Below are positions 1 to 64,000 of a stretch of DNA of 64,000 nucleotides, piece after piece. Below the pieces are notes generated by a model, which saw nothing but the letters and a program-made list of their open reading frames with translations, was not told the origin of the DNA and did no database searches. A program made the position numbers and the translations under genes. Each line of letters begins with the position of its first letter. Positions within the stretch are counted from its first letter, which is position 1. This stretch comes from Guillardia theta CCMP2712 (taxonomy: Eukaryota > Protista > Cryptophyta): contig NW_005434569.1 in the NCBI RefSeq assembly GCF_000315625.1, positions 89,349 through 153,348 of the forward strand, read 5' to 3'.

Positions 1-11
1 AGCTGGACTTC

Positions 12-3000
12 TTGATGCGCGCAAGAGGCCATCCAGGGATGAAGGTGGTGGATATGAACACTCTCTCTGAGAAGAAGAAAACAGAGAAGAACAGCAAAAT
101 CACCATCACGAAACAGAGATCGTTCGATGCCCGCGGCTCAGAGGTCCATTCCGTTGATACCCTGCATGCGTCAGCGTCAGTCAAAACTGGGACTCAGGCT
201 GTTCAGTTCTTTGCGACAGCGGATGAGAGCGAAGAGACGAAAGTGATGTTTCTCAACCGATGTGACACGGGCTTGGACTTCCGACCATATGACCTCGTCG
301 TTGTTCCAAGAGAAGAGATAAAACAAGAGCATTTCACTATTTCAGCCTCGGGAGTTGTTCATATCAATCCTGGTGAACCTGCCCAGTTCACGCCCCTGTC
401 AGAGTGGTGGAGAGCTTCTTCTATCTTCGGCACTCTCCGGACGATTCCATTCTTCAAGAACTACCTCGTTGCGAAAACTCGAATGCTGTGGTATGAAAAC
501 GTGAGATATAGAAAGTATTGTCAAGTTCGACGTCGTCTAGTGTCGCGGCTCTTCCTGGCTAAGAAAGCTTTCTTCTCGATCCTGATGGAGATCAACAGAC
601 AAACCTTCGACTTGAGAAACGTCAAGTTCATTCAAGTGAAGGACAAAACAACCTACTCTATCGACGACTTCGCTGAGAGTCAAACAGTGGTCAGATCGCA
701 GGCGACCAAGGTGTTTGAGGGCATCTGCGACAAGGTTCAGACGCTCTTGGAGAAAGTCTGTGAAGACGTCTCGTCGCGTGTCAGGCAGTTGGAACTTGGC
801 CCCAAGGAAGACGAGGAGAAGAACGCGAGTGGCAAAGTAAGAAGCAAATCCATGCAGCAGGAGAAGCAGGAGGCGATCGCAAGGCAGAAATCGTTGGCCC
901 TGGCGCGGCAGGAGGTGGGTCTTCTGACTAACTTCATCCGGCTGGCGGACTACATGATGGTGGAAAGTTTGATGACGCTGACGGTTGAGAGCACGGAGGA
1001 CTTCCTAGTGATGCTGCAGTCCAACCACAAGGTGGGAGTTTACAGCATCACGCTCAGCATGGCAAGAGGTCGAATCTTGTACTCTCCCGAGCTCTCTGAC
1101 ATCCAGGCGATGATGGAGATCTTCTTGGATGCGCTGCTCAACTGTGTGCAGTCAGTGCCGAGATTGTTGTACATGTCGGTATTCAAGCCTCACTTCGACG
1201 ACAAAGTCATTGGGCCCAACTTGATGGACATGATTAAGACGAGTACAGTCTGGAAGCAAATCTGCAAAGAGATCGACGAGGTGATCTTGCGAGACTTCAA
1301 CGACATGGTCTCCTACAGCGACTTTGCAAAGGCGTACTTCCCCATCTTCGAGTACTCCGCAGACTACGATCACGATGCGTTCAAGAACCAAGACCATCTG
1401 CAAAACAGCAGGTCGATCAAGCTTGAGATGTTGAAACTCAGAGGATGGGGAGAAGACTTGGATCGAATGAAGCTGCAGAACGTGAACGGGATCTTCCAGG
1501 TGGACAGCAAGACCCTGAAGCATTTCCTGGTGAGCGAGAAGGACAGGGTGTTGGAGGACATGAAGTCCGTGGTCCTCGAAGCTGCAAAGGAGAGCTGTGC
1601 AAAGGTGTTGTCCGACTTCCAGCAGAAAATCAAGATGCTGTCGAAGAAGCCTACCTCTCTCAAAGACTTCGCGTCCTACGTGGAAACGAAGAACGCCATC
1701 ACTAACGAGCTGAAGCTGCTCATGACTTCGTCGCAGACTGTAGACGAGATGTACAAGGTGCTGGTGCAGTTTGACGTTCGGATCCCCTCAGCACAGATGG
1801 TCCTGCTTGACGACCTGCACGCCGTCAACTCGCAGTTTCAGATGCACCTGGACGGGGCAGAGACGGAAGTAAGCGGAAAGATCTCACAGATGTCATCGAC
1901 CCTCAAGAGTCAGATCAACAAACTTGACGATCAGCTCATGAATATCATGGCTTCCCTGGGCTCCGGCATCGTCCTCGACCCCGAGGCCGACTGCAAGGAC
2001 GTGCTGGAGTTCCTGAGCGAGTCCAAGGTAGTCATCGACGACATCAAGCTCGACGCGGAGACGTACTCGCACTATCAGAAGCTCTTCGGCCTCCCTCAGC
2101 ACGAGTACGGGAACCTGATGACGGCGAGCGACATGTTCGACAAGAAGCAGGAGGTCTGGAAGACGATCAACGACTGGGAGGACAATGTCTTCGACTGGCA
2201 GTCGCAGAGCTGGTTCAAGCTGAAGCCCGACGACATGGACAAGGAGATCCAGTCGATGACGAAGCTTGCCACAAAGTTGCACAAGAGGGACAACGACGCG
2301 GTGTCAGAGCGACTGAAGCAGTCCGTCATGCGATGGAAGGGCTTCACTCCTGTCCTCGTCGCCCTCGGGAACCCAGCGCTCAAGGAGAGGCACTGGAAGA
2401 AAATCTTCGAGGCCATGCAGGTGCCGTACCAGCAGGACTTCACGCTCATGGACCTGATCCAGTGGAACGTGTTCATGATCAAGGACACAGTGGAGGAGGT
2501 GTCTGGGGTGGCATCTGGGGAGATGGCGCTGGAGCTACAGCTGCAGAAGATCGAGACGGCATGGAGCGAACTCAAGTTCCAAGTCAAGAATTACAGAGAC
2601 ACCAAAGATGTCTTCATTCTAGGAGGTGTTGCCTCTTCCTTCCCCCCTTCCCTCCTCCTCCTCCTCCTCCTCCTCCTCTTCCTCCTTCCAACATTCTCCG
2701 TGTTCCCCCCGTGATGCTTTCCTTGCCTCCCTTCGCTCGCTCCCTCTCTTCCTTCCTTGCCTGCCTAACTGCCTTCTCCTCTCTTTGTTCGCCTCCTCCT
2801 ACCCGCCCCTTGCTCTCGCGCTCGATCGCATTGTCCTGACGCGCTTTTGCTGCAAAGGCCTCGACGAAGTCTTCGCTCAGCTGGAGGACAACCAGGCGGC
2901 GCTGCAAACGATGCTCGCCTCCCGCTTCGTGGTCGGCATCAGGGCCGAGGTGGAGAGCTGGGACAAGAAACTCTCCCTCCTCTCCGAGACCCTCGACGAG

Positions 3001-6000
3001 TGGCTGGCGGTACAGCGGTCTTGGATGTACCTCGAGAGCATCTTCGGCGCCCCGGACATTCAGAAGCAGCTGCCGCAGGAGACTGTTCAGTTCCTCCGGG
3101 TGGACCAGAGCTGGAAAGACACCATGAGGAAGACCAAGAAGCGGCCTAACTGCATCGAGGCCTGCACAGCTGAGGGGGTGCTGGGCTTGTTCCAGGAGGC
3201 CAATAAGGTGCTGGAGAAGATTCAGAAGAGCCTGGAGGACTACCTGGAGACCAAAAGGATGGGATTTCCCCGCTTCTATTTCCTCTCCAACGACGAGCTG
3301 CTCGAGATCCTCTCTCAGACCAGGGACCCCAAGGCGGTTCAGCCCCATCTCCGCAAGTGCTTCGACGCCATGGCGTCTGCAGACTTCGAGGAGGGGCCTC
3401 CCCTCGAGGGCCAGACCGCTCCCTCCATCCAGCTCGCTGCCATGAACAGCGCAGAGAAGGAGAAGGTCGTCTTCAGCCGCCCCGTCGCCACGGCCCCCAA
3501 GAGTGTGGAGTTCTGGATGTGCGACTTGGAGTTCATGATGCGGCAGACCCTGTTGGACTGGACCATCAAGGCGCGTGCGGCGTACAACGATGACGTCAGA
3601 GAGACTTGGTTCTTCCAGTTCCCCGCCGCCTCCATCTCCACCATCGACCAGGAGGCCTGGACGCGCCTGGCGACCGTCGCAATCACATCCATCACAGACG
3701 GCAGCAACCCCAACGGCCTGCTGGACTTCCAGAAGTACTCGATCGAGCAGATCGACAAGATGGTCGGAGTGATCCGCAACGACCTGACCAACATCCAGCG
3801 GTCAGTCATGGCAAACCTGATCGTCATAGACGTCCACGCCCGTGACGTCACCAAGAGGCTCATAGCCGACAGAGTCACCTCCGTCACTGACTTCGCCTGG
3901 ATCTGTCAGCTGCGCTACTACTGGGACGAGGAGAGCATCAGTGACCAGCATGGGGTGCTGGTGAAGCAGACGAACGCCTCCTTCTTCTATGGCTGGGAGT
4001 ACCTCGGCGTCGTCCCTCGCCTCGTTATCACCCCCCTCACCGACAAGTGCTTCATGACTCTTACTGGTGCCCTCAACCTCCTCCTCGGCGGAGCTCCGGC
4101 GGGCCCTGCGGGGACAGGCAAGACTGAGTCAGTGAAGGACCTCGGGAAGGCGCTGGCGATGCCTGTGGTTGTCTTCAACTGCTCTGACGGCCTCGACTAC
4201 AAGATGATGGAGAAGTTCTTCGCCGGGCTGGCGCAAGCGGGCGCCTGGGCCTGCTTCGACGAGTTCAACAGGATCGACATCGAGGTGCTGTCAGTGATCG
4301 CACAGCAGATCATGACGATACAGAACGCGCTCAAGGCCTACGCCGAGCGGTTCGAGTTCTTCGGCAAGGTGATCGGGCTCAACAGGAACTACGGCTGCTT
4401 CATCACTATGAACCCCGGGTACGCCGGGAGGACGGAGCTGCCCGACAACCTCAAGGCGCTGTTCCGGCCCATGGCGATGATGGTGCCGGACTACGCGCTC
4501 ATCGCAGAGATCATGCTCTTCTCCGAGGGCTTCGGCGACTCTCTCACGCTCGCTCGCAAGCAGACGGCCATGTACCGGCTGGCGTCGGAGCAGGTGTCGG
4601 CCCAGGACCACTACGACTTCGGCATGAGGGCGGTGAAGTCTGTGCTGGTGATGGCGGGGAAGCTAAAGCGAGCAGACCCAAACATGGTGGAGGACGTGAC
4701 TCTCATCCGAGCTCTGCGCGACAGCAACATCCCCAAGTTCCTCTCGCACGACATTCCGCTCTTCGAGGCGATCCTCCGCGACCTGTTCCCAGGGGTGGAG
4801 GTGCCTGCCGTGGACTACGGGACGATCAAGTCGTACATCGAGCAGGAGCTGGTCGGACAGAAGCTGCAGATCATTGGGCCGTTCGTAGGAAAGATCATCC
4901 AGCTGCACGAGACCATGATAGTGCGCCACGGGATCATGTTGGTAGGGGTCACAGCCGTCGGCAAGACGACGGTGTCGACGACTCTTGCTCGCACATTCAC
5001 CAAGATGAAGGAGGACGGGATCGAGCACTTCGATAGGGTCGACCGCTACACCCTCAACCCCAAGTCCATCACCATGGGAGAGCTCTACGGAGAGTTCAAC
5101 CTCCTGACTCTCGAGTGGACTGACGGCATCATCTCCACCATCGTCCGAGAAGCATGCAACTCCGTGGCGGAGGGAGACACGGCCAAGAAGTGGATCAACT
5201 GCGACGGGCCAGTCGACGCCATCTGGATCGAGTCGATGAACACTGTACTAGACGATAACAAGACGCTCTGCCTCAACAACGGTGAGAGGATCAAGTTGCC
5301 CGCTACCATGTCCATGCAGTTCGAGGTCAACGACTTGGCCGTTGCGTCTCCCGCCACGGTCAGTCGATGCGGCATGGTCTACCTCGAGCCCGTCTACCTC
5401 GGATGGAAACCGCTCGTCACCTCCTGGGCCTCTTACGTCCTCGCCGAGCGATTCCCCGAGAGCGAGAGCAAGGTGCTCGAGCTCTTCGAGAAGACGGTGG
5501 ATCCTGCGCTGTTCTTCGTGAGGAGGGAGTGTAAAGAGAACATCGTCTCGACCGACGTCAACCTCGTCTGCAGCATGTTCAACCTCCTCGACGCCCTCCT
5601 GCGCGACACCCACGGGGTGACGGTTGACAACTTTGACAGCATGCTGCCCAACGTCTTCGTCTTCTCCTTCGTCTGGTCCATAGGTGGCAACCTCAACGAC
5701 TCCTCCCTCCCAAAGTTCAACGGCTTCGCCCGCGAGCTCCTGGCCGGCCTCGGCCTCTCCCTGCCTTCCACTCCCTCCCTGTACGACAGCAAGGTCGACG
5801 AGCAGTCGGGAGCATGGAGCCACTGGGAGCAGTCCGTCCCGTCCTTCACCTACAAGAAGGAGCTTCCCTTCTTCAACCTCATCGTCCCAACCATCGACTC
5901 AACCAGGGTCAAGTTCCTGATTCGGGCGGACATCGACGCCGGTTTTCACGTCCTCATTGGGGGAAACTCTGGCGTCGGCAAGACCGTCATGATCCAGGAC

Positions 6001-7321
6001 TACCTCGAGAGCGCGGGAGAGAAGTTCGTGTTCCAGACCAAGTCGTTCTCAGCTCAGACCTCAGCCCGGGCCCTGCAGGCCTTCTTTGAGGAGAAGCTGG
6101 AGAAGATCAGGAAGAACCTGCTGGGCCCGCCGTCGGGCAAGAACTTCGTCTTCTTCATCGACGACCTGAACATGCCCATGACGGAGAAGTACGGGGCCCA
6201 GCCTCCTATCGAGCTGCTGCGGCAGATTATCAACGTCAAAGATGACAAGAATGGAGGGTTCTACGACCTCAAGAAGATCGGCCTCTTCAAGCGCGTCCAG
6301 CATACCCAGTTCATCGCCGCTAACGCTCCTCCCGGGGGCGGACGGTCCGTGGTCACTGCCCGCCTCCTCCGCCACTTCCATCTCATCAACATCCCGGACC
6401 TGTCCGCCTCCACCATGAAGAAGATCTTCGTCTCCATCGCCAACGGCTTCTTCGCCGACTGGCCCTCCGACTTTGCGGGGCTTGCTGAGCCCCTGGTGGA
6501 GGGGACGCTGGGGGTGTACCAGGATATTCAGCAGGCGCTGCTGCCCATCCCCTCCAAGAGCCACTACACCTTCAACCTCCGCGACCTCGCCAAGGTCATC
6601 CAGGGTATCCTCATGGTGGAGGCGAAGCACGTGGAGGACGTGAACGCGCTGCTCCGGCTCTGGTGCCACGAGAGCTCTCGAGTCTTCCGCGACCGCCTGG
6701 TGGACGAGCACGACAGGAGCTGGTACGACGACAAGCTGGTGGAGGTGCTGGAGAAGAACTTCTCCAAGGCCTGGGGGGCCAGCGCGTTCGTGGACGTGGT
6801 GTGGGGAGACTTCTTGCAAGGGGAAGGGTCGCCCTACCTGGAGATCGCAGACATGGAGCTCGCAGCCTCCAAGTTGAAGGAGTTTGCGGAGGACTACACG
6901 CTCAACCTCAACAAGCCCATGGACCTCGTCTTCTTCAAGGACGCCATCCAGCATGTCGGCAGGATCTCCCGCCTCCTTCGCCAGCCCCGTGGCAACGCGC
7001 TGCTGGTGGGAGTGGGAGGGAGCGGGAGGCAGAGCCTGACTCGGCTGGCGTCCTTCATAGCGGACATGAAGTGCTTTCAGATCGAGCTGTCGCGAGGATA
7101 CGGTCTGAACGAGTTCCACGAGGACCTGAAGAAGCTGCTGATTCAGGCGGGGGCGGAAGGAAAGCCGACGGTCTTCTTGTTCACGGACACACAGATCGTG
7201 AAGGAGAGTTTCTTAGAAGACATCAACAACATCCTCAATGCTGGTACATCCTTCCTTCCTCCTTCCCTCATCCTCACCCTGCATGAATGCTGCTCCTGCT
7301 CCTGCTCCCGCTCCCGCTCCC

Positions 7322-7413
<92 letters not shown>

Positions 7414-9339
7414 TCATCTCCTCCGCACTCTTTCCTCTCCCTCTCCTCTTCTTCTTCTCTCTCAGTTTGTTGTTCCTCATCTCACAAGTCTTATTCAGGT
7501 GAAGTACCCGACCTATTTGCAAACGATGAGATGAGCAAGATCATTGATGCTGTTCGTCCCAAGGCAAAGGCTGCCGGCAGGTGAGACGCGTCAATGATGA
7601 TGACGATGATGATCACGATGACGATGACGATGATGATGATGATTGCAAGGCTGGAGACAAAGGACTCTATCTATTCCTACTTTGTCCAACTTTGTCGAGA
7701 GAATCTTCATTGCGTCCTTGCTTTCAGGTGATTTGAACGCCCTTTTCTTCTCTATCTCTCCTCGCTTTCTCTCTCTTCCTCCTCCTCGCCCTCCTCTCTT
7801 CATCTTGCCTCCTATCTTCGGCCACCACAACCAGCTTTCCTTCGCTCCTCACTTCTCCTCCTCTCTTGCTGATCTTCCGTCAGTCCCGTCGGAGATTCAT
7901 TCAGGAATCGCCTCCGCATGTTCCCATCGCTCGTCAACTGCTGCACCATCGACTGGTTCATGTCATGGCCCGAGGACGCGCTCATATCCGTTGCTAAACA
8001 GTTCCTTGCCAAGGTGAACTCCCCGCATGCATCTCCTTCTCCCCTTGCTCCTCCTCCTCCTCCTCCTCCTCCTCCATCGCCCTCTCCCCCTCCCCCTTCT
8101 TCCTCCTCTCCCCTTCCTCCTCCTCTTCCTCTTCCTCCTCCTCTCCCTTCTTTGCCCCCCTCTCTTCCTCCTCTTCCTCCTTTATCTCCTTATTGTCTTC
8201 TTCCGCTACATCTACTACCACCTCCTCCTACATCTCCCTCCCTCACGACATCATCGTGAAACTTGCTCTCTCTCCCGTCCTCCTCTTCACCATCCTGCAG
8301 ATCGATCTCGGCAGCACGGCTATCAGGAACGCCGTCTGCAACGTCTGCATGACCATCCACTCCTCCGTGCGCAGCTGCGCCGCCAAGTTCCTGCAAGAGC
8401 TTAGGAGGCACACCTACACCACTCCCACCAGCTACCTTGAGCTGATCAACATGTACACGTCGATGCTGGAGCAGGAGAGGAAGACCATCAACGACAAGGT
8501 GGAGCGCTACCAGAGCGGATGCGACAAGCTGGAGGCGACCAACGCCATGGTGTCGCAGCTCCAGGCTGAGATCATCAAGTTGCAGCCCGTGCTGGAGGTT
8601 GCGGGGAGAGAGACGACGGAGCTGATCAGTGTCGTCACCAAGGACAAGGAGGCGGCTGCTGTGGTGCAGGCCAACGTGGAGCAGGAGGCGACCAAGGTGA
8701 ATCAGGCGACGAAGGAGGCAAATGCGATCAAGGAGGACGCACAGAAGGACCTGGACGAGGCTCTTCCTGCCTTCGACTCTGCGGTGAAGGCGCTCAAGGC
8801 GCTGAACAAGAACGACATCACGGAGATCAAGTCGTTCAGCAAGCCGCCGGAGATGGTGCAGACGGTGATGGAGGCTGTGTGTATCCTCAAGGGAGTGAAG
8901 CCCAACTGGGACGAGAGCAAGAAGGTGGGTGATCATTATCATGATGAAAAGGAGGAGGAGGAGGAGGAGGAGGAGGAGGAGGAGGAGGAGGAGATTGGTA
9001 TATGACCTTACGTGATATGATGCTGCAGCTGCTGAACGACAACAACTTCCTCGTTGGTCTTGAAACCTATGACAAAGACAATATCTCGGAAAAGATCATC
9101 CGCGGGCTTCAGAAATACATCAACAACCAAGATTTCGTGCCTGATAAGGTAAGATGAAGACAGATGAAATAGCAGGAGAAGCAAGGGATCAATGGAATAC
9201 AGATAGTGATGAGACAGAGGGAGGGAGGGAGGGAGGGAAGGTGGGAGCGAGACAGAGCGGAAGAGAGAAGGGAGAGAGGGAGGAAGGAAAGGAGCACAGG
9301 GACGAGGACGAGGACGAGGATGAGGACGAGGACGAGGAT

Positions 9340-9381
<42 letters not shown>

Positions 9382-12300
9382 TTAGATGTTCGCAGGTCGA
9401 GAAGGTGTCCAAGGCCGCAAAGTCTCTCTGTATGTGGGTCAGGGCCATGGACGTGTACGCGCGAGTCGCCAAGAACGTCGAGCCGAAGAAGCAGAAGCTC
9501 GCAGAAGCTGAGAAGCAGGTGGGGAGCAGCTGGGCTGGTTGCCTGATGGACGGTCTTGTCCTTGCTGAACAGGTTCTGTAGGTGGCGGAGATGAGCAAAC
9601 TGTTGGCGGCGAAGCAGAATGAGCTGCAGACGGTGCTGGATCGAGTGAGGGAGCTGGAGAACAAGCTGTCGGAGACGCTGAAGAAACGAGACGAGCTGCA
9701 GCAGCAGTCGGACGAATGTCAGGCGCGTCTGGGTCGAGCTGAACAGCTCACGGGTGAGAAGATCCGAGAGATTTGGCAGTTGATGATGATGATGATGATG
9801 GTGATGAGGATGATGATAAGGACGATGATGATGATGATGATGATGAGAACAATGATGATGATGATGATGAGAACAATGATGACAACGATGATAACGATGG
9901 ACGATCAGGCGGCCTTGCAAGTGAGCAGAGGAGGTGGACGGCGGAGCTGAAGCAGCTCAACCAGGACAAGATCGATCTCATTGGCAACATCCTCCTCTCC
10001 GCCGGCTCCATCGCCTACTCGGGGCCCTTCACCTCCACCTTCCGGCACCAGCTCATCCAGGAGTGGGTCGCCTCTTGCAAGGAGTATGAGATCCCCGTCG
10101 ACAACCATTTCACTCTCGAGCGCGTCCTCGGGGACCCTCCCGAAGTCCGTCAGTGGAACATCCAAGGGCTGCCTGCTGACCCTCTCTCCGTCGAGAACGG
10201 CATCATCGTAACCCGCGGCCGTCGCTGGCCTCTAATGATCGATCCGCAGACGCAGGCGAACAGGTGGATCAGAGCGATGGAGAAGAAGAACAGGATCCAG
10301 GTGATCAAGCTTACTGAGAGCACCTACCTCCGCACCCTCGAGAACTGCATCCGGGTCGGCAACCCCGTGCTGCTGGAGAACGTGGAGGAGAATCTCGACC
10401 CAGCTCTAGAGCCCGTGCTCTCCCGCCAGGTCTTCAAGCAGCAGGGTCGCCTCCTTATCCGCCTCGGTGACACGGACGTGGACTACAGCCCGGACTTTCG
10501 CTTCTACGTTACTAGCAAGCTGCCGAACCCCCACTACCCCCCCGAGATCTGCGTCAAGGTGACGGTAGTCAACTTCACGGTGACGCCCAAGGGCCTCGAG
10601 GACCAGCTGCTGGTGCAGGTGGTGGCGCACGAACGGCCGGAGCTCGAGGAAGAGAAGAACAACCTCGTGCTGCAGATCGCGACCGGGCAGAAGCAGCTCA
10701 AGGACATCGAGGACAAGATCCTGCACATGCTCGCCGTGTCGCAGGGGAACATCCTGGACGACACAGAGCTCATCGAGACGCTGGGAGCGAGCAAGACAAC
10801 GTCGGTCGAGATCAATTCCCAGCTCGCCCAGGCCTCGGAGACTAAGACGAAGATCGACACAGCATGTGAGGGCTACCGGCCCGTGGCGAAGAGAGGAGCG
10901 CTCCTGTACTTCGTGGTGGCAGACCTGGCAGGGATCGACCCCATGTACCAGTACTCCCTCCAGTTCTTCGTGAAGCTCTTCAACAGCTCTATGGACCGAG
11001 CGGCTCACAGTGAGGACCTGGAGGAGAGGGTTCAGACCATGATCCGCGTTATCACCGAGGACGTGTACACTCAAGTGTGCCGGGGGCTCTTCGAAAAGGA
11101 CAAGAAACTTTTCTCGTTCCTCATCACCGTCCAGATCCTCCGGATGGAGCAGGAGAGCATCTCCGACGGAGAGTGGTCCTTCTTCCTCACCAAGGGAGGC
11201 TTCGTGGACGAGAACGACCTCCCTCTGAACCCGGCAGAGGACTTCATCAACAAGACAGTGCTCGGAGGGCTCAAGAACCTCGACGCGATCCCGACGTTCC
11301 ACGGGGTGCTGGACAGCTTCAGGCAGGAGACGGAAGCATGGAGGGAATGGTGTCAAAACGACTCTCCTCAGGACCTGAAGCTGCCAGCTGGATGGGGGGA
11401 GCGGCTAAACGCCTTTCAGCAGCTGATGCTCATGCGAGTGCTGCGCGACGAGAAGGTCGTGGCGGCGGTAACGATCTTCATCCTCAACAACGTGGGGAAG
11501 TTCTTCGTGGACGTGCCCGCCTTCGACCTCGCGTCCTCGTACAAGGACTCCTCTCCCCTCATCCCCATCATCTTCGTGCTCTCGACGGGAGCAGACCCGA
11601 CGCTCTACCTGCAGAACCTGGCCAGGGACATGGGCTTCTTCGAGCGGCTGAAGATGATCTCGCTGGGGCAGGGGCAGGGCCCCATCGCTGAGTCGCTCAT
11701 CTCCATGGGGAGGGAGGGAGGAGACTGGGTGTGCCTGCAGAACTGTCACCTTGCTTCCTCGTGGATGCCTGAGCTCGAGAAGCTGCTGGAGAGCCATCAA
11801 AGCCTCAAGCTGCACGAAGACTTCCGGCTGTGGCTGACCTCGATGCCCTCCAAGGTGTTCCCAGCTAGCGTCCTGCAGTCTGGGATCAAGCTGACCAACG
11901 AGCCTCCCAAGGGGCTGAGAGCGAACCTGAAGCGAACGTACGAGGACTTGACGGAGGAGGAGTTTGAATACTTCGACGTCAAGGAGGGCCTTGAGGACAA
12001 GGACAACAAGAGTCGAGCATGGAAGAAGCTGCTCTTCGGCCTGAGCTTCTTTCACGCGAGCATTCAAGAGAGGAGGAAGTACGGAGCCATCGGCTGGAAC
12101 ATCCGGTACGAGTGGAACCAGTCGGACCTGCTCACCGCCATGGCGAACTTGCGCATGTACCTGGAGGAGCAGAGCGAGGTCCCGTACGAGACTCTGAGAT
12201 ATGTGGTGGGAGATGTCAACTACGGAGGAAGAGTGACGGACTACATGGACCAGCGATGTGTTGCTGCTATCCTGAGCACCTACTTCTGCGACGAGGCTGT

Positions 12301-13544
12301 CCGCGACGACAACTACAGGTACACCGAGGATGGCAAGTACTATGCCCCCGTACGAGGAGGCATCGAGGACACTCGGGAGTATGTCGACAACCTGCCCTTG
12401 CTCGATCGCCCCGAAGTGTTCGGCCTCCATCGCAACGCGGCCATCGCCTTCGAGAACAGCGAGACCAAGTACTTTGTGGAGACGATCATCTCCATCCAGC
12501 CTCGCAGCGGGGGAGGAGGAGGAGGCAAGTCGACGGATGAGATCGCTGCCGAGCTAGCAGCGGATCTTGCGAGCAAGCTGCCTGCGGTAATGGAGAGAAT
12601 CTTTGTGCTTCAGCCCTGACTCGTTCCTCTTGCAGGCGCTGACCGACAAGAACGCGGCGGAAGCAACCTTCGTCAAGGACAAGAACGGGGCCATGAACTC
12701 TCTGGGAACCTTCCTGCAGATTGAGATGGGCAAGTTCAACAAGCTGCTCAAGGCCATGTCGACGTCTCTCGACGAGCTTCAAAGGGCCATCAAGGGTACC
12801 ATAGTCATGTCAGCGCAACTGGACGCCATGTATCAGGCTCTCATCTTCCAGCGGGTCCCCGACGTCTGGTCCAACGTTGGGTACCTCTCCCTCAAGCCCC
12901 TCGGCTCCTGGATCAAGGACTTCACGCAGAGGATGGACTTCATGTCCAGGTGGATCGAGCACGGACCCCCGGACGCCTTCTGGATGTCGGCCTTCTTCTT
13001 CCCGCAGGGCTACATGACCGCAGCGCTGCAGATGTACGCGAGGAACACCATGATAGCCATCGACACCCTCGACTTCCGCACTCAAGTCCTCGCCATCACT
13101 CCCGAAGAAGTCGTCTCCAGCCCCAAGCAGGTGAGCCTCCTCCTGACCTCCCCCAGCAGGAGCTCATGGTGGTGCAGGGCGTCTACTTCTATGGCTCCTT
13201 CGTGGAGGGCGCGAGGTGGGATAGCAAGACAGGCTCGCTGGAGGAGAGCCACGTCGGGGAGACTCACGTGTACATGCCTGTCATCTGGCTCGACCCCATA
13301 GTCAAGGACGACTCCTACGGCCGCGAGCCCGGCACGTACAACTGCCCCTTCTACAAGGCAAGGGAGGAGCTGAGAAAGCAGAGAGACTGACTGCCCCCTT
13401 CAGGTCTCCTCGCGTGCTGGGACGCTCTCCACGACCGGTCACTCCACCAACTACATCAGAAGCCTTCAGCTCCCGGCTGGCAACAGCTCATCAGAGCACT
13501 GGGTGAGAAGGTCCGTAGCGCTGCTGTCGTCGTTGGACGACTAG
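12..13544 (+). CDS. Axonemal dynein heavy chain, single-headed inner-arm type (DNAH6-like). 12 exons: <=12-2625, 2858-7243, 7499-7580, 7650-7727, 7884-8013, 8301-8924, 9029-9148, 9396-9518, 9582-9753, 9909-12586, 12636-13130, 13178-13357, 13404-13544 (13 segments counting the last; the 5' end may lie outside the window)
   Basis: Four P-loops (GPAGTGKT, GVTAVGKT, GNSGVGKT, GVGGSGRQS), CFDEFNRI, FITMNPGYAGRTELPDNLK, FPRFYFLSNDELL, RWPLMIDPQ, LQNCHLA and the C-terminal RAGTLSTTGHSTNY. Frame-restoring splice sites were located by hand. Stop TAG at 13542-13544. Confidence 0.96.
7270..7412. repeat. (CTCCTG)n microsatellite in dynein intron 7244-7498
   Basis: Visible hexamer run; explains the poly-CS/AP/L ORF artefacts. 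Confidence 0.95.
9301..9381. repeat. (GACGAG)n microsatellite in dynein intron 9149-9395
   Basis: Visible hexamer run. Confidence 0.95.
9782..9906. repeat. (GAT)n degenerate microsatellite filling dynein intron 9754-9908
   Basis: Visible trinucleotide run reaching almost to the acceptor CAG. Confidence 0.93.
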
Positions 13545-13785
13545 CGCCGAGTGGAGCGCGAAGATTTGCCGAGTAAACAAAGACATGTAGCGATCAAGGT
13601 TGCTTTCCCAACAAGTTGCCTGTCGATCTGTGCTTCGATTCCATCACGAAAGCCTTGTCTGTGGGAGAGGTCAGGCTGAGAACAATCATATCCAAGCTCT
13701 CACTGTTCTTGGAGGCAAGTTTCCTCCCCCGACTGATCCACAAACCAATCAACGCGTGAGAGCTGAGAGTGAAGCAGCATGAATC

Positions 13786-14436
13786 TCACATCTCTTCCAA
13801 CTCCTTGCGGTCCAGCTCCATCTTCTCCATCGTCTTCGACAACTTGTAGTCGTCTATCGCCATCTGCAAGATAGACACTCCCCTGACAAGCTTCCCGTCA
13901 CAGAGTGTTCTGATGGTCATCAACTGATCTCACCGTCGCTGCAGGTAGTGAGGGGTGCAGTCTCTGACCCTCTTGGGACTCACGTCATGACAGCTGCTCC
14001 CTTGCTCTGAGCGCATCGGACTAGAACGCTCTAGCCCGAGATATCAGACGAGTGGAGAAAAGTTTGCTCACACCTGTGAGACTCGATCGGCTCGTGTCTT
14101 GTAGGTTTGAGTACATCTGCTGGATTGTGTTCCTGTTATCCTCGTCATCGTCGTCAAGAGTTTGCGCATGCGCAGCACCCAGGAGACAGCCTGCTGTTGC
14201 TCAGCCTCCAGCTTGCATGTCCGTTTTGAGCTGAAGCTTGAACGGCTCTCAGGTCAGCTGGAGGGGCCTGCGACTTGTCGTGTCACATGTTACAACAAGC
14301 GCTTCATTCTCCTCACTCGATTCGCAAGGAGTTTGCCGGCAGTGTTGAAGAACGCGTCCCATGGCGGCTTTGAGGGCGACGACGAAGACACGGTCAGGCG
14401 CGAGAGCTTTGCAGTCTGCTTGCTTCAGTCACTGAA

Positions 14437-14521
<85 letters not shown>

Positions 14522-16275
14522 CACTTTGTTGTTCCCGGGCGTGCTTCCTGCTGTGAGATCCTGACGGCTGGACATGACCTGGGACCTCGTCAGGAAGACG
14601 AGAGCGTCTCTTGAAGTTGCAAGTACATCCATGAAGGGCGAATGGCTCTGCATGCACTCCCTCCTTGTAACGATCACATGTGGGTGTAAAGACTTTCTCT
14701 TTGTGTTGAGACTGTTGAGAATCAACGCTGAGGGCAGCGATCAACGATCGAATGCATGCAGGACAAATACAAGTGGAGGATTCGAGATGGAGCATGGAGA
14801 TAGGCAGAGGTCAAGCAGGAGAAAATGAAGCATCAGGTCACAGACCATCTCTCTCAACCAAAGTGCCGACATCCCTCAGGTTGTAAAGGTCCTTGGATGT
14901 GATCTTCATCACATTCATTTCCTGCGTGACAGCAAAGTCAAGAGCCCAATCCAAACAGTCACAACGTACTTCGATGTCTTTGTTTTTCCCTGCTGTATTG
15001 AAAAATTTGCTCCGAAACAATCTTCTAACTTCCTCGCGTATCTGAAGCAAGTGGAGCATCACTGTAGCTACATTCGAGGTGCAACTTGCAGCAGTACGTG
15101 AAGTTGATACGCTGAGGGGTAAGTCTGACAACAGATATCTACTGAGGTGAGTTGAAGAATCTCGAAAAACGCTCTCTCTCTGCTCAAGTTTCTGCAGCAC
15201 AAGTGTTCACAATGTTCACACTGACAGAAGTAGGCAGCACTTGGTGTCGCTGTATCTCAGAACAATGGTCCGGTAGGAAGTAGAGAGAGATTCGACGATC
15301 TCCTGCTCTTTGGCATGGTGGACTGACCCGCTGATCTCCCACAGCTCTGACGAGGAGCATGTGAGCTAGGAGCATCATGAAAGGGATCACCTTCAAACGG
15401 AAAGTCCTGTCGTTCGTCATCGATCCACATGCTCTTCTTCTCATCAAGGAGGCTGATACACCAACATGTCACATCGACCAGCATCGCAAGTACTTGTTCA
15501 ACTTCATCAGCTGCTGTCTGACAGCATCCAGGTGTAGGTAGTCCACCAGCGAGGGAAAGAACTCGTCAGCGAGCGGCATGTTGCCAAACTTGGAGATGAA
15601 GTTCTTGACCTGACCACGACTGTCAAGGACTGAGAGAGGACAGTTGCAGATAACGTCGTCGTGAGTGATTCCTCGCTGATGCAGGACGACGTCGTAGATC
15701 CGGGATGAAAGCTGTATCAGCAGGTTCAGGAGAAGAGGAGGAGAGGAGGAGAGGAGGAGAGGAGGAGAGGAGGAGAGGAGGAGAGGAGGAGAGGAGGAGA
15801 GGAGGAGAGGAGGAGAGGAGGAGAGGAGGAGAGGAGGAGAGGAGGAGAGGAGGAGAGGAGGAGAGGAGGAGAGGAGGAGAGGAGGAGAGGAGGAGAGGAG
15901 GAGAGGAGGAGAGGAGGAGAGGAGGAGAGGAGAAAAAACAAGAAGACCAGGTTATCCTTGATCTCTATCCACACTCGACTCCCAAAGGTCAAGTCAATCT
16001 CTCGCTTGTCACTTCTTCCCAACGTCTGCGCGGCAGTGACGGTCGTATGGCGATCACTGACGCTCAGGCTCTCTGCGCTGCCTTCTTGGTAACTCGAGCT
16101 CTTCCTGGACAGCGACATCCTCCACTAGTGTCGGCGTCTCCCTTGCTGTGGAGCATGCAGCATGGTCTCAACGCTCGTCGATCACATCATCTAATGTCTG
16201 TCGCATGTCGCTCCTCGCGCGCATCGCTCAGCAACTTCGTAAGAGCCTCCGACCATACCGGTGTGCGGTTGCCAT
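13786..16275 (-). CDS. Multi-exon hypothetical protein; boundaries approximate, 5' end uncertain
   Basis: Coding-like minus-strand segments (FISKFGNMPLADEFFPSLVDYLHLDAVRQQLMKLNKYLRCW; terminal MAIDDYKLSKTMEKMELDRKELEEM-TGA at 13786-13788) separated by GT-AG introns that hold (CTG)28 and (CCTCTCCT)n repeats. No family recognised. Confidence 0.5.
14438..14521. repeat. (GCA)28 microsatellite, intronic on the minus strand
   Basis: Minus strand reads aa|gtgt(gct)n...ccttcag|, a GT-AG intron. Confidence 0.92.
15735..15931. repeat. (AGGAGAGG)n 8-bp tandem repeat
   Basis: About 24 visible copies. Confidence 0.93.
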
Positions 16276-16299
16276 GGCAGGCTCAACTCTCCAACGGGG

Positions 16300-16870
16300 C
16301 GGTACTACGGTACGGGGATAGTCAGGCGGGCCGGCCAGGGCCAGGCACCGGAGGCCCGAGTGACTGAGACATTGAGTTCTCAGCCTGCCAGGCTGTGAGT
16401 GACAATCGACCAGGCTTTACTCAAAGTTAAGTTAAAAATCAGTACGAGGACAATCGGATGATCAGGAGAGTCGAGGAGGCTTCGGACCCTGACACTGTCG
16501 CCGCGGCACAGGCCAAACGGCGAGCCTGACTGAGAGAAAAGACAGCGAGAACCAAACCCAATCCTGCCGCCGGACTGCTGCCCCCCAAGTTAACCGTGAT
16601 ACCAAGTTCACAGTCCCCCGCGCGGCCCGGCCATGCCCGGCATCGCTCAGTGCCACGGGGCATGGCCGCGCTTTTTAACTTAACTTTGAGTAAAGAAGGA
16701 CAATCCCGGCCCATGCCGGGGCCCGGTACCAGGCCGGGCCGCCCGGCGCCCCCGATCGATCGGACCATCAAGTCACGGTCAGTGACTGAGAGTTTGCGCA
16801 ATTGCGACTCCGAGGCGGGCTGTGCCATGATAAAGATTCTGCCACTTTGCCTTCGGCGCGCGGAGCGGTA
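16300..16870. promoter_or_regulatory. GC/CCGG-rich intergenic island between divergent genes (probable promoter region)
   Basis: Dense CCGG/GGCC, GTGACTGAG and AAGTT motifs; no credible ORF. Similar islands at 38630-38776, 55852-55900 and 58830-59130. Confidence 0.45.
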
Positions 16871-17440
16871 ACTTTTCAAATTTTGTTATCAAATTTGAAA
16901 ATTCAGAACAGCCAACCAAAAGCTTCACCTGAATTCGGACACGAACCAAAAACGAAAAAGATTTGGTTTCCACCGGACTCCGATTGGTGCGGACAGACAC
17001 CTGCCTAAGCAGTTCCTAGGACCCTGGTGGTAGAGCTGCCTAGTGGACAGTCCAGCCCAACATGGCAGCCAGACAGGAGCGGAGGGAGTGAAGGACAAGG
17101 CAGGAGAGGATAGCGTGCGAGTTTTTGACAGGACAGGACAGGATATGACAGTGTAAGATAGACGAGGTGAGGAGAAGACCCGAGAGGAGAGGAGAGGAGA
17201 GGAGAGGAGAGAAGAGAAGGAGGGGGGGAAGGAGTGAGGCGAATAACAGAAACAGGGCAGAGAGAACAATAGAAGAGCAGTAGGTGTAAGTGGATAGACA
17301 ATTGAAGTGGACAGAGCTGATTCTGTGGGACACTTTACAAAAAGTATCAAGGCGCGAAGAGATTTCAAGCTTTTGATCACTTTGCGAGGATACCCGGAAG
17401 CATTCCTTGTACAACCCTAGGACTGAAATATCCTTGTACC

Positions 17441-19054
17441 ATGGAAGAGAAGACGGAAATGGTGTACACACCCTTTAGTGGGATAGCTTCAAGCATGAGT
17501 TTTACGCCAGATTGTTCTTGGCAGTCACCGCTCCAGCTGTATTCGCAGATAAATCAGTTTCAGCCAAGCTTGCCACTACCGGTACATTACAGTGAACCAA
17601 GTTCGGTTGTGCAGCCGTTGCAATCCATATCGCAGGTATTTGGTTCATCAGGAATAACTCTTGCACCACCACTCTCTATCCCTGCAAAGGCTGCGAAAGA
17701 AACCCACTGGCTGCCTGCTCTAGAGCCCTATTCGACACCATCAGCTGCTTTTCAAAGTGAGATCAATGATGCTTTGATTCTGCTGCCTGTGCCAGAATTG
17801 GTCACCCCTCCTGACTCTGATAGCGCTTCTCGCTTCGACAATATTGAAACCAGTCTGAGCTCTGATGACGGGCTTCCATTCGGCCTAGAAGAGCTGGACA
17901 AAACTCACGTGTTTGATGTTGGCGATGAGAAAGCGCTCAGGAAGCGTCTGCGCAGGCCTCACTCCCGTTTGCAACATCATGGCGCCTGCTACCAGTGCAG
18001 AAGGAAGAAATGGAGGTGCTCGAACAATCGCCCATGTGAGAAATGTATCGTCTACGGGACAGCTCAGTCATGTGACCAACCAGACTCCGCCCGTTACGTT
18101 GAACGCCCTATCTCTTCGAGAATGTGCATCGAGATCCAAGACGATGTCTATGCGAACATGGTAGCACTGAAAAACGCGTCAGTGTCGGAGGGAGTCAACT
18201 TTGCGCTCGTGCGCATCACGTGGGAGATCGGTATGAGTGTGAATCAAGTGCTGCAGGCCTTCAGGTTCTTGCCGCCCAACGCCAAGAAAGTGATCGATGA
18301 GTCCATACAGGCAGTCCAGGCGCATGCGCAGAAAACTCTAATGAAGCGACAGTCATGCATGACCACTCTCAAAGAACTCGTCGCCAAGCAGGAAGTTGGC
18401 CGCATCTCGGCTTTGGGGGAACATGGGGCTGTGGACGACCCGCCAGAAGCCTCGGACGAGCGTTGGGGCCACGGGCGGTGGTTCTCCATCGAGTTCGACA
18501 AGAACACCGCGACAAGAAAGTACTGCAAGGTTGGGTCAGAGTGCGCAGAGCTGCAGGGATATCATCCTGAAGAATTTCTGTCGCGTTTCGCCGAAAACAA
18601 TCTTCCTATCCACACCACACAGTTCGACATGCTGTGTATCGCCATGGATACCATCTGTCGGTATCAGGAGAACAGGCTGGTGAAGTACTGGAGGCTACAG
18701 AAGCACACGGACGACCCTCAGGTCTTCAACACTGTTTTTGTGCGCTGCAGCATCATCCGAGACTTCGATGCTATGGGAAGGAAGATTCGAACTTCGCTAG
18801 TTTACGACTACCTTGACGAGAAAGAGTACGAGAGGCTATCAGAGAAGGCTCACGAAAAGGGAAGTGAAGACGATCTGCTGGCGATCTCGCTGCTCCCAAA
18901 GCGATCCTTCAAGGACTTCATTTCAGAACACAAACGCGAGCTGCAGTTTTCTGGCAAACTGTTGGACATGCGTAAGAAGAAATCAGGCAAAGAGAAGCTG
19001 GATGATTTCGTGAATCGGTTGCAGCGAAATGTCAAGAGGCTGATGGCTGATTGA
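17441..19054 (+). CDS. Zn(II)2Cys6 binuclear cluster (fungal-type) transcription factor, intronless, 537 aa
   Basis: ACYQCRRKKWRCSNNRPCEKCIVYGTAQSC = C-x2-C-x6-C-x5-C-x2-C-x8-C, preceded by the basic KRLRRP and a Pro/Ser-rich N-terminus. Confidence 0.88.
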   Translation: MEEKTEMVYTPFSGIASSMSFTPDCSWQSPLQLYSQINQFQPSLPLPVHYSEPSSVVQPLQSISQVFGSSGITLAPPLSIPAKAAKETHWLPALEPYSTPSAAFQSEINDALILLPVPELVTPPDSDSASRFDNIETSLSSDDGLPFGLEELDKTHVFDVGDEKALRKRLRRPHSRLQHHGACYQCRRKKWRCSNNRPCEKCIVYGTAQSCDQPDSARYVERPISSRMCIEIQDDVYANMVALKNASVSEGVNFALVRITWEIGMSVNQVLQAFRFLPPNAKKVIDESIQAVQAHAQKTLMKRQSCMTTLKELVAKQEVGRISALGEHGAVDDPPEASDERWGHGRWFSIEFDKNTATRKYCKVGSECAELQGYHPEEFLSRFAENNLPIHTTQFDMLCIAMDTICRYQENRLVKYWRLQKHTDDPQVFNTVFVRCSIIRDFDAMGRKIRTSLVYDYLDEKEYERLSEKAHEKGSEDDLLAISLLPKRSFKDFISEHKRELQFSGKLLDMRKKKSGKEKLDDFVNRLQRNVKRLMAD

Positions 19055-19199
19055 ATAGAAACTAGTCGCACTTGACTTACATGTCTTGGATAGAATGATT
19101 TACACTAAGAGATTAATATATATACCACAATGTTCAAGATTTTTTTTATTTGGTATCAATCACCCCTTCACTCATTATATGCAGCATTTCGCCTATTCC

Positions 19200-21776
19200 C
19201 TACCCAGCGTGCCTGCTCTCGGAGCTGATGCTCTTCGCGGCATCGTGAACACATTTGAAGACATCCCTGGATTCTCTCGGAATCTCCTCTAGACGGTACA
19301 AGAATTTATCCTTCCTGTCTTTGTGTCCTGGGAACAGGCGCGGGCTAGCCACCCTCCATCGCTCGTACATGAGCATCATACGGGCACGATGGAAGACCCA
19401 CCGCCTGTTCTTTCCTTCACAGTCTCGCTTGTAACGGGAGTTCATCATCGCAATCAGCAGGTTCATGATGAGGATTCTGGAGAGGATTACCCAAATCACC
19501 TCGAGCGTGACCGCGAGATTCCTGTCCTGGGAGTGCAGGGCGAGCACGTGAAAGTACATGTAAGCGTCCCCCAGCGAGTTCCATACGAGAGCCCAGGCGG
19601 TGGCCAATGGGTTTCTTGTGTAGTCGAAGTCGGTTGAATACCTGAGTTGCCAGCTGCTGCTGTTTTGAAACATGAGGTAGATAGCGGCAGTGAAGCCGAA
19701 CATGAAGATCAAGTAGACGATGAGACAAATGAGAACGTCTTGAAACATGATGTCCTCCATGATCATCACAAGCTTGCCCACTGGATGGTATGGTATGGCA
19801 ACGTAGAGTAGGGTGAGAAAGGAAAAGAGAGCCGCCAACGAAAGGAAACTGAGCTCAACCTTGTAGTTGCCTACCTCTTGCAAGCCGAAGGACGTCAGGA
19901 CCGTTGTGGCTGTGAGTATACACAACAATGAGAGCATGTTCTTCTGCAGCAGTTGGCTCAAGCACTGTAGCAGTTTCCGCTCTTTCGGCTTCGCTCCCCG
20001 AAGCAGCAATGAGTCCAAGCGCCTCGAGGACAAACCATACACCAGCAGACAAACACTGAAGAAGACAAGAATGATACTGACAATTCTTGTTTGAGCGTCT
20101 GGAATACTTGATACATCACCAATCGGAGCACCAGACAGCGGAAAGAAGTTAGAACGGAAAGCAGAAGTCCGCAAGTGAAGCAAGTAGCAGAACAGAGCCA
20201 GGTAGATAATGTATGGAAGCAGCACGAAAAAGAAAAATATATGCCTGCATGATTTCCATTTGTTCGTGAGCAATTCTTCAAACACGTGGTCATCACAAAA
20301 CTCTGCAAGCTCGAAGTTCACGATAATTTCAAACACGCTCTTCCATTTGTCGTGTTGGTGTAAACTGGAGACCTCCTTGTCATCCGAAGAGTTCTTCACA
20401 CCATAGTTGTCCAGCTGTTCACAGCTGACCTTGGTGTAGCGCTTAGCCCCGAACCGCCATTCAGTCTTCTTCATGTGCTGATCAACGATGTATTGATAAG
20501 TTCGGACCTGACCATGACGGACAGCGAGAGTGAAAGGGGTGTAGCCTGCATCATTCAGAGTGCACAAGAGCTTTGACACATAATGTTCTTGCTCTCCTGT
20601 TTGACGACTCTCCCGGCTCTCCGCAGAGCCACCTTGTAATCCCTCTTGTGACTTTTGACCCTGTAGTGCTGATCCATCTTCGCTGCGAGAAGCTTGTTGT
20701 GTTGGAACTGCCGAACTCTCACCTTGTTGATCGTGATTCTGCCCTATTTCAGCCACCCCTACTTCCCTGCCTGTGTTGGTGGAGTTCAGCTTTTCTTGTT
20801 TCTCCTTTTCCTTTTCAGCTTCTTTTAGCTCATGTTCTTTTTTGAGGAGGAAGTCGATCATGTCTTCGTGACCATGAAGTACAGCTATATGCAGCGCATT
20901 GTTCCCACTGCTGTCAACTTGAGTCAAAACTCTCCACTGCACGTCATTACTTAGCCTTGCAAATATCTTGTTGCAGATTTCCACGTTTCCCTGGCTTGCT
21001 GCAAACGATAAAGGGAACTCTCCGAAGTAGGCGAATGATTGACTGTAGGAATGTATGTTCACGATTGCATCACAACCGTAGTCCTCATGCGATCTGTCGA
21101 TTCCGAGGATACCGAGCATCCATCTCTGAAATGTGGTGATCTGTGCTTTTTTTCTCATCACCAAAGGCTGAAAGAAGAGTCCAGTGGCTTTTAGCCCTAG
21201 CAGGATCTCAAGTTTATCGCCTGCTTTCTTGAGAATCCCGTCGATGCTCTTGCAGTCGTTGTTTGCTATGCAGATATGCAAGATGCTCTCCCCGGTGTAA
21301 ATGCCCAGGTCCTGTGGCTGCCCTCTTGGCCCGTCATGCTCATAGCAACACTCAAGCAGTGCGGTCAACTCGTCGAAATTGAACGCTTGATCCATGATCC
21401 TCCGCTGATTTGGATGTCCATATGCCAGCAAGAACACAAGGTGCACCGGGTGTTCGCCCATCGGGCCTCGGGGAGAGCTTTGTTCGCTATGGCGGGGAGA
21501 GCTTTGTTCGCTATGGCGGGGAGAGCTTTGTTCGCTATGACGGGGAGAGCTTTGTTCGCCGTGAGCAATCAAGTGGCGAAGCTTTTCTTTGATCTGACTG
21601 TCATCCACGGCGGCAAGCAGCTTCTTCATATTCTTCCACGCCGGTGTTTCATGCTGCTCCGCTCGTCGCTCTACTCTCTCCACGTCGAGCCGAGGGTTGA
21701 GGTAGCGGGACTCGAGTTCACTCTTGCTTGTACTTGTCCATCCCTTCACGATTAGACTTCGCCTTTCACGTTCCAT
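19200..21776 (-). CDS. Ankyrin-repeat TRP cation channel, TRPV-like, intronless, ~858 aa
   Basis: TRPV-type ankyrin motifs GESILHICI, ATGLFFQP, YFGEFPLSFAASQG, DSSGNNALHIAV and LNDAGYTPFTLA; six hydrophobic segments; S6 MNLLIAMMN; TRP-box-like WVFHRARMML. First ATG at 21776. Confidence 0.9.
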   Translation of the reverse strand: MERERRSLIVKGWTSTSKSELESRYLNPRLDVERVERRAEQHETPAWKNMKKLLAAVDDSQIKEKLRHLIAHGEQSSPRHSEQSSPRHSEQSSPRHSEQSSPRGPMGEHPVHLVFLLAYGHPNQRRIMDQAFNFDELTALLECCYEHDGPRGQPQDLGIYTGESILHICIANNDCKSIDGILKKAGDKLEILLGLKATGLFFQPLVMRKKAQITTFQRWMLGILGIDRSHEDYGCDAIVNIHSYSQSFAYFGEFPLSFAASQGNVEICNKIFARLSNDVQWRVLTQVDSSGNNALHIAVLHGHEDMIDFLLKKEHELKEAEKEKEKQEKLNSTNTGREVGVAEIGQNHDQQGESSAVPTQQASRSEDGSALQGQKSQEGLQGGSAESRESRQTGEQEHYVSKLLCTLNDAGYTPFTLAVRHGQVRTYQYIVDQHMKKTEWRFGAKRYTKVSCEQLDNYGVKNSSDDKEVSSLHQHDKWKSVFEIIVNFELAEFCDDHVFEELLTNKWKSCRHIFFFFVLLPYIIYLALFCYLLHLRTSAFRSNFFPLSGAPIGDVSSIPDAQTRIVSIILVFFSVCLLVYGLSSRRLDSLLLRGAKPKERKLLQCLSQLLQKNMLSLLCILTATTVLTSFGLQEVGNYKVELSFLSLAALFSFLTLLYVAIPYHPVGKLVMIMEDIMFQDVLICLIVYLIFMFGFTAAIYLMFQNSSSWQLRYSTDFDYTRNPLATAWALVWNSLGDAYMYFHVLALHSQDRNLAVTLEVIWVILSRILIMNLLIAMMNSRYKRDCEGKNRRWVFHRARMMLMYERWRVASPRLFPGHKDRKDKFLYRLEEIPRESRDVFKCVHDAAKSISSESRHAG
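21470..21559. repeat. 24-bp coding tandem repeat, (EQSSPRHS)x~4, in the TRP channel N-terminus
   Basis: ggggagagctttgttcgctatggc repeated. Confidence 0.92.
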
Positions 21777-23026
21777 CCTCCCTCCTCTCTCTATCGCTGC
21801 CTGCTTCCACGTCCCTTGTCTCCTGCCGCTTCTCTTCCTCCCCCCCCCCAACTGTCGGGGATGTTCGCCAGGATGTTGGCTACATCTGTGGATTGCTCGC
21901 CCCCCTATTCTCAGAAGACGAAAAATTACTGTCTTTTTATTTATATTAATGTCATTCCGAGGCAGACTCACTTACATAGGAAAAATATCCCATTGCTGCA
22001 TTTTTATAATTATTTGTATTCTCGAGATGAACCTGCTGATAGGCAAATTTACTAAAAATAAACTGCAATTAGATCCGTTCCAGTACCATTGGCAAAATAT
22101 GGATTTAATTTTGTATTATATTATATCTACATTACTGGGAGAGTTGCATTTTCAGGTACTGTTTCCACCACACTGTGTACAAATATCCTTCTACACAATT
22201 ATGACTTAAATATATATAGAAAGATAAAACAATACGATCAATACGAACTTGTTTTTTAAACTAAAAGTCGTGCCGCGGTCGAGGTGTCTAGTTGGTTTAT
22301 GGCCTCTGCGCAGGAGAGGGGCCGGTGGCGGGAGCAGGAGGATGGAGACGGAAGGAGGAGGAGCGAGAGCAGAGGAACGTAGAGTCTCTGTTAGGAGAGG
22401 ACGAAAACAGACCCTTCTCAAGGAGTTGCGGTGAATTGAAGAGGCAGGGAGGAGACAACGGGTGGCTGGCAAGGGCTGGAGCCTTCACGGGGTGGTTTGA
22501 TCCTCCGTGCTGAACCTTGGAAGACGAGGGAGGGAAGAAGCTGAGCCGGACAAGCAGATATAAGAAGAGTCTGCTTTCAAACAAACACATCAAAACCGTG
22601 CAGCAAGGATTGTCCGCTTCTTCTCAGCTTGAACAAAGCACATTGCCCGGTTTCTTTGTTTCTACGATTCCACTGAAGTCTGCGACAATACGTCTTGAAA
22701 GACTTTCTCAATAAAGAAAATAGGAAATTGAGAATTTGATTTCCTTGTTGGGCCCTCCACGAATACGTTATAGGTAGAGCGACCCTGTTGAAACGTGATT
22801 GAAATGCAACAGCTTTTACTGTGTACCGAAGACATTTGATTCGGAGTCCGTAACCTGTTGCATCTACATCATCAACCTGCGCTCAACGACTTAAAGAATT
22901 TGTGAGGGTGAGAATCGTGTGAAGCTGCGCATTGAGGGACTCCGAGCTTTGCTGGTTCCTGGACAAGCAATCAATTCGCGTTGACTGCGTCGACGAACTT
23001 GTGTTGGATTCAAGTCAGTGTTGAGA

Positions 23027-26000
23027 ATGTCGTCAGTAGTGCATTTCCAGTTTCGGAATGCTCTTCTCTCCGACTCGGTTGCTTTCGAAGGGGATCATGT
23101 GAGCCTGAGAGATTTGAAGCTCTTGATAGCGAAGAAGAAAGGACTTTTAAAGGCTTCTGATATTGATTTTGTCATCACGAATAAACAGACAGGAGAAGGT
23201 CAGTTTGATTTGGCATGTTCATAGCGGAACTGACAGCCATTCCTGATGTCAGAATACACTGGAGAAGATACTTTCGTACCCAAGAACACTTCAGTGCTTG
23301 TGAAACGAGTCAATGCAAAAGCTCAACCTCAAGCCTTGAAAGACAACTCCAAACCCCCCACGTGATTGATTCTTGCATCGAATCTATCATTAGATCTGAC
23401 TGCATTTTTCTCGTCTTGGTTTACTTGCAGTGTCGCGCCTGTCATTTCAACAACGGCGCCTCCTCCCTTCTCGACGCAGATCGCTCAATCGGTGAGACGA
23501 ATTATCTTTTTTGACAGTTTCTCGGACTTGACACTGGTGACCCTTGGCTTTCTTTAGAATGAAGAGAAGAAGGCAGCTGATGATTCCACTGAAGATGAGG
23601 AGGCGAAGTTGATAGCAATGATGGAAGAGCAAAATGCTGAATTTCAGAGGTATATGTAATGCTTACTTGGTTAATCTTAACTTTATTCCTCAAAGAGCAC
23701 AGCACCAACGGCGACAGATGCAACAACTTGGTCCGGCTCAATCGAGATTTGGTAAAAGTTTGCCGCGATCCCTGGAAATCGTGACACCTATGTTAGGCCA
23801 GCCAACTGCTGCAAAGCCTCCGCCGTATTATTTGTGCGACAGATGCAAACAAGCCGGCCACTGGAAGAAAGACTGTCCTACCATTGGTGATCCTGCGTAT
23901 GATCAGAAGAAGACAGCCGTTGGAATCCCGATCTCCAGGACACGCGTCATCACAGAAGCAGAAGCCGCAAATGCTACCGAAGGTGTCATGCGACTACCGG
24001 ACGGCCGTTTGGTTCAATGCATGCCTAACGAGTACGTGACAAAACTTGAACTTTGCTCGTATTCAATTCAATACAAGCCTTTGTTGAGGATTTGATCCTG
24101 TAGACTTCATATTTGTTTGTTTGAGTATGCACGTTTGACAGATTTGAATGACTTTGTACTTGTTAATGATGTTGCATCATGTTTTTGGAAGCATTTCGTT
24201 TGTTTTCCTTTGTTCTCTGTTGTTCAAAATCGGCAGCAATTCAGATATGCTTTGTTTTGACCGATCACAGGTTTGTGGGAGTACACTGACAGGTTCTTTC
24301 TCGGCAGAGCGGATTTTGACAAAGCAATTGCGAAAGGAAGTTCATCTATTGTTGTGCCAAAAGATGGCAGCGTTCCCAAGGATTTGCAATGTGCCATGAT
24401 GCCAGGTGCCCTTATAATCGAAGCAGTTGTGCTTCCATGTTGCCAAAGTAATGTCTCCCTGCCGCGCGTCCTGCCGCACCTCCAAGATAACAGCACTTGC
24501 CCCATTTGCTTTCAGCCCGATGTAACCCCTGAGATCTTGAAACCTAATACAAAGTTGAGGGAGTCAGTGAAGGCCTTCTTGAAATCAGCCATCGCACAAG
24601 GAATTACAATCACAGGTGGGCAACCGTCTGCTTCGAAAGTCGAAGGCGAGTCAGATGCAAAAGTTGAGCCGGCTCAGGAAAATAGCAGCTTGGGCTTGAA
24701 TGAAGTGGAAAACAAGGATAGCGTAAAAGACGTTAATTTTTCAGCTTCAGAACGCAGTCCCACCCTTGCAGATGATGGTGCGGACGAATTGTCAGCTTTG
24801 AACGAGAATGCTGAGGACAACGAACAATCAGAAGACAAGATAGATTATGATGATGTCATCAAAGTTGAGCCAGCAGCTTCAGAGTCGACTGCAGACAATA
24901 CCAACTTGGGGCTTGATGACAAGTCTAAGTCCAAGGATGCCCCTGATGACAACGCAAGTCAAGAGGCAGGGACGAAGGAAGCAGGGAAGATCAATCCAGC
25001 TGAAGCTTCCAGCACGGTGCAAGATCCGGACTTGCCTGGCAACCTCAACCAGGAGGGTACAGGACATCCCAGCATGATGCAGGCAGGAAGAATGATGCAG
25101 CCTCCAGGTTTCATGGCCGGGATGATGCGCCAGGGCTACCCCGATGCGGGGCGGAACAGAAATAGTGGTCCTCCACCTATGATGCCGCCACCTATGGGTG
25201 GCTTCCCGGTCCCGCCTCATGGATTCATGGACATGATGAGGATGATGGGAGGCAGGCCAGGCTGGGGGATGCCACATGCAGGACCCAACGGCATGCCGAT
25301 GCTTCCACAGATGATGCCGGGGATGCCAATGGGCTGGCCTATGGGTAACTTCCCTAATTGGGGCAGACCTGGCTCAAGATCACCTTCTCGGTCTCGTTCA
25401 CGTTCCTTGTCGCGTTCGAGGTCCAGGTCGAGAAGTGCGGGAAGGAGAAGTCGTGAAGATAGAAATCGTAGCACCAGGGAAAGGAGCAGAAGCAAAGGGC
25501 GAAACGACCGCAGAAGCTTTTCGAAGAGGAGAGAGGATGAGGGAAAATCGCGGAGAGATGAAGAAAGCAGATCCCGCAGAGAAGATGAGGGCAAGTCTCG
25601 AAGGGTTGATGAAGGCAAATCAAGGAGAGACGAGGAACACAAGAATCGTAAAGCTAGTGCTGAAGGTCGTCAAAGTTCACAATCAACCAGAAAAATATCT
25701 GAAGACGCTGAACGGAAATCCTCGCGCGACGCAAGCAATGCTGAGGACAAAGGCGAGAGACAGCGCGATCCAGAAACATCAGAAAATCGGGGGAGGAAAG
25801 TCGCAGAGCGATCCAAAGTGCAAGATGACAATGAAGCGAAAGCAGAAGCGAAAGCAGAACCAGGGTCTGAGTATACGTTTGACAAGAATGATGAATTTGA
25901 GTCTTTGTTCTTGCCCGATGACGACGACGAAGTTGAAGATGCTGGTAACCATGAGAACGACAAACCGGACTCTGCTCCAGCTGAGAGCTCGAGCGAAAAG

Positions 26001-27195
26001 AGAAAGGAAAGTATATCAGATCGTGAACGCGAACGTGAAAGGACAAGACGGAAAGATGACACAAGGTAGATCTTATTGCTACGAGCTCAGGTGCTCATCT
26101 GAATTTTTGAAACAGAGAATCGCGCGATTCTGGCAGTGATAGAGATCGCAGCAAACAGACAAGAGAAGAACGAGGGTATTGGAAACTGATAGATCCTCTC
26201 TCGCCTCAGTAAGACGCATTTGCAGGTCCAGGGGACGCGGAGACGACGACAGCCGGGAGCGAGTTCGTGACGATGATAAGAATCCACGGGAAGAACTCAG
26301 GCGGCGCAGTGACCGGAGAGACGAAGACAGAGTTCGAGACATCGAGAGGAGGAGAGAAGAGGAACGAAGACGAGAAGAAGATCGACGGAGGGGCGACGAT
26401 CGCAGACGCGAAGATGACAGGCGGAGGAGCGATGACAGAAGGCGCGAGGAAGATAGGAGGAGGGAGAGAACAAGAGACCTCGAACGGGATCGTGAGCGTG
26501 AGCGTGAGCGTGAGCGTGTACGAGAAAGAGAAAGAGAAAGGTGAAAGAATGAATCCTTGGTTCTTATGTGATAGGCTCTCAGGGATCGAGAAGGTCACCG
26601 GGACAGGCGAGACAGGTGAAGTCAAGTACTGCATCATGACTTTGAATGACTGAGATAAACCAGCAGGAAGGAGAAGAGAGACCGAGAAGATGAGAAGGCT
26701 GCTGAAAGCTTGGCGCCGAAGGAAAGGAGCATTGAGAGGGATGCAAGGCATGACATTGAGAGGAAGCGCCGGGAAAGAGAGCGGAAGCGCAGCATGGACG
26801 ATGATGAGAAGCCATCGGAATCGAAGTCAGCGAGCAGCGAAAACAAGACCGAAGGGTCTGATTCACGAGGCAAAGGAAAGGTGATCTTTGACGCTTCTGG
26901 GATGCCGTATCATGGCGATCAGGACCCCCACCGTTCCAAACATGGAGAGAAGAGAGGGAGGAAGGGAGACCGGGGTGAAGAGCGCGAGAAGCCTGCTATC
27001 CTAGATCTCCGCGAGAGCCTGTCTCAACGCGATGCCGACGCAGCTCGAGGAGACAGTCGCAAGGGCAGAGGTAGCGAAACCCCGGCAGACAGCGGCAAGG
27101 AAGAAGACTCGTCAAGCTCCAAGCGGCGGAAGAAGGACGATGGAGATGGTCACATCCCTGTTTCTCAGCGCCTGGGTCCACTGAGGCAAAGGTGA
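23027..27195 (+). CDS. RBBP6: RBBP6/Mpe1-family protein (DWNN + zinc knuckle + RING-like + RS/RD-rich tail), multi-exon
   Basis: DWNN MSSVVHFQFRNA...VSLRDLKLLI...VPKNTSVLVKRV; knuckle PPPYYLCDRCKQAGHWKKDCPT; RING-like DLQC...EAVVLPCC...TCPIC; RSRSRS tract. Confidence 0.9.
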
Positions 27196-27379
27196 GATGG
27201 CAGGAGAGGAAGAGGTAGTCTCGCTTATTTCTGCCACAGTGGGGAACAGAAAACTTCCCGCAAAGGAGGGCGAAAGGGTGAGCTCACAGTGACTATAACC
27301 TTGTAAAGGGAAGACGCAGGGCATACTGTTCTAGAAATGTTAAATTTTGTCAATTTTCTATCGATGAACTGAACTTTAG

Positions 27380-28587
27380 TTATGGAGAATCGAGCATTCT
27401 CGTTAAGATTGGAAAGATTGGAGCTTGAGCGTCAAAGCCTGAATCAAGCAAGTGAGACCATAGCGGGCCATCGTCAACCTTCACCTGAATTTTTGAATCT
27501 TTCAAGTGTACCAGCTGCTGAAGTGTCAGATCCTCTATAGCAGTCCTCTGTCGCACTTCACCTGTTCTAGTTTCTTTATTTTCGTTTCTAAGATATCCAC
27601 TGTCTCTCGAAGCTCCTGTTGCCATCGTTCACATCACATGATCGTGGATGTAACCATGTTCACCTGAATCGTCTGCTCTTTCTCAATCAAAATCTCCGTG
27701 TCAACCTCCCGCTGCAGATCCGCTCGTCCACTCATTGTTGTCCCCATCCTGTGACAAGTCTCAGCATTGCCTATCAGTCGCCATCTCACCTCGACACAGG
27801 AACTTCCATGTCGCTAGATTGAGATCGCAAGTTCGCCCGAGCGCTGTCAAGGTGCTGAGGAGCACGTGAGCAAGGATTCAGAATTCTTTCTGCACATACT
27901 GGACTCCGGCGCGACGGCTGGGACCCAAAAAATGTTGATTCTAGCCCTATGTAACCAACCTTTGAGTGAGAGAAGGAGAGAGGATAGGCAGAAGGAGACC
28001 CTGATTCTGAGTCTTGCGACTTGAACTGCTGCTCTTGTTGTCAAGCCGGTTCCTATCCTCATTCACCTTGTCGTAGATTTTGAACAAAAACTGGACCAAC
28101 AGGGTGAGGCAAAACCGCAATCGATCAAAAGGTTTCACACTTTCTCCACCGCCATCGGGACACAATTTGCAATGTCTGTCATTTCTGTCTGGGTCAAAAC
28201 AACTCCAACTCTCTTCAGCACCCGCTCTGGCCAAAAGTCAGTGACAATACAATCTTGATGAGCAGGTTACTGTTGAGGGTCTGCCAATTGTAAGTCTTTT
28301 GAGACAGAGCGTTTGCAGCGCTGTAGTTGTGCAGTTCAACGATCCTCGGATAGAAATGATTGAGGAGTTCAGCCATGAGAACTGCAGCTCTGTTACGAGC
28401 GCTTGTCAAACACCTTCCTTCATACCTCCATCGCTGAAATCACGACTGATGTTCCGTTTCGGTCGTGACAATGGTACGGAATCAACCCAAGCATACAAAT
28501 TTTGAATCTGAAAGCCTCAGCGTCAGGCGATGAACTGTGAGTCAGTGCACTGGAACAAAATCTCACCTCGTCATCCGAAAACTCCAT
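27380..28587 (-). CDS. SPEF1: Sperm flagellar protein 1 (SPEF1/CLAMP), CH-like domain, multi-exon
   Basis: MEFSDDE...LYAWVDSVPLSRPKRNISRDFSDG|VLMAELLNHFYPRIVELHNYSAANALSQKTYNWQTLN, the SPEF1 signature. Confidence 0.9.
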
Positions 28588-28934
28588 GACTTCTGCCCAC
28601 CACCCACGGAAGGATCGGCAAGATCTTAGATGCAAGATTAGCACAGTGAGCATGCGACGTCTCGTCACGGTATACGACAGAACTCTTGAGATACAAACAC
28701 ACCTAACTCTCAATAACTCTCATCTTCATTATACCATCAAGACTGACATCCATGCCCACATGTTAAATCTTAGCGCCACACACTCTTATCAAACAAATCA
28801 GCTATATGTAGGATCTACTTCTTTCCATGGAGCCTTCTTCTCGCTGTCGGTTCTTCTATCACACACCACATCTGATTTCGTGGCTAGTTTGCCATCCGCA
28901 AATTCAAATTCACCTTCTCTTATTCCTACATCCT

Positions 28935-29310
28935 CCCTCTCTCCTCTCCTCTCCTCTCCTCTATCCTCTCCTCTCCTCTATCCTCTCCTCTCCTCTCCTC
29001 TATCCTCTCCTCTCCTCTCCTCTCCTCTCCTCTCCTCTCCTCTCCTCTATCCTCTCCTCTCCTCTCCTCTCCTCTATCCTCTCCTCTCCTCTCCTCTATC
29101 CTCTCCTCTCCTCTCCTCTCCTCTCCTCTATCCTCCCCTCTCCTCTCCTCTCCTCTCCTCTCCTCTCCTCTCCTCTCCTCTCCTCTCCTCTCCTCTGTCC
29201 TCTCCTCTCCTCTCTCCTCTCTCCTCTCCTCTCCTCTCCTCTCCTCTCCTCTCCTCTCCTCTCCTCTCCTCTCCTCTCCTCTGTCCTCTCCTCTCCTCTC
29301 TCCTCTCTCT
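28935..29310. repeat. (CTCCT)n polypyrimidine microsatellite
   Basis: About 375 bp visible run with CTAT/CTGT variants. Confidence 0.95.
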
Positions 29311-29419
29311 CTTATCTCCTCCTCCCTCCCCTCCCTCTTTCCCTTGTCCTTTCCCCGCCTCTCTCCTGAACATTTTTGGCGCCTTCAAACTGTCGGAACT
29401 TTCATAAGAATGTCATCGT

Positions 29420-29848
29420 TGTAAGAACTCGGATAAGTTCTTGGAGACGGCGAGAAGTTCAGGGTATTGCGTCTCATCGATGGACGAAGCTCAGCGAGAT
29501 GGAAGTGGGTTTCGACATAGGTCTGGAATTAAGGAATCGACGAGCCTGAGGGTCAGGCGGAGAAGAGGGGGTTAGGAGGACACGTGTCGACGGCGCGCTG
29601 TGCATTGTACTTGGTTGCAAGGGACTGAAGGGAAGGTGACTGCTGTGAATAAAGGAAGTGTTGGTGGTGTTGTGTGGTTCTTCTGAGAGTTCTATCATCA
29701 TCAGTGAAGGTGTTGGAGACTGCACAGCTGTGTATCGTTGAGGTGAATAAGGTTGGTGTAAGGATCTCAGGTGTACTGAGAGTTAGTCTTTGGTGGATCT
29801 TGGGTTAAATAGATTCTGGCCAGTGAGGTGGAGGTTGATTCGATTACA
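29420..29848 (+). repeat. Copia 5' LTR (TGTAA...TTACA, 429 bp)
   Basis: Direct repeat of 37498-37924 with inverted termini. Confidence 0.95.
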
Positions 29849-30117
29849 AAGAGAAAATTTTCTCTTTGTTCTCAGTTCTCATTTTTTTTACTGTTGTTGC
29901 GCAACTGTGATTTACCGTACGGTCTGAACTGGAACAAAGAGTAAGTTCGGTTCATTGTTGCTATTTGAGTCGGTGATTCGATTGTTTGGAATCGTTGTTT
30001 GGAAGTTGGACTCGATTTTTTGCATTTTTTACGCTTGTGCTTGGAAGCTCAGTTTGGAAGGTCGGAGTCGATTCTTGTGTGGAACGTTGCTACTGATTTT
30101 TCGACATTGCTTTTACC

Positions 30118-33100
30118 ATGGGAGGAGGAAAATTGGACCTCAGTGAAGAATTGATCAAGACTCATCCTGAGTTACAGATGGACACATTCCTCAAAGGATC
30201 GGTGACGTCACAGGAGGAATTGGATGAACTTTTGCTTCCGATTCAGAATGCAATGAATCGTTATCGGACAGGATTGGGCTTGTGTCTTTTCCCGCTGATA
30301 CGAGAGTTTCCACTCGATCAACTCGGTAATTTTGGTGGTGAGTTTCATACTGTATGGGAAAAGAACAAGAGTGTGAATGTGGATGGCGAGTTGACGGAGG
30401 AATGGAAAAGGCAGGTCGTTTTGCTTTTCCTGAATGCCAAATTTTGTTGGAGGAAGAGCGGGCAGATTCGAGATTATGTGGAGCAGTTGCAAAATTTGTC
30501 CAAGACGGTGTCGGATCAGTATGGTAGTCCTGTTGATGACGGTGATTCCGGCAACCCAGTGAGTGCTTCTCAGAGTGGCAAGAAGAAAAAGAAGGGGGTA
30601 AGCCGAAGGGATTCTGATGGCAAGGAGATGGATGCCGCGATGATTAACGCGTTATATGAAGACGTTGAATATTTTCTCCTGGAGCTTGGCCAATACTTTC
30701 GATCCTATCTGAAGCCATTATTTCCTGTTCCATGGGCTATGTCAGGAGGATTCAAGTCCAAGTTGGCTCCGATCAAAGCTCTGGCGTATATGATATGGGA
30801 AGTCAGAAAGCGCAGTGGGAATCTCAATGCCACTCCGGATAAAACGCGGATGGAGCTTCTGACGCTGGCAAAGTCGAAATTGCCTGACATATCTACCTTC
30901 CACAGCGTTATGGTCCAGATGAAGATCCTGCTTAACAAGTTGGAAGATGTAGCGGGAGAGGAATCTGTGAAAGCCTTGGAAATGATTTTGGTGGAGGAGC
31001 TGATCAAGCAATGTTATGTTTCAGATTGTATTGATATTCGAGATGTCGCGCGCTTGAATAAGCGGTCCAAGTTGTCAACCGAATTGACTTGGGAGGAGGT
31101 GTACTCTTGGGCTGTGAATTTGCATGATGAACAGGTATTTTTTACTGCTGGGGGTGAGAAAACACAGTCGGGCACTGCGTCAGTTAATGTGGCAGCCTCG
31201 GAGGTGCAAGCTACGGTCAGTCAACCGAATGCAGACAAGGCGTCTGAAAGTGGAGGACAGGGTGGTAAGGAAAAGGGAGACTCGAGAGGCAGCAATGAGT
31301 CGTCGCCTGTGGATAATGCATCTGGCAGTCAGGAGGATGGAAGCACGTTGGACGCGAGGGAGAGTACGCGAGGCCGAGGTGAGCCTCCGGGTCAGGGAAT
31401 GCGGCGCAGGGGCGCCTACCATGTTGATGGGTCTCGTGGCGGCTACGGTCGTGGAGGCTCCGCTGGTGCTGGATCGAATGATTTTCGAAATCACCAAGGA
31501 AGAGCCGGTGGTTTTCAAGGGAATAATTTTCGGGGAAGAGGCTCAGGATTTCGAGGTCATCATCAGCAGCGGGGGAAGCCGTATGATCGTCCGGCTGGTA
31601 GAGGGATGCGCGGACGAGGTAGAGGGGAGCATTGGACGACGCATAACTACAATCCACGCAGAGGCGAGTCTGATGGTTTCTCAAGAGGTGATCGTTCGGG
31701 AGGATATCATGAGCGGCGAAACAATGTGCATGAATTTTCTCCTCAGGCTCTCGGCGAGGCGGTACTGCGCTTGGCCAGGGAAATCCAGGGGGGAAGGAGG
31801 TCAGGTGCAGACGGTGAGCAGCCGGTTGGACCATGGCAGGAGACGTTTGAGCCTAACCATCGGGGACGTGGCCGTAGTCCGGTGTCGGACAATCCTTTTG
31901 AGAGGACGGTACAGCAAAATGTTTCAGAAAGCAATGCTCAGGCAGGTCGCCGTCAGGCGGAATGGCGATCCTTCTTTGCGTTTCAGTTTGGCATTGATTC
32001 AACGATGTCGATGACTGATATTCAAGGAATGGCAATGCAGAGTATGGTGGGAGACGGTGACGGAAGGGTTGTCAATTTTTTGCTTGATTCGGGTGCAAAT
32101 GTTACCATGGTTGGGGACGAATCCCTCCTCTCAGACGTACAATCGGGAGACGATTTCTTTGTCATGACGGCAGGAGGAAAGATTAATTGTACCAAGTATG
32201 GCAAGCTAAATTTGCAAATTGTCGGTGCAGATGGTGAGTCGGACAATATAGTATTGGAGAATGTTCGAGTTTGTCCTGTCCTTCCTGTACCACTTGTGAG
32301 TCTGGATGATTTTCTGGGATCCAAGTATTACATTGTTGCACGGGGGTCGAAGAACACGGTCAAATCCTATGTGGCTTCGGAGGATGGCAAGATCAGGATT
32401 CCTCTGATTCAGCGGGACAAGTTGTATTTGTTGACAACCAGAGGTCCGATGCATGATTCTGTGGCAGGTGATGTGCCAATCTTTTGTGTTTCAGCGGAGG
32501 CTGGAACAGTTTGTTTGACTAAAGCACATGTCACTCCTGGACCTTCTTTCGATGGGCAGTCAACACAGAGTCTATCTGATGCGGTTCTGTGGCACATGAA
32601 AACGGGGCACCCTGATTGTCGAGTACAGAAGTTGCTTGCGGATACGGTCAAATACATCACATTCAATAGGCGGTTGATTCATTCTCCGTGTCACGTGTGT
32701 AGGATTTCGAAATTTGTGTCACGCCCTGTTCACAAACAAACCTCATTTCGACAGGAACGTGTTGGAGATGTAAATGCTCTGTGGTACGTAGACTTGAAAG
32801 ATATGGTGGCAGTCTCTGAACCATCGGGTTATCGTTACTTTCTTATAGTTGTCGACGCTTTTTCCGGATACCTGATTGTGCGTCCCATGAAGTCCAAGAG
32901 TCAAACGAGTGATATTCTGATGGAGTTACTTCGACAGGAGGAGAAAAGTGTCAAGAGAAACGGAGTTCAACGCATCATATCTGATAACGGCAGTGAGTTT
33001 TCTTCTTCAGAGTTGGAGGCATTCGTTCGTGAGACGGGTTTGAAGTGGGATCGGATTCCTGATTACAGTCAAGTTTACAATTCGCTGGCTGAGAGAGGAA

Positions 33101-34638
33101 TTCGAGCAGTCAGTACTATCCACAGAACTTTGCTCAAACAGAGTGCTTTGCCTATCGAGAAATGGGAATTTTCTGTTATGCAGGCTACGTACTTGTACAA
33201 TGCTCTCCCGAGTTTCAGGAATTTCGGCAATCTTTCTCCGTATACAATCTATAATGGAGATGTTTTCGACTTCAAATCTCTCAAGACCTTTGGGTGTATG
33301 ACATTCTTCAAGAATAATGTACGCAGTTCGAAGATTGAAGATCCAGCTAAACAGGGCATTATGCTCGGAAATGCAAACGCTTTTCCTGGGCATACCATTG
33401 GCTACTTGGTATGGTGTGTTGACGACAACAAAATCTATCACACGAATAATCTGACCTGTGATGAATTCTTCTTTCCATTTCGACGTGCGGGACGGATGAA
33501 TTGGCAAGAGGATCCTGAAGTGGTGGTAAAGCACGATATTGACATGGAGGATGATTCGCCTGTCAAGGGTGTTGAAGATGAACGGTCAGAGGCAGTGAAT
33601 GCTGGGACTAGTGGTCGTCGAAAGAGAACACGGTTGGAGGATCATTCACTGGAGTCGGATGATGAGGGGGTAAGGGCTGCTGAGATGGTGTGCCAGGACA
33701 GCGATGAAGATTATGTGCCTACAGTGATGGTTGACGGTGGCCGAGAGGATGCGGATCATACGGATACAGAGGCAGCGTCGTCGACCAAAACATGTCGTAC
33801 CAGACGAGACTTTCGTAAGCAGAGACGGGATGCCGAAAACCGCTTCATCAACAGGCGGGCTGAAGTTGTAATGGATGATGGGAAGGTTCGAACGGGGACG
33901 ATTACTCAAGTTGTCTTCAAAGACGATACATTCTTGGTGCGTGTTACGTTTGACGACAAGTACTGGATATTAATCCATCCGGACAGTGAGAGCGTACGGA
34001 TTTTGTCTATGGGGAAGGAAGTTACCATGATTGCTATGTCGGAGGCAGAGACATCTGAGTTGTTGCCTGGGGATGAGCTACAATCAGGAGTTTTGCCGAA
34101 GAATGTCTTCGAGTTGACAGGGTGTAACGATTATTACTTTCGAGCGTTTCCTCAAAAGGGGGATAACATCCTTTCGCAGCTGGTGGAAAAGACAGTTCGA
34201 GGAAATCCCGATGTCTTTCTTATGCACAGGAAGTCTCCTCTGTCATCTCAGCTGGTACCTGGAAAGGTGCTCAACGGCGATGGAAAAGAGGTACTGTTCG
34301 TATTGGACGAGGGTAATCGTTCGACTACTTCTCAGCACTCTGCACGATGGATACCATTGAGACGGGAACGGTGGAATGATGTGGTCCCACTCATGGAGCC
34401 AGGGGATGACATTGATGTTGCTCGTGATCCAGACTGTATTGATCTTGGTACAAGTGAGTTGACACAATGTTTTCCCAGACTCTCGTATGCTTGTCACCAA
34501 CATGGCGCTAGTTGTTCCTGTATGGGAAGCTGTCAAACTCTCTGCAGCATTTCTGTCGCGAGCTCCGCCATCAGTACAAGACTCGAGTTCGACGGCAGAT
34601 CCTCGCAATCGAAGGGAGATGTTGTTGCACAAGGATAG
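30118..34638 (+). CDS. Copia Gag-protease-integrase polyprotein, 1506 aa
   Basis: RGG-rich Gag; protease FLLDSGANVTM; zinc motif LWHMKTGHP...CHVC; integrase YVDL / ISDNGSEF / NSLAERGIR; LKTFGC. Confidence 0.92.
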   Translation: MGGGKLDLSEELIKTHPELQMDTFLKGSVTSQEELDELLLPIQNAMNRYRTGLGLCLFPLIREFPLDQLGNFGGEFHTVWEKNKSVNVDGELTEEWKRQVVLLFLNAKFCWRKSGQIRDYVEQLQNLSKTVSDQYGSPVDDGDSGNPVSASQSGKKKKKGVSRRDSDGKEMDAAMINALYEDVEYFLLELGQYFRSYLKPLFPVPWAMSGGFKSKLAPIKALAYMIWEVRKRSGNLNATPDKTRMELLTLAKSKLPDISTFHSVMVQMKILLNKLEDVAGEESVKALEMILVEELIKQCYVSDCIDIRDVARLNKRSKLSTELTWEEVYSWAVNLHDEQVFFTAGGEKTQSGTASVNVAASEVQATVSQPNADKASESGGQGGKEKGDSRGSNESSPVDNASGSQEDGSTLDARESTRGRGEPPGQGMRRRGAYHVDGSRGGYGRGGSAGAGSNDFRNHQGRAGGFQGNNFRGRGSGFRGHHQQRGKPYDRPAGRGMRGRGRGEHWTTHNYNPRRGESDGFSRGDRSGGYHERRNNVHEFSPQALGEAVLRLAREIQGGRRSGADGEQPVGPWQETFEPNHRGRGRSPVSDNPFERTVQQNVSESNAQAGRRQAEWRSFFAFQFGIDSTMSMTDIQGMAMQSMVGDGDGRVVNFLLDSGANVTMVGDESLLSDVQSGDDFFVMTAGGKINCTKYGKLNLQIVGADGESDNIVLENVRVCPVLPVPLVSLDDFLGSKYYIVARGSKNTVKSYVASEDGKIRIPLIQRDKLYLLTTRGPMHDSVAGDVPIFCVSAEAGTVCLTKAHVTPGPSFDGQSTQSLSDAVLWHMKTGHPDCRVQKLLADTVKYITFNRRLIHSPCHVCRISKFVSRPVHKQTSFRQERVGDVNALWYVDLKDMVAVSEPSGYRYFLIVVDAFSGYLIVRPMKSKSQTSDILMELLRQEEKSVKRNGVQRIISDNGSEFSSSELEAFVRETGLKWDRIPDYSQVYNSLAERGIRAVSTIHRTLLKQSALPIEKWEFSVMQATYLYNALPSFRNFGNLSPYTIYNGDVFDFKSLKTFGCMTFFKNNVRSSKIEDPAKQGIMLGNANAFPGHTIGYLVWCVDDNKIYHTNNLTCDEFFFPFRRAGRMNWQEDPEVVVKHDIDMEDDSPVKGVEDERSEAVNAGTSGRRKRTRLEDHSLESDDEGVRAAEMVCQDSDEDYVPTVMVDGGREDADHTDTEAASSTKTCRTRRDFRKQRRDAENRFINRRAEVVMDDGKVRTGTITQVVFKDDTFLVRVTFDDKYWILIHPDSESVRILSMGKEVTMIAMSEAETSELLPGDELQSGVLPKNVFELTGCNDYYFRAFPQKGDNILSQLVEKTVRGNPDVFLMHRKSPLSSQLVPGKVLNGDGKEVLFVLDEGNRSTTSQHSARWIPLRRERWNDVVPLMEPGDDIDVARDPDCIDLGTSELTQCFPRLSYACHQHGASCSCMGSCQTLCSISVASSAISTRLEFDGRSSQSKGDVVAQG

Positions 34639-36226
34639 AGAATTGTGGGAGGCAGCTGAACGAGCTGAGATTCAAAAGATGGAAGAAAGGCGAGTTTGGG
34701 AAGTGGTCCCGAGGTCTGATGAAACTCGAGGTAAAATTCTTGCGAGAGCGATGTGGGTTTATTCATCAAAGAGAGATTTACATGGCAACATTCTGAAGAG
34801 AAAAGCAAGGTTGGTTGTGATGGGCAATCTTTTACCCACGTCCGAGGAGTTGTTTGCGCCGACGACGTCGATGGATAACATTCGGTTGTTACTCAGCATA
34901 GCGGCAGGAAATGGATGGATTATCGCCTTCCGAGATATCGCGGCCGCGTTCCTATACAGTGAATTGAACGAACCGATGTTCATGATACCGCCTGACATCA
35001 TGGCTTTGCCTCCGAATGTTTTGCTCAAAGTAACCAAAGCGATATATGGGACGCGAACGGCTCCGCGACGATGGTGGGAAAAGCTGTCTCGGGAATTCCT
35101 GCGTCTGGGAGCGGAACCTGTGGGACATGATGAAATCATTTACAGATATGAACACAACGGCTCAAGAATTCTCATCACGACATGGGTGGATGATCTTCTC
35201 CTGGTATGTGAGAATCAAGAAGTCTGTAATTATTTTTTGGACTGCTTGAGCAAGGTATTCGACTTTTCTGGAAGTGAAGCTACAGGTACATTCCTGGGTA
35301 TTCGTGTTCACCAAGATTTGACGAAAGGAACTATTACCTTGAGTCAGAAGCATTTTATTGAACAGCTGGTTGAGAAATTTGGAATAGCTCTTCGTTCAGT
35401 GTTTACTATCTTGCCTGGAGTGTACATGCGGAGTTATCATCTAGAGGGAGAATTGTTGGATAAGTTCTCGGTGAGACAATATCAGGCTCTTCTTGGAACA
35501 ATCTTGTACGTTGCTAATGGGACAAGAGCTGATATTTCATTCGCGGTCAGTCTCTTAAGCAGATTTGCACGGGCACCCAGAGTGCGTGACTGGGATGCAT
35601 TGGTTCACTTGGCGAGGTATCTGTACACGACGAGAGATATTTGTATTGTTTACCATCAGAGAGGTGTATCTGTTAATCAGGAGGTGTTTCACAATGAACT
35701 CGTAGCTGCGAGTGATAGTGACTGGGGGACGGATGTCTTGACGCGACGAAGTCAGTCCGGATGGGCTATCGTAATGAACGGAGGAGTTATTTCATATGGT
35801 TCGAAAGCGCAGAAAGTGATATCACTTTCATCGTCAGAGGCAGAAATCTATGCGACATCGGTAGTCGCCAAGCATATCAAGATGTATCGAAGCTTACTTC
35901 AACAGTTAGGGTTTTGCCAGCAACGTCCGACGATGCTCCTGCTGGATAATGAGCCGTGTATTCGTTTGTTGACCGAGAAACGAGCATATTCTAGACTGAA
36001 GCACATCGACTTACGTGCTAAGTTTGCTGTTCTCATGGTGGATGAGGGAGAATTACTTCCTGTGAAAGTTCCTACTAAGTTTCAGCCTGCGGACCTGTTC
36101 ACGAAAATTCTGCCGTTTACGAGGTGGAAAGCAATTGGTTCGTTTCTATTTGGAGAAGATTTCAACGCTCAAGGGGTATGCTGCAGTGATGACTCTCATC
36201 CTAATGAGAACGATGGCACTCTGTGA
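34481..36226 (+). CDS. Copia reverse transcriptase-RNase H, in the +1 frame relative to Gag-PR-IN
   Basis: KRKARLVVMG, DIAAAFL, AIYGTRTAPRRW, WVDDLLL, RADISFAVSLLSRF, SDSDWG, SSSEAE, DNEPCI, KHIDLR, QPADLFTK. Confidence 0.93.
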   Translation, partial: SRMLVTNMALVVPVWEAVKLSAAFLSRAPPSVQDSSSTADPRNRREMLLHKDRELWEAAERAEIQKMEERRVWEVVPRSDETRGKILARAMWVYSSKRDLHGNILKRKARLVVMGNLLPTSEELFAPTTSMDNIRLLLSIAAGNGWIIAFRDIAAAFLYSELNEPMFMIPPDIMALPPNVLLKVTKAIYGTRTAPRRWWEKLSREFLRLGAEPVGHDEIIYRYEHNGSRILITTWVDDLLLVCENQEVCNYFLDCLSKVFDFSGSEATGTFLGIRVHQDLTKGTITLSQKHFIEQLVEKFGIALRSVFTILPGVYMRSYHLEGELLDKFSVRQYQALLGTILYVANGTRADISFAVSLLSRFARAPRVRDWDALVHLARYLYTTRDICIVYHQRGVSVNQEVFHNELVAASDSDWGTDVLTRRSQSGWAIVMNGGVISYGSKAQKVISLSSSEAEIYATSVVAKHIKMYRSLLQQLGFCQQRPTMLLLDNEPCIRLLTEKRAYSRLKHIDLRAKFAVLMVDEGELLPVKVPTKFQPADLFTKILPFTRWKAIGSFLFGEDFNAQGVCCSDDSHPNENDGTL

Positions 36227-37497
36227 GCATCTTGACATGTAGTACGCGAAGGGTGGAGTTCATGCTGGTTGAGTGGAGTGAAGTCAGCCATGGGAGGCGC
36301 AGTTGCAGGACATGGGGGGAAAGATTTTCTACAGAATCAACGCAGTATGATTTCTGTCGCAACTGTGTGCTGACTGTAGTTGTAGAGACTGCCTGGAGAC
36401 AGCGCTTTGGGAGCAACTTTGAACTTCAGTGGGATTCATCCCAGCTTGAATACAATGGGGTTCATCGTACAGCTGGTATCAACGAGCAATCGCCTACACC
36501 AATCTCTGATTCAGGGAGGGAGAACCTTGGCAGGAAGGTTTGATATTGAGAAGTAGAATCAGATGATTGGCGTGGCGTGGTATCAAGCTTCTTCTCCCGA
36601 AGACTGTTCAAGGAACTCTAGGTCAAGTCAAGCAGGTTAGGATGTGAAGCCTTCCATCATGATCGCAAGATACAAGACCTATGATCGCAAGAATTGAAAT
36701 GAGAATTGAAATTGATGAAAAATCGGCCGTTGAGAAATTGAGAAATCGAAAATGAAGAGATGATTGATGGGAAAGGCAAATGAAAGAAGATCATATGGTC
36801 AATATGAGAATTGAAATGAAAAGATTTCAAATGAAATCTCAAGAGCTCTCAGGTGATATGGCGCCAAATCAATCTTTCATACCGCGGTTAGATAGCGATT
36901 TGTTAGAAGGGCCCGTAGAGCAGGATAGTTAGGACAAACACATTGGTCATGAATGGTGGACATCATTGGGTGGAAAATTTGGATTGAGAAAGTCAGATGG
37001 GTGACAATTGAAATCGATGGGATTTGAAGCACAATGATGGGATGGATGACTAGATGATCAGAAAGGTGTCTGGGGAGCCTGACTGATCAGAGGGGAAGCC
37101 TGACGAACAAGTGCAGTGCGGCACAGTCGAGTTCAGGTGGTGGAGGAGTGTTGATGGTACTGACGAGGTTTCTATGAAGGAGAGTGTGTAGGTAAAAGAT
37201 GGATGGAGAAGGATCTGGGAGCCTGAGCAAGAAGCAGCTTGGAGCATGGAGGAGGAGATTGCGATTCGGGAGGATGCAGGGTGCAGCTAGCATGGGAGGA
37301 TGCAGGAAGCTTGATGGAGGAAGCAGGGAGCTTGATGGAGGAGATTGGGATCCAGGAAAAGAGCAGGCAGCTTGGAGGAGGAGAGCGCGGTGGTGCAGCT
37401 TGGAGGAGGAGCAGGGAGATGTTTAAAAAGGGGGTGGAGGATGAAGGATGAAGTGGAAAAGGAAGCTGAGAATCTCGCTTAACTTCGTCAGGGAGGG

Positions 37498-37924
37498 TGT
37501 AAGAACTCGGATAAGTTCTTGGAGACGGCGAGAAGTTCAGGGTATTGCGTCTCATCGATGGACGAAGCTCAGCGAGATGGAAGTGGGTTTCGACATAGGT
37601 CTGGAATTAAGGAATCGACGAGCCTGAGGGTCAGGCGGAGAAGAGGGGGTTAGGAGGACACGTGTCCACTGCGCGCTGTGCATTGTACTTGGTTGCAAGG
37701 GACTGAAGGGAAGGTGACTGCTGTGAATAAAGGAAGTGTTGGTGGTGTTGTGTGGTTCTTCTGAGAGTTCTATCACCATCAGTGAAGGTGTTAGAGACTG
37801 CACAGCTGTGTATCGTTGAGGTGAATAAGGTTGGTGTAAGGATCTCAGGTGTACTGAGAATTAGTCTTTGGTGGATCTTGGGTTAAATAGATTCTGGCCA
37901 GTGAGGTGGAGGTTGATTCGATTA
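37498..37924 (+). repeat. Copia 3' LTR, lacking the terminal CA
   Basis: Ends gattcgatta|ggcat, whereas the 5' LTR ends gattcgattaCA. Confidence 0.93.
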
Positions 37925-38507
37925 GGCATAGCTGAGATGCAGTTCCAATGGTGGAATCTGAATGACATCAAGTTAGCAACCTCAGGCCTCCCGCCTCCAT
38001 ATCACCCTCATCCTCATCCTCTTGATACAACAACGCCGACGACAACAATTTTACCTTAACGTCGAGCTTGAAATCTTCGATAACATCTCTGATCTTATCT
38101 CTGTACTGACCCGTATGTATACCCATAGTTGTGCTTCCACACAGCATCCATGCTCTTGATGTACATGCGCAAGCTGCTCAGACAGTCAGACAAGCGCACT
38201 TCCAAGGTACACCAAGAGCGTACCCGTAGATCTCTTTCGTTGCCGTGACTATGTCGTTATACTGGAACCATTGGAACTGTGTCATGCGGCACAGCAGGGT
38301 AAGCAGTACTACCCCAGCAGCCCACACGTCCACTGCTGTGGTCTGGCACTGCATGCCCATGAGCACTTCGGGCGCTCGGTATTCCCGAGTTCCCGCGCGG
38401 TTGACTGGACGTTCGAATTTGACCCCTGAGTTCCTCACTGTCACCGATGCGTTCGTCTTGCTGACGCCCAACATGATCCGCCTCTTCGCCGCCATCTGCT
38501 GCGCCAT
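37925..38507 (-). pseudogene. Cdc7-like Ser/Thr kinase C-lobe fragment
   Basis: NRAGTREYRAPEVLM..QTTAVDVWAAGVVLLTLL matches Cdc7 subdomains VIII-IX (RAGTxGFRAPEVL). No N-lobe, HRD or DFG upstream; the 3' exons run into the LTR. Confidence 0.65.
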
Positions 38508-39067
38508 CTCTAGCTTCTACTGCTCCTTTTGATTCCGCGAGGAGCGAGAGCTGGCCGTAGAAACCTCACGAGAGCTGGCCGTAGAAACCAGACTGTATGC
38601 TAGAATATGAAACTCAAGCATCATTGCAACGCCGCTTCCGACATCACACGGACGGTACGGCCCGGTACCGCCGGGCATTGCCGCCGCGTGCCGCTCTGGC
38701 TCGGAACTTGAACCGTTGACTCACCGGCGCCGCCCGGCCGTAAGCCTGGGACGGCCCGGTCCGGTCACCAGTGTTGCATTACGTCATGATCTTGGATTTT
38801 CGGCATTTTCTTCCGGCAGTGGGTTGTCTTCAATCGAGAACAAAAGTAGGGTGGGGTAGTTGTATAAGTATTCTACGTTTGCTGCTCTGGTACAAATTAC
38901 ATGTTTTTAACAATTTCAAATCGATTTCAAAGCCTCTGAAATCTTCAAATCCCTAGCCCGAGCCATCCACACGCCGCGCATGTCGCCACTTCAGGCTTGC
39001 ACGCCGGCACGTCTCCCCATGACCTTGGCACGCAGTACACTGAAAGAGGACCCAGCGTGACGCCATA

Positions 39068-40183
39068 ATGGCAGCTGTCCGCATTCGTTTGCAACGAGCA
39101 GCTGCTCAGGCAGGACTGAATGTTCGACGATCGAATGAGATAGAGTTCTCGCGGTTGGAAAGATCAAAGCCTGACCTTATAACCCATGGAGTTCCTGAAT
39201 GTATCAAACAGCCCCTGGCAGTGGAGCGAAGACTCGAGGTGTCAAGTGGTATACAATGGACAGATGAACGTATTCAAATATCCTTGAATATTGGTCCAGG
39301 GATTGGAATCGTGTACCCAGATGCTGGAAATGGCTCGAGAAGACTTGGAATAGTCAAGCGTGTTGACATTCAAACATCAATGTTTGAAGTTTATATGCTA
39401 TATGATCGGAGCCTGCTTAAGAGCGTTGATTCAAATTTGATATCTGAGCATATGCCCAACCACCAAGTATCTCATTTCACCCGACAGCTCAAAGACAATC
39501 AGTGCCTGCAATCCGTATATTGTGAAACTGTTAAGATCGATGAGGTCCAGGATGTGTTCCAGGTGAAGTACCCAGTATATCAGCTTCCAGATCATGAAAA
39601 TGATGAGAAGGTGGTATATGTCATTGGTTACATACATTTTTGTTCAGAATACATCGGAAAGCAAAAGTACTGTGAATGCGCCATTTTTTCAATTTCAAGT
39701 CCTCGTGATTTTATTGAGAAAATGATGCGAATGTCAAGTGCTACTGAGAGGTATTTTGTCATACACCAGGATCTTGCTGCTTTCAAAAATCAGTTGTTCA
39801 AATGGTTGGTGGCAAGGGGATCATCGCGAGAGAAGAAGAGGACAAAGCAGTTAGAGTTCTCTTGCGTCGATGTTTCTATAAGCAGTACTACCGCATCTTG
39901 TCACTTGTTCCGGAGGCTTTACGACCACTTCTGAAGGTAAAACGTCAGCAGACAAGCTACAAGTGGTACATTTGCTGTGGAGATTCCTACAAGAGCCTGT
40001 CCGAAACCTTTGCCAAATCTGAGTCGAGTATATGTAATCTTACCGATGATGCTTGTTTGCAAGAGAAATTCACTGGTCGTTTCTTTTCATTCAATGCAAG
40101 GTCTTGACGGTTTTGGAGACGTCGAGTGGACGGCTCCCTCGAGATCAGAAAAACAGAAAAACCGGCGAGGTTCTAAGGTTTGA
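39068..40183 (+). CDS. Transposon-borne protein with a putative BAH-like domain; apparent frameshift near 39870, 3' end uncertain
   Basis: 288-aa ORF; LGIVKRV..FEVYMLYDRSLL..QCLQSVYCETVKIDEVQDVFQVK..VYVIGY follows the BAH strand pattern. Coding-like continuation FYKQYYRILSLVP... in the -1 frame. Confidence 0.5.
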
Positions 40184-40259
40184 TAGCAGTCCATGCTCAG
40201 CCGCGCGGTGGATATGTTGAGACTTAATCTGCTTATGCCATATTTATTAGATTTTGGTC

Positions 40260-43219
40260 TTACACTTGTACATCCTCTAAATCATTTACAAAATCGCACA
40301 AGGCAAATGAGATTGTTAGAGATTCCACCAAGATGTCTATGCCTCTGCCTCTGCTATAATCGTTGTCATATACAACTTCTTCAGGCTCGTACGGAATTCC
40401 GTCGGCAGCGCACTGTGCCTGCTTCTCACGCTGTTCTTTTCTCGTTCGAGTCATATCTTGAATTATACTTTTTCTCCACAGCAACCTCCCTAGTTGCTGG
40501 CAAACAAAAGTTCAGCCAAAAGTCTATGACAGATGAAATAATGCAATTACCTTGTGTCTCGCCTCCACAGTTTCCATACTTGACAGAGATAGGGTGGTCC
40601 CAAATTCTTCAATGTGCACTTTGAAGAGTTTTGCAAGGTGACCTTGAGCGATGAAATGAAAATAAACTGCAGAGAACATATCTTTGTCTCCTGTCAAAAC
40701 TGGATATCGAATAGCAAAAGAGTTCAGTCTTTTGGGTAAACTGTCGATCTCCTCCTTGCTCAGTTCATGAAAATGCTTTTTCGAAAGCGTTTTGTCTATC
40801 GAACACCAATTTCGAAAAATATCCTTGCAATACACCTGCTTGTCTGGATCCGTCGGGTACAATACCTCCATCACCCCAGGCAATACGTTTTCTTGAAACT
40901 TGATGCACCGTACCCCATCCAAGTTGGGCATTACATACTCGTCGGTCTTGTATTTGTACTTGATGTTGTGGTTGTCGAAAACCTTCAAGACTGCGTCCAC
41001 CTTCGTGGGCCCGTTCTTCTTGGCCACTTTGAAAATCCATCTCAAAAACATCTGGTCAATTCTCATTCTGTTATGAAGCAGGCAGGCAACAAGCATTCGC
41101 AGCACGTCGTCGCCGAAGAACTCAAGCATGTCGGAGTCCCGCGCTTCTGCGTCATTCTGTCTCAAAACCATGACTCGCTGACCTTGTTCAAGTCTTCCAG
41201 AGTCTTTCGTAGTTTCCATCTGATGCACGTCTTCAGAAGTTATTTTTCCATCATTTTCTATTTCTCCATCATTTCCTGTTACATGCGTACAGCTTTGAAT
41301 AAATTCTCTCTGTGATGCAGACATGCTTGGATCATTTAGGACCCCGAAGTCTCCCGCATCGATATCTCTTGATTCACAAAAATCTGCAAGAGATGTTCTT
41401 TCGGCGATTGGCTCAATTTTGAAAATACGATGCCTTTCCTTCGTGCTTTCTTTGCAGTATATACAACAGTGTGCATCTCGTATTCCTGCCAAGGTCAAAC
41501 TTAGTGAGAGGACAAAACAATGGATGGTCGTACCTTTGATGTTGAAGAGGCCCCAGAGTCCTTTGAGATCAGCCTTCACGTGAAACGTAATGGTGATAAC
41601 CTTCTCAGGATAACTCTCTGCCTCGGTAGTGGTCTTCTCACGTCCACCTAGACAGCTCAGATTCCCATGCTTGTCGGTGTAGAAATGCAGGCCACCTTGT
41701 ATGGTTTTTCCATCTTGAGTCTTGTAATTCTTTCTGATTTCCTGAATGCTTTGTTTATATGGGTGAACAATGTTTTTCTGAATTTTATCTGCAGAGTCTT
41801 CGCCGCTCACGACAGCAAACGTTACTAAACATTCTTGATTCTTATTTCGTTTTTCCTGTTTGAACCGATACTCGCGTATGATGGGAGTGTCTTCGTTCCA
41901 GCGTGCACTTAAGCACAAAGTAACTTCTGTATGAGACGAGTCACTCTGCGCAGATTTTCCCGTCCTGCACCCGTCATATGAAATCCAAGCATCAAGGCTA
42001 TCTGCAGTTGCTATTTCGGGACATTCGGCAATAACTTGCATGTACTTCATTTCCAGGGCGAGTGCAATAGGAACCCCCTTTCCGTCAGGCAAGTCGATGA
42101 TAGGAAGCTTCTGTCTAATCAACGACTTCATACTTCTTGCCTTCTTGGAGACCGAATCATAGGATGGGAAAAATCCAGACCGTTTACATCCACTCAACTT
42201 TGCTTCCGAAGCATTATCTGCATCTTTCTCAAGGCAAGTAGTCGCTTTTCGCATTATCTTGCAAGTCTGTCGTAGCTGTTTGTCAGTCATCTGCATTTTG
42301 AGGCAATCGATAGCCACAGAGTCAACTGTTGGACTTATTGAAGATGCGATCTCGTTCACTGCCCTAAGCACCGAGTGGTCCTTGCGTGCATTGTCAGTCA
42401 AGAAGGGCTTGGTTCCTTGTGCAAATCCTGACAAAAAGGTGGGAAAGAAGAACATGGATGGTTTGCTTGCTATTGTACACATTTCCCCAAAAAGTCTGGC
42501 GACGCATGAATCTTTAGCCCCACTAATTTGTTTCAAACATCGCTCAAAAACATCGGAAACAGGTGTGAACTGCTTCCACATCTTCGTAAGGCAGCTTCGT
42601 TTGGCATCGACCCATTCGGGCTCATCTGGAATCGAGTCAAAAGAATGAAATGCATGTCCTTCTTGCTCCGGGCATACACTATGCCAGATAGTGTCGAAAT
42701 CAACAGTTGGGTCGAAAACTTGGTTTTTCTGCATCAGATCCTTTAAATCGAAATAATCCAGTAGCGCTTTCCCGATGACAGACTGTTCTGATAGTAAGAA
42801 ACCTTCACCACAAGCATCGACGAAGCCTTTCACATCGGGCAACCCATCTTTATCGTAGAATTTTTCCACAGATGCCAAAACTGCTAGACCATTGTATGAG
42901 CCATGCTTGATTCGTATGCGGAGGTCTTTGGCTAGTTTGGGAACATTTTTTTCAAACGCGAACAGCCAGCGAACAGATGTTTTCAGGGCATTGATGATGA
43001 TCTCAAAGGATGAAGTACGAACAGGTGTAGTTGCAAAAATCGACCGATCAACTCGTCCATATCTTCACGGTCCAAAGGACGGGCGGCGCCGCGGGCGGTC
43101 CAAGGACATGGAGGAGCTGCATGGTTCCCCCTGCCAGAGACAAACTCGGCCCGCTTCAGAGCTCTTGGTGCCGACGAGCAAGCTTGGGGGGGGTCTTGAG
43201 ATGCACTCATTGCAAGCAT
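40260..43219 (-). CDS. RAG1-core/Transib/Chapaev-like DDE transposase; introns 41486-41533 and 40497-40550, apparent frameshift at 43035-43039
   Basis: Ordered motifs SYDG (D 41973-5), KADLK (D 41568-70), CIYC, CLLHNRMRI, LDG, YFHFIAQGH and SMETVEARHK (E 40563-5) parallel RAG1 D600, D708, CTLC, LHCDIG, MNGN, YFHKTLAH and SEGNESGNK (E962). Confidence 0.8.
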
Positions 43220-43763
43220 TGTTGTAATCAAAGCATCAGACTTGAAAAAGATAGATCATGTTTCGTGAGACAGGTTGGTAATACATGTCTACAAGCAAAT
43301 TGGCGGCAAAATATATACCAGACTGGAGGGCACCCACCCCATGAAATGACCACATCAATTCCTATCACCCCTATCTAGCACTCAAAGTCTCTGTTATAGG
43401 TGTGGGTGGGCATTTGAAATTCGGTGTCAGGGGTAGGTGGGATCCCAAGTTGCTCCCACCACCCACCCTTTGCTGATTCGAACTTTGTGTTTCTCCACCT
43501 ACCAATACTCAAGGAGCAGTCCGTTAGTCAAATAGGGGGGTACAAAAGGGAGACACGGGGACTACCCCTGTACTCATCACGAATGTGTCTGGTCTGGTCT
43601 GAACACGTTCACAGACCACAATTCTGTTTCTCGCCAGGGAGTAACTACCCTACCCTGCAACATCCTTTATTTTCCACCGGTCCAACTAGACTTCATGAAC
43701 CCTACCTGTTCTGTGACTATCATGATGGGGTCCCATGATGCGTGAGAGAGTCATGTCCACCCG

Positions 43764-43826
43764 ACACGCCGGCACGTCGTCCTCTACACCGCCGGCACGT
43801 CGTCCTCTACACGCCGGCATGTCGCC
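43764..43826 (+). repeat. Three copies of ACACGCCGGCA(C/T)GTCG, 22-23 bp unit
   Basis: Visible; related copies at 38969-39018. Confidence 0.85.
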
Positions 43827-44997
43827 AATAGAACACCAGCATGAAGCGGGCCGCCGCTGCGAGCTTGGCGTCATAGTGACATGCAAAGAGGTTACAAGCC
43901 TTGGTTGCTGAGGAGTGATTTAGGTTGCAACGATAGTGAATGACTGGAACAGCGTTCACATGCCATGGTGAGTATCATGCCGGCCTGGCTTCAAGCTCAG
44001 CTCCTTTGGAATGATCATCGGATCACTGCCGAACGATTCTTTGTAGCCTGGAATCCTGAGTTGCTTTGGTGAGATGTTTGTTGAGTTGGAAAGAAGCTGA
44101 AGTAGTTGCCAAGCCGCTTCATTGCAAGCACTGAGTTGAGATTTTCACTGGCTATCTGCACTTCATGATTTGAAATTTCTGTGGCGATGTGCAAGAAGTG
44201 GATCAATGTAAACAGTGAATCGGTGTAAACGTGTTAAGATTTTCATTTGTTGCAATCTTTACATGAATGCTGCTGCTCATGATTCATCTCATGTCTGACT
44301 GTACATGCAGAAAAATTGGCGGTAGGTACGATTGTTGCCAGGCCGCTGTGCTATTTGGAATGCAGGCAGTATGCTGGTTTGGCTTCTTATGAATGAGACC
44401 TTCGAAGCATCGGAGATTGATTTCGATACCTGGAGATAGTGCCAAACATCAACCTTGCCTGCTTTGTGAATCAATATCATAGTATGACCCACCCGCTGTA
44501 CAGAGGCCATTGGCAAAGTCGGGTGGCAGAAGTACATCTCAGTCACGGTATAAATGTCCAACTTCTCATCCGATGATGATTCGCACTAGGATCTCATTGC
44601 TAGAATCCCATCGATGCGCTGCTGTCACAATTAAAGTGTGTTCAAATTACAATCTATCAAGATAAACTCCCTGTGATGACAAGACACAGTGCCATCAATG
44701 CAACGAACTGCAATCAGCAAACGGTAGAACAAGTCACTGAGTGTCAAAGGGCTTGATGCAGCGCAGGCTGCGGTACTACCTTCCACATAATTTCGTCATC
44801 CTCCTTTCCACCGTCGGTCGGGCTATCTAAATGGCAGAAGCTTGATTCAATCATTACAGGATGGCTACTGCAACAAGATTTTTCATCGAAGTCTGCAGCA
44901 CTTCATCTGATTCAAGTTGTCACCAATGAAAAAACTGTAGCAATGATTCAGCTTTCATTGGTCTCACTGTCACACGGCCCGGCCTGCCAGATGTACC

Positions 44998-45632
44998 TGT
45001 CAGAGCTCATAGGAACCGAGCCCGAGTCAGACAAAGGCCTATCAGGATGAAAGGACAGGTGGCTGTCTCGTACTCGTGTTCGAAGCTGACTTCTCCTGGA
45101 TGACCCAGGATACTCTACTCCAGTGTGAAGCTGCTGAAAGGACCCCTGTGGAGGCCTTTGTTGCAGCAACCGTGTACCCGTGGGGGACTTACAAGGTAAA
45201 CAGAAGGGGTGCGTCTTGTGCAGTACGACCCGTTGGAAACAGCTTGCTGCCATGCAAGGACGGGGTTCTCTTCCCTGCGAGAGAGCATGGTATCCTCTCG
45301 AAGGTCAGAAGGGATGCTTGTCAACTTCCAAGAACAGGACACCCCTCCTTTCTGTAGCCAAGAGACGGCACCCCTGGCTCATTCCTCGAAGCTATAAAAG
45401 GATGAAACTCGTCAGAGCTAGGTGGTCCTCTTCCCCTTTCGTGTGTGTGCCACGATTGTTGAGACGTCTTTGTGTGTATCGTCTTGTCTTGTTTTGTGTG
45501 TGTGTGTGAAAGAAATAAAAGAGAGTTAGATCTCCTTCTGTTTCACCGCTTTCCCTCTTAGTAGAGAAATCCAACGTGAGTTCTTATTGAACTGCGCTTG
45601 AAGGTCCACTCGAGAATCTTCGAGGTGTGACA
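44998..45632 (+). repeat. Gypsy 5' LTR
   Basis: Direct repeat of 50897-51531; contains TATAAAA and AATAAA. Confidence 0.97.
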
Positions 45633-45737
45633 TAAAATTGGTAGCAAGGTTGTGATCGGTGATAGAGATCGATTCTTCTCTCTTCCCCTCCCTTTCTCCA
45701 CTGTTCTTCTGCTTCTTCCTACGCTTACGTCGCGTAG

Positions 45738-48700
45738 ATGTCCGGATACAATACTCGACTCGCAGCTCGCATGCTGGACGAGAATGCTACGGATACTTTG
45801 GAACATGACTGGCAATCTGCTGCCGGCATTGACGACGATCTTCGTCCCGAATCGACCGAGGATCGGTCGCTCCAAAACATGTCTGCCGCGCTGCTGGAGG
45901 TTCAGCAGCGGTTGAACGCTCTCGAAGCTCCTGCTTCTTCTGAGGCGGTCCCGCCCGCCGCTCTCAAGCCTGGACCGCCCCCCATCTCCTCGCGTGACGG
46001 TCCTCAGCTGGTCTCTCTGGCTGATCAGCAATTGCTTGCTAAGTTGCGCAATCTCCCCAAGTTGGATACTGCCCGCCAAACTAGCGCCAACAATGTCTTG
46101 ACATGGGTTCAAACCATTCAGTACTCCTTTGCTGTGTATGGTATCCCCCGAGCCAACTGGGTTGTCCATACCCTCGATTTACTGGATGCTCCAGTGCGCC
46201 AACACTTCGTGGCCAAGTACCCGCCAGAGACCTTTCGCCGCATGGAGTGGGATACATTTTCAGAGGAAATTCGTGAAAAATTCCTGCCTCCTCACCTGCT
46301 GTCGAATCTCATTCACCAACTCGACAATTTGAATCAAGACCGTCAGGAATCTCTTGCTTCGTATGCTGCCCGAACCCTGACCTTAATCGAGCAACTTCAG
46401 CTCCTTCCGGATGGTAAATTATTTGCGACGTCCTCACTGGTCTGCAAACGGTTCATTAATGGTGTCCGATCGCATATGACTGCTCTACTCTTGAATCAGT
46501 GGGTGACTCTACAGCGTTCGGATGATGTTGACTTCCGTCAGCTCAGGGAGTACGCGCTCAAGATCGACAATCAGACCAGAACCAAAGAACATTCGACGGG
46601 AGCAGATCCCCACCGGCAGCTCTACTCCGTGCAGGTGGGCAATCGCTCCTCTAATTCTAATGATCGCAAGAGTCGTCCTTCTGGCAAGGCTTCGGCCTTC
46701 AAAGAGCGCCGTGCTGCTCGGCAGGACGCCAGGAGTGCGGGAGACTCCTCGTCCCCAAACACATCGACCAATGCCATCCGTTGTTACAACTGTGGCAAAC
46801 TCGGACATCGATCTTCCGAGTGTCGTCGTACCCGCCGCAGTCAGAGTCCTGAACGTGAGCAGTCGTCCGACTCCTCCTCTCCGCCTCTGCTTGGCGCTGT
46901 TCAGACTTCCGACGACCGCAAGGCTGCTCCGTCCGTTGCAGCTAACAAGATTGCTGCTCGCTCGAAGACGCCTAAGCGCCGTCCTCAGGTGCATTTCTCT
47001 GAAGAACTGGAAGATGAAGTGCCTCTGGACGGTGACGCTCTCGAGGTACACTTGCATCCGATTGCACTCCATTCCCTTGGCTCTCAGGAGCACGGGGCGT
47101 CTTCAGGATCGCTTCTCTATCTGCCCATTGTACCACTCACCTCTCCGGTGCCAGCTACTACTTCCGAGATCCTGGCTTTGCTTGACTCGGGTGCTGAGAT
47201 CAGTGTGATCTCGCGTCAGGTTGCGCGACAGCTCCAACTGACCACACAGCGTATTCCCGCCACGCTTACCGCTCAGTTCGCTCATGGCGACGCCAAGGTC
47301 GTGCTTCGTGAAACCTGTCTCCTGCCGTTTCGCATTGCAGGCACCAATGTTGAAACGCAAGAAACGTTCTTCATTTTGGACTCTCCAGCATCACTGCCGG
47401 CGATCTTGTCCCAACCGTTCATTGCCAAGATGAAAATGAATATCGACTTTCATTCCAAGCTCGTTACTATTCCAGCGCAGGATGGTACTGCGGGGCGTCA
47501 ACGCCTTCCGCTCGCATTTCACATCCCTGGTCCTGGCTCCGCGGCTATGCGGCAAGCCCAGTGTTTGATCTTTCCCTGGCATGCGGACTGGAACACGCTT
47601 CAGCCTCCTCCACCTGAGGATATGATGCCCTGGGTCATGGCGACCGTGTCCTCGCCTGTTTCTACCAGTTCGTTGGTCTCTCAGGTCGCCTCGTCGGCCT
47701 CGCCGCTCGCAGCTCAGGCCTTGCAGGAGCTACTCGAGGACTTTTCCGATGTTCTGGTGGACGAACTACCAATCCAGTCACCTGTCTCGCGGGGGCAGTA
47801 TGACGTTGTCCTTCGGGTTCCTGATGACGTTCGTCCAATTCGTCGTCGTCCCTACCGACTTCCTGCGACGCTCCAGGAGGAGCTCGCTAAAACGATCGAC
47901 TTCTTGTTGGCACGCGGCATCATCGAGCGGAACAATGATGTCATGTGGCAGAGTCCCGTCATCTTTGTTCGCAAAGGTCTTTCCTCTGAAGGAGTCCCTC
48001 AATTTCGTTTTTGTATTGATTATCGAGGAGTCAACAATCACCTCCTCGACGACAGTTTTCCGCCTCCCGTCCCTACCGAGCTCATGGAACGGATCGGGCG
48101 AGTGCTCTCGCAGCGTACTGAGTCCAGTACGGATACCCTCTACTTCAGCAAGCTGGATATGGCCTCAGGATTCTGGCAGCTAGCTCTCACTCCTGACAGC
48201 TCTCAATATACTGGGTTTGTTACTGAACAAGGCTCCTACCAATTCCGCGCTCTGCCCTTTGGTCTGAAAACGGCCACAGCTGCCTTCCAGAAGTTCTCAC
48301 AGGGCATCCTCGCAGGTATGGCCAACGTCTTAGTCTACGTCGATGATCTCTTACTATTTTCCATGGGTAATCCTCGTTCACACCTACAGCAGGTGCGTCT
48401 CCTACTGGAGCGCCTCCGCCACCACCAGGTCTTCGTTAAACGGAGCAAGTGTGTGTTTCTTCAGACGCAGATCAGTTTTCTCGGATATACTTTGAATGCG
48501 CATGGGATTGCACCCGAGGCTAGCAAAGTTGCTGCCATCGAAGATTTTCCGCCTCCTGCATCTGTGAAACAACTTCGCCAATTTTTAGGCCTCGCCAATT
48601 TTTATCGGCGTTTCATCAAGAATTTTGCCAACTATGCTGCACCTCTCTCAGATCTGCTGAAAACCAGTCAACGTCGCTTCGTGTGGACTCGGTCTGCTGA

Positions 48701-50786
48701 GACTGCTTTTGCCGCGCTCAAGACAGCTCTTACGCAGGCTCCAGTCTTGGCTCACTTCCGTTCTGATCGGCTGACCATCCTGTACACAGACGCTAGCGAC
48801 CTGGCCATTGGAGCCGCGCTTCATCAGATCGATGAAAACAACGAGGAACATCCCGTTGCATTCTATGGCAAGAAACTCTCCTCCGCCGAACGCAATTACT
48901 CCACCTATGAGCGTGAGCTTCTTGCTCTCAAGGAAAGTCTCCGTCATTTTTCCTACTACTTGATTGGTCGTCGCTTTCGTGTATGTACCGATCACCACAG
49001 CTTGATCAGATTGAACACCCAGTCTGAACTCTCTCCCCGCCTGGCTCGTTGGTTGTCTACCTTCCTTCAGTACGACATGGAGATCCACCACATCCCTGGC
49101 GAAACTAACGTCGTTGCTGATGCCCTCAGTCGGATCTCAGGCGACTCGCCTGCTCCATCGTTCGCTCCCCAATCACCCGCTGATCTGACTCAGGCTCATG
49201 ATCGCGCTATGCGCGCTGAAGACATTGCTCGGGATCTTCTTGTTGGTCTTCATACCGTTCAGATGCTTACGGATTCCTCGTTCGTCTCCCAACTGATGCA
49301 GAACTACTCCACCTGTCCTGATTTTCAGGTTTTATACCAATTGGGCAAAGACGGTGAATTGCTCGGCCAACCGGGTTGTCGTCATTTTGAATTTTCGGAT
49401 GACTTGCTCTACTATGTTGACTCTACCGGCAGGACGAGGATCTGTGTTCCTACCGCTATCCGCGCTGCTGTACTACGCCTAGCGCATGATGATGCCGGAC
49501 ATGTGGGTTCTGACAAAACCTACCTCTCACTTGTTGCCAAAGTCTACTGGAATAACATGAAGCGTGACGTCGAAAATTACGTGCATTCCTGCCTCATTTG
49601 CCAGGCTGCGAAGAACTACAAACAGAAACCCATCGGTTTGCCCAAGAGTCATGACGTTCCTGCTGACAAATTTGACGTCATCTCCGTCGATCTCCTCAGC
49701 GGACTTCCGACTACCTCCCAAGGTCATGATTCTCTCTTCGTCATGTTGGACTCGTTCTCGCAACATGTCACGCTGGCTCCAACTCACAAGTCTGCTACGA
49801 CCCAGGAACTTGTGGATTTATTTCTCCAATACTTCTATCGCACTCGTGGTCTTCCTGCTGCAATCCTTTCGGATAATGGGCCAAATGTCTCCTCGCATTT
49901 TTGGGATACAGTATTTCAGACGCTAGGTGTTCAGGTACGCCACTCTTCCAAGTACTATCCCCAGGCCAATGGTCGCGTTGAACGGATCAATGCCACCATT
50001 CTGGATATGCTCCGCACTAAACTCGCTCAGGGTTCATCTGAATGGACAGTCCATCTTCCATTCATTGAGTTTGCCCTCAATCATGCCCCCCGTCGTGAAA
50101 CAGGGTTATCTGCCTTTCAAGTGGAATACGGCAAGAATCCGCGCTCAGTTATGGATTTGACCCTTGATCAGGTTCTTCCTCAAGCCCGCACGACTGTCGA
50201 CAACATACGTGCAGGTGAAAACCTTGTGCGAGATACCTTGGCCTCGATCGCCAATCGAGCAGAGACGCGTCTACTTCCTTCTCGCCGCCCGCTTCGTTGG
50301 CAAGTTGGTGATTTGGTCTGGATCGACGCGCGTTTATTCAATCAGCAGTTTGAAATTCGCAAATTTCGAGATCGATACATTGGTCCTTTCCCTATCACCG
50401 AGGTTTGCAACAACAACAATTATCGAGTTGATGTTCGCCAGCGCTTCCCTCGCATGGATCAAGATGTTTTTAATGCCAAGTTCCTACGCCCCCATGTGCG
50501 CAGGAAAGATCATTTGCAGCAGCCTGTGGTTTCCCAACCTGTGCCTGGATTCTACGAAGTGGCTCGCATCCTCAATCATCGTCAACGTAATGGTGCGAAG
50601 CAATATCTGGTTCGTTGGAAGGGATTTTCCTCCGCCGACGACACTTGGGAACCTGTTGCCCATCTCTCGCGTACACCGGCGCTCCGTCAGTTGCTTCAGC
50701 AATATGAACAGCATCGCACGCGTCAAGATGCTTCTGCTTCTTCTCATGGACAGCGGCAGCGGCAGCGTCGTGCGCCTCTCAATTAG
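45738..50786 (+). CDS. Gypsy Gag-Pol polyprotein with C-terminal chromodomain, 1682 aa
   Basis: CYNCGKLGHRSSEC; LLDSGA; RFCIDYR, LPFGL, YVDD; YTDASD; integrase H-H-C-C, SVDL, SDNG, NGRVER; GPF; chromodomain YEVARILNHR...YLVRWKGFSSADDTWEP. Confidence 0.97.
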   Translation: MSGYNTRLAARMLDENATDTLEHDWQSAAGIDDDLRPESTEDRSLQNMSAALLEVQQRLNALEAPASSEAVPPAALKPGPPPISSRDGPQLVSLADQQLLAKLRNLPKLDTARQTSANNVLTWVQTIQYSFAVYGIPRANWVVHTLDLLDAPVRQHFVAKYPPETFRRMEWDTFSEEIREKFLPPHLLSNLIHQLDNLNQDRQESLASYAARTLTLIEQLQLLPDGKLFATSSLVCKRFINGVRSHMTALLLNQWVTLQRSDDVDFRQLREYALKIDNQTRTKEHSTGADPHRQLYSVQVGNRSSNSNDRKSRPSGKASAFKERRAARQDARSAGDSSSPNTSTNAIRCYNCGKLGHRSSECRRTRRSQSPEREQSSDSSSPPLLGAVQTSDDRKAAPSVAANKIAARSKTPKRRPQVHFSEELEDEVPLDGDALEVHLHPIALHSLGSQEHGASSGSLLYLPIVPLTSPVPATTSEILALLDSGAEISVISRQVARQLQLTTQRIPATLTAQFAHGDAKVVLRETCLLPFRIAGTNVETQETFFILDSPASLPAILSQPFIAKMKMNIDFHSKLVTIPAQDGTAGRQRLPLAFHIPGPGSAAMRQAQCLIFPWHADWNTLQPPPPEDMMPWVMATVSSPVSTSSLVSQVASSASPLAAQALQELLEDFSDVLVDELPIQSPVSRGQYDVVLRVPDDVRPIRRRPYRLPATLQEELAKTIDFLLARGIIERNNDVMWQSPVIFVRKGLSSEGVPQFRFCIDYRGVNNHLLDDSFPPPVPTELMERIGRVLSQRTESSTDTLYFSKLDMASGFWQLALTPDSSQYTGFVTEQGSYQFRALPFGLKTATAAFQKFSQGILAGMANVLVYVDDLLLFSMGNPRSHLQQVRLLLERLRHHQVFVKRSKCVFLQTQISFLGYTLNAHGIAPEASKVAAIEDFPPPASVKQLRQFLGLANFYRRFIKNFANYAAPLSDLLKTSQRRFVWTRSAETAFAALKTALTQAPVLAHFRSDRLTILYTDASDLAIGAALHQIDENNEEHPVAFYGKKLSSAERNYSTYERELLALKESLRHFSYYLIGRRFRVCTDHHSLIRLNTQSELSPRLARWLSTFLQYDMEIHHIPGETNVVADALSRISGDSPAPSFAPQSPADLTQAHDRAMRAEDIARDLLVGLHTVQMLTDSSFVSQLMQNYSTCPDFQVLYQLGKDGELLGQPGCRHFEFSDDLLYYVDSTGRTRICVPTAIRAAVLRLAHDDAGHVGSDKTYLSLVAKVYWNNMKRDVENYVHSCLICQAAKNYKQKPIGLPKSHDVPADKFDVISVDLLSGLPTTSQGHDSLFVMLDSFSQHVTLAPTHKSATTQELVDLFLQYFYRTRGLPAAILSDNGPNVSSHFWDTVFQTLGVQVRHSSKYYPQANGRVERINATILDMLRTKLAQGSSEWTVHLPFIEFALNHAPRRETGLSAFQVEYGKNPRSVMDLTLDQVLPQARTTVDNIRAGENLVRDTLASIANRAETRLLPSRRPLRWQVGDLVWIDARLFNQQFEIRKFRDRYIGPFPITEVCNNNNYRVDVRQRFPRMDQDVFNAKFLRPHVRRKDHLQQPVVSQPVPGFYEVARILNHRQRNGAKQYLVRWKGFSSADDTWEPVAHLSRTPALRQLLQQYEQHRTRQDASASSHGQRQRQRRAPLN

Positions 50787-50896
50787 GCATTTTACGTGCT
50801 GCGCCTGGAGCGTGTCAGAGAAAAAACAGATTTGACAAGCTGAGAAAGCGAAGTTTTCTGAGTCCTGAGCACTCCAAGAAAGCGCAGAGAAGAGCG

Positions 50897-51531
50897 TGTC
50901 AGAGCTCATAGGAACCGAGCCCGAGTCAGACAAAGGCCTATCAGGATGAAAGGACAGTTGGCTGTCTCGTACTCGTGTTCGAAGCTGACTTCTCCTGGAT
51001 GACCCAGGATACTCTACTCCAGTGTGAAGCTGCTGAAAGGACCCCTGTGGAGGCCTTTGTTGCAGCAACCGTGTACCCGTGGGGGACTTACAAGGTAAAC
51101 AGAAGGGGTGCGTCTTGTGCAGTACGACCCGTTGGAAGCAGCTTGCTGCCATGCAAGGACGGGGTTCTCTTCCCTGCGAGAGAGCATGGTATCCTCTCGA
51201 AGGTCAGAAGGGATGCTTGTCAACTTCCAAGAACAGGACACCCCTCCTTTCTGTAGCCAAGAGACGGCACCCCTGGCTCATTCCTCGAAGCTATAAAAGG
51301 ATGAAACTCGTCAGAGCTAGGTGGTCCTCTTCCCCTTTCGTGTGTGTGCCACGATTGTTGAGACGTCTTTGTGTGTATCGTCTTGTCTTGTTTTGTGTGT
51401 GTGTGTGAAAGAAATAAAAGAGAGTTAGATCTCCTTCTGTTTCACCGCTTTCCCTCTTAGTAGAGAAATCCAACGTGAGTTCTTATTGAACTGCGCTTGA
51501 AGGTCCACTCGAGAATCTTCGAGGTGTGACA
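50897..51531 (+). repeat. Gypsy 3' LTR
   Basis: Direct repeat of 44998-45632. Confidence 0.97.
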
Positions 51532-52766
51532 GTACCCGGTTCCATCAAACTCATCATCACCATCCTTGCTTGTTGGCACATGACTGAGGAAAGTTGGTCG
51601 GAACCAGAGCCTGCATATCCACGCTGCTAAAGGAATGGCGGATAATGCCCTGTTCTGCTTCCGTCATATCTTTATACCTTCAAGCCACAGTCATCAAGTT
51701 TTATTCTGTTATGCATGATTCAAATAAAATCCAATTGTCTCCAGCAAATGTAGAACTCAGTCGGATCAACATCGAGGTAGATGGGAAGCTGTGTACGGTT
51801 GCCGCTCGCAAGACATCCACTGCTGACATATCATAAGCTATCGTGATCGCATCCATGAGCTCATGAACTGGGAGGCCTATTGACTACAGGCTTTGAGATG
51901 CCTGTGACTGCATTATTATGTATTATCGTAAAATTTCCTCATATGCTATCATCATCTGGAGTCACATTGATGAATTGGATGACCTTCAGTCAGAGACTCG
52001 GTGCTCTGACAGCAAGATTTTATTGTCTGTTCCTCCCGTGTTTATCAAATTACCCTCATCCCCCCTCATACAAAACTGACTAGGCGTGTCAAACTCTTTG
52101 CGGCCTCACTGACTCACTGAGACTCTTCTTACACTGCATTTCTGGAGGTTTTCCAACATGAATATGACACGCTGGCCGTGAAATGAAAGGAATGTACCCA
52201 TGGTGTGTACAGCAGACCTGGCAGTGATCATATAGACATCCTGCCATGTTTCAGCCCGACAAACAGTCCTTTTACTACGTTTCGCACCGAAAATCACTGT
52301 GAAGGGCTAGAAAGCGACATATGAAGCATTGCCATTCATGTCTGAGGCATGGCCTACTGGTTAGAACCGATAGAGATGATCGGAAGGCACTCTAAACCTG
52401 AATTAATGGAACTCATGCCTCATGAGCATAGGCATAATGCAGACCAGCTAATCGATTTTTTGCCTTCTAAATCCTTTCAGCAAATATTTTTATTCGAATC
52501 GAATTTAATCACTGCGCGTTCCGCAACACAAATGGCGCCGCGGCCAGGCAGTTCAGCAATGACTACTCAAATACGAAGGCATCAATGCGATAGCTCTCTA
52601 CAAAATTCATACGCTATGTATGCTCTACGAACAATACAACGAGAAAAAATCATCTAGAAACACAACAGACCTCGATATAATAAGAGGGAAAGAGAATGAG
52701 ATTCGCAAACAATAGGAACAACGTCAAAAAAGTACTAACAAATGAGTATGGACTAGAGCTGAGGAA

Positions 52767-53052
52767 ACGGAGGGAGACAGGGAGAGGGATGGGAGGGAGG
52801 ATGCAGGTGTAGAGAGGGGCAGGAGGGGCTAAGGGGAGGAGTTGTGACGGAGGAAGTGCAGGTTGCGAGGAGGAGTTGAAGTCAAGAAGCGACGAAAGAA
52901 GGGAGAAGAAAGGGTGAAGGAGCGGTGAGGCGACGGAGGGAGACAGGGAGAGGGATGGGAGGGAGGATGCAGGTGTAGAGAGGGGCAGGAGGGGCCAAGG
53001 GGAGGAGTTGTGACGGAGGAAGTGCAGGTTGCGAGGAGGAGTTGAAGTCAAG
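52767..53052. repeat. Two near-identical 120-bp purine-rich direct repeats (52767-52886, 52933-53052)
   Basis: Visible, one mismatch seen. Confidence 0.9.
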
Positions 53053-53262
53053 CCGCTGTACAGAGTCCAATGGAATTGATTGTTGATACTTTAAAAAGGT
53101 CGCCAGTTTGTTCACAGAAGTACATCTATACATTTATGATTCGCACCAGGATCTCATCTCTAGAATCCGATCGATGCGCTGCTGTCACAATTAAAGTGTG
53201 TTCAAATTACAATCTCTCAAAATAAACTCCCTTGGACAAGGCACTGTACCATCAATGCAGCG
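53053..53262. repeat. Diverged direct copy of 44493-44704
   Basis: Shared ccgctgtacagag, cagaagtacatct and atcgatgcgctgctgtcacaattaaagtgtgttcaaattacaatct. Confidence 0.88.
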
Positions 53263-53849
53263 TCTCCCTCAGGTTTCCCGCCACCCAAGGCGATGGCTTC
53301 CCGCCATCGCCCTAAACAAAGTGAAACAAACAGTACAGCCGAACATACATACAGAGTACGAACCAACAAACGAACGAACAGCACAGACAAACAAACAAAC
53401 ATACATGAGGTACACACAAACGAACAAACAAACTTACCCTGCAAATTTCAAAATTTGTCAGCAGAGAGTTCGGATGTGTGAAATTATTTTGTAATCAAAA
53501 GCAATGGGTCATGGGCACGCATGTCGCGCCAACGATGATCTTCTCCTGGGGTTGCAACACGATAAGCCAACGATCAGCTGCTTTGAGAGGCATTGAAACT
53601 CAATCGAGATGAGCGGGAAGCCTCAGCCTTATGGTTGCGAGAAAGGCACCACACTGACCATTTCGGATAAGGGAAGCGTGGGAAGAAGTGTGCTGTTGCG
53701 AGAAGGATACAACACTGAGGAAGGGAGATGGAAGCTTGAAGGAGAGATGAGACGACAGAGAGAGGAAGGGAGAGGGATGGGATCCAGGCGCAGCCGGAGG
53801 AAGCAGGAAGGTTGCAGCCTGCGAAAGACGAATGTTGCCATCTAAGCTT

Positions 53850-55315
53850 GCGTGTGTCTGAAGTAATGGATGGCAGTTGTCTGGAGGCAGGTAGATGTTT
53901 CGCGCTGTCTCGTATTTTTCATTGAGTTGCTTCAAAGTAGCAATGTTTCTGATGGCACCATGTGCATGTGGCTGATAAGTAAAGCCTTGTAACATGATTC
54001 TGACAAGCAAGAATGCATTTATTGGGTTTATACAGAGAAGTACGGTAATTAGTGTAAATTTCCCCCGGCATTCAAGTCCAGCCTTCAACTATAATACTTG
54101 AAAGAACAGGAGAAAACTCCACGGCAATTGGATCACATGAGAGATGACTCTGAGAGAACGAATAGTGCAGCTCATGAGAGTTGTTTTTTAAAATCAACTG
54201 CAGTGCGACAGACGAATCTGGCGATCTCAATCATGATTCAGCTTTTATGTGGCTGATGCATTCGCTGGCAGAGAGCTAACCTTGTCTGGAGGCAGCTGAT
54301 GTCTCATGCTTTCTTCATCTTTGTTTGCCTATTCGACTAGTTGCTGGTAAAGCTACATGTATGACCATTATGTGCACGATGCCAGGCTCAGTACCCGGCA
54401 TCGTGGCTTGTGGCTTTGTTAAGCAGCCACAAGCACATGAATGTACAGAATTACATGGCGATGAGCATTGGCACGTAAGACGAATCTAACCAGCAAGGAT
54501 GTGATGATTTGGCTTTATTGAAGCTATCCTGAGAATGAAGAAGTTGCACGCTATCACATGCATAGTTCCATGCTAGAGTTTATGACGTGCAAGTTCCTTA
54601 TTTCATGAAATGAATGTCACGAACAGAGAGAGAGTCACATACATCTGCATACAATGTGCAAGCTTCATTGGTGACGACACTTTCTTTTGGCGTTCACCTG
54701 ATTCAAATCCATCGCAAACAAAGAACAGCAACAGCAAGTATCTTCAAATCTGCTTCACTTTTATCCCACGTAGGATTCTGGTACCAGGATGCTAGGGTGG
54801 CAACGCAACAAGGAGGGTCGCACTTCCTTCAAATTTTCGAAGGTTGCTTCTCTCATCGCACTCTGGTCCATTTTCCTCATGTTTTCCTTCTCAAAGTGTG
54901 AAAATAGCTTATATAAAATAAGATACACCATCATCGAGGCGTCTCAGTGCAAACACAAGAAGGCAAGTCACATGCGTGTTGGGATAATGTAGGCATGCAT
55001 ATTTGAATGCTTGCCGCTCAAAACAATATTTGATGCATACTTACACAAGATCAAGATCAAGAAAGCAAAAATCATCATTGATGTACAATTACAACTATTC
55101 TCACCATGCTTGAAAGCTTCTTTGTATTCACTAGCAACTCAACGAACTCAGATTCAAATCTTCTCTTTCCTCTTGGAGTCCAAGGATGGTTCTCAACCAT
55201 TATGGATAGGTTCAAAGAGAAGTTTTCTATTCATCCACATGACAGTACACATAGATTCGAAGTATTTCACCATTCAAATTGGTTGTCGCGCGCGAGCAAG
55301 GGATCGGTTCGCCAT
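53850..55315 (-). pseudogene. Decayed multi-exon cargo gene; lower boundary approximate
   Basis: Exon 55315-55105 runs from ATG to a GTGAG donor with five in-frame stops, all TGA. Confidence 0.5.
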
Positions 55316-55919
55316 CTCTTGCTTGGTCGAGGGAGGGGGGATTTGGGGAAAGTGAAGGCAAGGGGTGACCCCTACCCCCTTTTTCTATATTTCAAACTTG
55401 GAAAGCTGGGGGTGGAGGTGTCTTGTTTCCAATCACCTACCCTCGCATTCCCAAGAGAACCTTCGGTTAAAATGGGGGTACTCATGCGTGTAAATTCAAA
55501 CCAACCGTTTCTTGGGTCAGGGGGGTGGAACACAGTTCACCATCACCCTGAAATCGCCTTAAAAGCGTATTAGAACTGTACGAGGAGCTCGAGATCCGGT
55601 ACTAAACAGGCTCCAAGAACAGACTCAATTTGCCTTGTCTACCCCCCTGAAAGGTCCTCACAATCACAAACGGGGTAGTGCTACCCTCCCCGACATTTGA
55701 TAGGGGAAAGGAGGGTAGTTTGAAGCAAATATGGGTGCTTCTGGACCCCAGACGGCAAGCTATGCCCCCCTCAGGACTAATTGGATCTGGCCCACTGGGC
55801 CAGCCTTTGTACCAGAAGCATTATTGAGTAATTCAAGATCATGACGTAATGGAGCCTCCGAGAATCGGACGGTCCGGGCTCGCCGGCGGGGCCTTGGTTT
55901 ACCGTTGAAGTTCCCAGTA

Positions 55920-56322
55920 ACCTTCTCTCCACAGATGGTGACACAGTGGCAATGACACCCGAAGTAGTGACAGTGATAGCACCGACTGCAAGTTTCTGTA
56001 GCCGCGTGGTAATCATCTGAGTTATCACTAATGGCCGCGCAGGAAAGATATCAGGATACAGAGAACAAACGGAGGTGATAAGAGATTGGTATAGATGGTC
56101 AAGCTTGTTTACTTCAAGCAATCCAGTCTCACAGAGACCATACTGTGACACCTCGTTCTCCTTTCCCTGTCCCGGTGCAAATGCACGGTGCGCGGCCCCT
56201 CCTTTCTCTTCGTCGGTCCCTAAAACTAGTAGGGACTGCCTGGTCCTAGGAACTACCACTACCGGTACTCTACGCTTCTTATCTGCGATATGATTCTTCG
56301 ACCGGTCCGAGGCCTCCAGTTC
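55920..56322 (-). mobile_element. Possible LTR-retrotransposon 3' remnant (PPT + partial LTR), continuing at 58440-58800 after the TIR insertion
   Basis: Minus strand reads GGACAGGGAAAGGAGAACGAGG directly followed by TGTCACAG (56150), the PPT-LTR junction pattern. No partner LTR in the window. Confidence 0.4.
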
Positions 56323-58436
56323 CATTCTGGGGTCAAACCGCGTTGGTTTTCGCCCTATATCTTCAAGGGGGTGGTGCATGGGAAAATGGGGGTACACGGC
56401 ATGTGATTTGCGCAGGTTGAAATTCTGTACTGTTGAAATTCAAACCATATTCAAAACCGTGATTAAAAGTGATTTTGGAAGTTTAGCTTATCGTTTCTTG
56501 GTACCTTCTAAAATGTTTTAATTCTACACGCCTCCACCCACTACCCCAGCGCGTCTCCCCTCACCATTCTGCTCTCATGTCGCGAAGCTCTTCTCTGCCG
56601 ATCCTTGTCTTCAGTAGTGTTTGAGTTTTGTGCGAGCATGTTTGCCCAAGTTGCAGTCACTTGCAGCAGGTGAGCCTCATCAATATTTCTCTTCGTCCAA
56701 CCCGCTGTGCCGGTTGGTGAAAATGTTACAATGCCATAATCTGTTTTCAAAGTTTGGTTTGTTGAACGCATCCATTGTTGGGGACGAGTATACCACGAAC
56801 ACACACGAGCATGAAGAGACTCGAAAGTATTTTGGGAGAGGAAAAGGTGCAAATGAACTCATTACATCACACAGGTAGAGAGTTCTTCTGTGGATTGTTC
56901 ATTTTTTAATCGTTGTGAACAAGTAGCAAAAGCATGGCGATGTTGAAAACTAGGTTCTGAATGGTTGCAGCTGAAACGCATTACAAGATTCCAAGACCTT
57001 TATTCCACGAAGACCTTCATCTTCATGTACTGGATGGAATATCATATTTATGAGAGATGCTTCACTGTGCCACATGACTTATTCACATCATGTTTGAACT
57101 TCTCCGCCTTTGAATGATGCATCTCTTGTTGCATGACTTAAAAACCACTTTGTGAAGATGCATAGTCTTGTATATATCCATGTCCACATGCTCAAAGCCT
57201 TGCCACTTTGTGACAAACAATATTGAAAAATCTTGAAGACAGCAAACCCAACGGCACGGTGTTGGATGGCAGTGCACCTACAGCATGTGCTTCAATTCTG
57301 TTGTGCGCGCACCATATGCTATTGTGGCTGTCATTATCATTGACTGGAAGTCAGTGTCAATTTGCTGGTAGTTCGACATCCTGAGACAAATGCTTCGAAT
57401 GAATAATAAATGTCAAATCAGATATCACCTCCAACCTTGATTCTACATTCTGATTGCAACGCACAATGGATTCTTGCATGCAAGCTGACAAGCTCGAGAC
57501 TTGATCCCTGATATGATCTGAGGCTTAATTGGACGTCAACAGCTCCGCCATTAGGGAAGCAAAGCAAAGTTCATGCATTTCACCAAATGTGCAAACATGC
57601 AAAGGACTTGAGTGAGGAGAGTTTGGAGAGAGGAGGGGAGATACTTCAACAAGAGCTTCGTGAGAGTCAAGTAATTGGCATATTTCAAAGATTCAAATAT
57701 CATCAAACTTTTTCTGAACGTGTGAAGCAACGATGTAACGAAGCGTACAGAAGACATGCCGAGGAGGGAGTCAAGTGAGATGTGATTGCGCCTTAATTAA
57801 ATGAACTCGTCATGATCTTACAGATATTATTATTCAGTTCACTTTTCAGATAAAGTACATTACTCTGAGGGCCCAGAAGTCTTGAAGAGAACATTGATGA
57901 TACGATTGACTTAGTCGTCGGACATGTAGGATGACGAACTCATGCAGACTGATCCACTCCTGCAAGATCACCAAGTAAGAATTTATGCTGGATTCTTGAT
58001 GCCAAGTGTACCTTGCGATCATCTTCTTACTCGGCAGTCTTTCACCTGTGCTCATGGTGGCAGCTCGCTGACCTTGCTGCTGTGCTCGCCCGGCGGCTCA
58101 GCATGACGGTGTGCGATTTGACGATGGGAATGATGGGGAGTGTTTCCCCACCCTCATCGACAGGGTGGGTCATCAAAATTGTTTTAGATGGTACAAAACA
58201 GCAGTTATAAACCGTTACTTAGTACAACTGCTTGTACTACGGATTCGAATAAACAATTCATTACCGTTAAAACAAATGGACACGCCAGTTCAAAATTTGA
58301 AGCACCCCTACCACTGATATTACCGAGCACCACCCCTCAAAAACGATGGGGTACACCACCACCGGTATCCTATGAGAACAGCATACGCATTCCTCTTTTG
58401 CGTTAATAAAGACCAACGCGGTTTGACCCCAGAATG
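56323..58436. mobile_element. Non-autonomous TIR transposon, 2114 bp, 25-bp perfect TIRs, 3-bp TSD
   Basis: CATTCTGGGGTCAAACCGCGTTGGT (56323-56347) and its exact reverse complement (58412-58436); TTC on both flanks (56320-22, 58437-39); decayed ORF remnants inside. Confidence 0.9.
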
Positions 58437-59140
58437 TTCCGTACCTTGAGGGTTCCCTGAGCCTGCCAAGAGTCATAGCCGGGCTTGACATGACGAGGTC
58501 TTCGATTCCCATCCAACGCTCTCTGTGAAGTTGATATCATGAGCTGCCAGGCTCCCTTGACCTTGGAGGTGGTCGGCGACCGCATTCCTTGTCTGAGTCC
58601 TCCGCTAAGATGATCCGACTCAGTGATGATAGTACTGTCTTCTTTGATCAGACCCCTTGTTCTCCCATGTCCATGACTTCAGGGTGATACTTCCAATCTC
58701 CCCTTGAGCGTAGCTGCATATCCTGCCATGATGCTGCCATCCACGAGTCCTAGGTTCTTGCTGTCTTCTTCATGATTCGAAGTTCTCCTACGTAGTCCTT
58801 ATTGTAGCTGTTGCTGTCCCAGGCTCTCCAGGGGTGCATTCCGAGGCTCAGGCTAAGCATCTGTGCACCCAGTCGGAGCCACGCCGATGATTACTCAGTG
58901 GCCGCGATTCACGGTCCGAGGCCGCGTGAGGCCCCCGTGAAGCGGCTTGCTCCTATCAGGTGCCGCAGTGCTTCAATACAGCGCCGGGCGGCCCCGGTAG
59001 CCTGAGGCACGGTCAGACACAACTTGAACAGTCGGAGGTCAACATAACATCATGGGCATGCAGTGCCTGAGGCCGCGGGCTTCCGGAGTGAACTTGGAAC
59101 ACTCAGTGGCCCGAAATGATTCAGGGCCACCAAAAATATT

Positions 59141-59627
59141 TGGAACAACTTGAAAATTGAGGGGGTGATCGGCCTGAAATCTTTGTGTGTCACGCTCCTC
59201 CAAATTTCAAGTTGTTCCATATAGTTTGGAGCAAGTCCAACCTACATGGAACAACTTGAAAATTGAGGGGGTGATCGGCCTGAAATCTTTGTGTGTCACG
59301 CTCCTCCAAATTTCAAGTTGTTCCATATAGTTTGGAGCAAGTCCAACCTACATGGAACAACTTGAAAATTGAGGGGGTGATCGGCCTGAAATCTTTGTGT
59401 TTCACGCTCCCGGAGTCCAAATTTCAAGTTGTTCCATATAGTTTGGAGCAAGTCCAACCTACATTGAACAACTTGAAAATTGAGGGGGTGATCGGCCTGA
59501 AATCTTTGTGTGTCACGCTCCTCCAAATTTCAAGTTGTTCTATGTAGTTTGGAGCAAGTCCAACCTACATGGAACAACTTGAAAATTGAGGGGGTGATCG
59601 GCCTGAAATCTTTGTGTGTCACGCTCC
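59141..59627. repeat. Tandem array of ~4.5 x 106-bp internally palindromic units
   Basis: Units start at 59142, 59248, 59354, 59465 and 59571; the third unit has a 5-bp insert. Confidence 0.95.
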
Positions 59628-62270
59628 CATCGCAAGTCAGCTTTGATGCAGGCTTTGATGGCCATTATGGCCTTCACAGGCGTGGCTGGCCCTCCGAAGC
59701 TCAATCATGATGCATCGCCAATACGATATCAAATATCAAAATAAAGAATATCAATGTTGAAAGTTTCCCGCCACTGTGAACTCTGCGAAGCCGTACAGAT
59801 ATGAGGATGTGCAGCGTTTGACAGAGCAAGACAAGTCAGGTGGGCATTTATCTCTTTTTTTTTTCATCGAAATTATCACGGGAAGAGATCCAAATGACGT
59901 GTTCTTGATGCAGGTTGGAATGATTTGCAGCCTTTGGCAACTTGTATGAGATTGATGAATGGGTGAAGACTTTGGCAAGTGCCCAACCAATATTACAAAC
60001 CGGTATCCAGGAGTACGTAGACGTACCAGTAAGCCGCCCAGCATACAAAACTCTCGAGACAATGGCTGCATACGAAGGGGTTTTCGACACATCGCAGAAC
60101 TGTCCCGATGTGAAAAGGTTGTGACATGAAATGGGCACAAACAAAGATAAGTTCAGGACTCGGGAGTCAGTCAAGTCTAGGCAAAATATTGACATGGTCA
60201 TCTCACTGCATGGAAGAACATGCAAAACTGAAGGAAAAGCTCAACGGAAAGTTCTAAATGAACAGATACAGCGCATTTTAGCAGTCACGGTCGGAGCAGC
60301 TCGATGCTTGAAACAAAGATGATCCTCAATACAATCGAATGATGACAAGTAAGTCCCATGGTTCGTGAAGAATTCTTCATCCAATTCTTAAGGATGTGTT
60401 TGAACGATGAAACATTTTGCATATCACCAATTTCATCACACTGACTGATGCATCATGTAAATATTACTGGTGTGAACTTGCATCAGATTCTGTTCATCGG
60501 ATGAGCCGCTACCAAGCAGTTGATGTCACAGCAAACAAGAGAGCCGTTTTGAAGATGCTGATATTCCTGACCGTAGAGCATTCAAGATTTGGCCACATGT
60601 CACATGCTTCTTGGTTAATGCAGATACACCCTCGCCAGGCAAAAGATGGAACCCGTCTTCAGGATTACAGGGAGGTCGGTTGTGCTTGTACCCTGATTGT
60701 AACTCGTCTAATAAAGATATGATAACCTGAATGTGCAATTCTGTTTGTTGATTCACAGTGTTTGCGACTCGATTGCAATCATCGAGTGCTTGCTCTGTTG
60801 AACAAGGCACTCCTCTGTAGAGCCATGCGACAAGAACACTACAGTTGCACGGTAGCATTGCGACACCAAGACAGGATTGATCCGATGAACGTCTCATTTA
60901 TTGATACGCAAAGGCATCATCTGCACATTGTTTCATTTCTGACTAGGTTTCTGTGCAATCGAAATCCTTGTGAAAATATCATGACAGAGGAAAAATTTGA
61001 AGCGAAACGGAAAAATCATCGAAATATGATCATGGATATAGTGATTCATGATCAACAACGGTTCTCTACAGTCATCTATGCGGGCAGGAACAGTCATCTT
61101 CTGTGCAAACGTCTCTTCATGTATCGTTGAACGGTTGAGTGCATGTAAGACTTGCCTCCATAGAAAGGTGAAGTGCATGAATCCTGACTGTAAGACTAGA
61201 AGAATTGAAAGCAAGTGATGACATGAGAACACATATCTAGACAGAAAAGTCGCTCAAGGTACAGCTGGATACAAATTTCTCACAAATCACAGTCATGCAT
61301 TTGAGCGCAACGTGCAACATACGGCAATTTGAATAAAGGGTCAATCAGGATACAAATTTCTCACAAATCACAGTCATGCATTTGAGCGCAACGTGCAACA
61401 TACGGCAATTTGAATAAAGGGTCAATCAGAGTTGATTCTGTTCAATGGTGTATCAATTATCAGTTCCTTACCTGATCATAAAGATTTCATCTTGTCTTCG
61501 AAGAATATTTGCAAGTACACCCGCGGATTGTTTGAACCAAGGGCACATATTCCATTGCAGGATGGATGATTCAAACCTTGGCCCAACCTGTAGAGTTGAG
61601 AAAGAAGCTCGATCATCTCTTACAGGTATGATATGAGATCTTCATCTCATTTCTATCTCAGTTGGGTTGGATTCGAAGTCTCTCAATATCAAGGTTCATC
61701 CTGGTGAGTCAGGAAGGCACCATTTCATCGCTTCTTGCTCGTCCAGGGAGAGGGGGCTTGGGGAATGAGAAATGGGGGTTACCCCCACCCCCTATTGTAG
61801 AGTTTCAAACTGGTTCAAAGGTGGGTAGTTGAGGGTGCTCCATACCCACCCCACCACCCAAAATGACTCAAACGGAGGGGTTCTCGGATCCGAAGGAGTC
61901 CCGCCTCCATCATACCCCCTCTCATTTGAATTGAATGGTTCAGGCCGACCCCACATACAGGCTTGCAGTTTTCTTATGTATGCCCATATGATTTGATCGG
62001 ACAGGCCCCAGGTTCAAGGGATGAAGCAATTCACCAGCATGCTTGAAGATTTTTCATGGAAGTGGGGTTATACTTGTACCGGATGTGTACAATACATAGG
62101 GGAGAACCCCGAATGGTACCAAAAGAGTACAAAAGTCACATGGTTCGGACTGTACTAACTGGTACCAAGAAATTGTACTCAAGAAGACCCTACCCCTGAA
62201 AAAGTCCTGCTTGGCTCTTCGTGATTTGAATTCGGAACACGTTCGGAAGACCCATCCCGCCCCCACATGA
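59628..62270. mobile_element. Decayed sister module: + and - pseudogenes followed by a GGGTA/TACCC-rich block; ends not resolved
   Basis: 61670-61830 aligns with 55250-55410; TGA-interrupted frames at 59709-60350 (+) and 61470-61728 (-). Confidence 0.45.
61268..61429. repeat. Perfect 81-bp tandem duplication
   Basis: Visible 2 x 81 bp. Confidence 0.93.
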
Positions 62271-62412
62271 GGCGTGTTGTGCGTGGATTTGAATCTACCA
62301 CCCTCACCGCGAAACGTTTTAGAGCTCCAAGGTCAATTGAGAAAGGCAACGCTATGTCAGTAGAACCACCCTCCTCGTATCATCCGGAAGGGCTCTGTTC
62401 TGATCCTCTCCC

Positions 62413-64000
<1,588 letters not shown>

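What the first reader, a model, noticed from the sequence alone, without database searches (positions are those of the whole stretch)
38777..43740. ProtoRAG-like transposon: RAG1-type transposase tail-to-tail with a BAH-like chromatin-reader gene
Seen: ~290 bp inside the left TIR a + gene (39068-~40183) converges on an intron-containing - gene (43219-~40260), with 3' ends nearly touching. The - protein carries, in order, SYDG / KADLK / CIYC / LLH / LDG / YFHFIAQGH / SMETVEARHK. Established: this D-D-CxxC-LH-HxxxxH-E layout is that of the RAG1 core and Transib/Chapaev transposases, and ProtoRAG/RAG loci pair RAG1 convergently with RAG2, whose PHD finger reads H3K4me3 in vertebrates. Inference: the partner here shows no kelch or PHD pattern but does show a BAH-like beta pattern, so this could be an independently evolved two-gene transposase + chromatin-reader system in an alga. 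Caveats: the BAH call is by eye, and each gene shows one apparent frameshift, so this copy may be inactive.
Basis: partly seen in the sequence, partly recalled or inferred. Interest (0 to 1): 0.9.

Follow-up and report, generated by a model that had tools for sequence, protein, structure and literature searches.

The report
Algal RAG1-fold transposon with BAH partner
This is a partly decayed copy of a two-gene jumping element of the alga Guillardia theta: its cutting enzyme is predicted to fold like RAG1, the antibody-gene recombinase, and it always travels with a second gene predicted to fold like a chromatin-binding BAH domain, so it parallels RAG1-RAG2 but is not a RAG transposon.

Summary
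The 784-aa minus-strand ORF has no Pfam or PDB sequence match. Its AlphaFold model matches only RAG1, HzTransib and BbRAGL among solved structures (VIA Z 17.5, 17.0 and 16.1; next, P element, 11.4). The D, D, CxxC, LH, HxxxxxH and E residues are invariant across paralogs. The plus-strand partner (residues 56-222) matches only BAH domains (Z 9-11).

In the Guillardia theta genome, 21 of 28 transposase matches have a partner match within 1.5 kb, always convergent. The same layout occurs on metagenome contigs. Both genes show purifying selection.

It is not ProtoRAG-like in lineage:
- Termini are CATT..AATG.
- One subfamily, including an intact 5.3-kb copy, makes 3-bp duplications; another makes none. 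Neither makes 5 bp.
- There is no RAG2-like partner.
- Predicted CACTA-type transposases match the model as well as RAG1 does.

It fits the broad CACTA/Mirage/Chapaev/Transib clade as a new cryptophyte lineage.

In this copy the transposase "frameshift" is a 54-nt intron. The partner has two real frameshifts. The right end is only weakly defined. The chromatin-reader function is inferred, not shown. The scan had already noted this family many times on other DNA of this genome.

The parts
38777..38791 (+). Left terminus of the element (CATTACGTCATGATC)
   Evidence: A fragment on contig C107 begins to match here, also with CATTAC, and the upstream flanks differ. The family's clear TIRs also start with CATT.
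38847..38862 (+). Left subterminal G-rich motif GTAGGGTGGGGTAGTT
   Evidence: An inverted copy lies at 43643-43658, about 70 nt in from a right end placed at about 43728. Similar G-rich motifs lie near the ends of other subfamilies.
39068..39934 (+). Partner gene, first reading-frame segment (288 aa); residues 56-222 are a BAH-fold domain
   Evidence: ORF. AF2 model at pLDDT 75.7. Every listed Foldseek hit is a BAH-containing protein, E 3e-7. VIA Z 11.3 to EBS, 11.2 to SHL, 11.0 to the DNMT1 BAH. 48 paralogous matches in the genome.
39889..40183 (+). Partner gene, C-terminal part, broken by two frameshifts (about 39889 and about 39965) and ending at the stop at 40183
   Evidence: Three-frame translation against the intact paralog on C320 (45% identical) shows the frame going 2, then 1, then 2 without a gap.
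40260..40496 (-). Transposase, last exon (78 aa plus stop)
   Evidence: It follows the GT..AG intron 40550-40497. It restores the conserved GRxxWRK tail and matches the public model GUITHDRAFT_145556.
40551..41485 (-). Transposase exon holding CxxC (C472, C475), CLLH, LDG, YFHFIAQGH and the catalytic E772
   Evidence: Invariant residues in the paralog alignment. The model range 182-784 aligns to mouse RAG1 461-974.
41486..41533 (-). In-frame 48-nt intron just upstream of CxxC
   Evidence: Canonical GT..AG. Paralogs and a transcript-derived protein lack these 16 residues, and they have pLDDT below 50 in the model.
41534..42878 (-). Transposase exon with the helical N-terminal region and the RNase H-like core holding D302 and D437
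   Evidence: ORF. D302 and D437 are invariant. Fold match to RAG1, Transib and RAGL.
42879..43231 (-).
   Evidence: Sequence and ORFs. Public model P0031. No read data could be obtained.
43643..43658 (-). Right subterminal motif GCAGGGTAGGGTAGTT
   Evidence: Inverted match to 38847-38862.
43721..43740 (-). Candidate right terminus (..CATGATG ending at 43727, or ..CATGATG ending at 43740); not resolved
   Evidence: Only 7-9 nt are complementary to the left end. No TSD is visible. An upper bound is the gypsy LTR that starts at 44998.

Best explanation
Window 38777 to about 43740 is a single, partly decayed copy of a two-gene cut-and-paste DNA transposon family. The family was found only in cryptophytes: Guillardia theta, Hanusia phi and a few metagenome contigs.

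Gene 1, on the minus strand, is a DDE transposase. Its predicted core (DNA-binding domains, RNase H fold, ZnC2/ZnH2 module) has the RAG1/Transib architecture. D302, D437 and E772 are the predicted metal-binding triad. C472, C475, H741 and H747 are the predicted zinc site.

Gene 2, on the plus strand and convergent, encodes a protein of about 400 aa in intact copies. It has a basic N-terminal helix, a very divergent BAH-fold domain and a conserved C-terminal region.

Shown here:
- both predicted folds;
- the invariant residues;
- the conserved tail-to-tail linkage;
- purifying selection on both genes;
- CATT..AATG inverted termini;
- a 3-bp target duplication in one subfamily and none in another.

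Inferred:
- The transposase binds the termini, excises the element and reinserts it as a CMCT-clade enzyme.
- The BAH protein is an obligatory accessory subunit that links or regulates the transposase on nucleosomal DNA, a functional analogue of RAG2 but not a homologue.

In this copy the transposase frame is open once its introns are removed. The partner has two frameshifts, so the copy is probably not autonomous.
For: Transposase fold:
- AF2 model at pLDDT 76.8.
- The top 49 Foldseek PDB hits are all RAG1, HzTransib or BbRAGL; the next hit, Hermes, has E 0.24.
- VIA Z 17.5 to RAG1 over 414 aligned residues at 4.2 A. Z 17.0 to HzTransib and 16.1 to BbRAGL, against 11.4 for the P element and 6 for Hermes.
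- Language-model features are nearest to RAG1 clusters, score 0.96.
- The spacing from D437 to CxxC is 19 and 22 residues after removing the intron. From my memory of the mouse sequence, D708 to C727 and C730 in RAG1 is the same.
- The catalytic and zinc residues are invariant.

Partner fold:
- Every listed Foldseek and VIA hit is a BAH-containing protein.
- The nearest Atlas clusters carry PF01426, though weakly, at 0.81.

Linkage and selection:
- 21 of 28 transposase matches have a partner match within 1.5 kb, all convergent, across copies only 21-35% identical.
- Metagenome contigs show the same layout; the partner matches the profile at hhalign probability 100%.
- dN/dS between the C285 and C154 copies is 0.35 for the transposase and 0.19 for the partner.

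Mobility:
- An intact 5,331-bp element at C154:116038-121368 has 20-bp TIRs and an AAC duplication.
- Counting that intact copy, the window's own 2.1-kb copy and nine other 2.1-kb copies, 9 of 11 copies of this subfamily have a perfect 3-bp TSD.
- A 5,028-bp element on C307 has perfect 25-bp TIRs.

Expression:
- A full-length spliced paralog (881 aa) is in a G. theta transcriptome.
- Transposase and partner relatives are in the Hanusia phi transcriptome.
Against: - No sequence-level link to any known family. Pfam, PDB sequence searches and profile searches are all silent.
- Both folds are predictions from shallow alignments of 28 and 14 sequences.
- No residue-level structural alignment was available. 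The equivalence of D302, D437 and E772 with RAG1 D600, D708 and E962 rests on motif order, spacing and aligned ranges.
- The histidine pair is H-x5-H, not the H(3-4)H quoted for the clade.
- The BAH domain's ligand is unknown, and no aromatic cage could be checked.
- This copy's right end and TSD are not established.
- One subfamily shows no TSD in 13 of 14 copies, nor in one insertion compared with its empty satellite site. This is unexplained.
Confidence: 0.72

Rival explanations
1. It is a true member of the Transib/RAGL lineage, a ProtoRAG-like transposon whose RAG2-like gene was replaced by a BAH gene. On this reading it would use nick-hairpin cleavage at RSS-like ends.
For: - RAG1, HzTransib and BbRAGL are the best solved-structure matches.
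- Language-model features are nearest to RAG1 clusters, and no CACTA cluster appears among the rows shown for the top 30.
- The gene pair is convergent, as in RAGL.
- The D-to-CxxC spacing equals that of RAG1.
- A RAGL element is already known in a protist, Aureococcus (PMC9435367).
Against: - The TSD is 3 bp or absent, not 5 bp.
- Termini are CATT, not CACxxTG.
- There is no kelch or PHD partner.
- The Pfam RAG1 models are silent.
- Predicted CACTA-type transposases (PF02992) match the model as well as RAG1 does.
- No CACTA, Mirage or Chapaev structure is in the PDB, so the PDB ranking cannot separate the lineages.
Confidence: 0.15
2. The partner is not a chromatin reader. Its BAH-like barrel is only a scaffold, and the protein works like TnpA of En/Spm: it binds subterminal element DNA or the transposase, to assemble or repress the transpososome.
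For: - CMCT-clade elements often carry a second gene, such as TnpA in En/Spm (my own knowledge) or TET/JBP in fungal elements (PMC12730594).
- The partner has a conserved basic N-terminal helix and a conserved C-terminal region outside the BAH fold.
- G-rich subterminal motifs recur near element ends.
- Pfam BAH does not recognise the domain.
- BAH domains also mediate protein-protein contacts, as in Orc1-Sir1, which is among the hits.
Against: The listed structural neighbours are all BAH domains from chromatin-associated proteins, many solved with nucleosomes or methyl-lysine histone peptides. No DNA-binding fold was detected. Neither reading was tested directly.
Confidence: 0.3
3. The pair is a domesticated host gene pair, or a chance neighbourhood in a repeat-rich region, and not a mobile element.
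For: - This copy is single at the DNA level and has no demonstrable TSD or strong TIR.
- The transposase carries spliceosomal introns and has a public gene model.
Against: - About 20 linked pairs lie on different contigs.
- Intact copies are bounded by perfect TIRs with TSDs.
- There are non-autonomous derivatives in 14 or more copies each.
- The partner in this copy is frameshifted, which does not fit a host-selected gene.
Confidence: 0.03

Closest known systems
Transib transposons and RAG-like (RAGL/ProtoRAG) transposons; RAG1-RAG2
   Same: - Predicted transposase architecture from the dimerisation/DNA-binding domain through the RNase H, ZnC2 and ZnH2 modules to the catalytic E.
- Order of the D, D, CxxC, H..H and E motifs.
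- The second gene is convergent with the transposase, as RAG2L is with RAG1L.
- The second gene has a fold typical of chromatin readers, as the RAG2 PHD finger is.
   Different: - No detectable sequence similarity.
- TSD of 3 bp or none, instead of 5 bp.
- Termini are CATT.., not CACxxTG with heptamer and nonamer.
- The partner is a BAH fold, not a kelch propeller with or without a PHD.
- The histidine pair is H-x5-H, against H-x4-H in RAG1.
- The genes contain spliceosomal introns.
[quoted passage not shown]
   Same: - 5'-CA..TG-3' termini.
- A 3-bp TSD, as in EnSpm.
[quoted passage not shown]
- Frequent carriage of an accessory gene.
- Predicted structures of PF02992 transposases match the model at TM 0.42-0.53.
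   Different: - Pfam Transposase_21, DUF4218 and Transpos_assoc do not match.
- Termini are CATT(C/A), not CACTA.
- The accessory protein is a BAH fold, not TnpA or TET/JBP.
- One subfamily leaves no TSD.
- Sequence relatives were found only in cryptophytes and a few metagenome contigs.
Chromatin-targeting modules of other mobile elements (chromodomain of chromovirus integrases; Ty5 integrase with Sir4; RAG2 PHD with H3K4me3)
   Same: A mobile element carries, or recruits, a protein module of a fold that reads chromatin. The presumed purpose is to guide or license DNA cleavage or integration.
   Different: Here the module is a BAH fold on a separate protein of a DNA transposon. No binding partner is known, and the comparison is by analogy only (my own knowledge, not tested).

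Membership tests
Transib superfamily | Transposase with the RAG1-core-like DDE fold and zinc module | tested here: met
   Foldseek and VIA against the PDB: Z 17.0 to HzTransib and 17.5 to RAG1. The D, D, CxxC, H..H and E residues are invariant.
Transib superfamily | 5-bp target-site duplication | tested here: not met
   3-bp TSD in 9 of 11 copies of the CATTCTGGGG subfamily, including an intact two-gene copy. No TSD in 13 of 14 copies of the CATTCCATGG subfamily, nor in one insertion compared with its empty satellite site.
Transib superfamily | TIRs beginning with the RSS-like heptamer CAC(A/T)(A/G)TG | tested here: not met
   Termini are CATTCTGGGG.., CATTCCATGG.. and CATTAC...
Transib superfamily | Sequence similarity to Transib/RAG1 core detectable by profile | tested here: not met
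   Pfam hmmscan of 28 members at E up to 10 gave no RAG1 family. PF12940 searched against the genome gave nothing. A profile searched against PDB sequences gave nothing.
RAGL / ProtoRAG transposons | Convergent RAG1-like and RAG2-like (kelch propeller) gene pair | tested here: not met
   The convergent orientation is met in 21 of 21 linked pairs. The partner, however, is a BAH fold with helical regions and no propeller.
CMCT clade (CACTA/EnSpm-Mirage-Chapaev-Transib; PMC12730594) | [quoted passage not shown] | tested here: inconclusive
   CxxC is present and invariant. The histidine pair is invariant but is spaced H-x5-H (YFHxxxxGH).
CMCT clade (CACTA/EnSpm-Mirage-Chapaev-Transib; PMC12730594) | 5'-CA..TG-3' termini and TSD of 2-5 bp | tested here: met
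   CATT..AATG termini and a 3-bp TSD in one subfamily. One subfamily has no TSD, which is an exception.
CMCT clade (CACTA/EnSpm-Mirage-Chapaev-Transib; PMC12730594) | Phylogenetic placement among CMCT transposases | not testable with these tools
   No Repbase or RAG1/Transib/CACTA sequences could be obtained. Only fold-level matches to both RAG1 and PF02992 clusters are available.
EnSpm/CACTA superfamily | Transposase_21 (PF02992)-type transposase and CACTA termini | tested here: not met
   PF02992 does not hit these loci. Termini are CATT, not CACTA. The 3-bp TSD does match.
BAH domain (PF01426) | BAH beta-barrel fold | tested here: met
   Residues 56-222. Every listed hit is a BAH-containing protein. 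Foldseek E 3e-7. VIA Z 11.3 over 123 aligned residues at 3.0 A.
BAH domain (PF01426) | Recognition by the Pfam BAH profile | tested here: not met
   No PF01426 hit at E up to 1. Only weak language-model similarity to BAH clusters, 0.81.
BAH domain (PF01426) | Aromatic cage, or a nucleosome- or histone-binding surface | not testable with these tools
   No model coordinates or residue-level superposition were available. The conserved aromatics Y112, Y151, F191 and F207 are candidates only.

The most novel reading that the evidence does not exclude
A RAG1-fold transposase lineage in cryptophytes independently acquired an obligatory partner that binds chromatin through a BAH domain. That partner licenses or targets cleavage and integration on nucleosomal DNA. 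If so, this would be a second, convergent origin of the 'RAG1 plus chromatin-reading helper' design behind V(D)J recombination.
Probability: 0.3. Interest if true: 0.85.

Novelty: new variant of a known kind. Interest (0 to 1): 0.66.

Why it matters
RAG1-RAG2 is the textbook case of a transposase that works only with a chromatin-reading helper, and how that partnership arose is still debated. Here a transposase of the same predicted architecture, in a distant eukaryotic lineage (Cryptista), is stably paired with an unrelated protein of a chromatin-reader fold. The gene orientation is the same, and both genes are under selection.

If the BAH protein binds nucleosomes and affects transposition, then RAG1-fold enzymes recruited chromatin-binding helpers more than once. 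That would also give a simple, testable system for asking what such helpers do.

More modestly:
- It adds a sequence-orphan lineage to the CACTA/Mirage/Chapaev/Transib clade.
- Within that lineage, sister subfamilies differ in target duplication (3 bp against none).
- About 40 'hypothetical protein' loci in the G. theta genome are parts of one transposon family.
- At least one public gene model, GUITHDRAFT_145556, splices out the zinc-binding CxxC motif.

Tried and rejected
- Sequence searches found nothing informative for either protein: Pfam, PDB sequences with a single sequence and with a profile, and Pfam RAG1 and Transposase_21 against the genome.
- An exhaustive phmmer search of 1.84 billion representatives found only 19 relatives. 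The ten clusters I traced were from G. theta, Hanusia phi or unnamed metagenome contigs. Word-indexed searches added only the window's own gene model and a few partner fragments.
- Complex prediction on an intact pair (C307 transposase 320-892 with partner 40-417) gave no verdict. The score was 0.00, the partner folded poorly and the alignments were not used. This is no evidence either way.
There is therefore no read evidence for transcription, splice sites or the partner frameshifts of this copy, and read laying was not used.
- I could not define this copy's ends from inverted repeats or from the neighbouring repeat.
- The three 10-kb blocks on C389, C307 and C276 are 98-99% identical beyond the element, so they gave no boundaries.
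- I looked for a TSD of any length or offset in the CATTCCATGG subfamily and found none.
Smaller requests were used instead.
- Yuan & Wessler 2011 could not be read.
- The model was built from the 784-aa ORF by reference. That ORF reads through the in-frame 48-nt intron, so model residues 449-464 (inside the low-confidence stretch 449-468) are intron-encoded.

Full report
**What is there**

The window is contig C105:89349-153348 of Guillardia theta CCMP2712. Between a multi-copy repeat that ends at 38711 and a gypsy LTR that starts at 44998 lie two convergent genes.

The plus-strand ORF 39068-39934 (288 aa) continues through two frameshifts to the stop at 40183. Set against the intact paralog on C320 (45% identical), the text runs in frame 2, then frame 1 from about 39889, then frame 2 again from about 39965, with no gap. 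These are therefore indels, not introns.

Splicing joins ..EARHK to QLGRLLWRKS.., which restores a tail conserved in paralogs. The public model GUITHDRAFT_145556 uses the same intron.
- A second intron (41533-41486, 48 nt, in frame) lies just before the CxxC motif, at the position where paralogs also have an intron.
- That public model instead skips the whole CxxC segment, which looks like an annotation error.
- With its introns removed, the transposase frame of this copy is open. The partner is broken.

**Ends of this copy**

The left end at 38777 (CATTAC..) is supported. A fragment on C107 matches from exactly there up to the partner's ATG at 83% identity, and the upstream flanks are unrelated.

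The right end is not established. The inverted-repeat search found nothing between the proposed ends. A sensitive search found only TCATGAT and a 16-nt subterminal motif: GTAGGGTGGGGTAGTT at 38847 and GCAGGGTAGGGTAGTT at 43658-43643. The first lies about 70 nt in from the left end, and the second about 70 nt in from a right end placed at about 43728. I see no target duplication at this copy.

**The transposase**

Sequence methods are blind to it:
- Pfam gave nothing, even at E 10 over 28 family members.
- PDB sequences gave nothing, with one sequence or with a profile.
- PF12940 (RAG1) and PF02992 (CACTA) gave nothing relevant on the genome.

An AlphaFold2 model was built from a 28-sequence family alignment. 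It has mean pLDDT 76.8, with most of the core (240-780) at 80-95 apart from short low-confidence loops.

Foldseek against the PDB returns RAG1, HzTransib and BbRAGL as hits 1-49 (E down to 9e-7). The next family, Hermes, has E 0.24.

VIA-align scores:

| Target | Z | Notes |
|---|---|---|
| RAG1 | 17.5 | 414 residues, 4.2 A; model 182-784 against mouse RAG1 461-974 |
| HzTransib | 17.0 | |
| BbRAGL | 16.1 | |
| P element transposase | 11.4 | |
| Hermes | about 6 | |

The aligned ranges end 12 residues after E772 in the model and 12 after E962 in RAG1. After removing the intron, D437 lies 19 and 22 residues before C472 and C475. From my memory of the mouse sequence, D708 to C727 and C730 has the same spacing.

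D302, D437, C472, C475, C599, H602, R606, H741, H747 and E772 are invariant in all paralogs that cover them. Protein-language-model features are also nearest to RAG1 clusters (0.96).

**Why I do not call it ProtoRAG-like or Transib**

1. Ends and target duplication differ.
   - One subfamily has the TIR CATTCTGGGGTCAAACCGCG.
   - It includes an intact two-gene element at C154:116038-121368 (5,331 bp, TSD AAC).
   - It also includes about 14 non-autonomous copies of 2.1 kb, one of them in this window at 56323-58436 (TSD TTC).
   - Nine of the eleven copies examined have a perfect 3-bp duplication.
   - A second subfamily has a perfect 25-bp TIR, CATTCCATGGCATTTACTAATGCCC. It comprises a 5,028-bp two-gene element at C307:42088-47115 and 2.6-kb derivatives that keep only the partner ORF. 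It shows no duplication in 13 of 14 derivative copies.
   - The C307 element sits in a 332-bp satellite. Its flanks match monomer positions 52-166 and 168-287, so there is no duplication and one base is missing.
   - RAG, RAGL and Transib make 5-bp duplications and start with CAC (PMC10462144, PMC9435367).
2. The PDB holds no CACTA, Mirage or Chapaev transposase. In the ESM Atlas, clusters carrying PF02992, DUF4218 and Transpos_assoc match the model as well as a RAG1 cluster does (TM 0.42-0.53 against 0.42-0.51).
3. Kojima (2025, PMC12730594) groups EnSpm/CACTA, Mirage, Chapaev, Transib, Plavaka, ESTA, Lanisha and RAG1 into a 'CMCT' clade. [quoted passage not shown] That paper also notes that HHpred links such orphan transposases to RAG1.

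The cryptophyte family fits this description, apart from its H-x5-H spacing and the subfamily without a duplication. It is best filed as a new, sequence-orphan lineage of that clade.

**The partner**

An AlphaFold2 model of the 288-aa segment, from a 14-sequence alignment, has pLDDT 75.7, with 85-93 in the beta core.

- Every listed Foldseek hit is a BAH-containing protein: Sir3, Orc1, SHL, EBS, BAHCC1, polybromo, DNMT1 and MTA1, with E down to 3e-7.
- VIA-align gives Z 11.3 to EBS (123 residues, 3.0 A), 11.2 to SHL and 11.0 to the DNMT1 BAH. Residues 56-222 are covered.
- Pfam BAH does not detect the domain.
- The nearest language-model clusters carry PF01426, but only at 0.81.

Intact paralogs are 380-430 aa long. 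They have a basic N-terminal helix and a conserved C-terminal region, which is disrupted here by the frameshifts. What the BAH domain binds is unknown.

**Linkage, selection, expression and range**

- Genome searches gave 28 transposase matches; 21 have a partner match 300-1,500 bp away.
- All 21 linked pairs are convergent, although the copies share only 21-35% protein identity.
- The seven unlinked matches are fragments.
- Contigs from an ENA metagenome project show the same layout, with a 352-433 aa gene 58-76 bp downstream on the opposite strand.
- One of those downstream genes matches the partner profile at hhalign probability 100%, E 3.5e-47. Its transposase is only 44-55% identical to the nearest G. 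theta paralog.
- Between the C285 and C154 copies, dN/dS is 0.35 for the transposase and 0.19 for the partner.
- A full-length spliced paralog (881 aa, with CxxC) is in a G. theta transcriptome.
- Transposase and partner relatives are in the Hanusia phi transcriptome.
- An exhaustive search of 1.84 billion representatives found 19 relatives. The ten clusters I traced came from these sources.

**Mechanism**

Shown:
- This is a mobile, TIR-bounded family with a DDE/zinc-module transposase of RAG1-like predicted architecture.
- A BAH-fold gene is co-inherited with it and is under selection.
- One subfamily integrates with a 3-bp stagger.

Inferred:
- The transposase excises and reinserts the element.
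- The partner is an accessory subunit.

I favour a chromatin-tethering or licensing role for the partner, because all its structural neighbours are BAH domains from chromatin-associated proteins. A TnpA-like role in binding element ends or the transposase is a serious rival. The complex prediction gave no verdict, and reads could not be obtained.

**Verdict**

The kinship claim should be widened from 'ProtoRAG-like' to 'new CMCT-clade lineage with a BAH-fold partner'.

This particular copy is probably non-autonomous and belongs to a subfamily with only one transposase-bearing copy in the genome. I found no description of the pairing in the paper searches I ran. The scan itself has already reported the same family many times on other DNA of this genome.

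Noticed in passing
window 56323-58436: A 2.1-kb non-autonomous element. It has the same TIR (CATTCTGGGGTCAAACCGCG..) as the intact two-gene element at C154:116038-121368 and a TTC target duplication. Only about 72 bp at the end are shared with the autonomous element, and the interior is unrelated. About 14 paired copies are in the genome.
   Followed up: yes
L067 (C285:26313-26900); flanks of C307:42088-47115: A 332-bp satellite that repeats perfectly over the 588 bp read. It is a landing site for members of both subfamilies. The C307 element sits between monomer positions 166 and 168, with no duplication and one base missing.
   Followed up: partly
L046-L060 (for example C191:60999-61595, C12:578964-579725): At least 14 copies, 98-99% identical, of a 2.62-kb derivative that keeps only the BAH-partner ORF, with a changed C-terminus, between CATTCCATGG TIRs. 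Thirteen of the 14 lack any target duplication, and some share one flank but not the other (L054 and L057). This is unexplained.
   Followed up: partly
window 40260-43122 (public model GUITHDRAFT_145556): The public gene model splices from ..FNIK directly to DFCESRD... That removes the invariant CxxC zinc motif and about 34 residues, so it is probably a mis-annotated intron.
   Followed up: partly
window 38000-38711: A multi-copy repeat, 15 or more copies at 95-99% identity. It includes an ORF (38178-38507, minus strand) with Ser/Thr-kinase-like text (..REYRAPEVLMG..DVWAAGVVLL..). It abuts the element's left flank.
   Followed up: no
window 44998-50786 and beyond: A Ty3/gypsy LTR retrotransposon with a 635-bp LTR and a 1,682-aa gag-pol ORF. 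The ORF ends in a chromodomain-like segment (..YLVRWKGFSSADDTWEP..). Many copies at 98-99% identity are in the genome.
   Followed up: no
C389:1-10000, C307:1-11000, C276:29800-40200: Three blocks of at least 10 kb, 98-99% identical, each holding a two-gene copy whose transposase matches contain in-frame stops. A 400-bp direct repeat (88% identical) overlaps the partner's 5' part. These are segmental duplicates or uncollapsed repeats, not independent insertions.
   Followed up: partly
window 38847-38862 and 43643-43658; L033:60-80; window 56370-56395: G-rich motifs (GGGTrGGGTA, GGGGGTGG) recur 25-75 nt inside the ends of several subfamilies. They may be subterminal binding sites.
   Followed up: no
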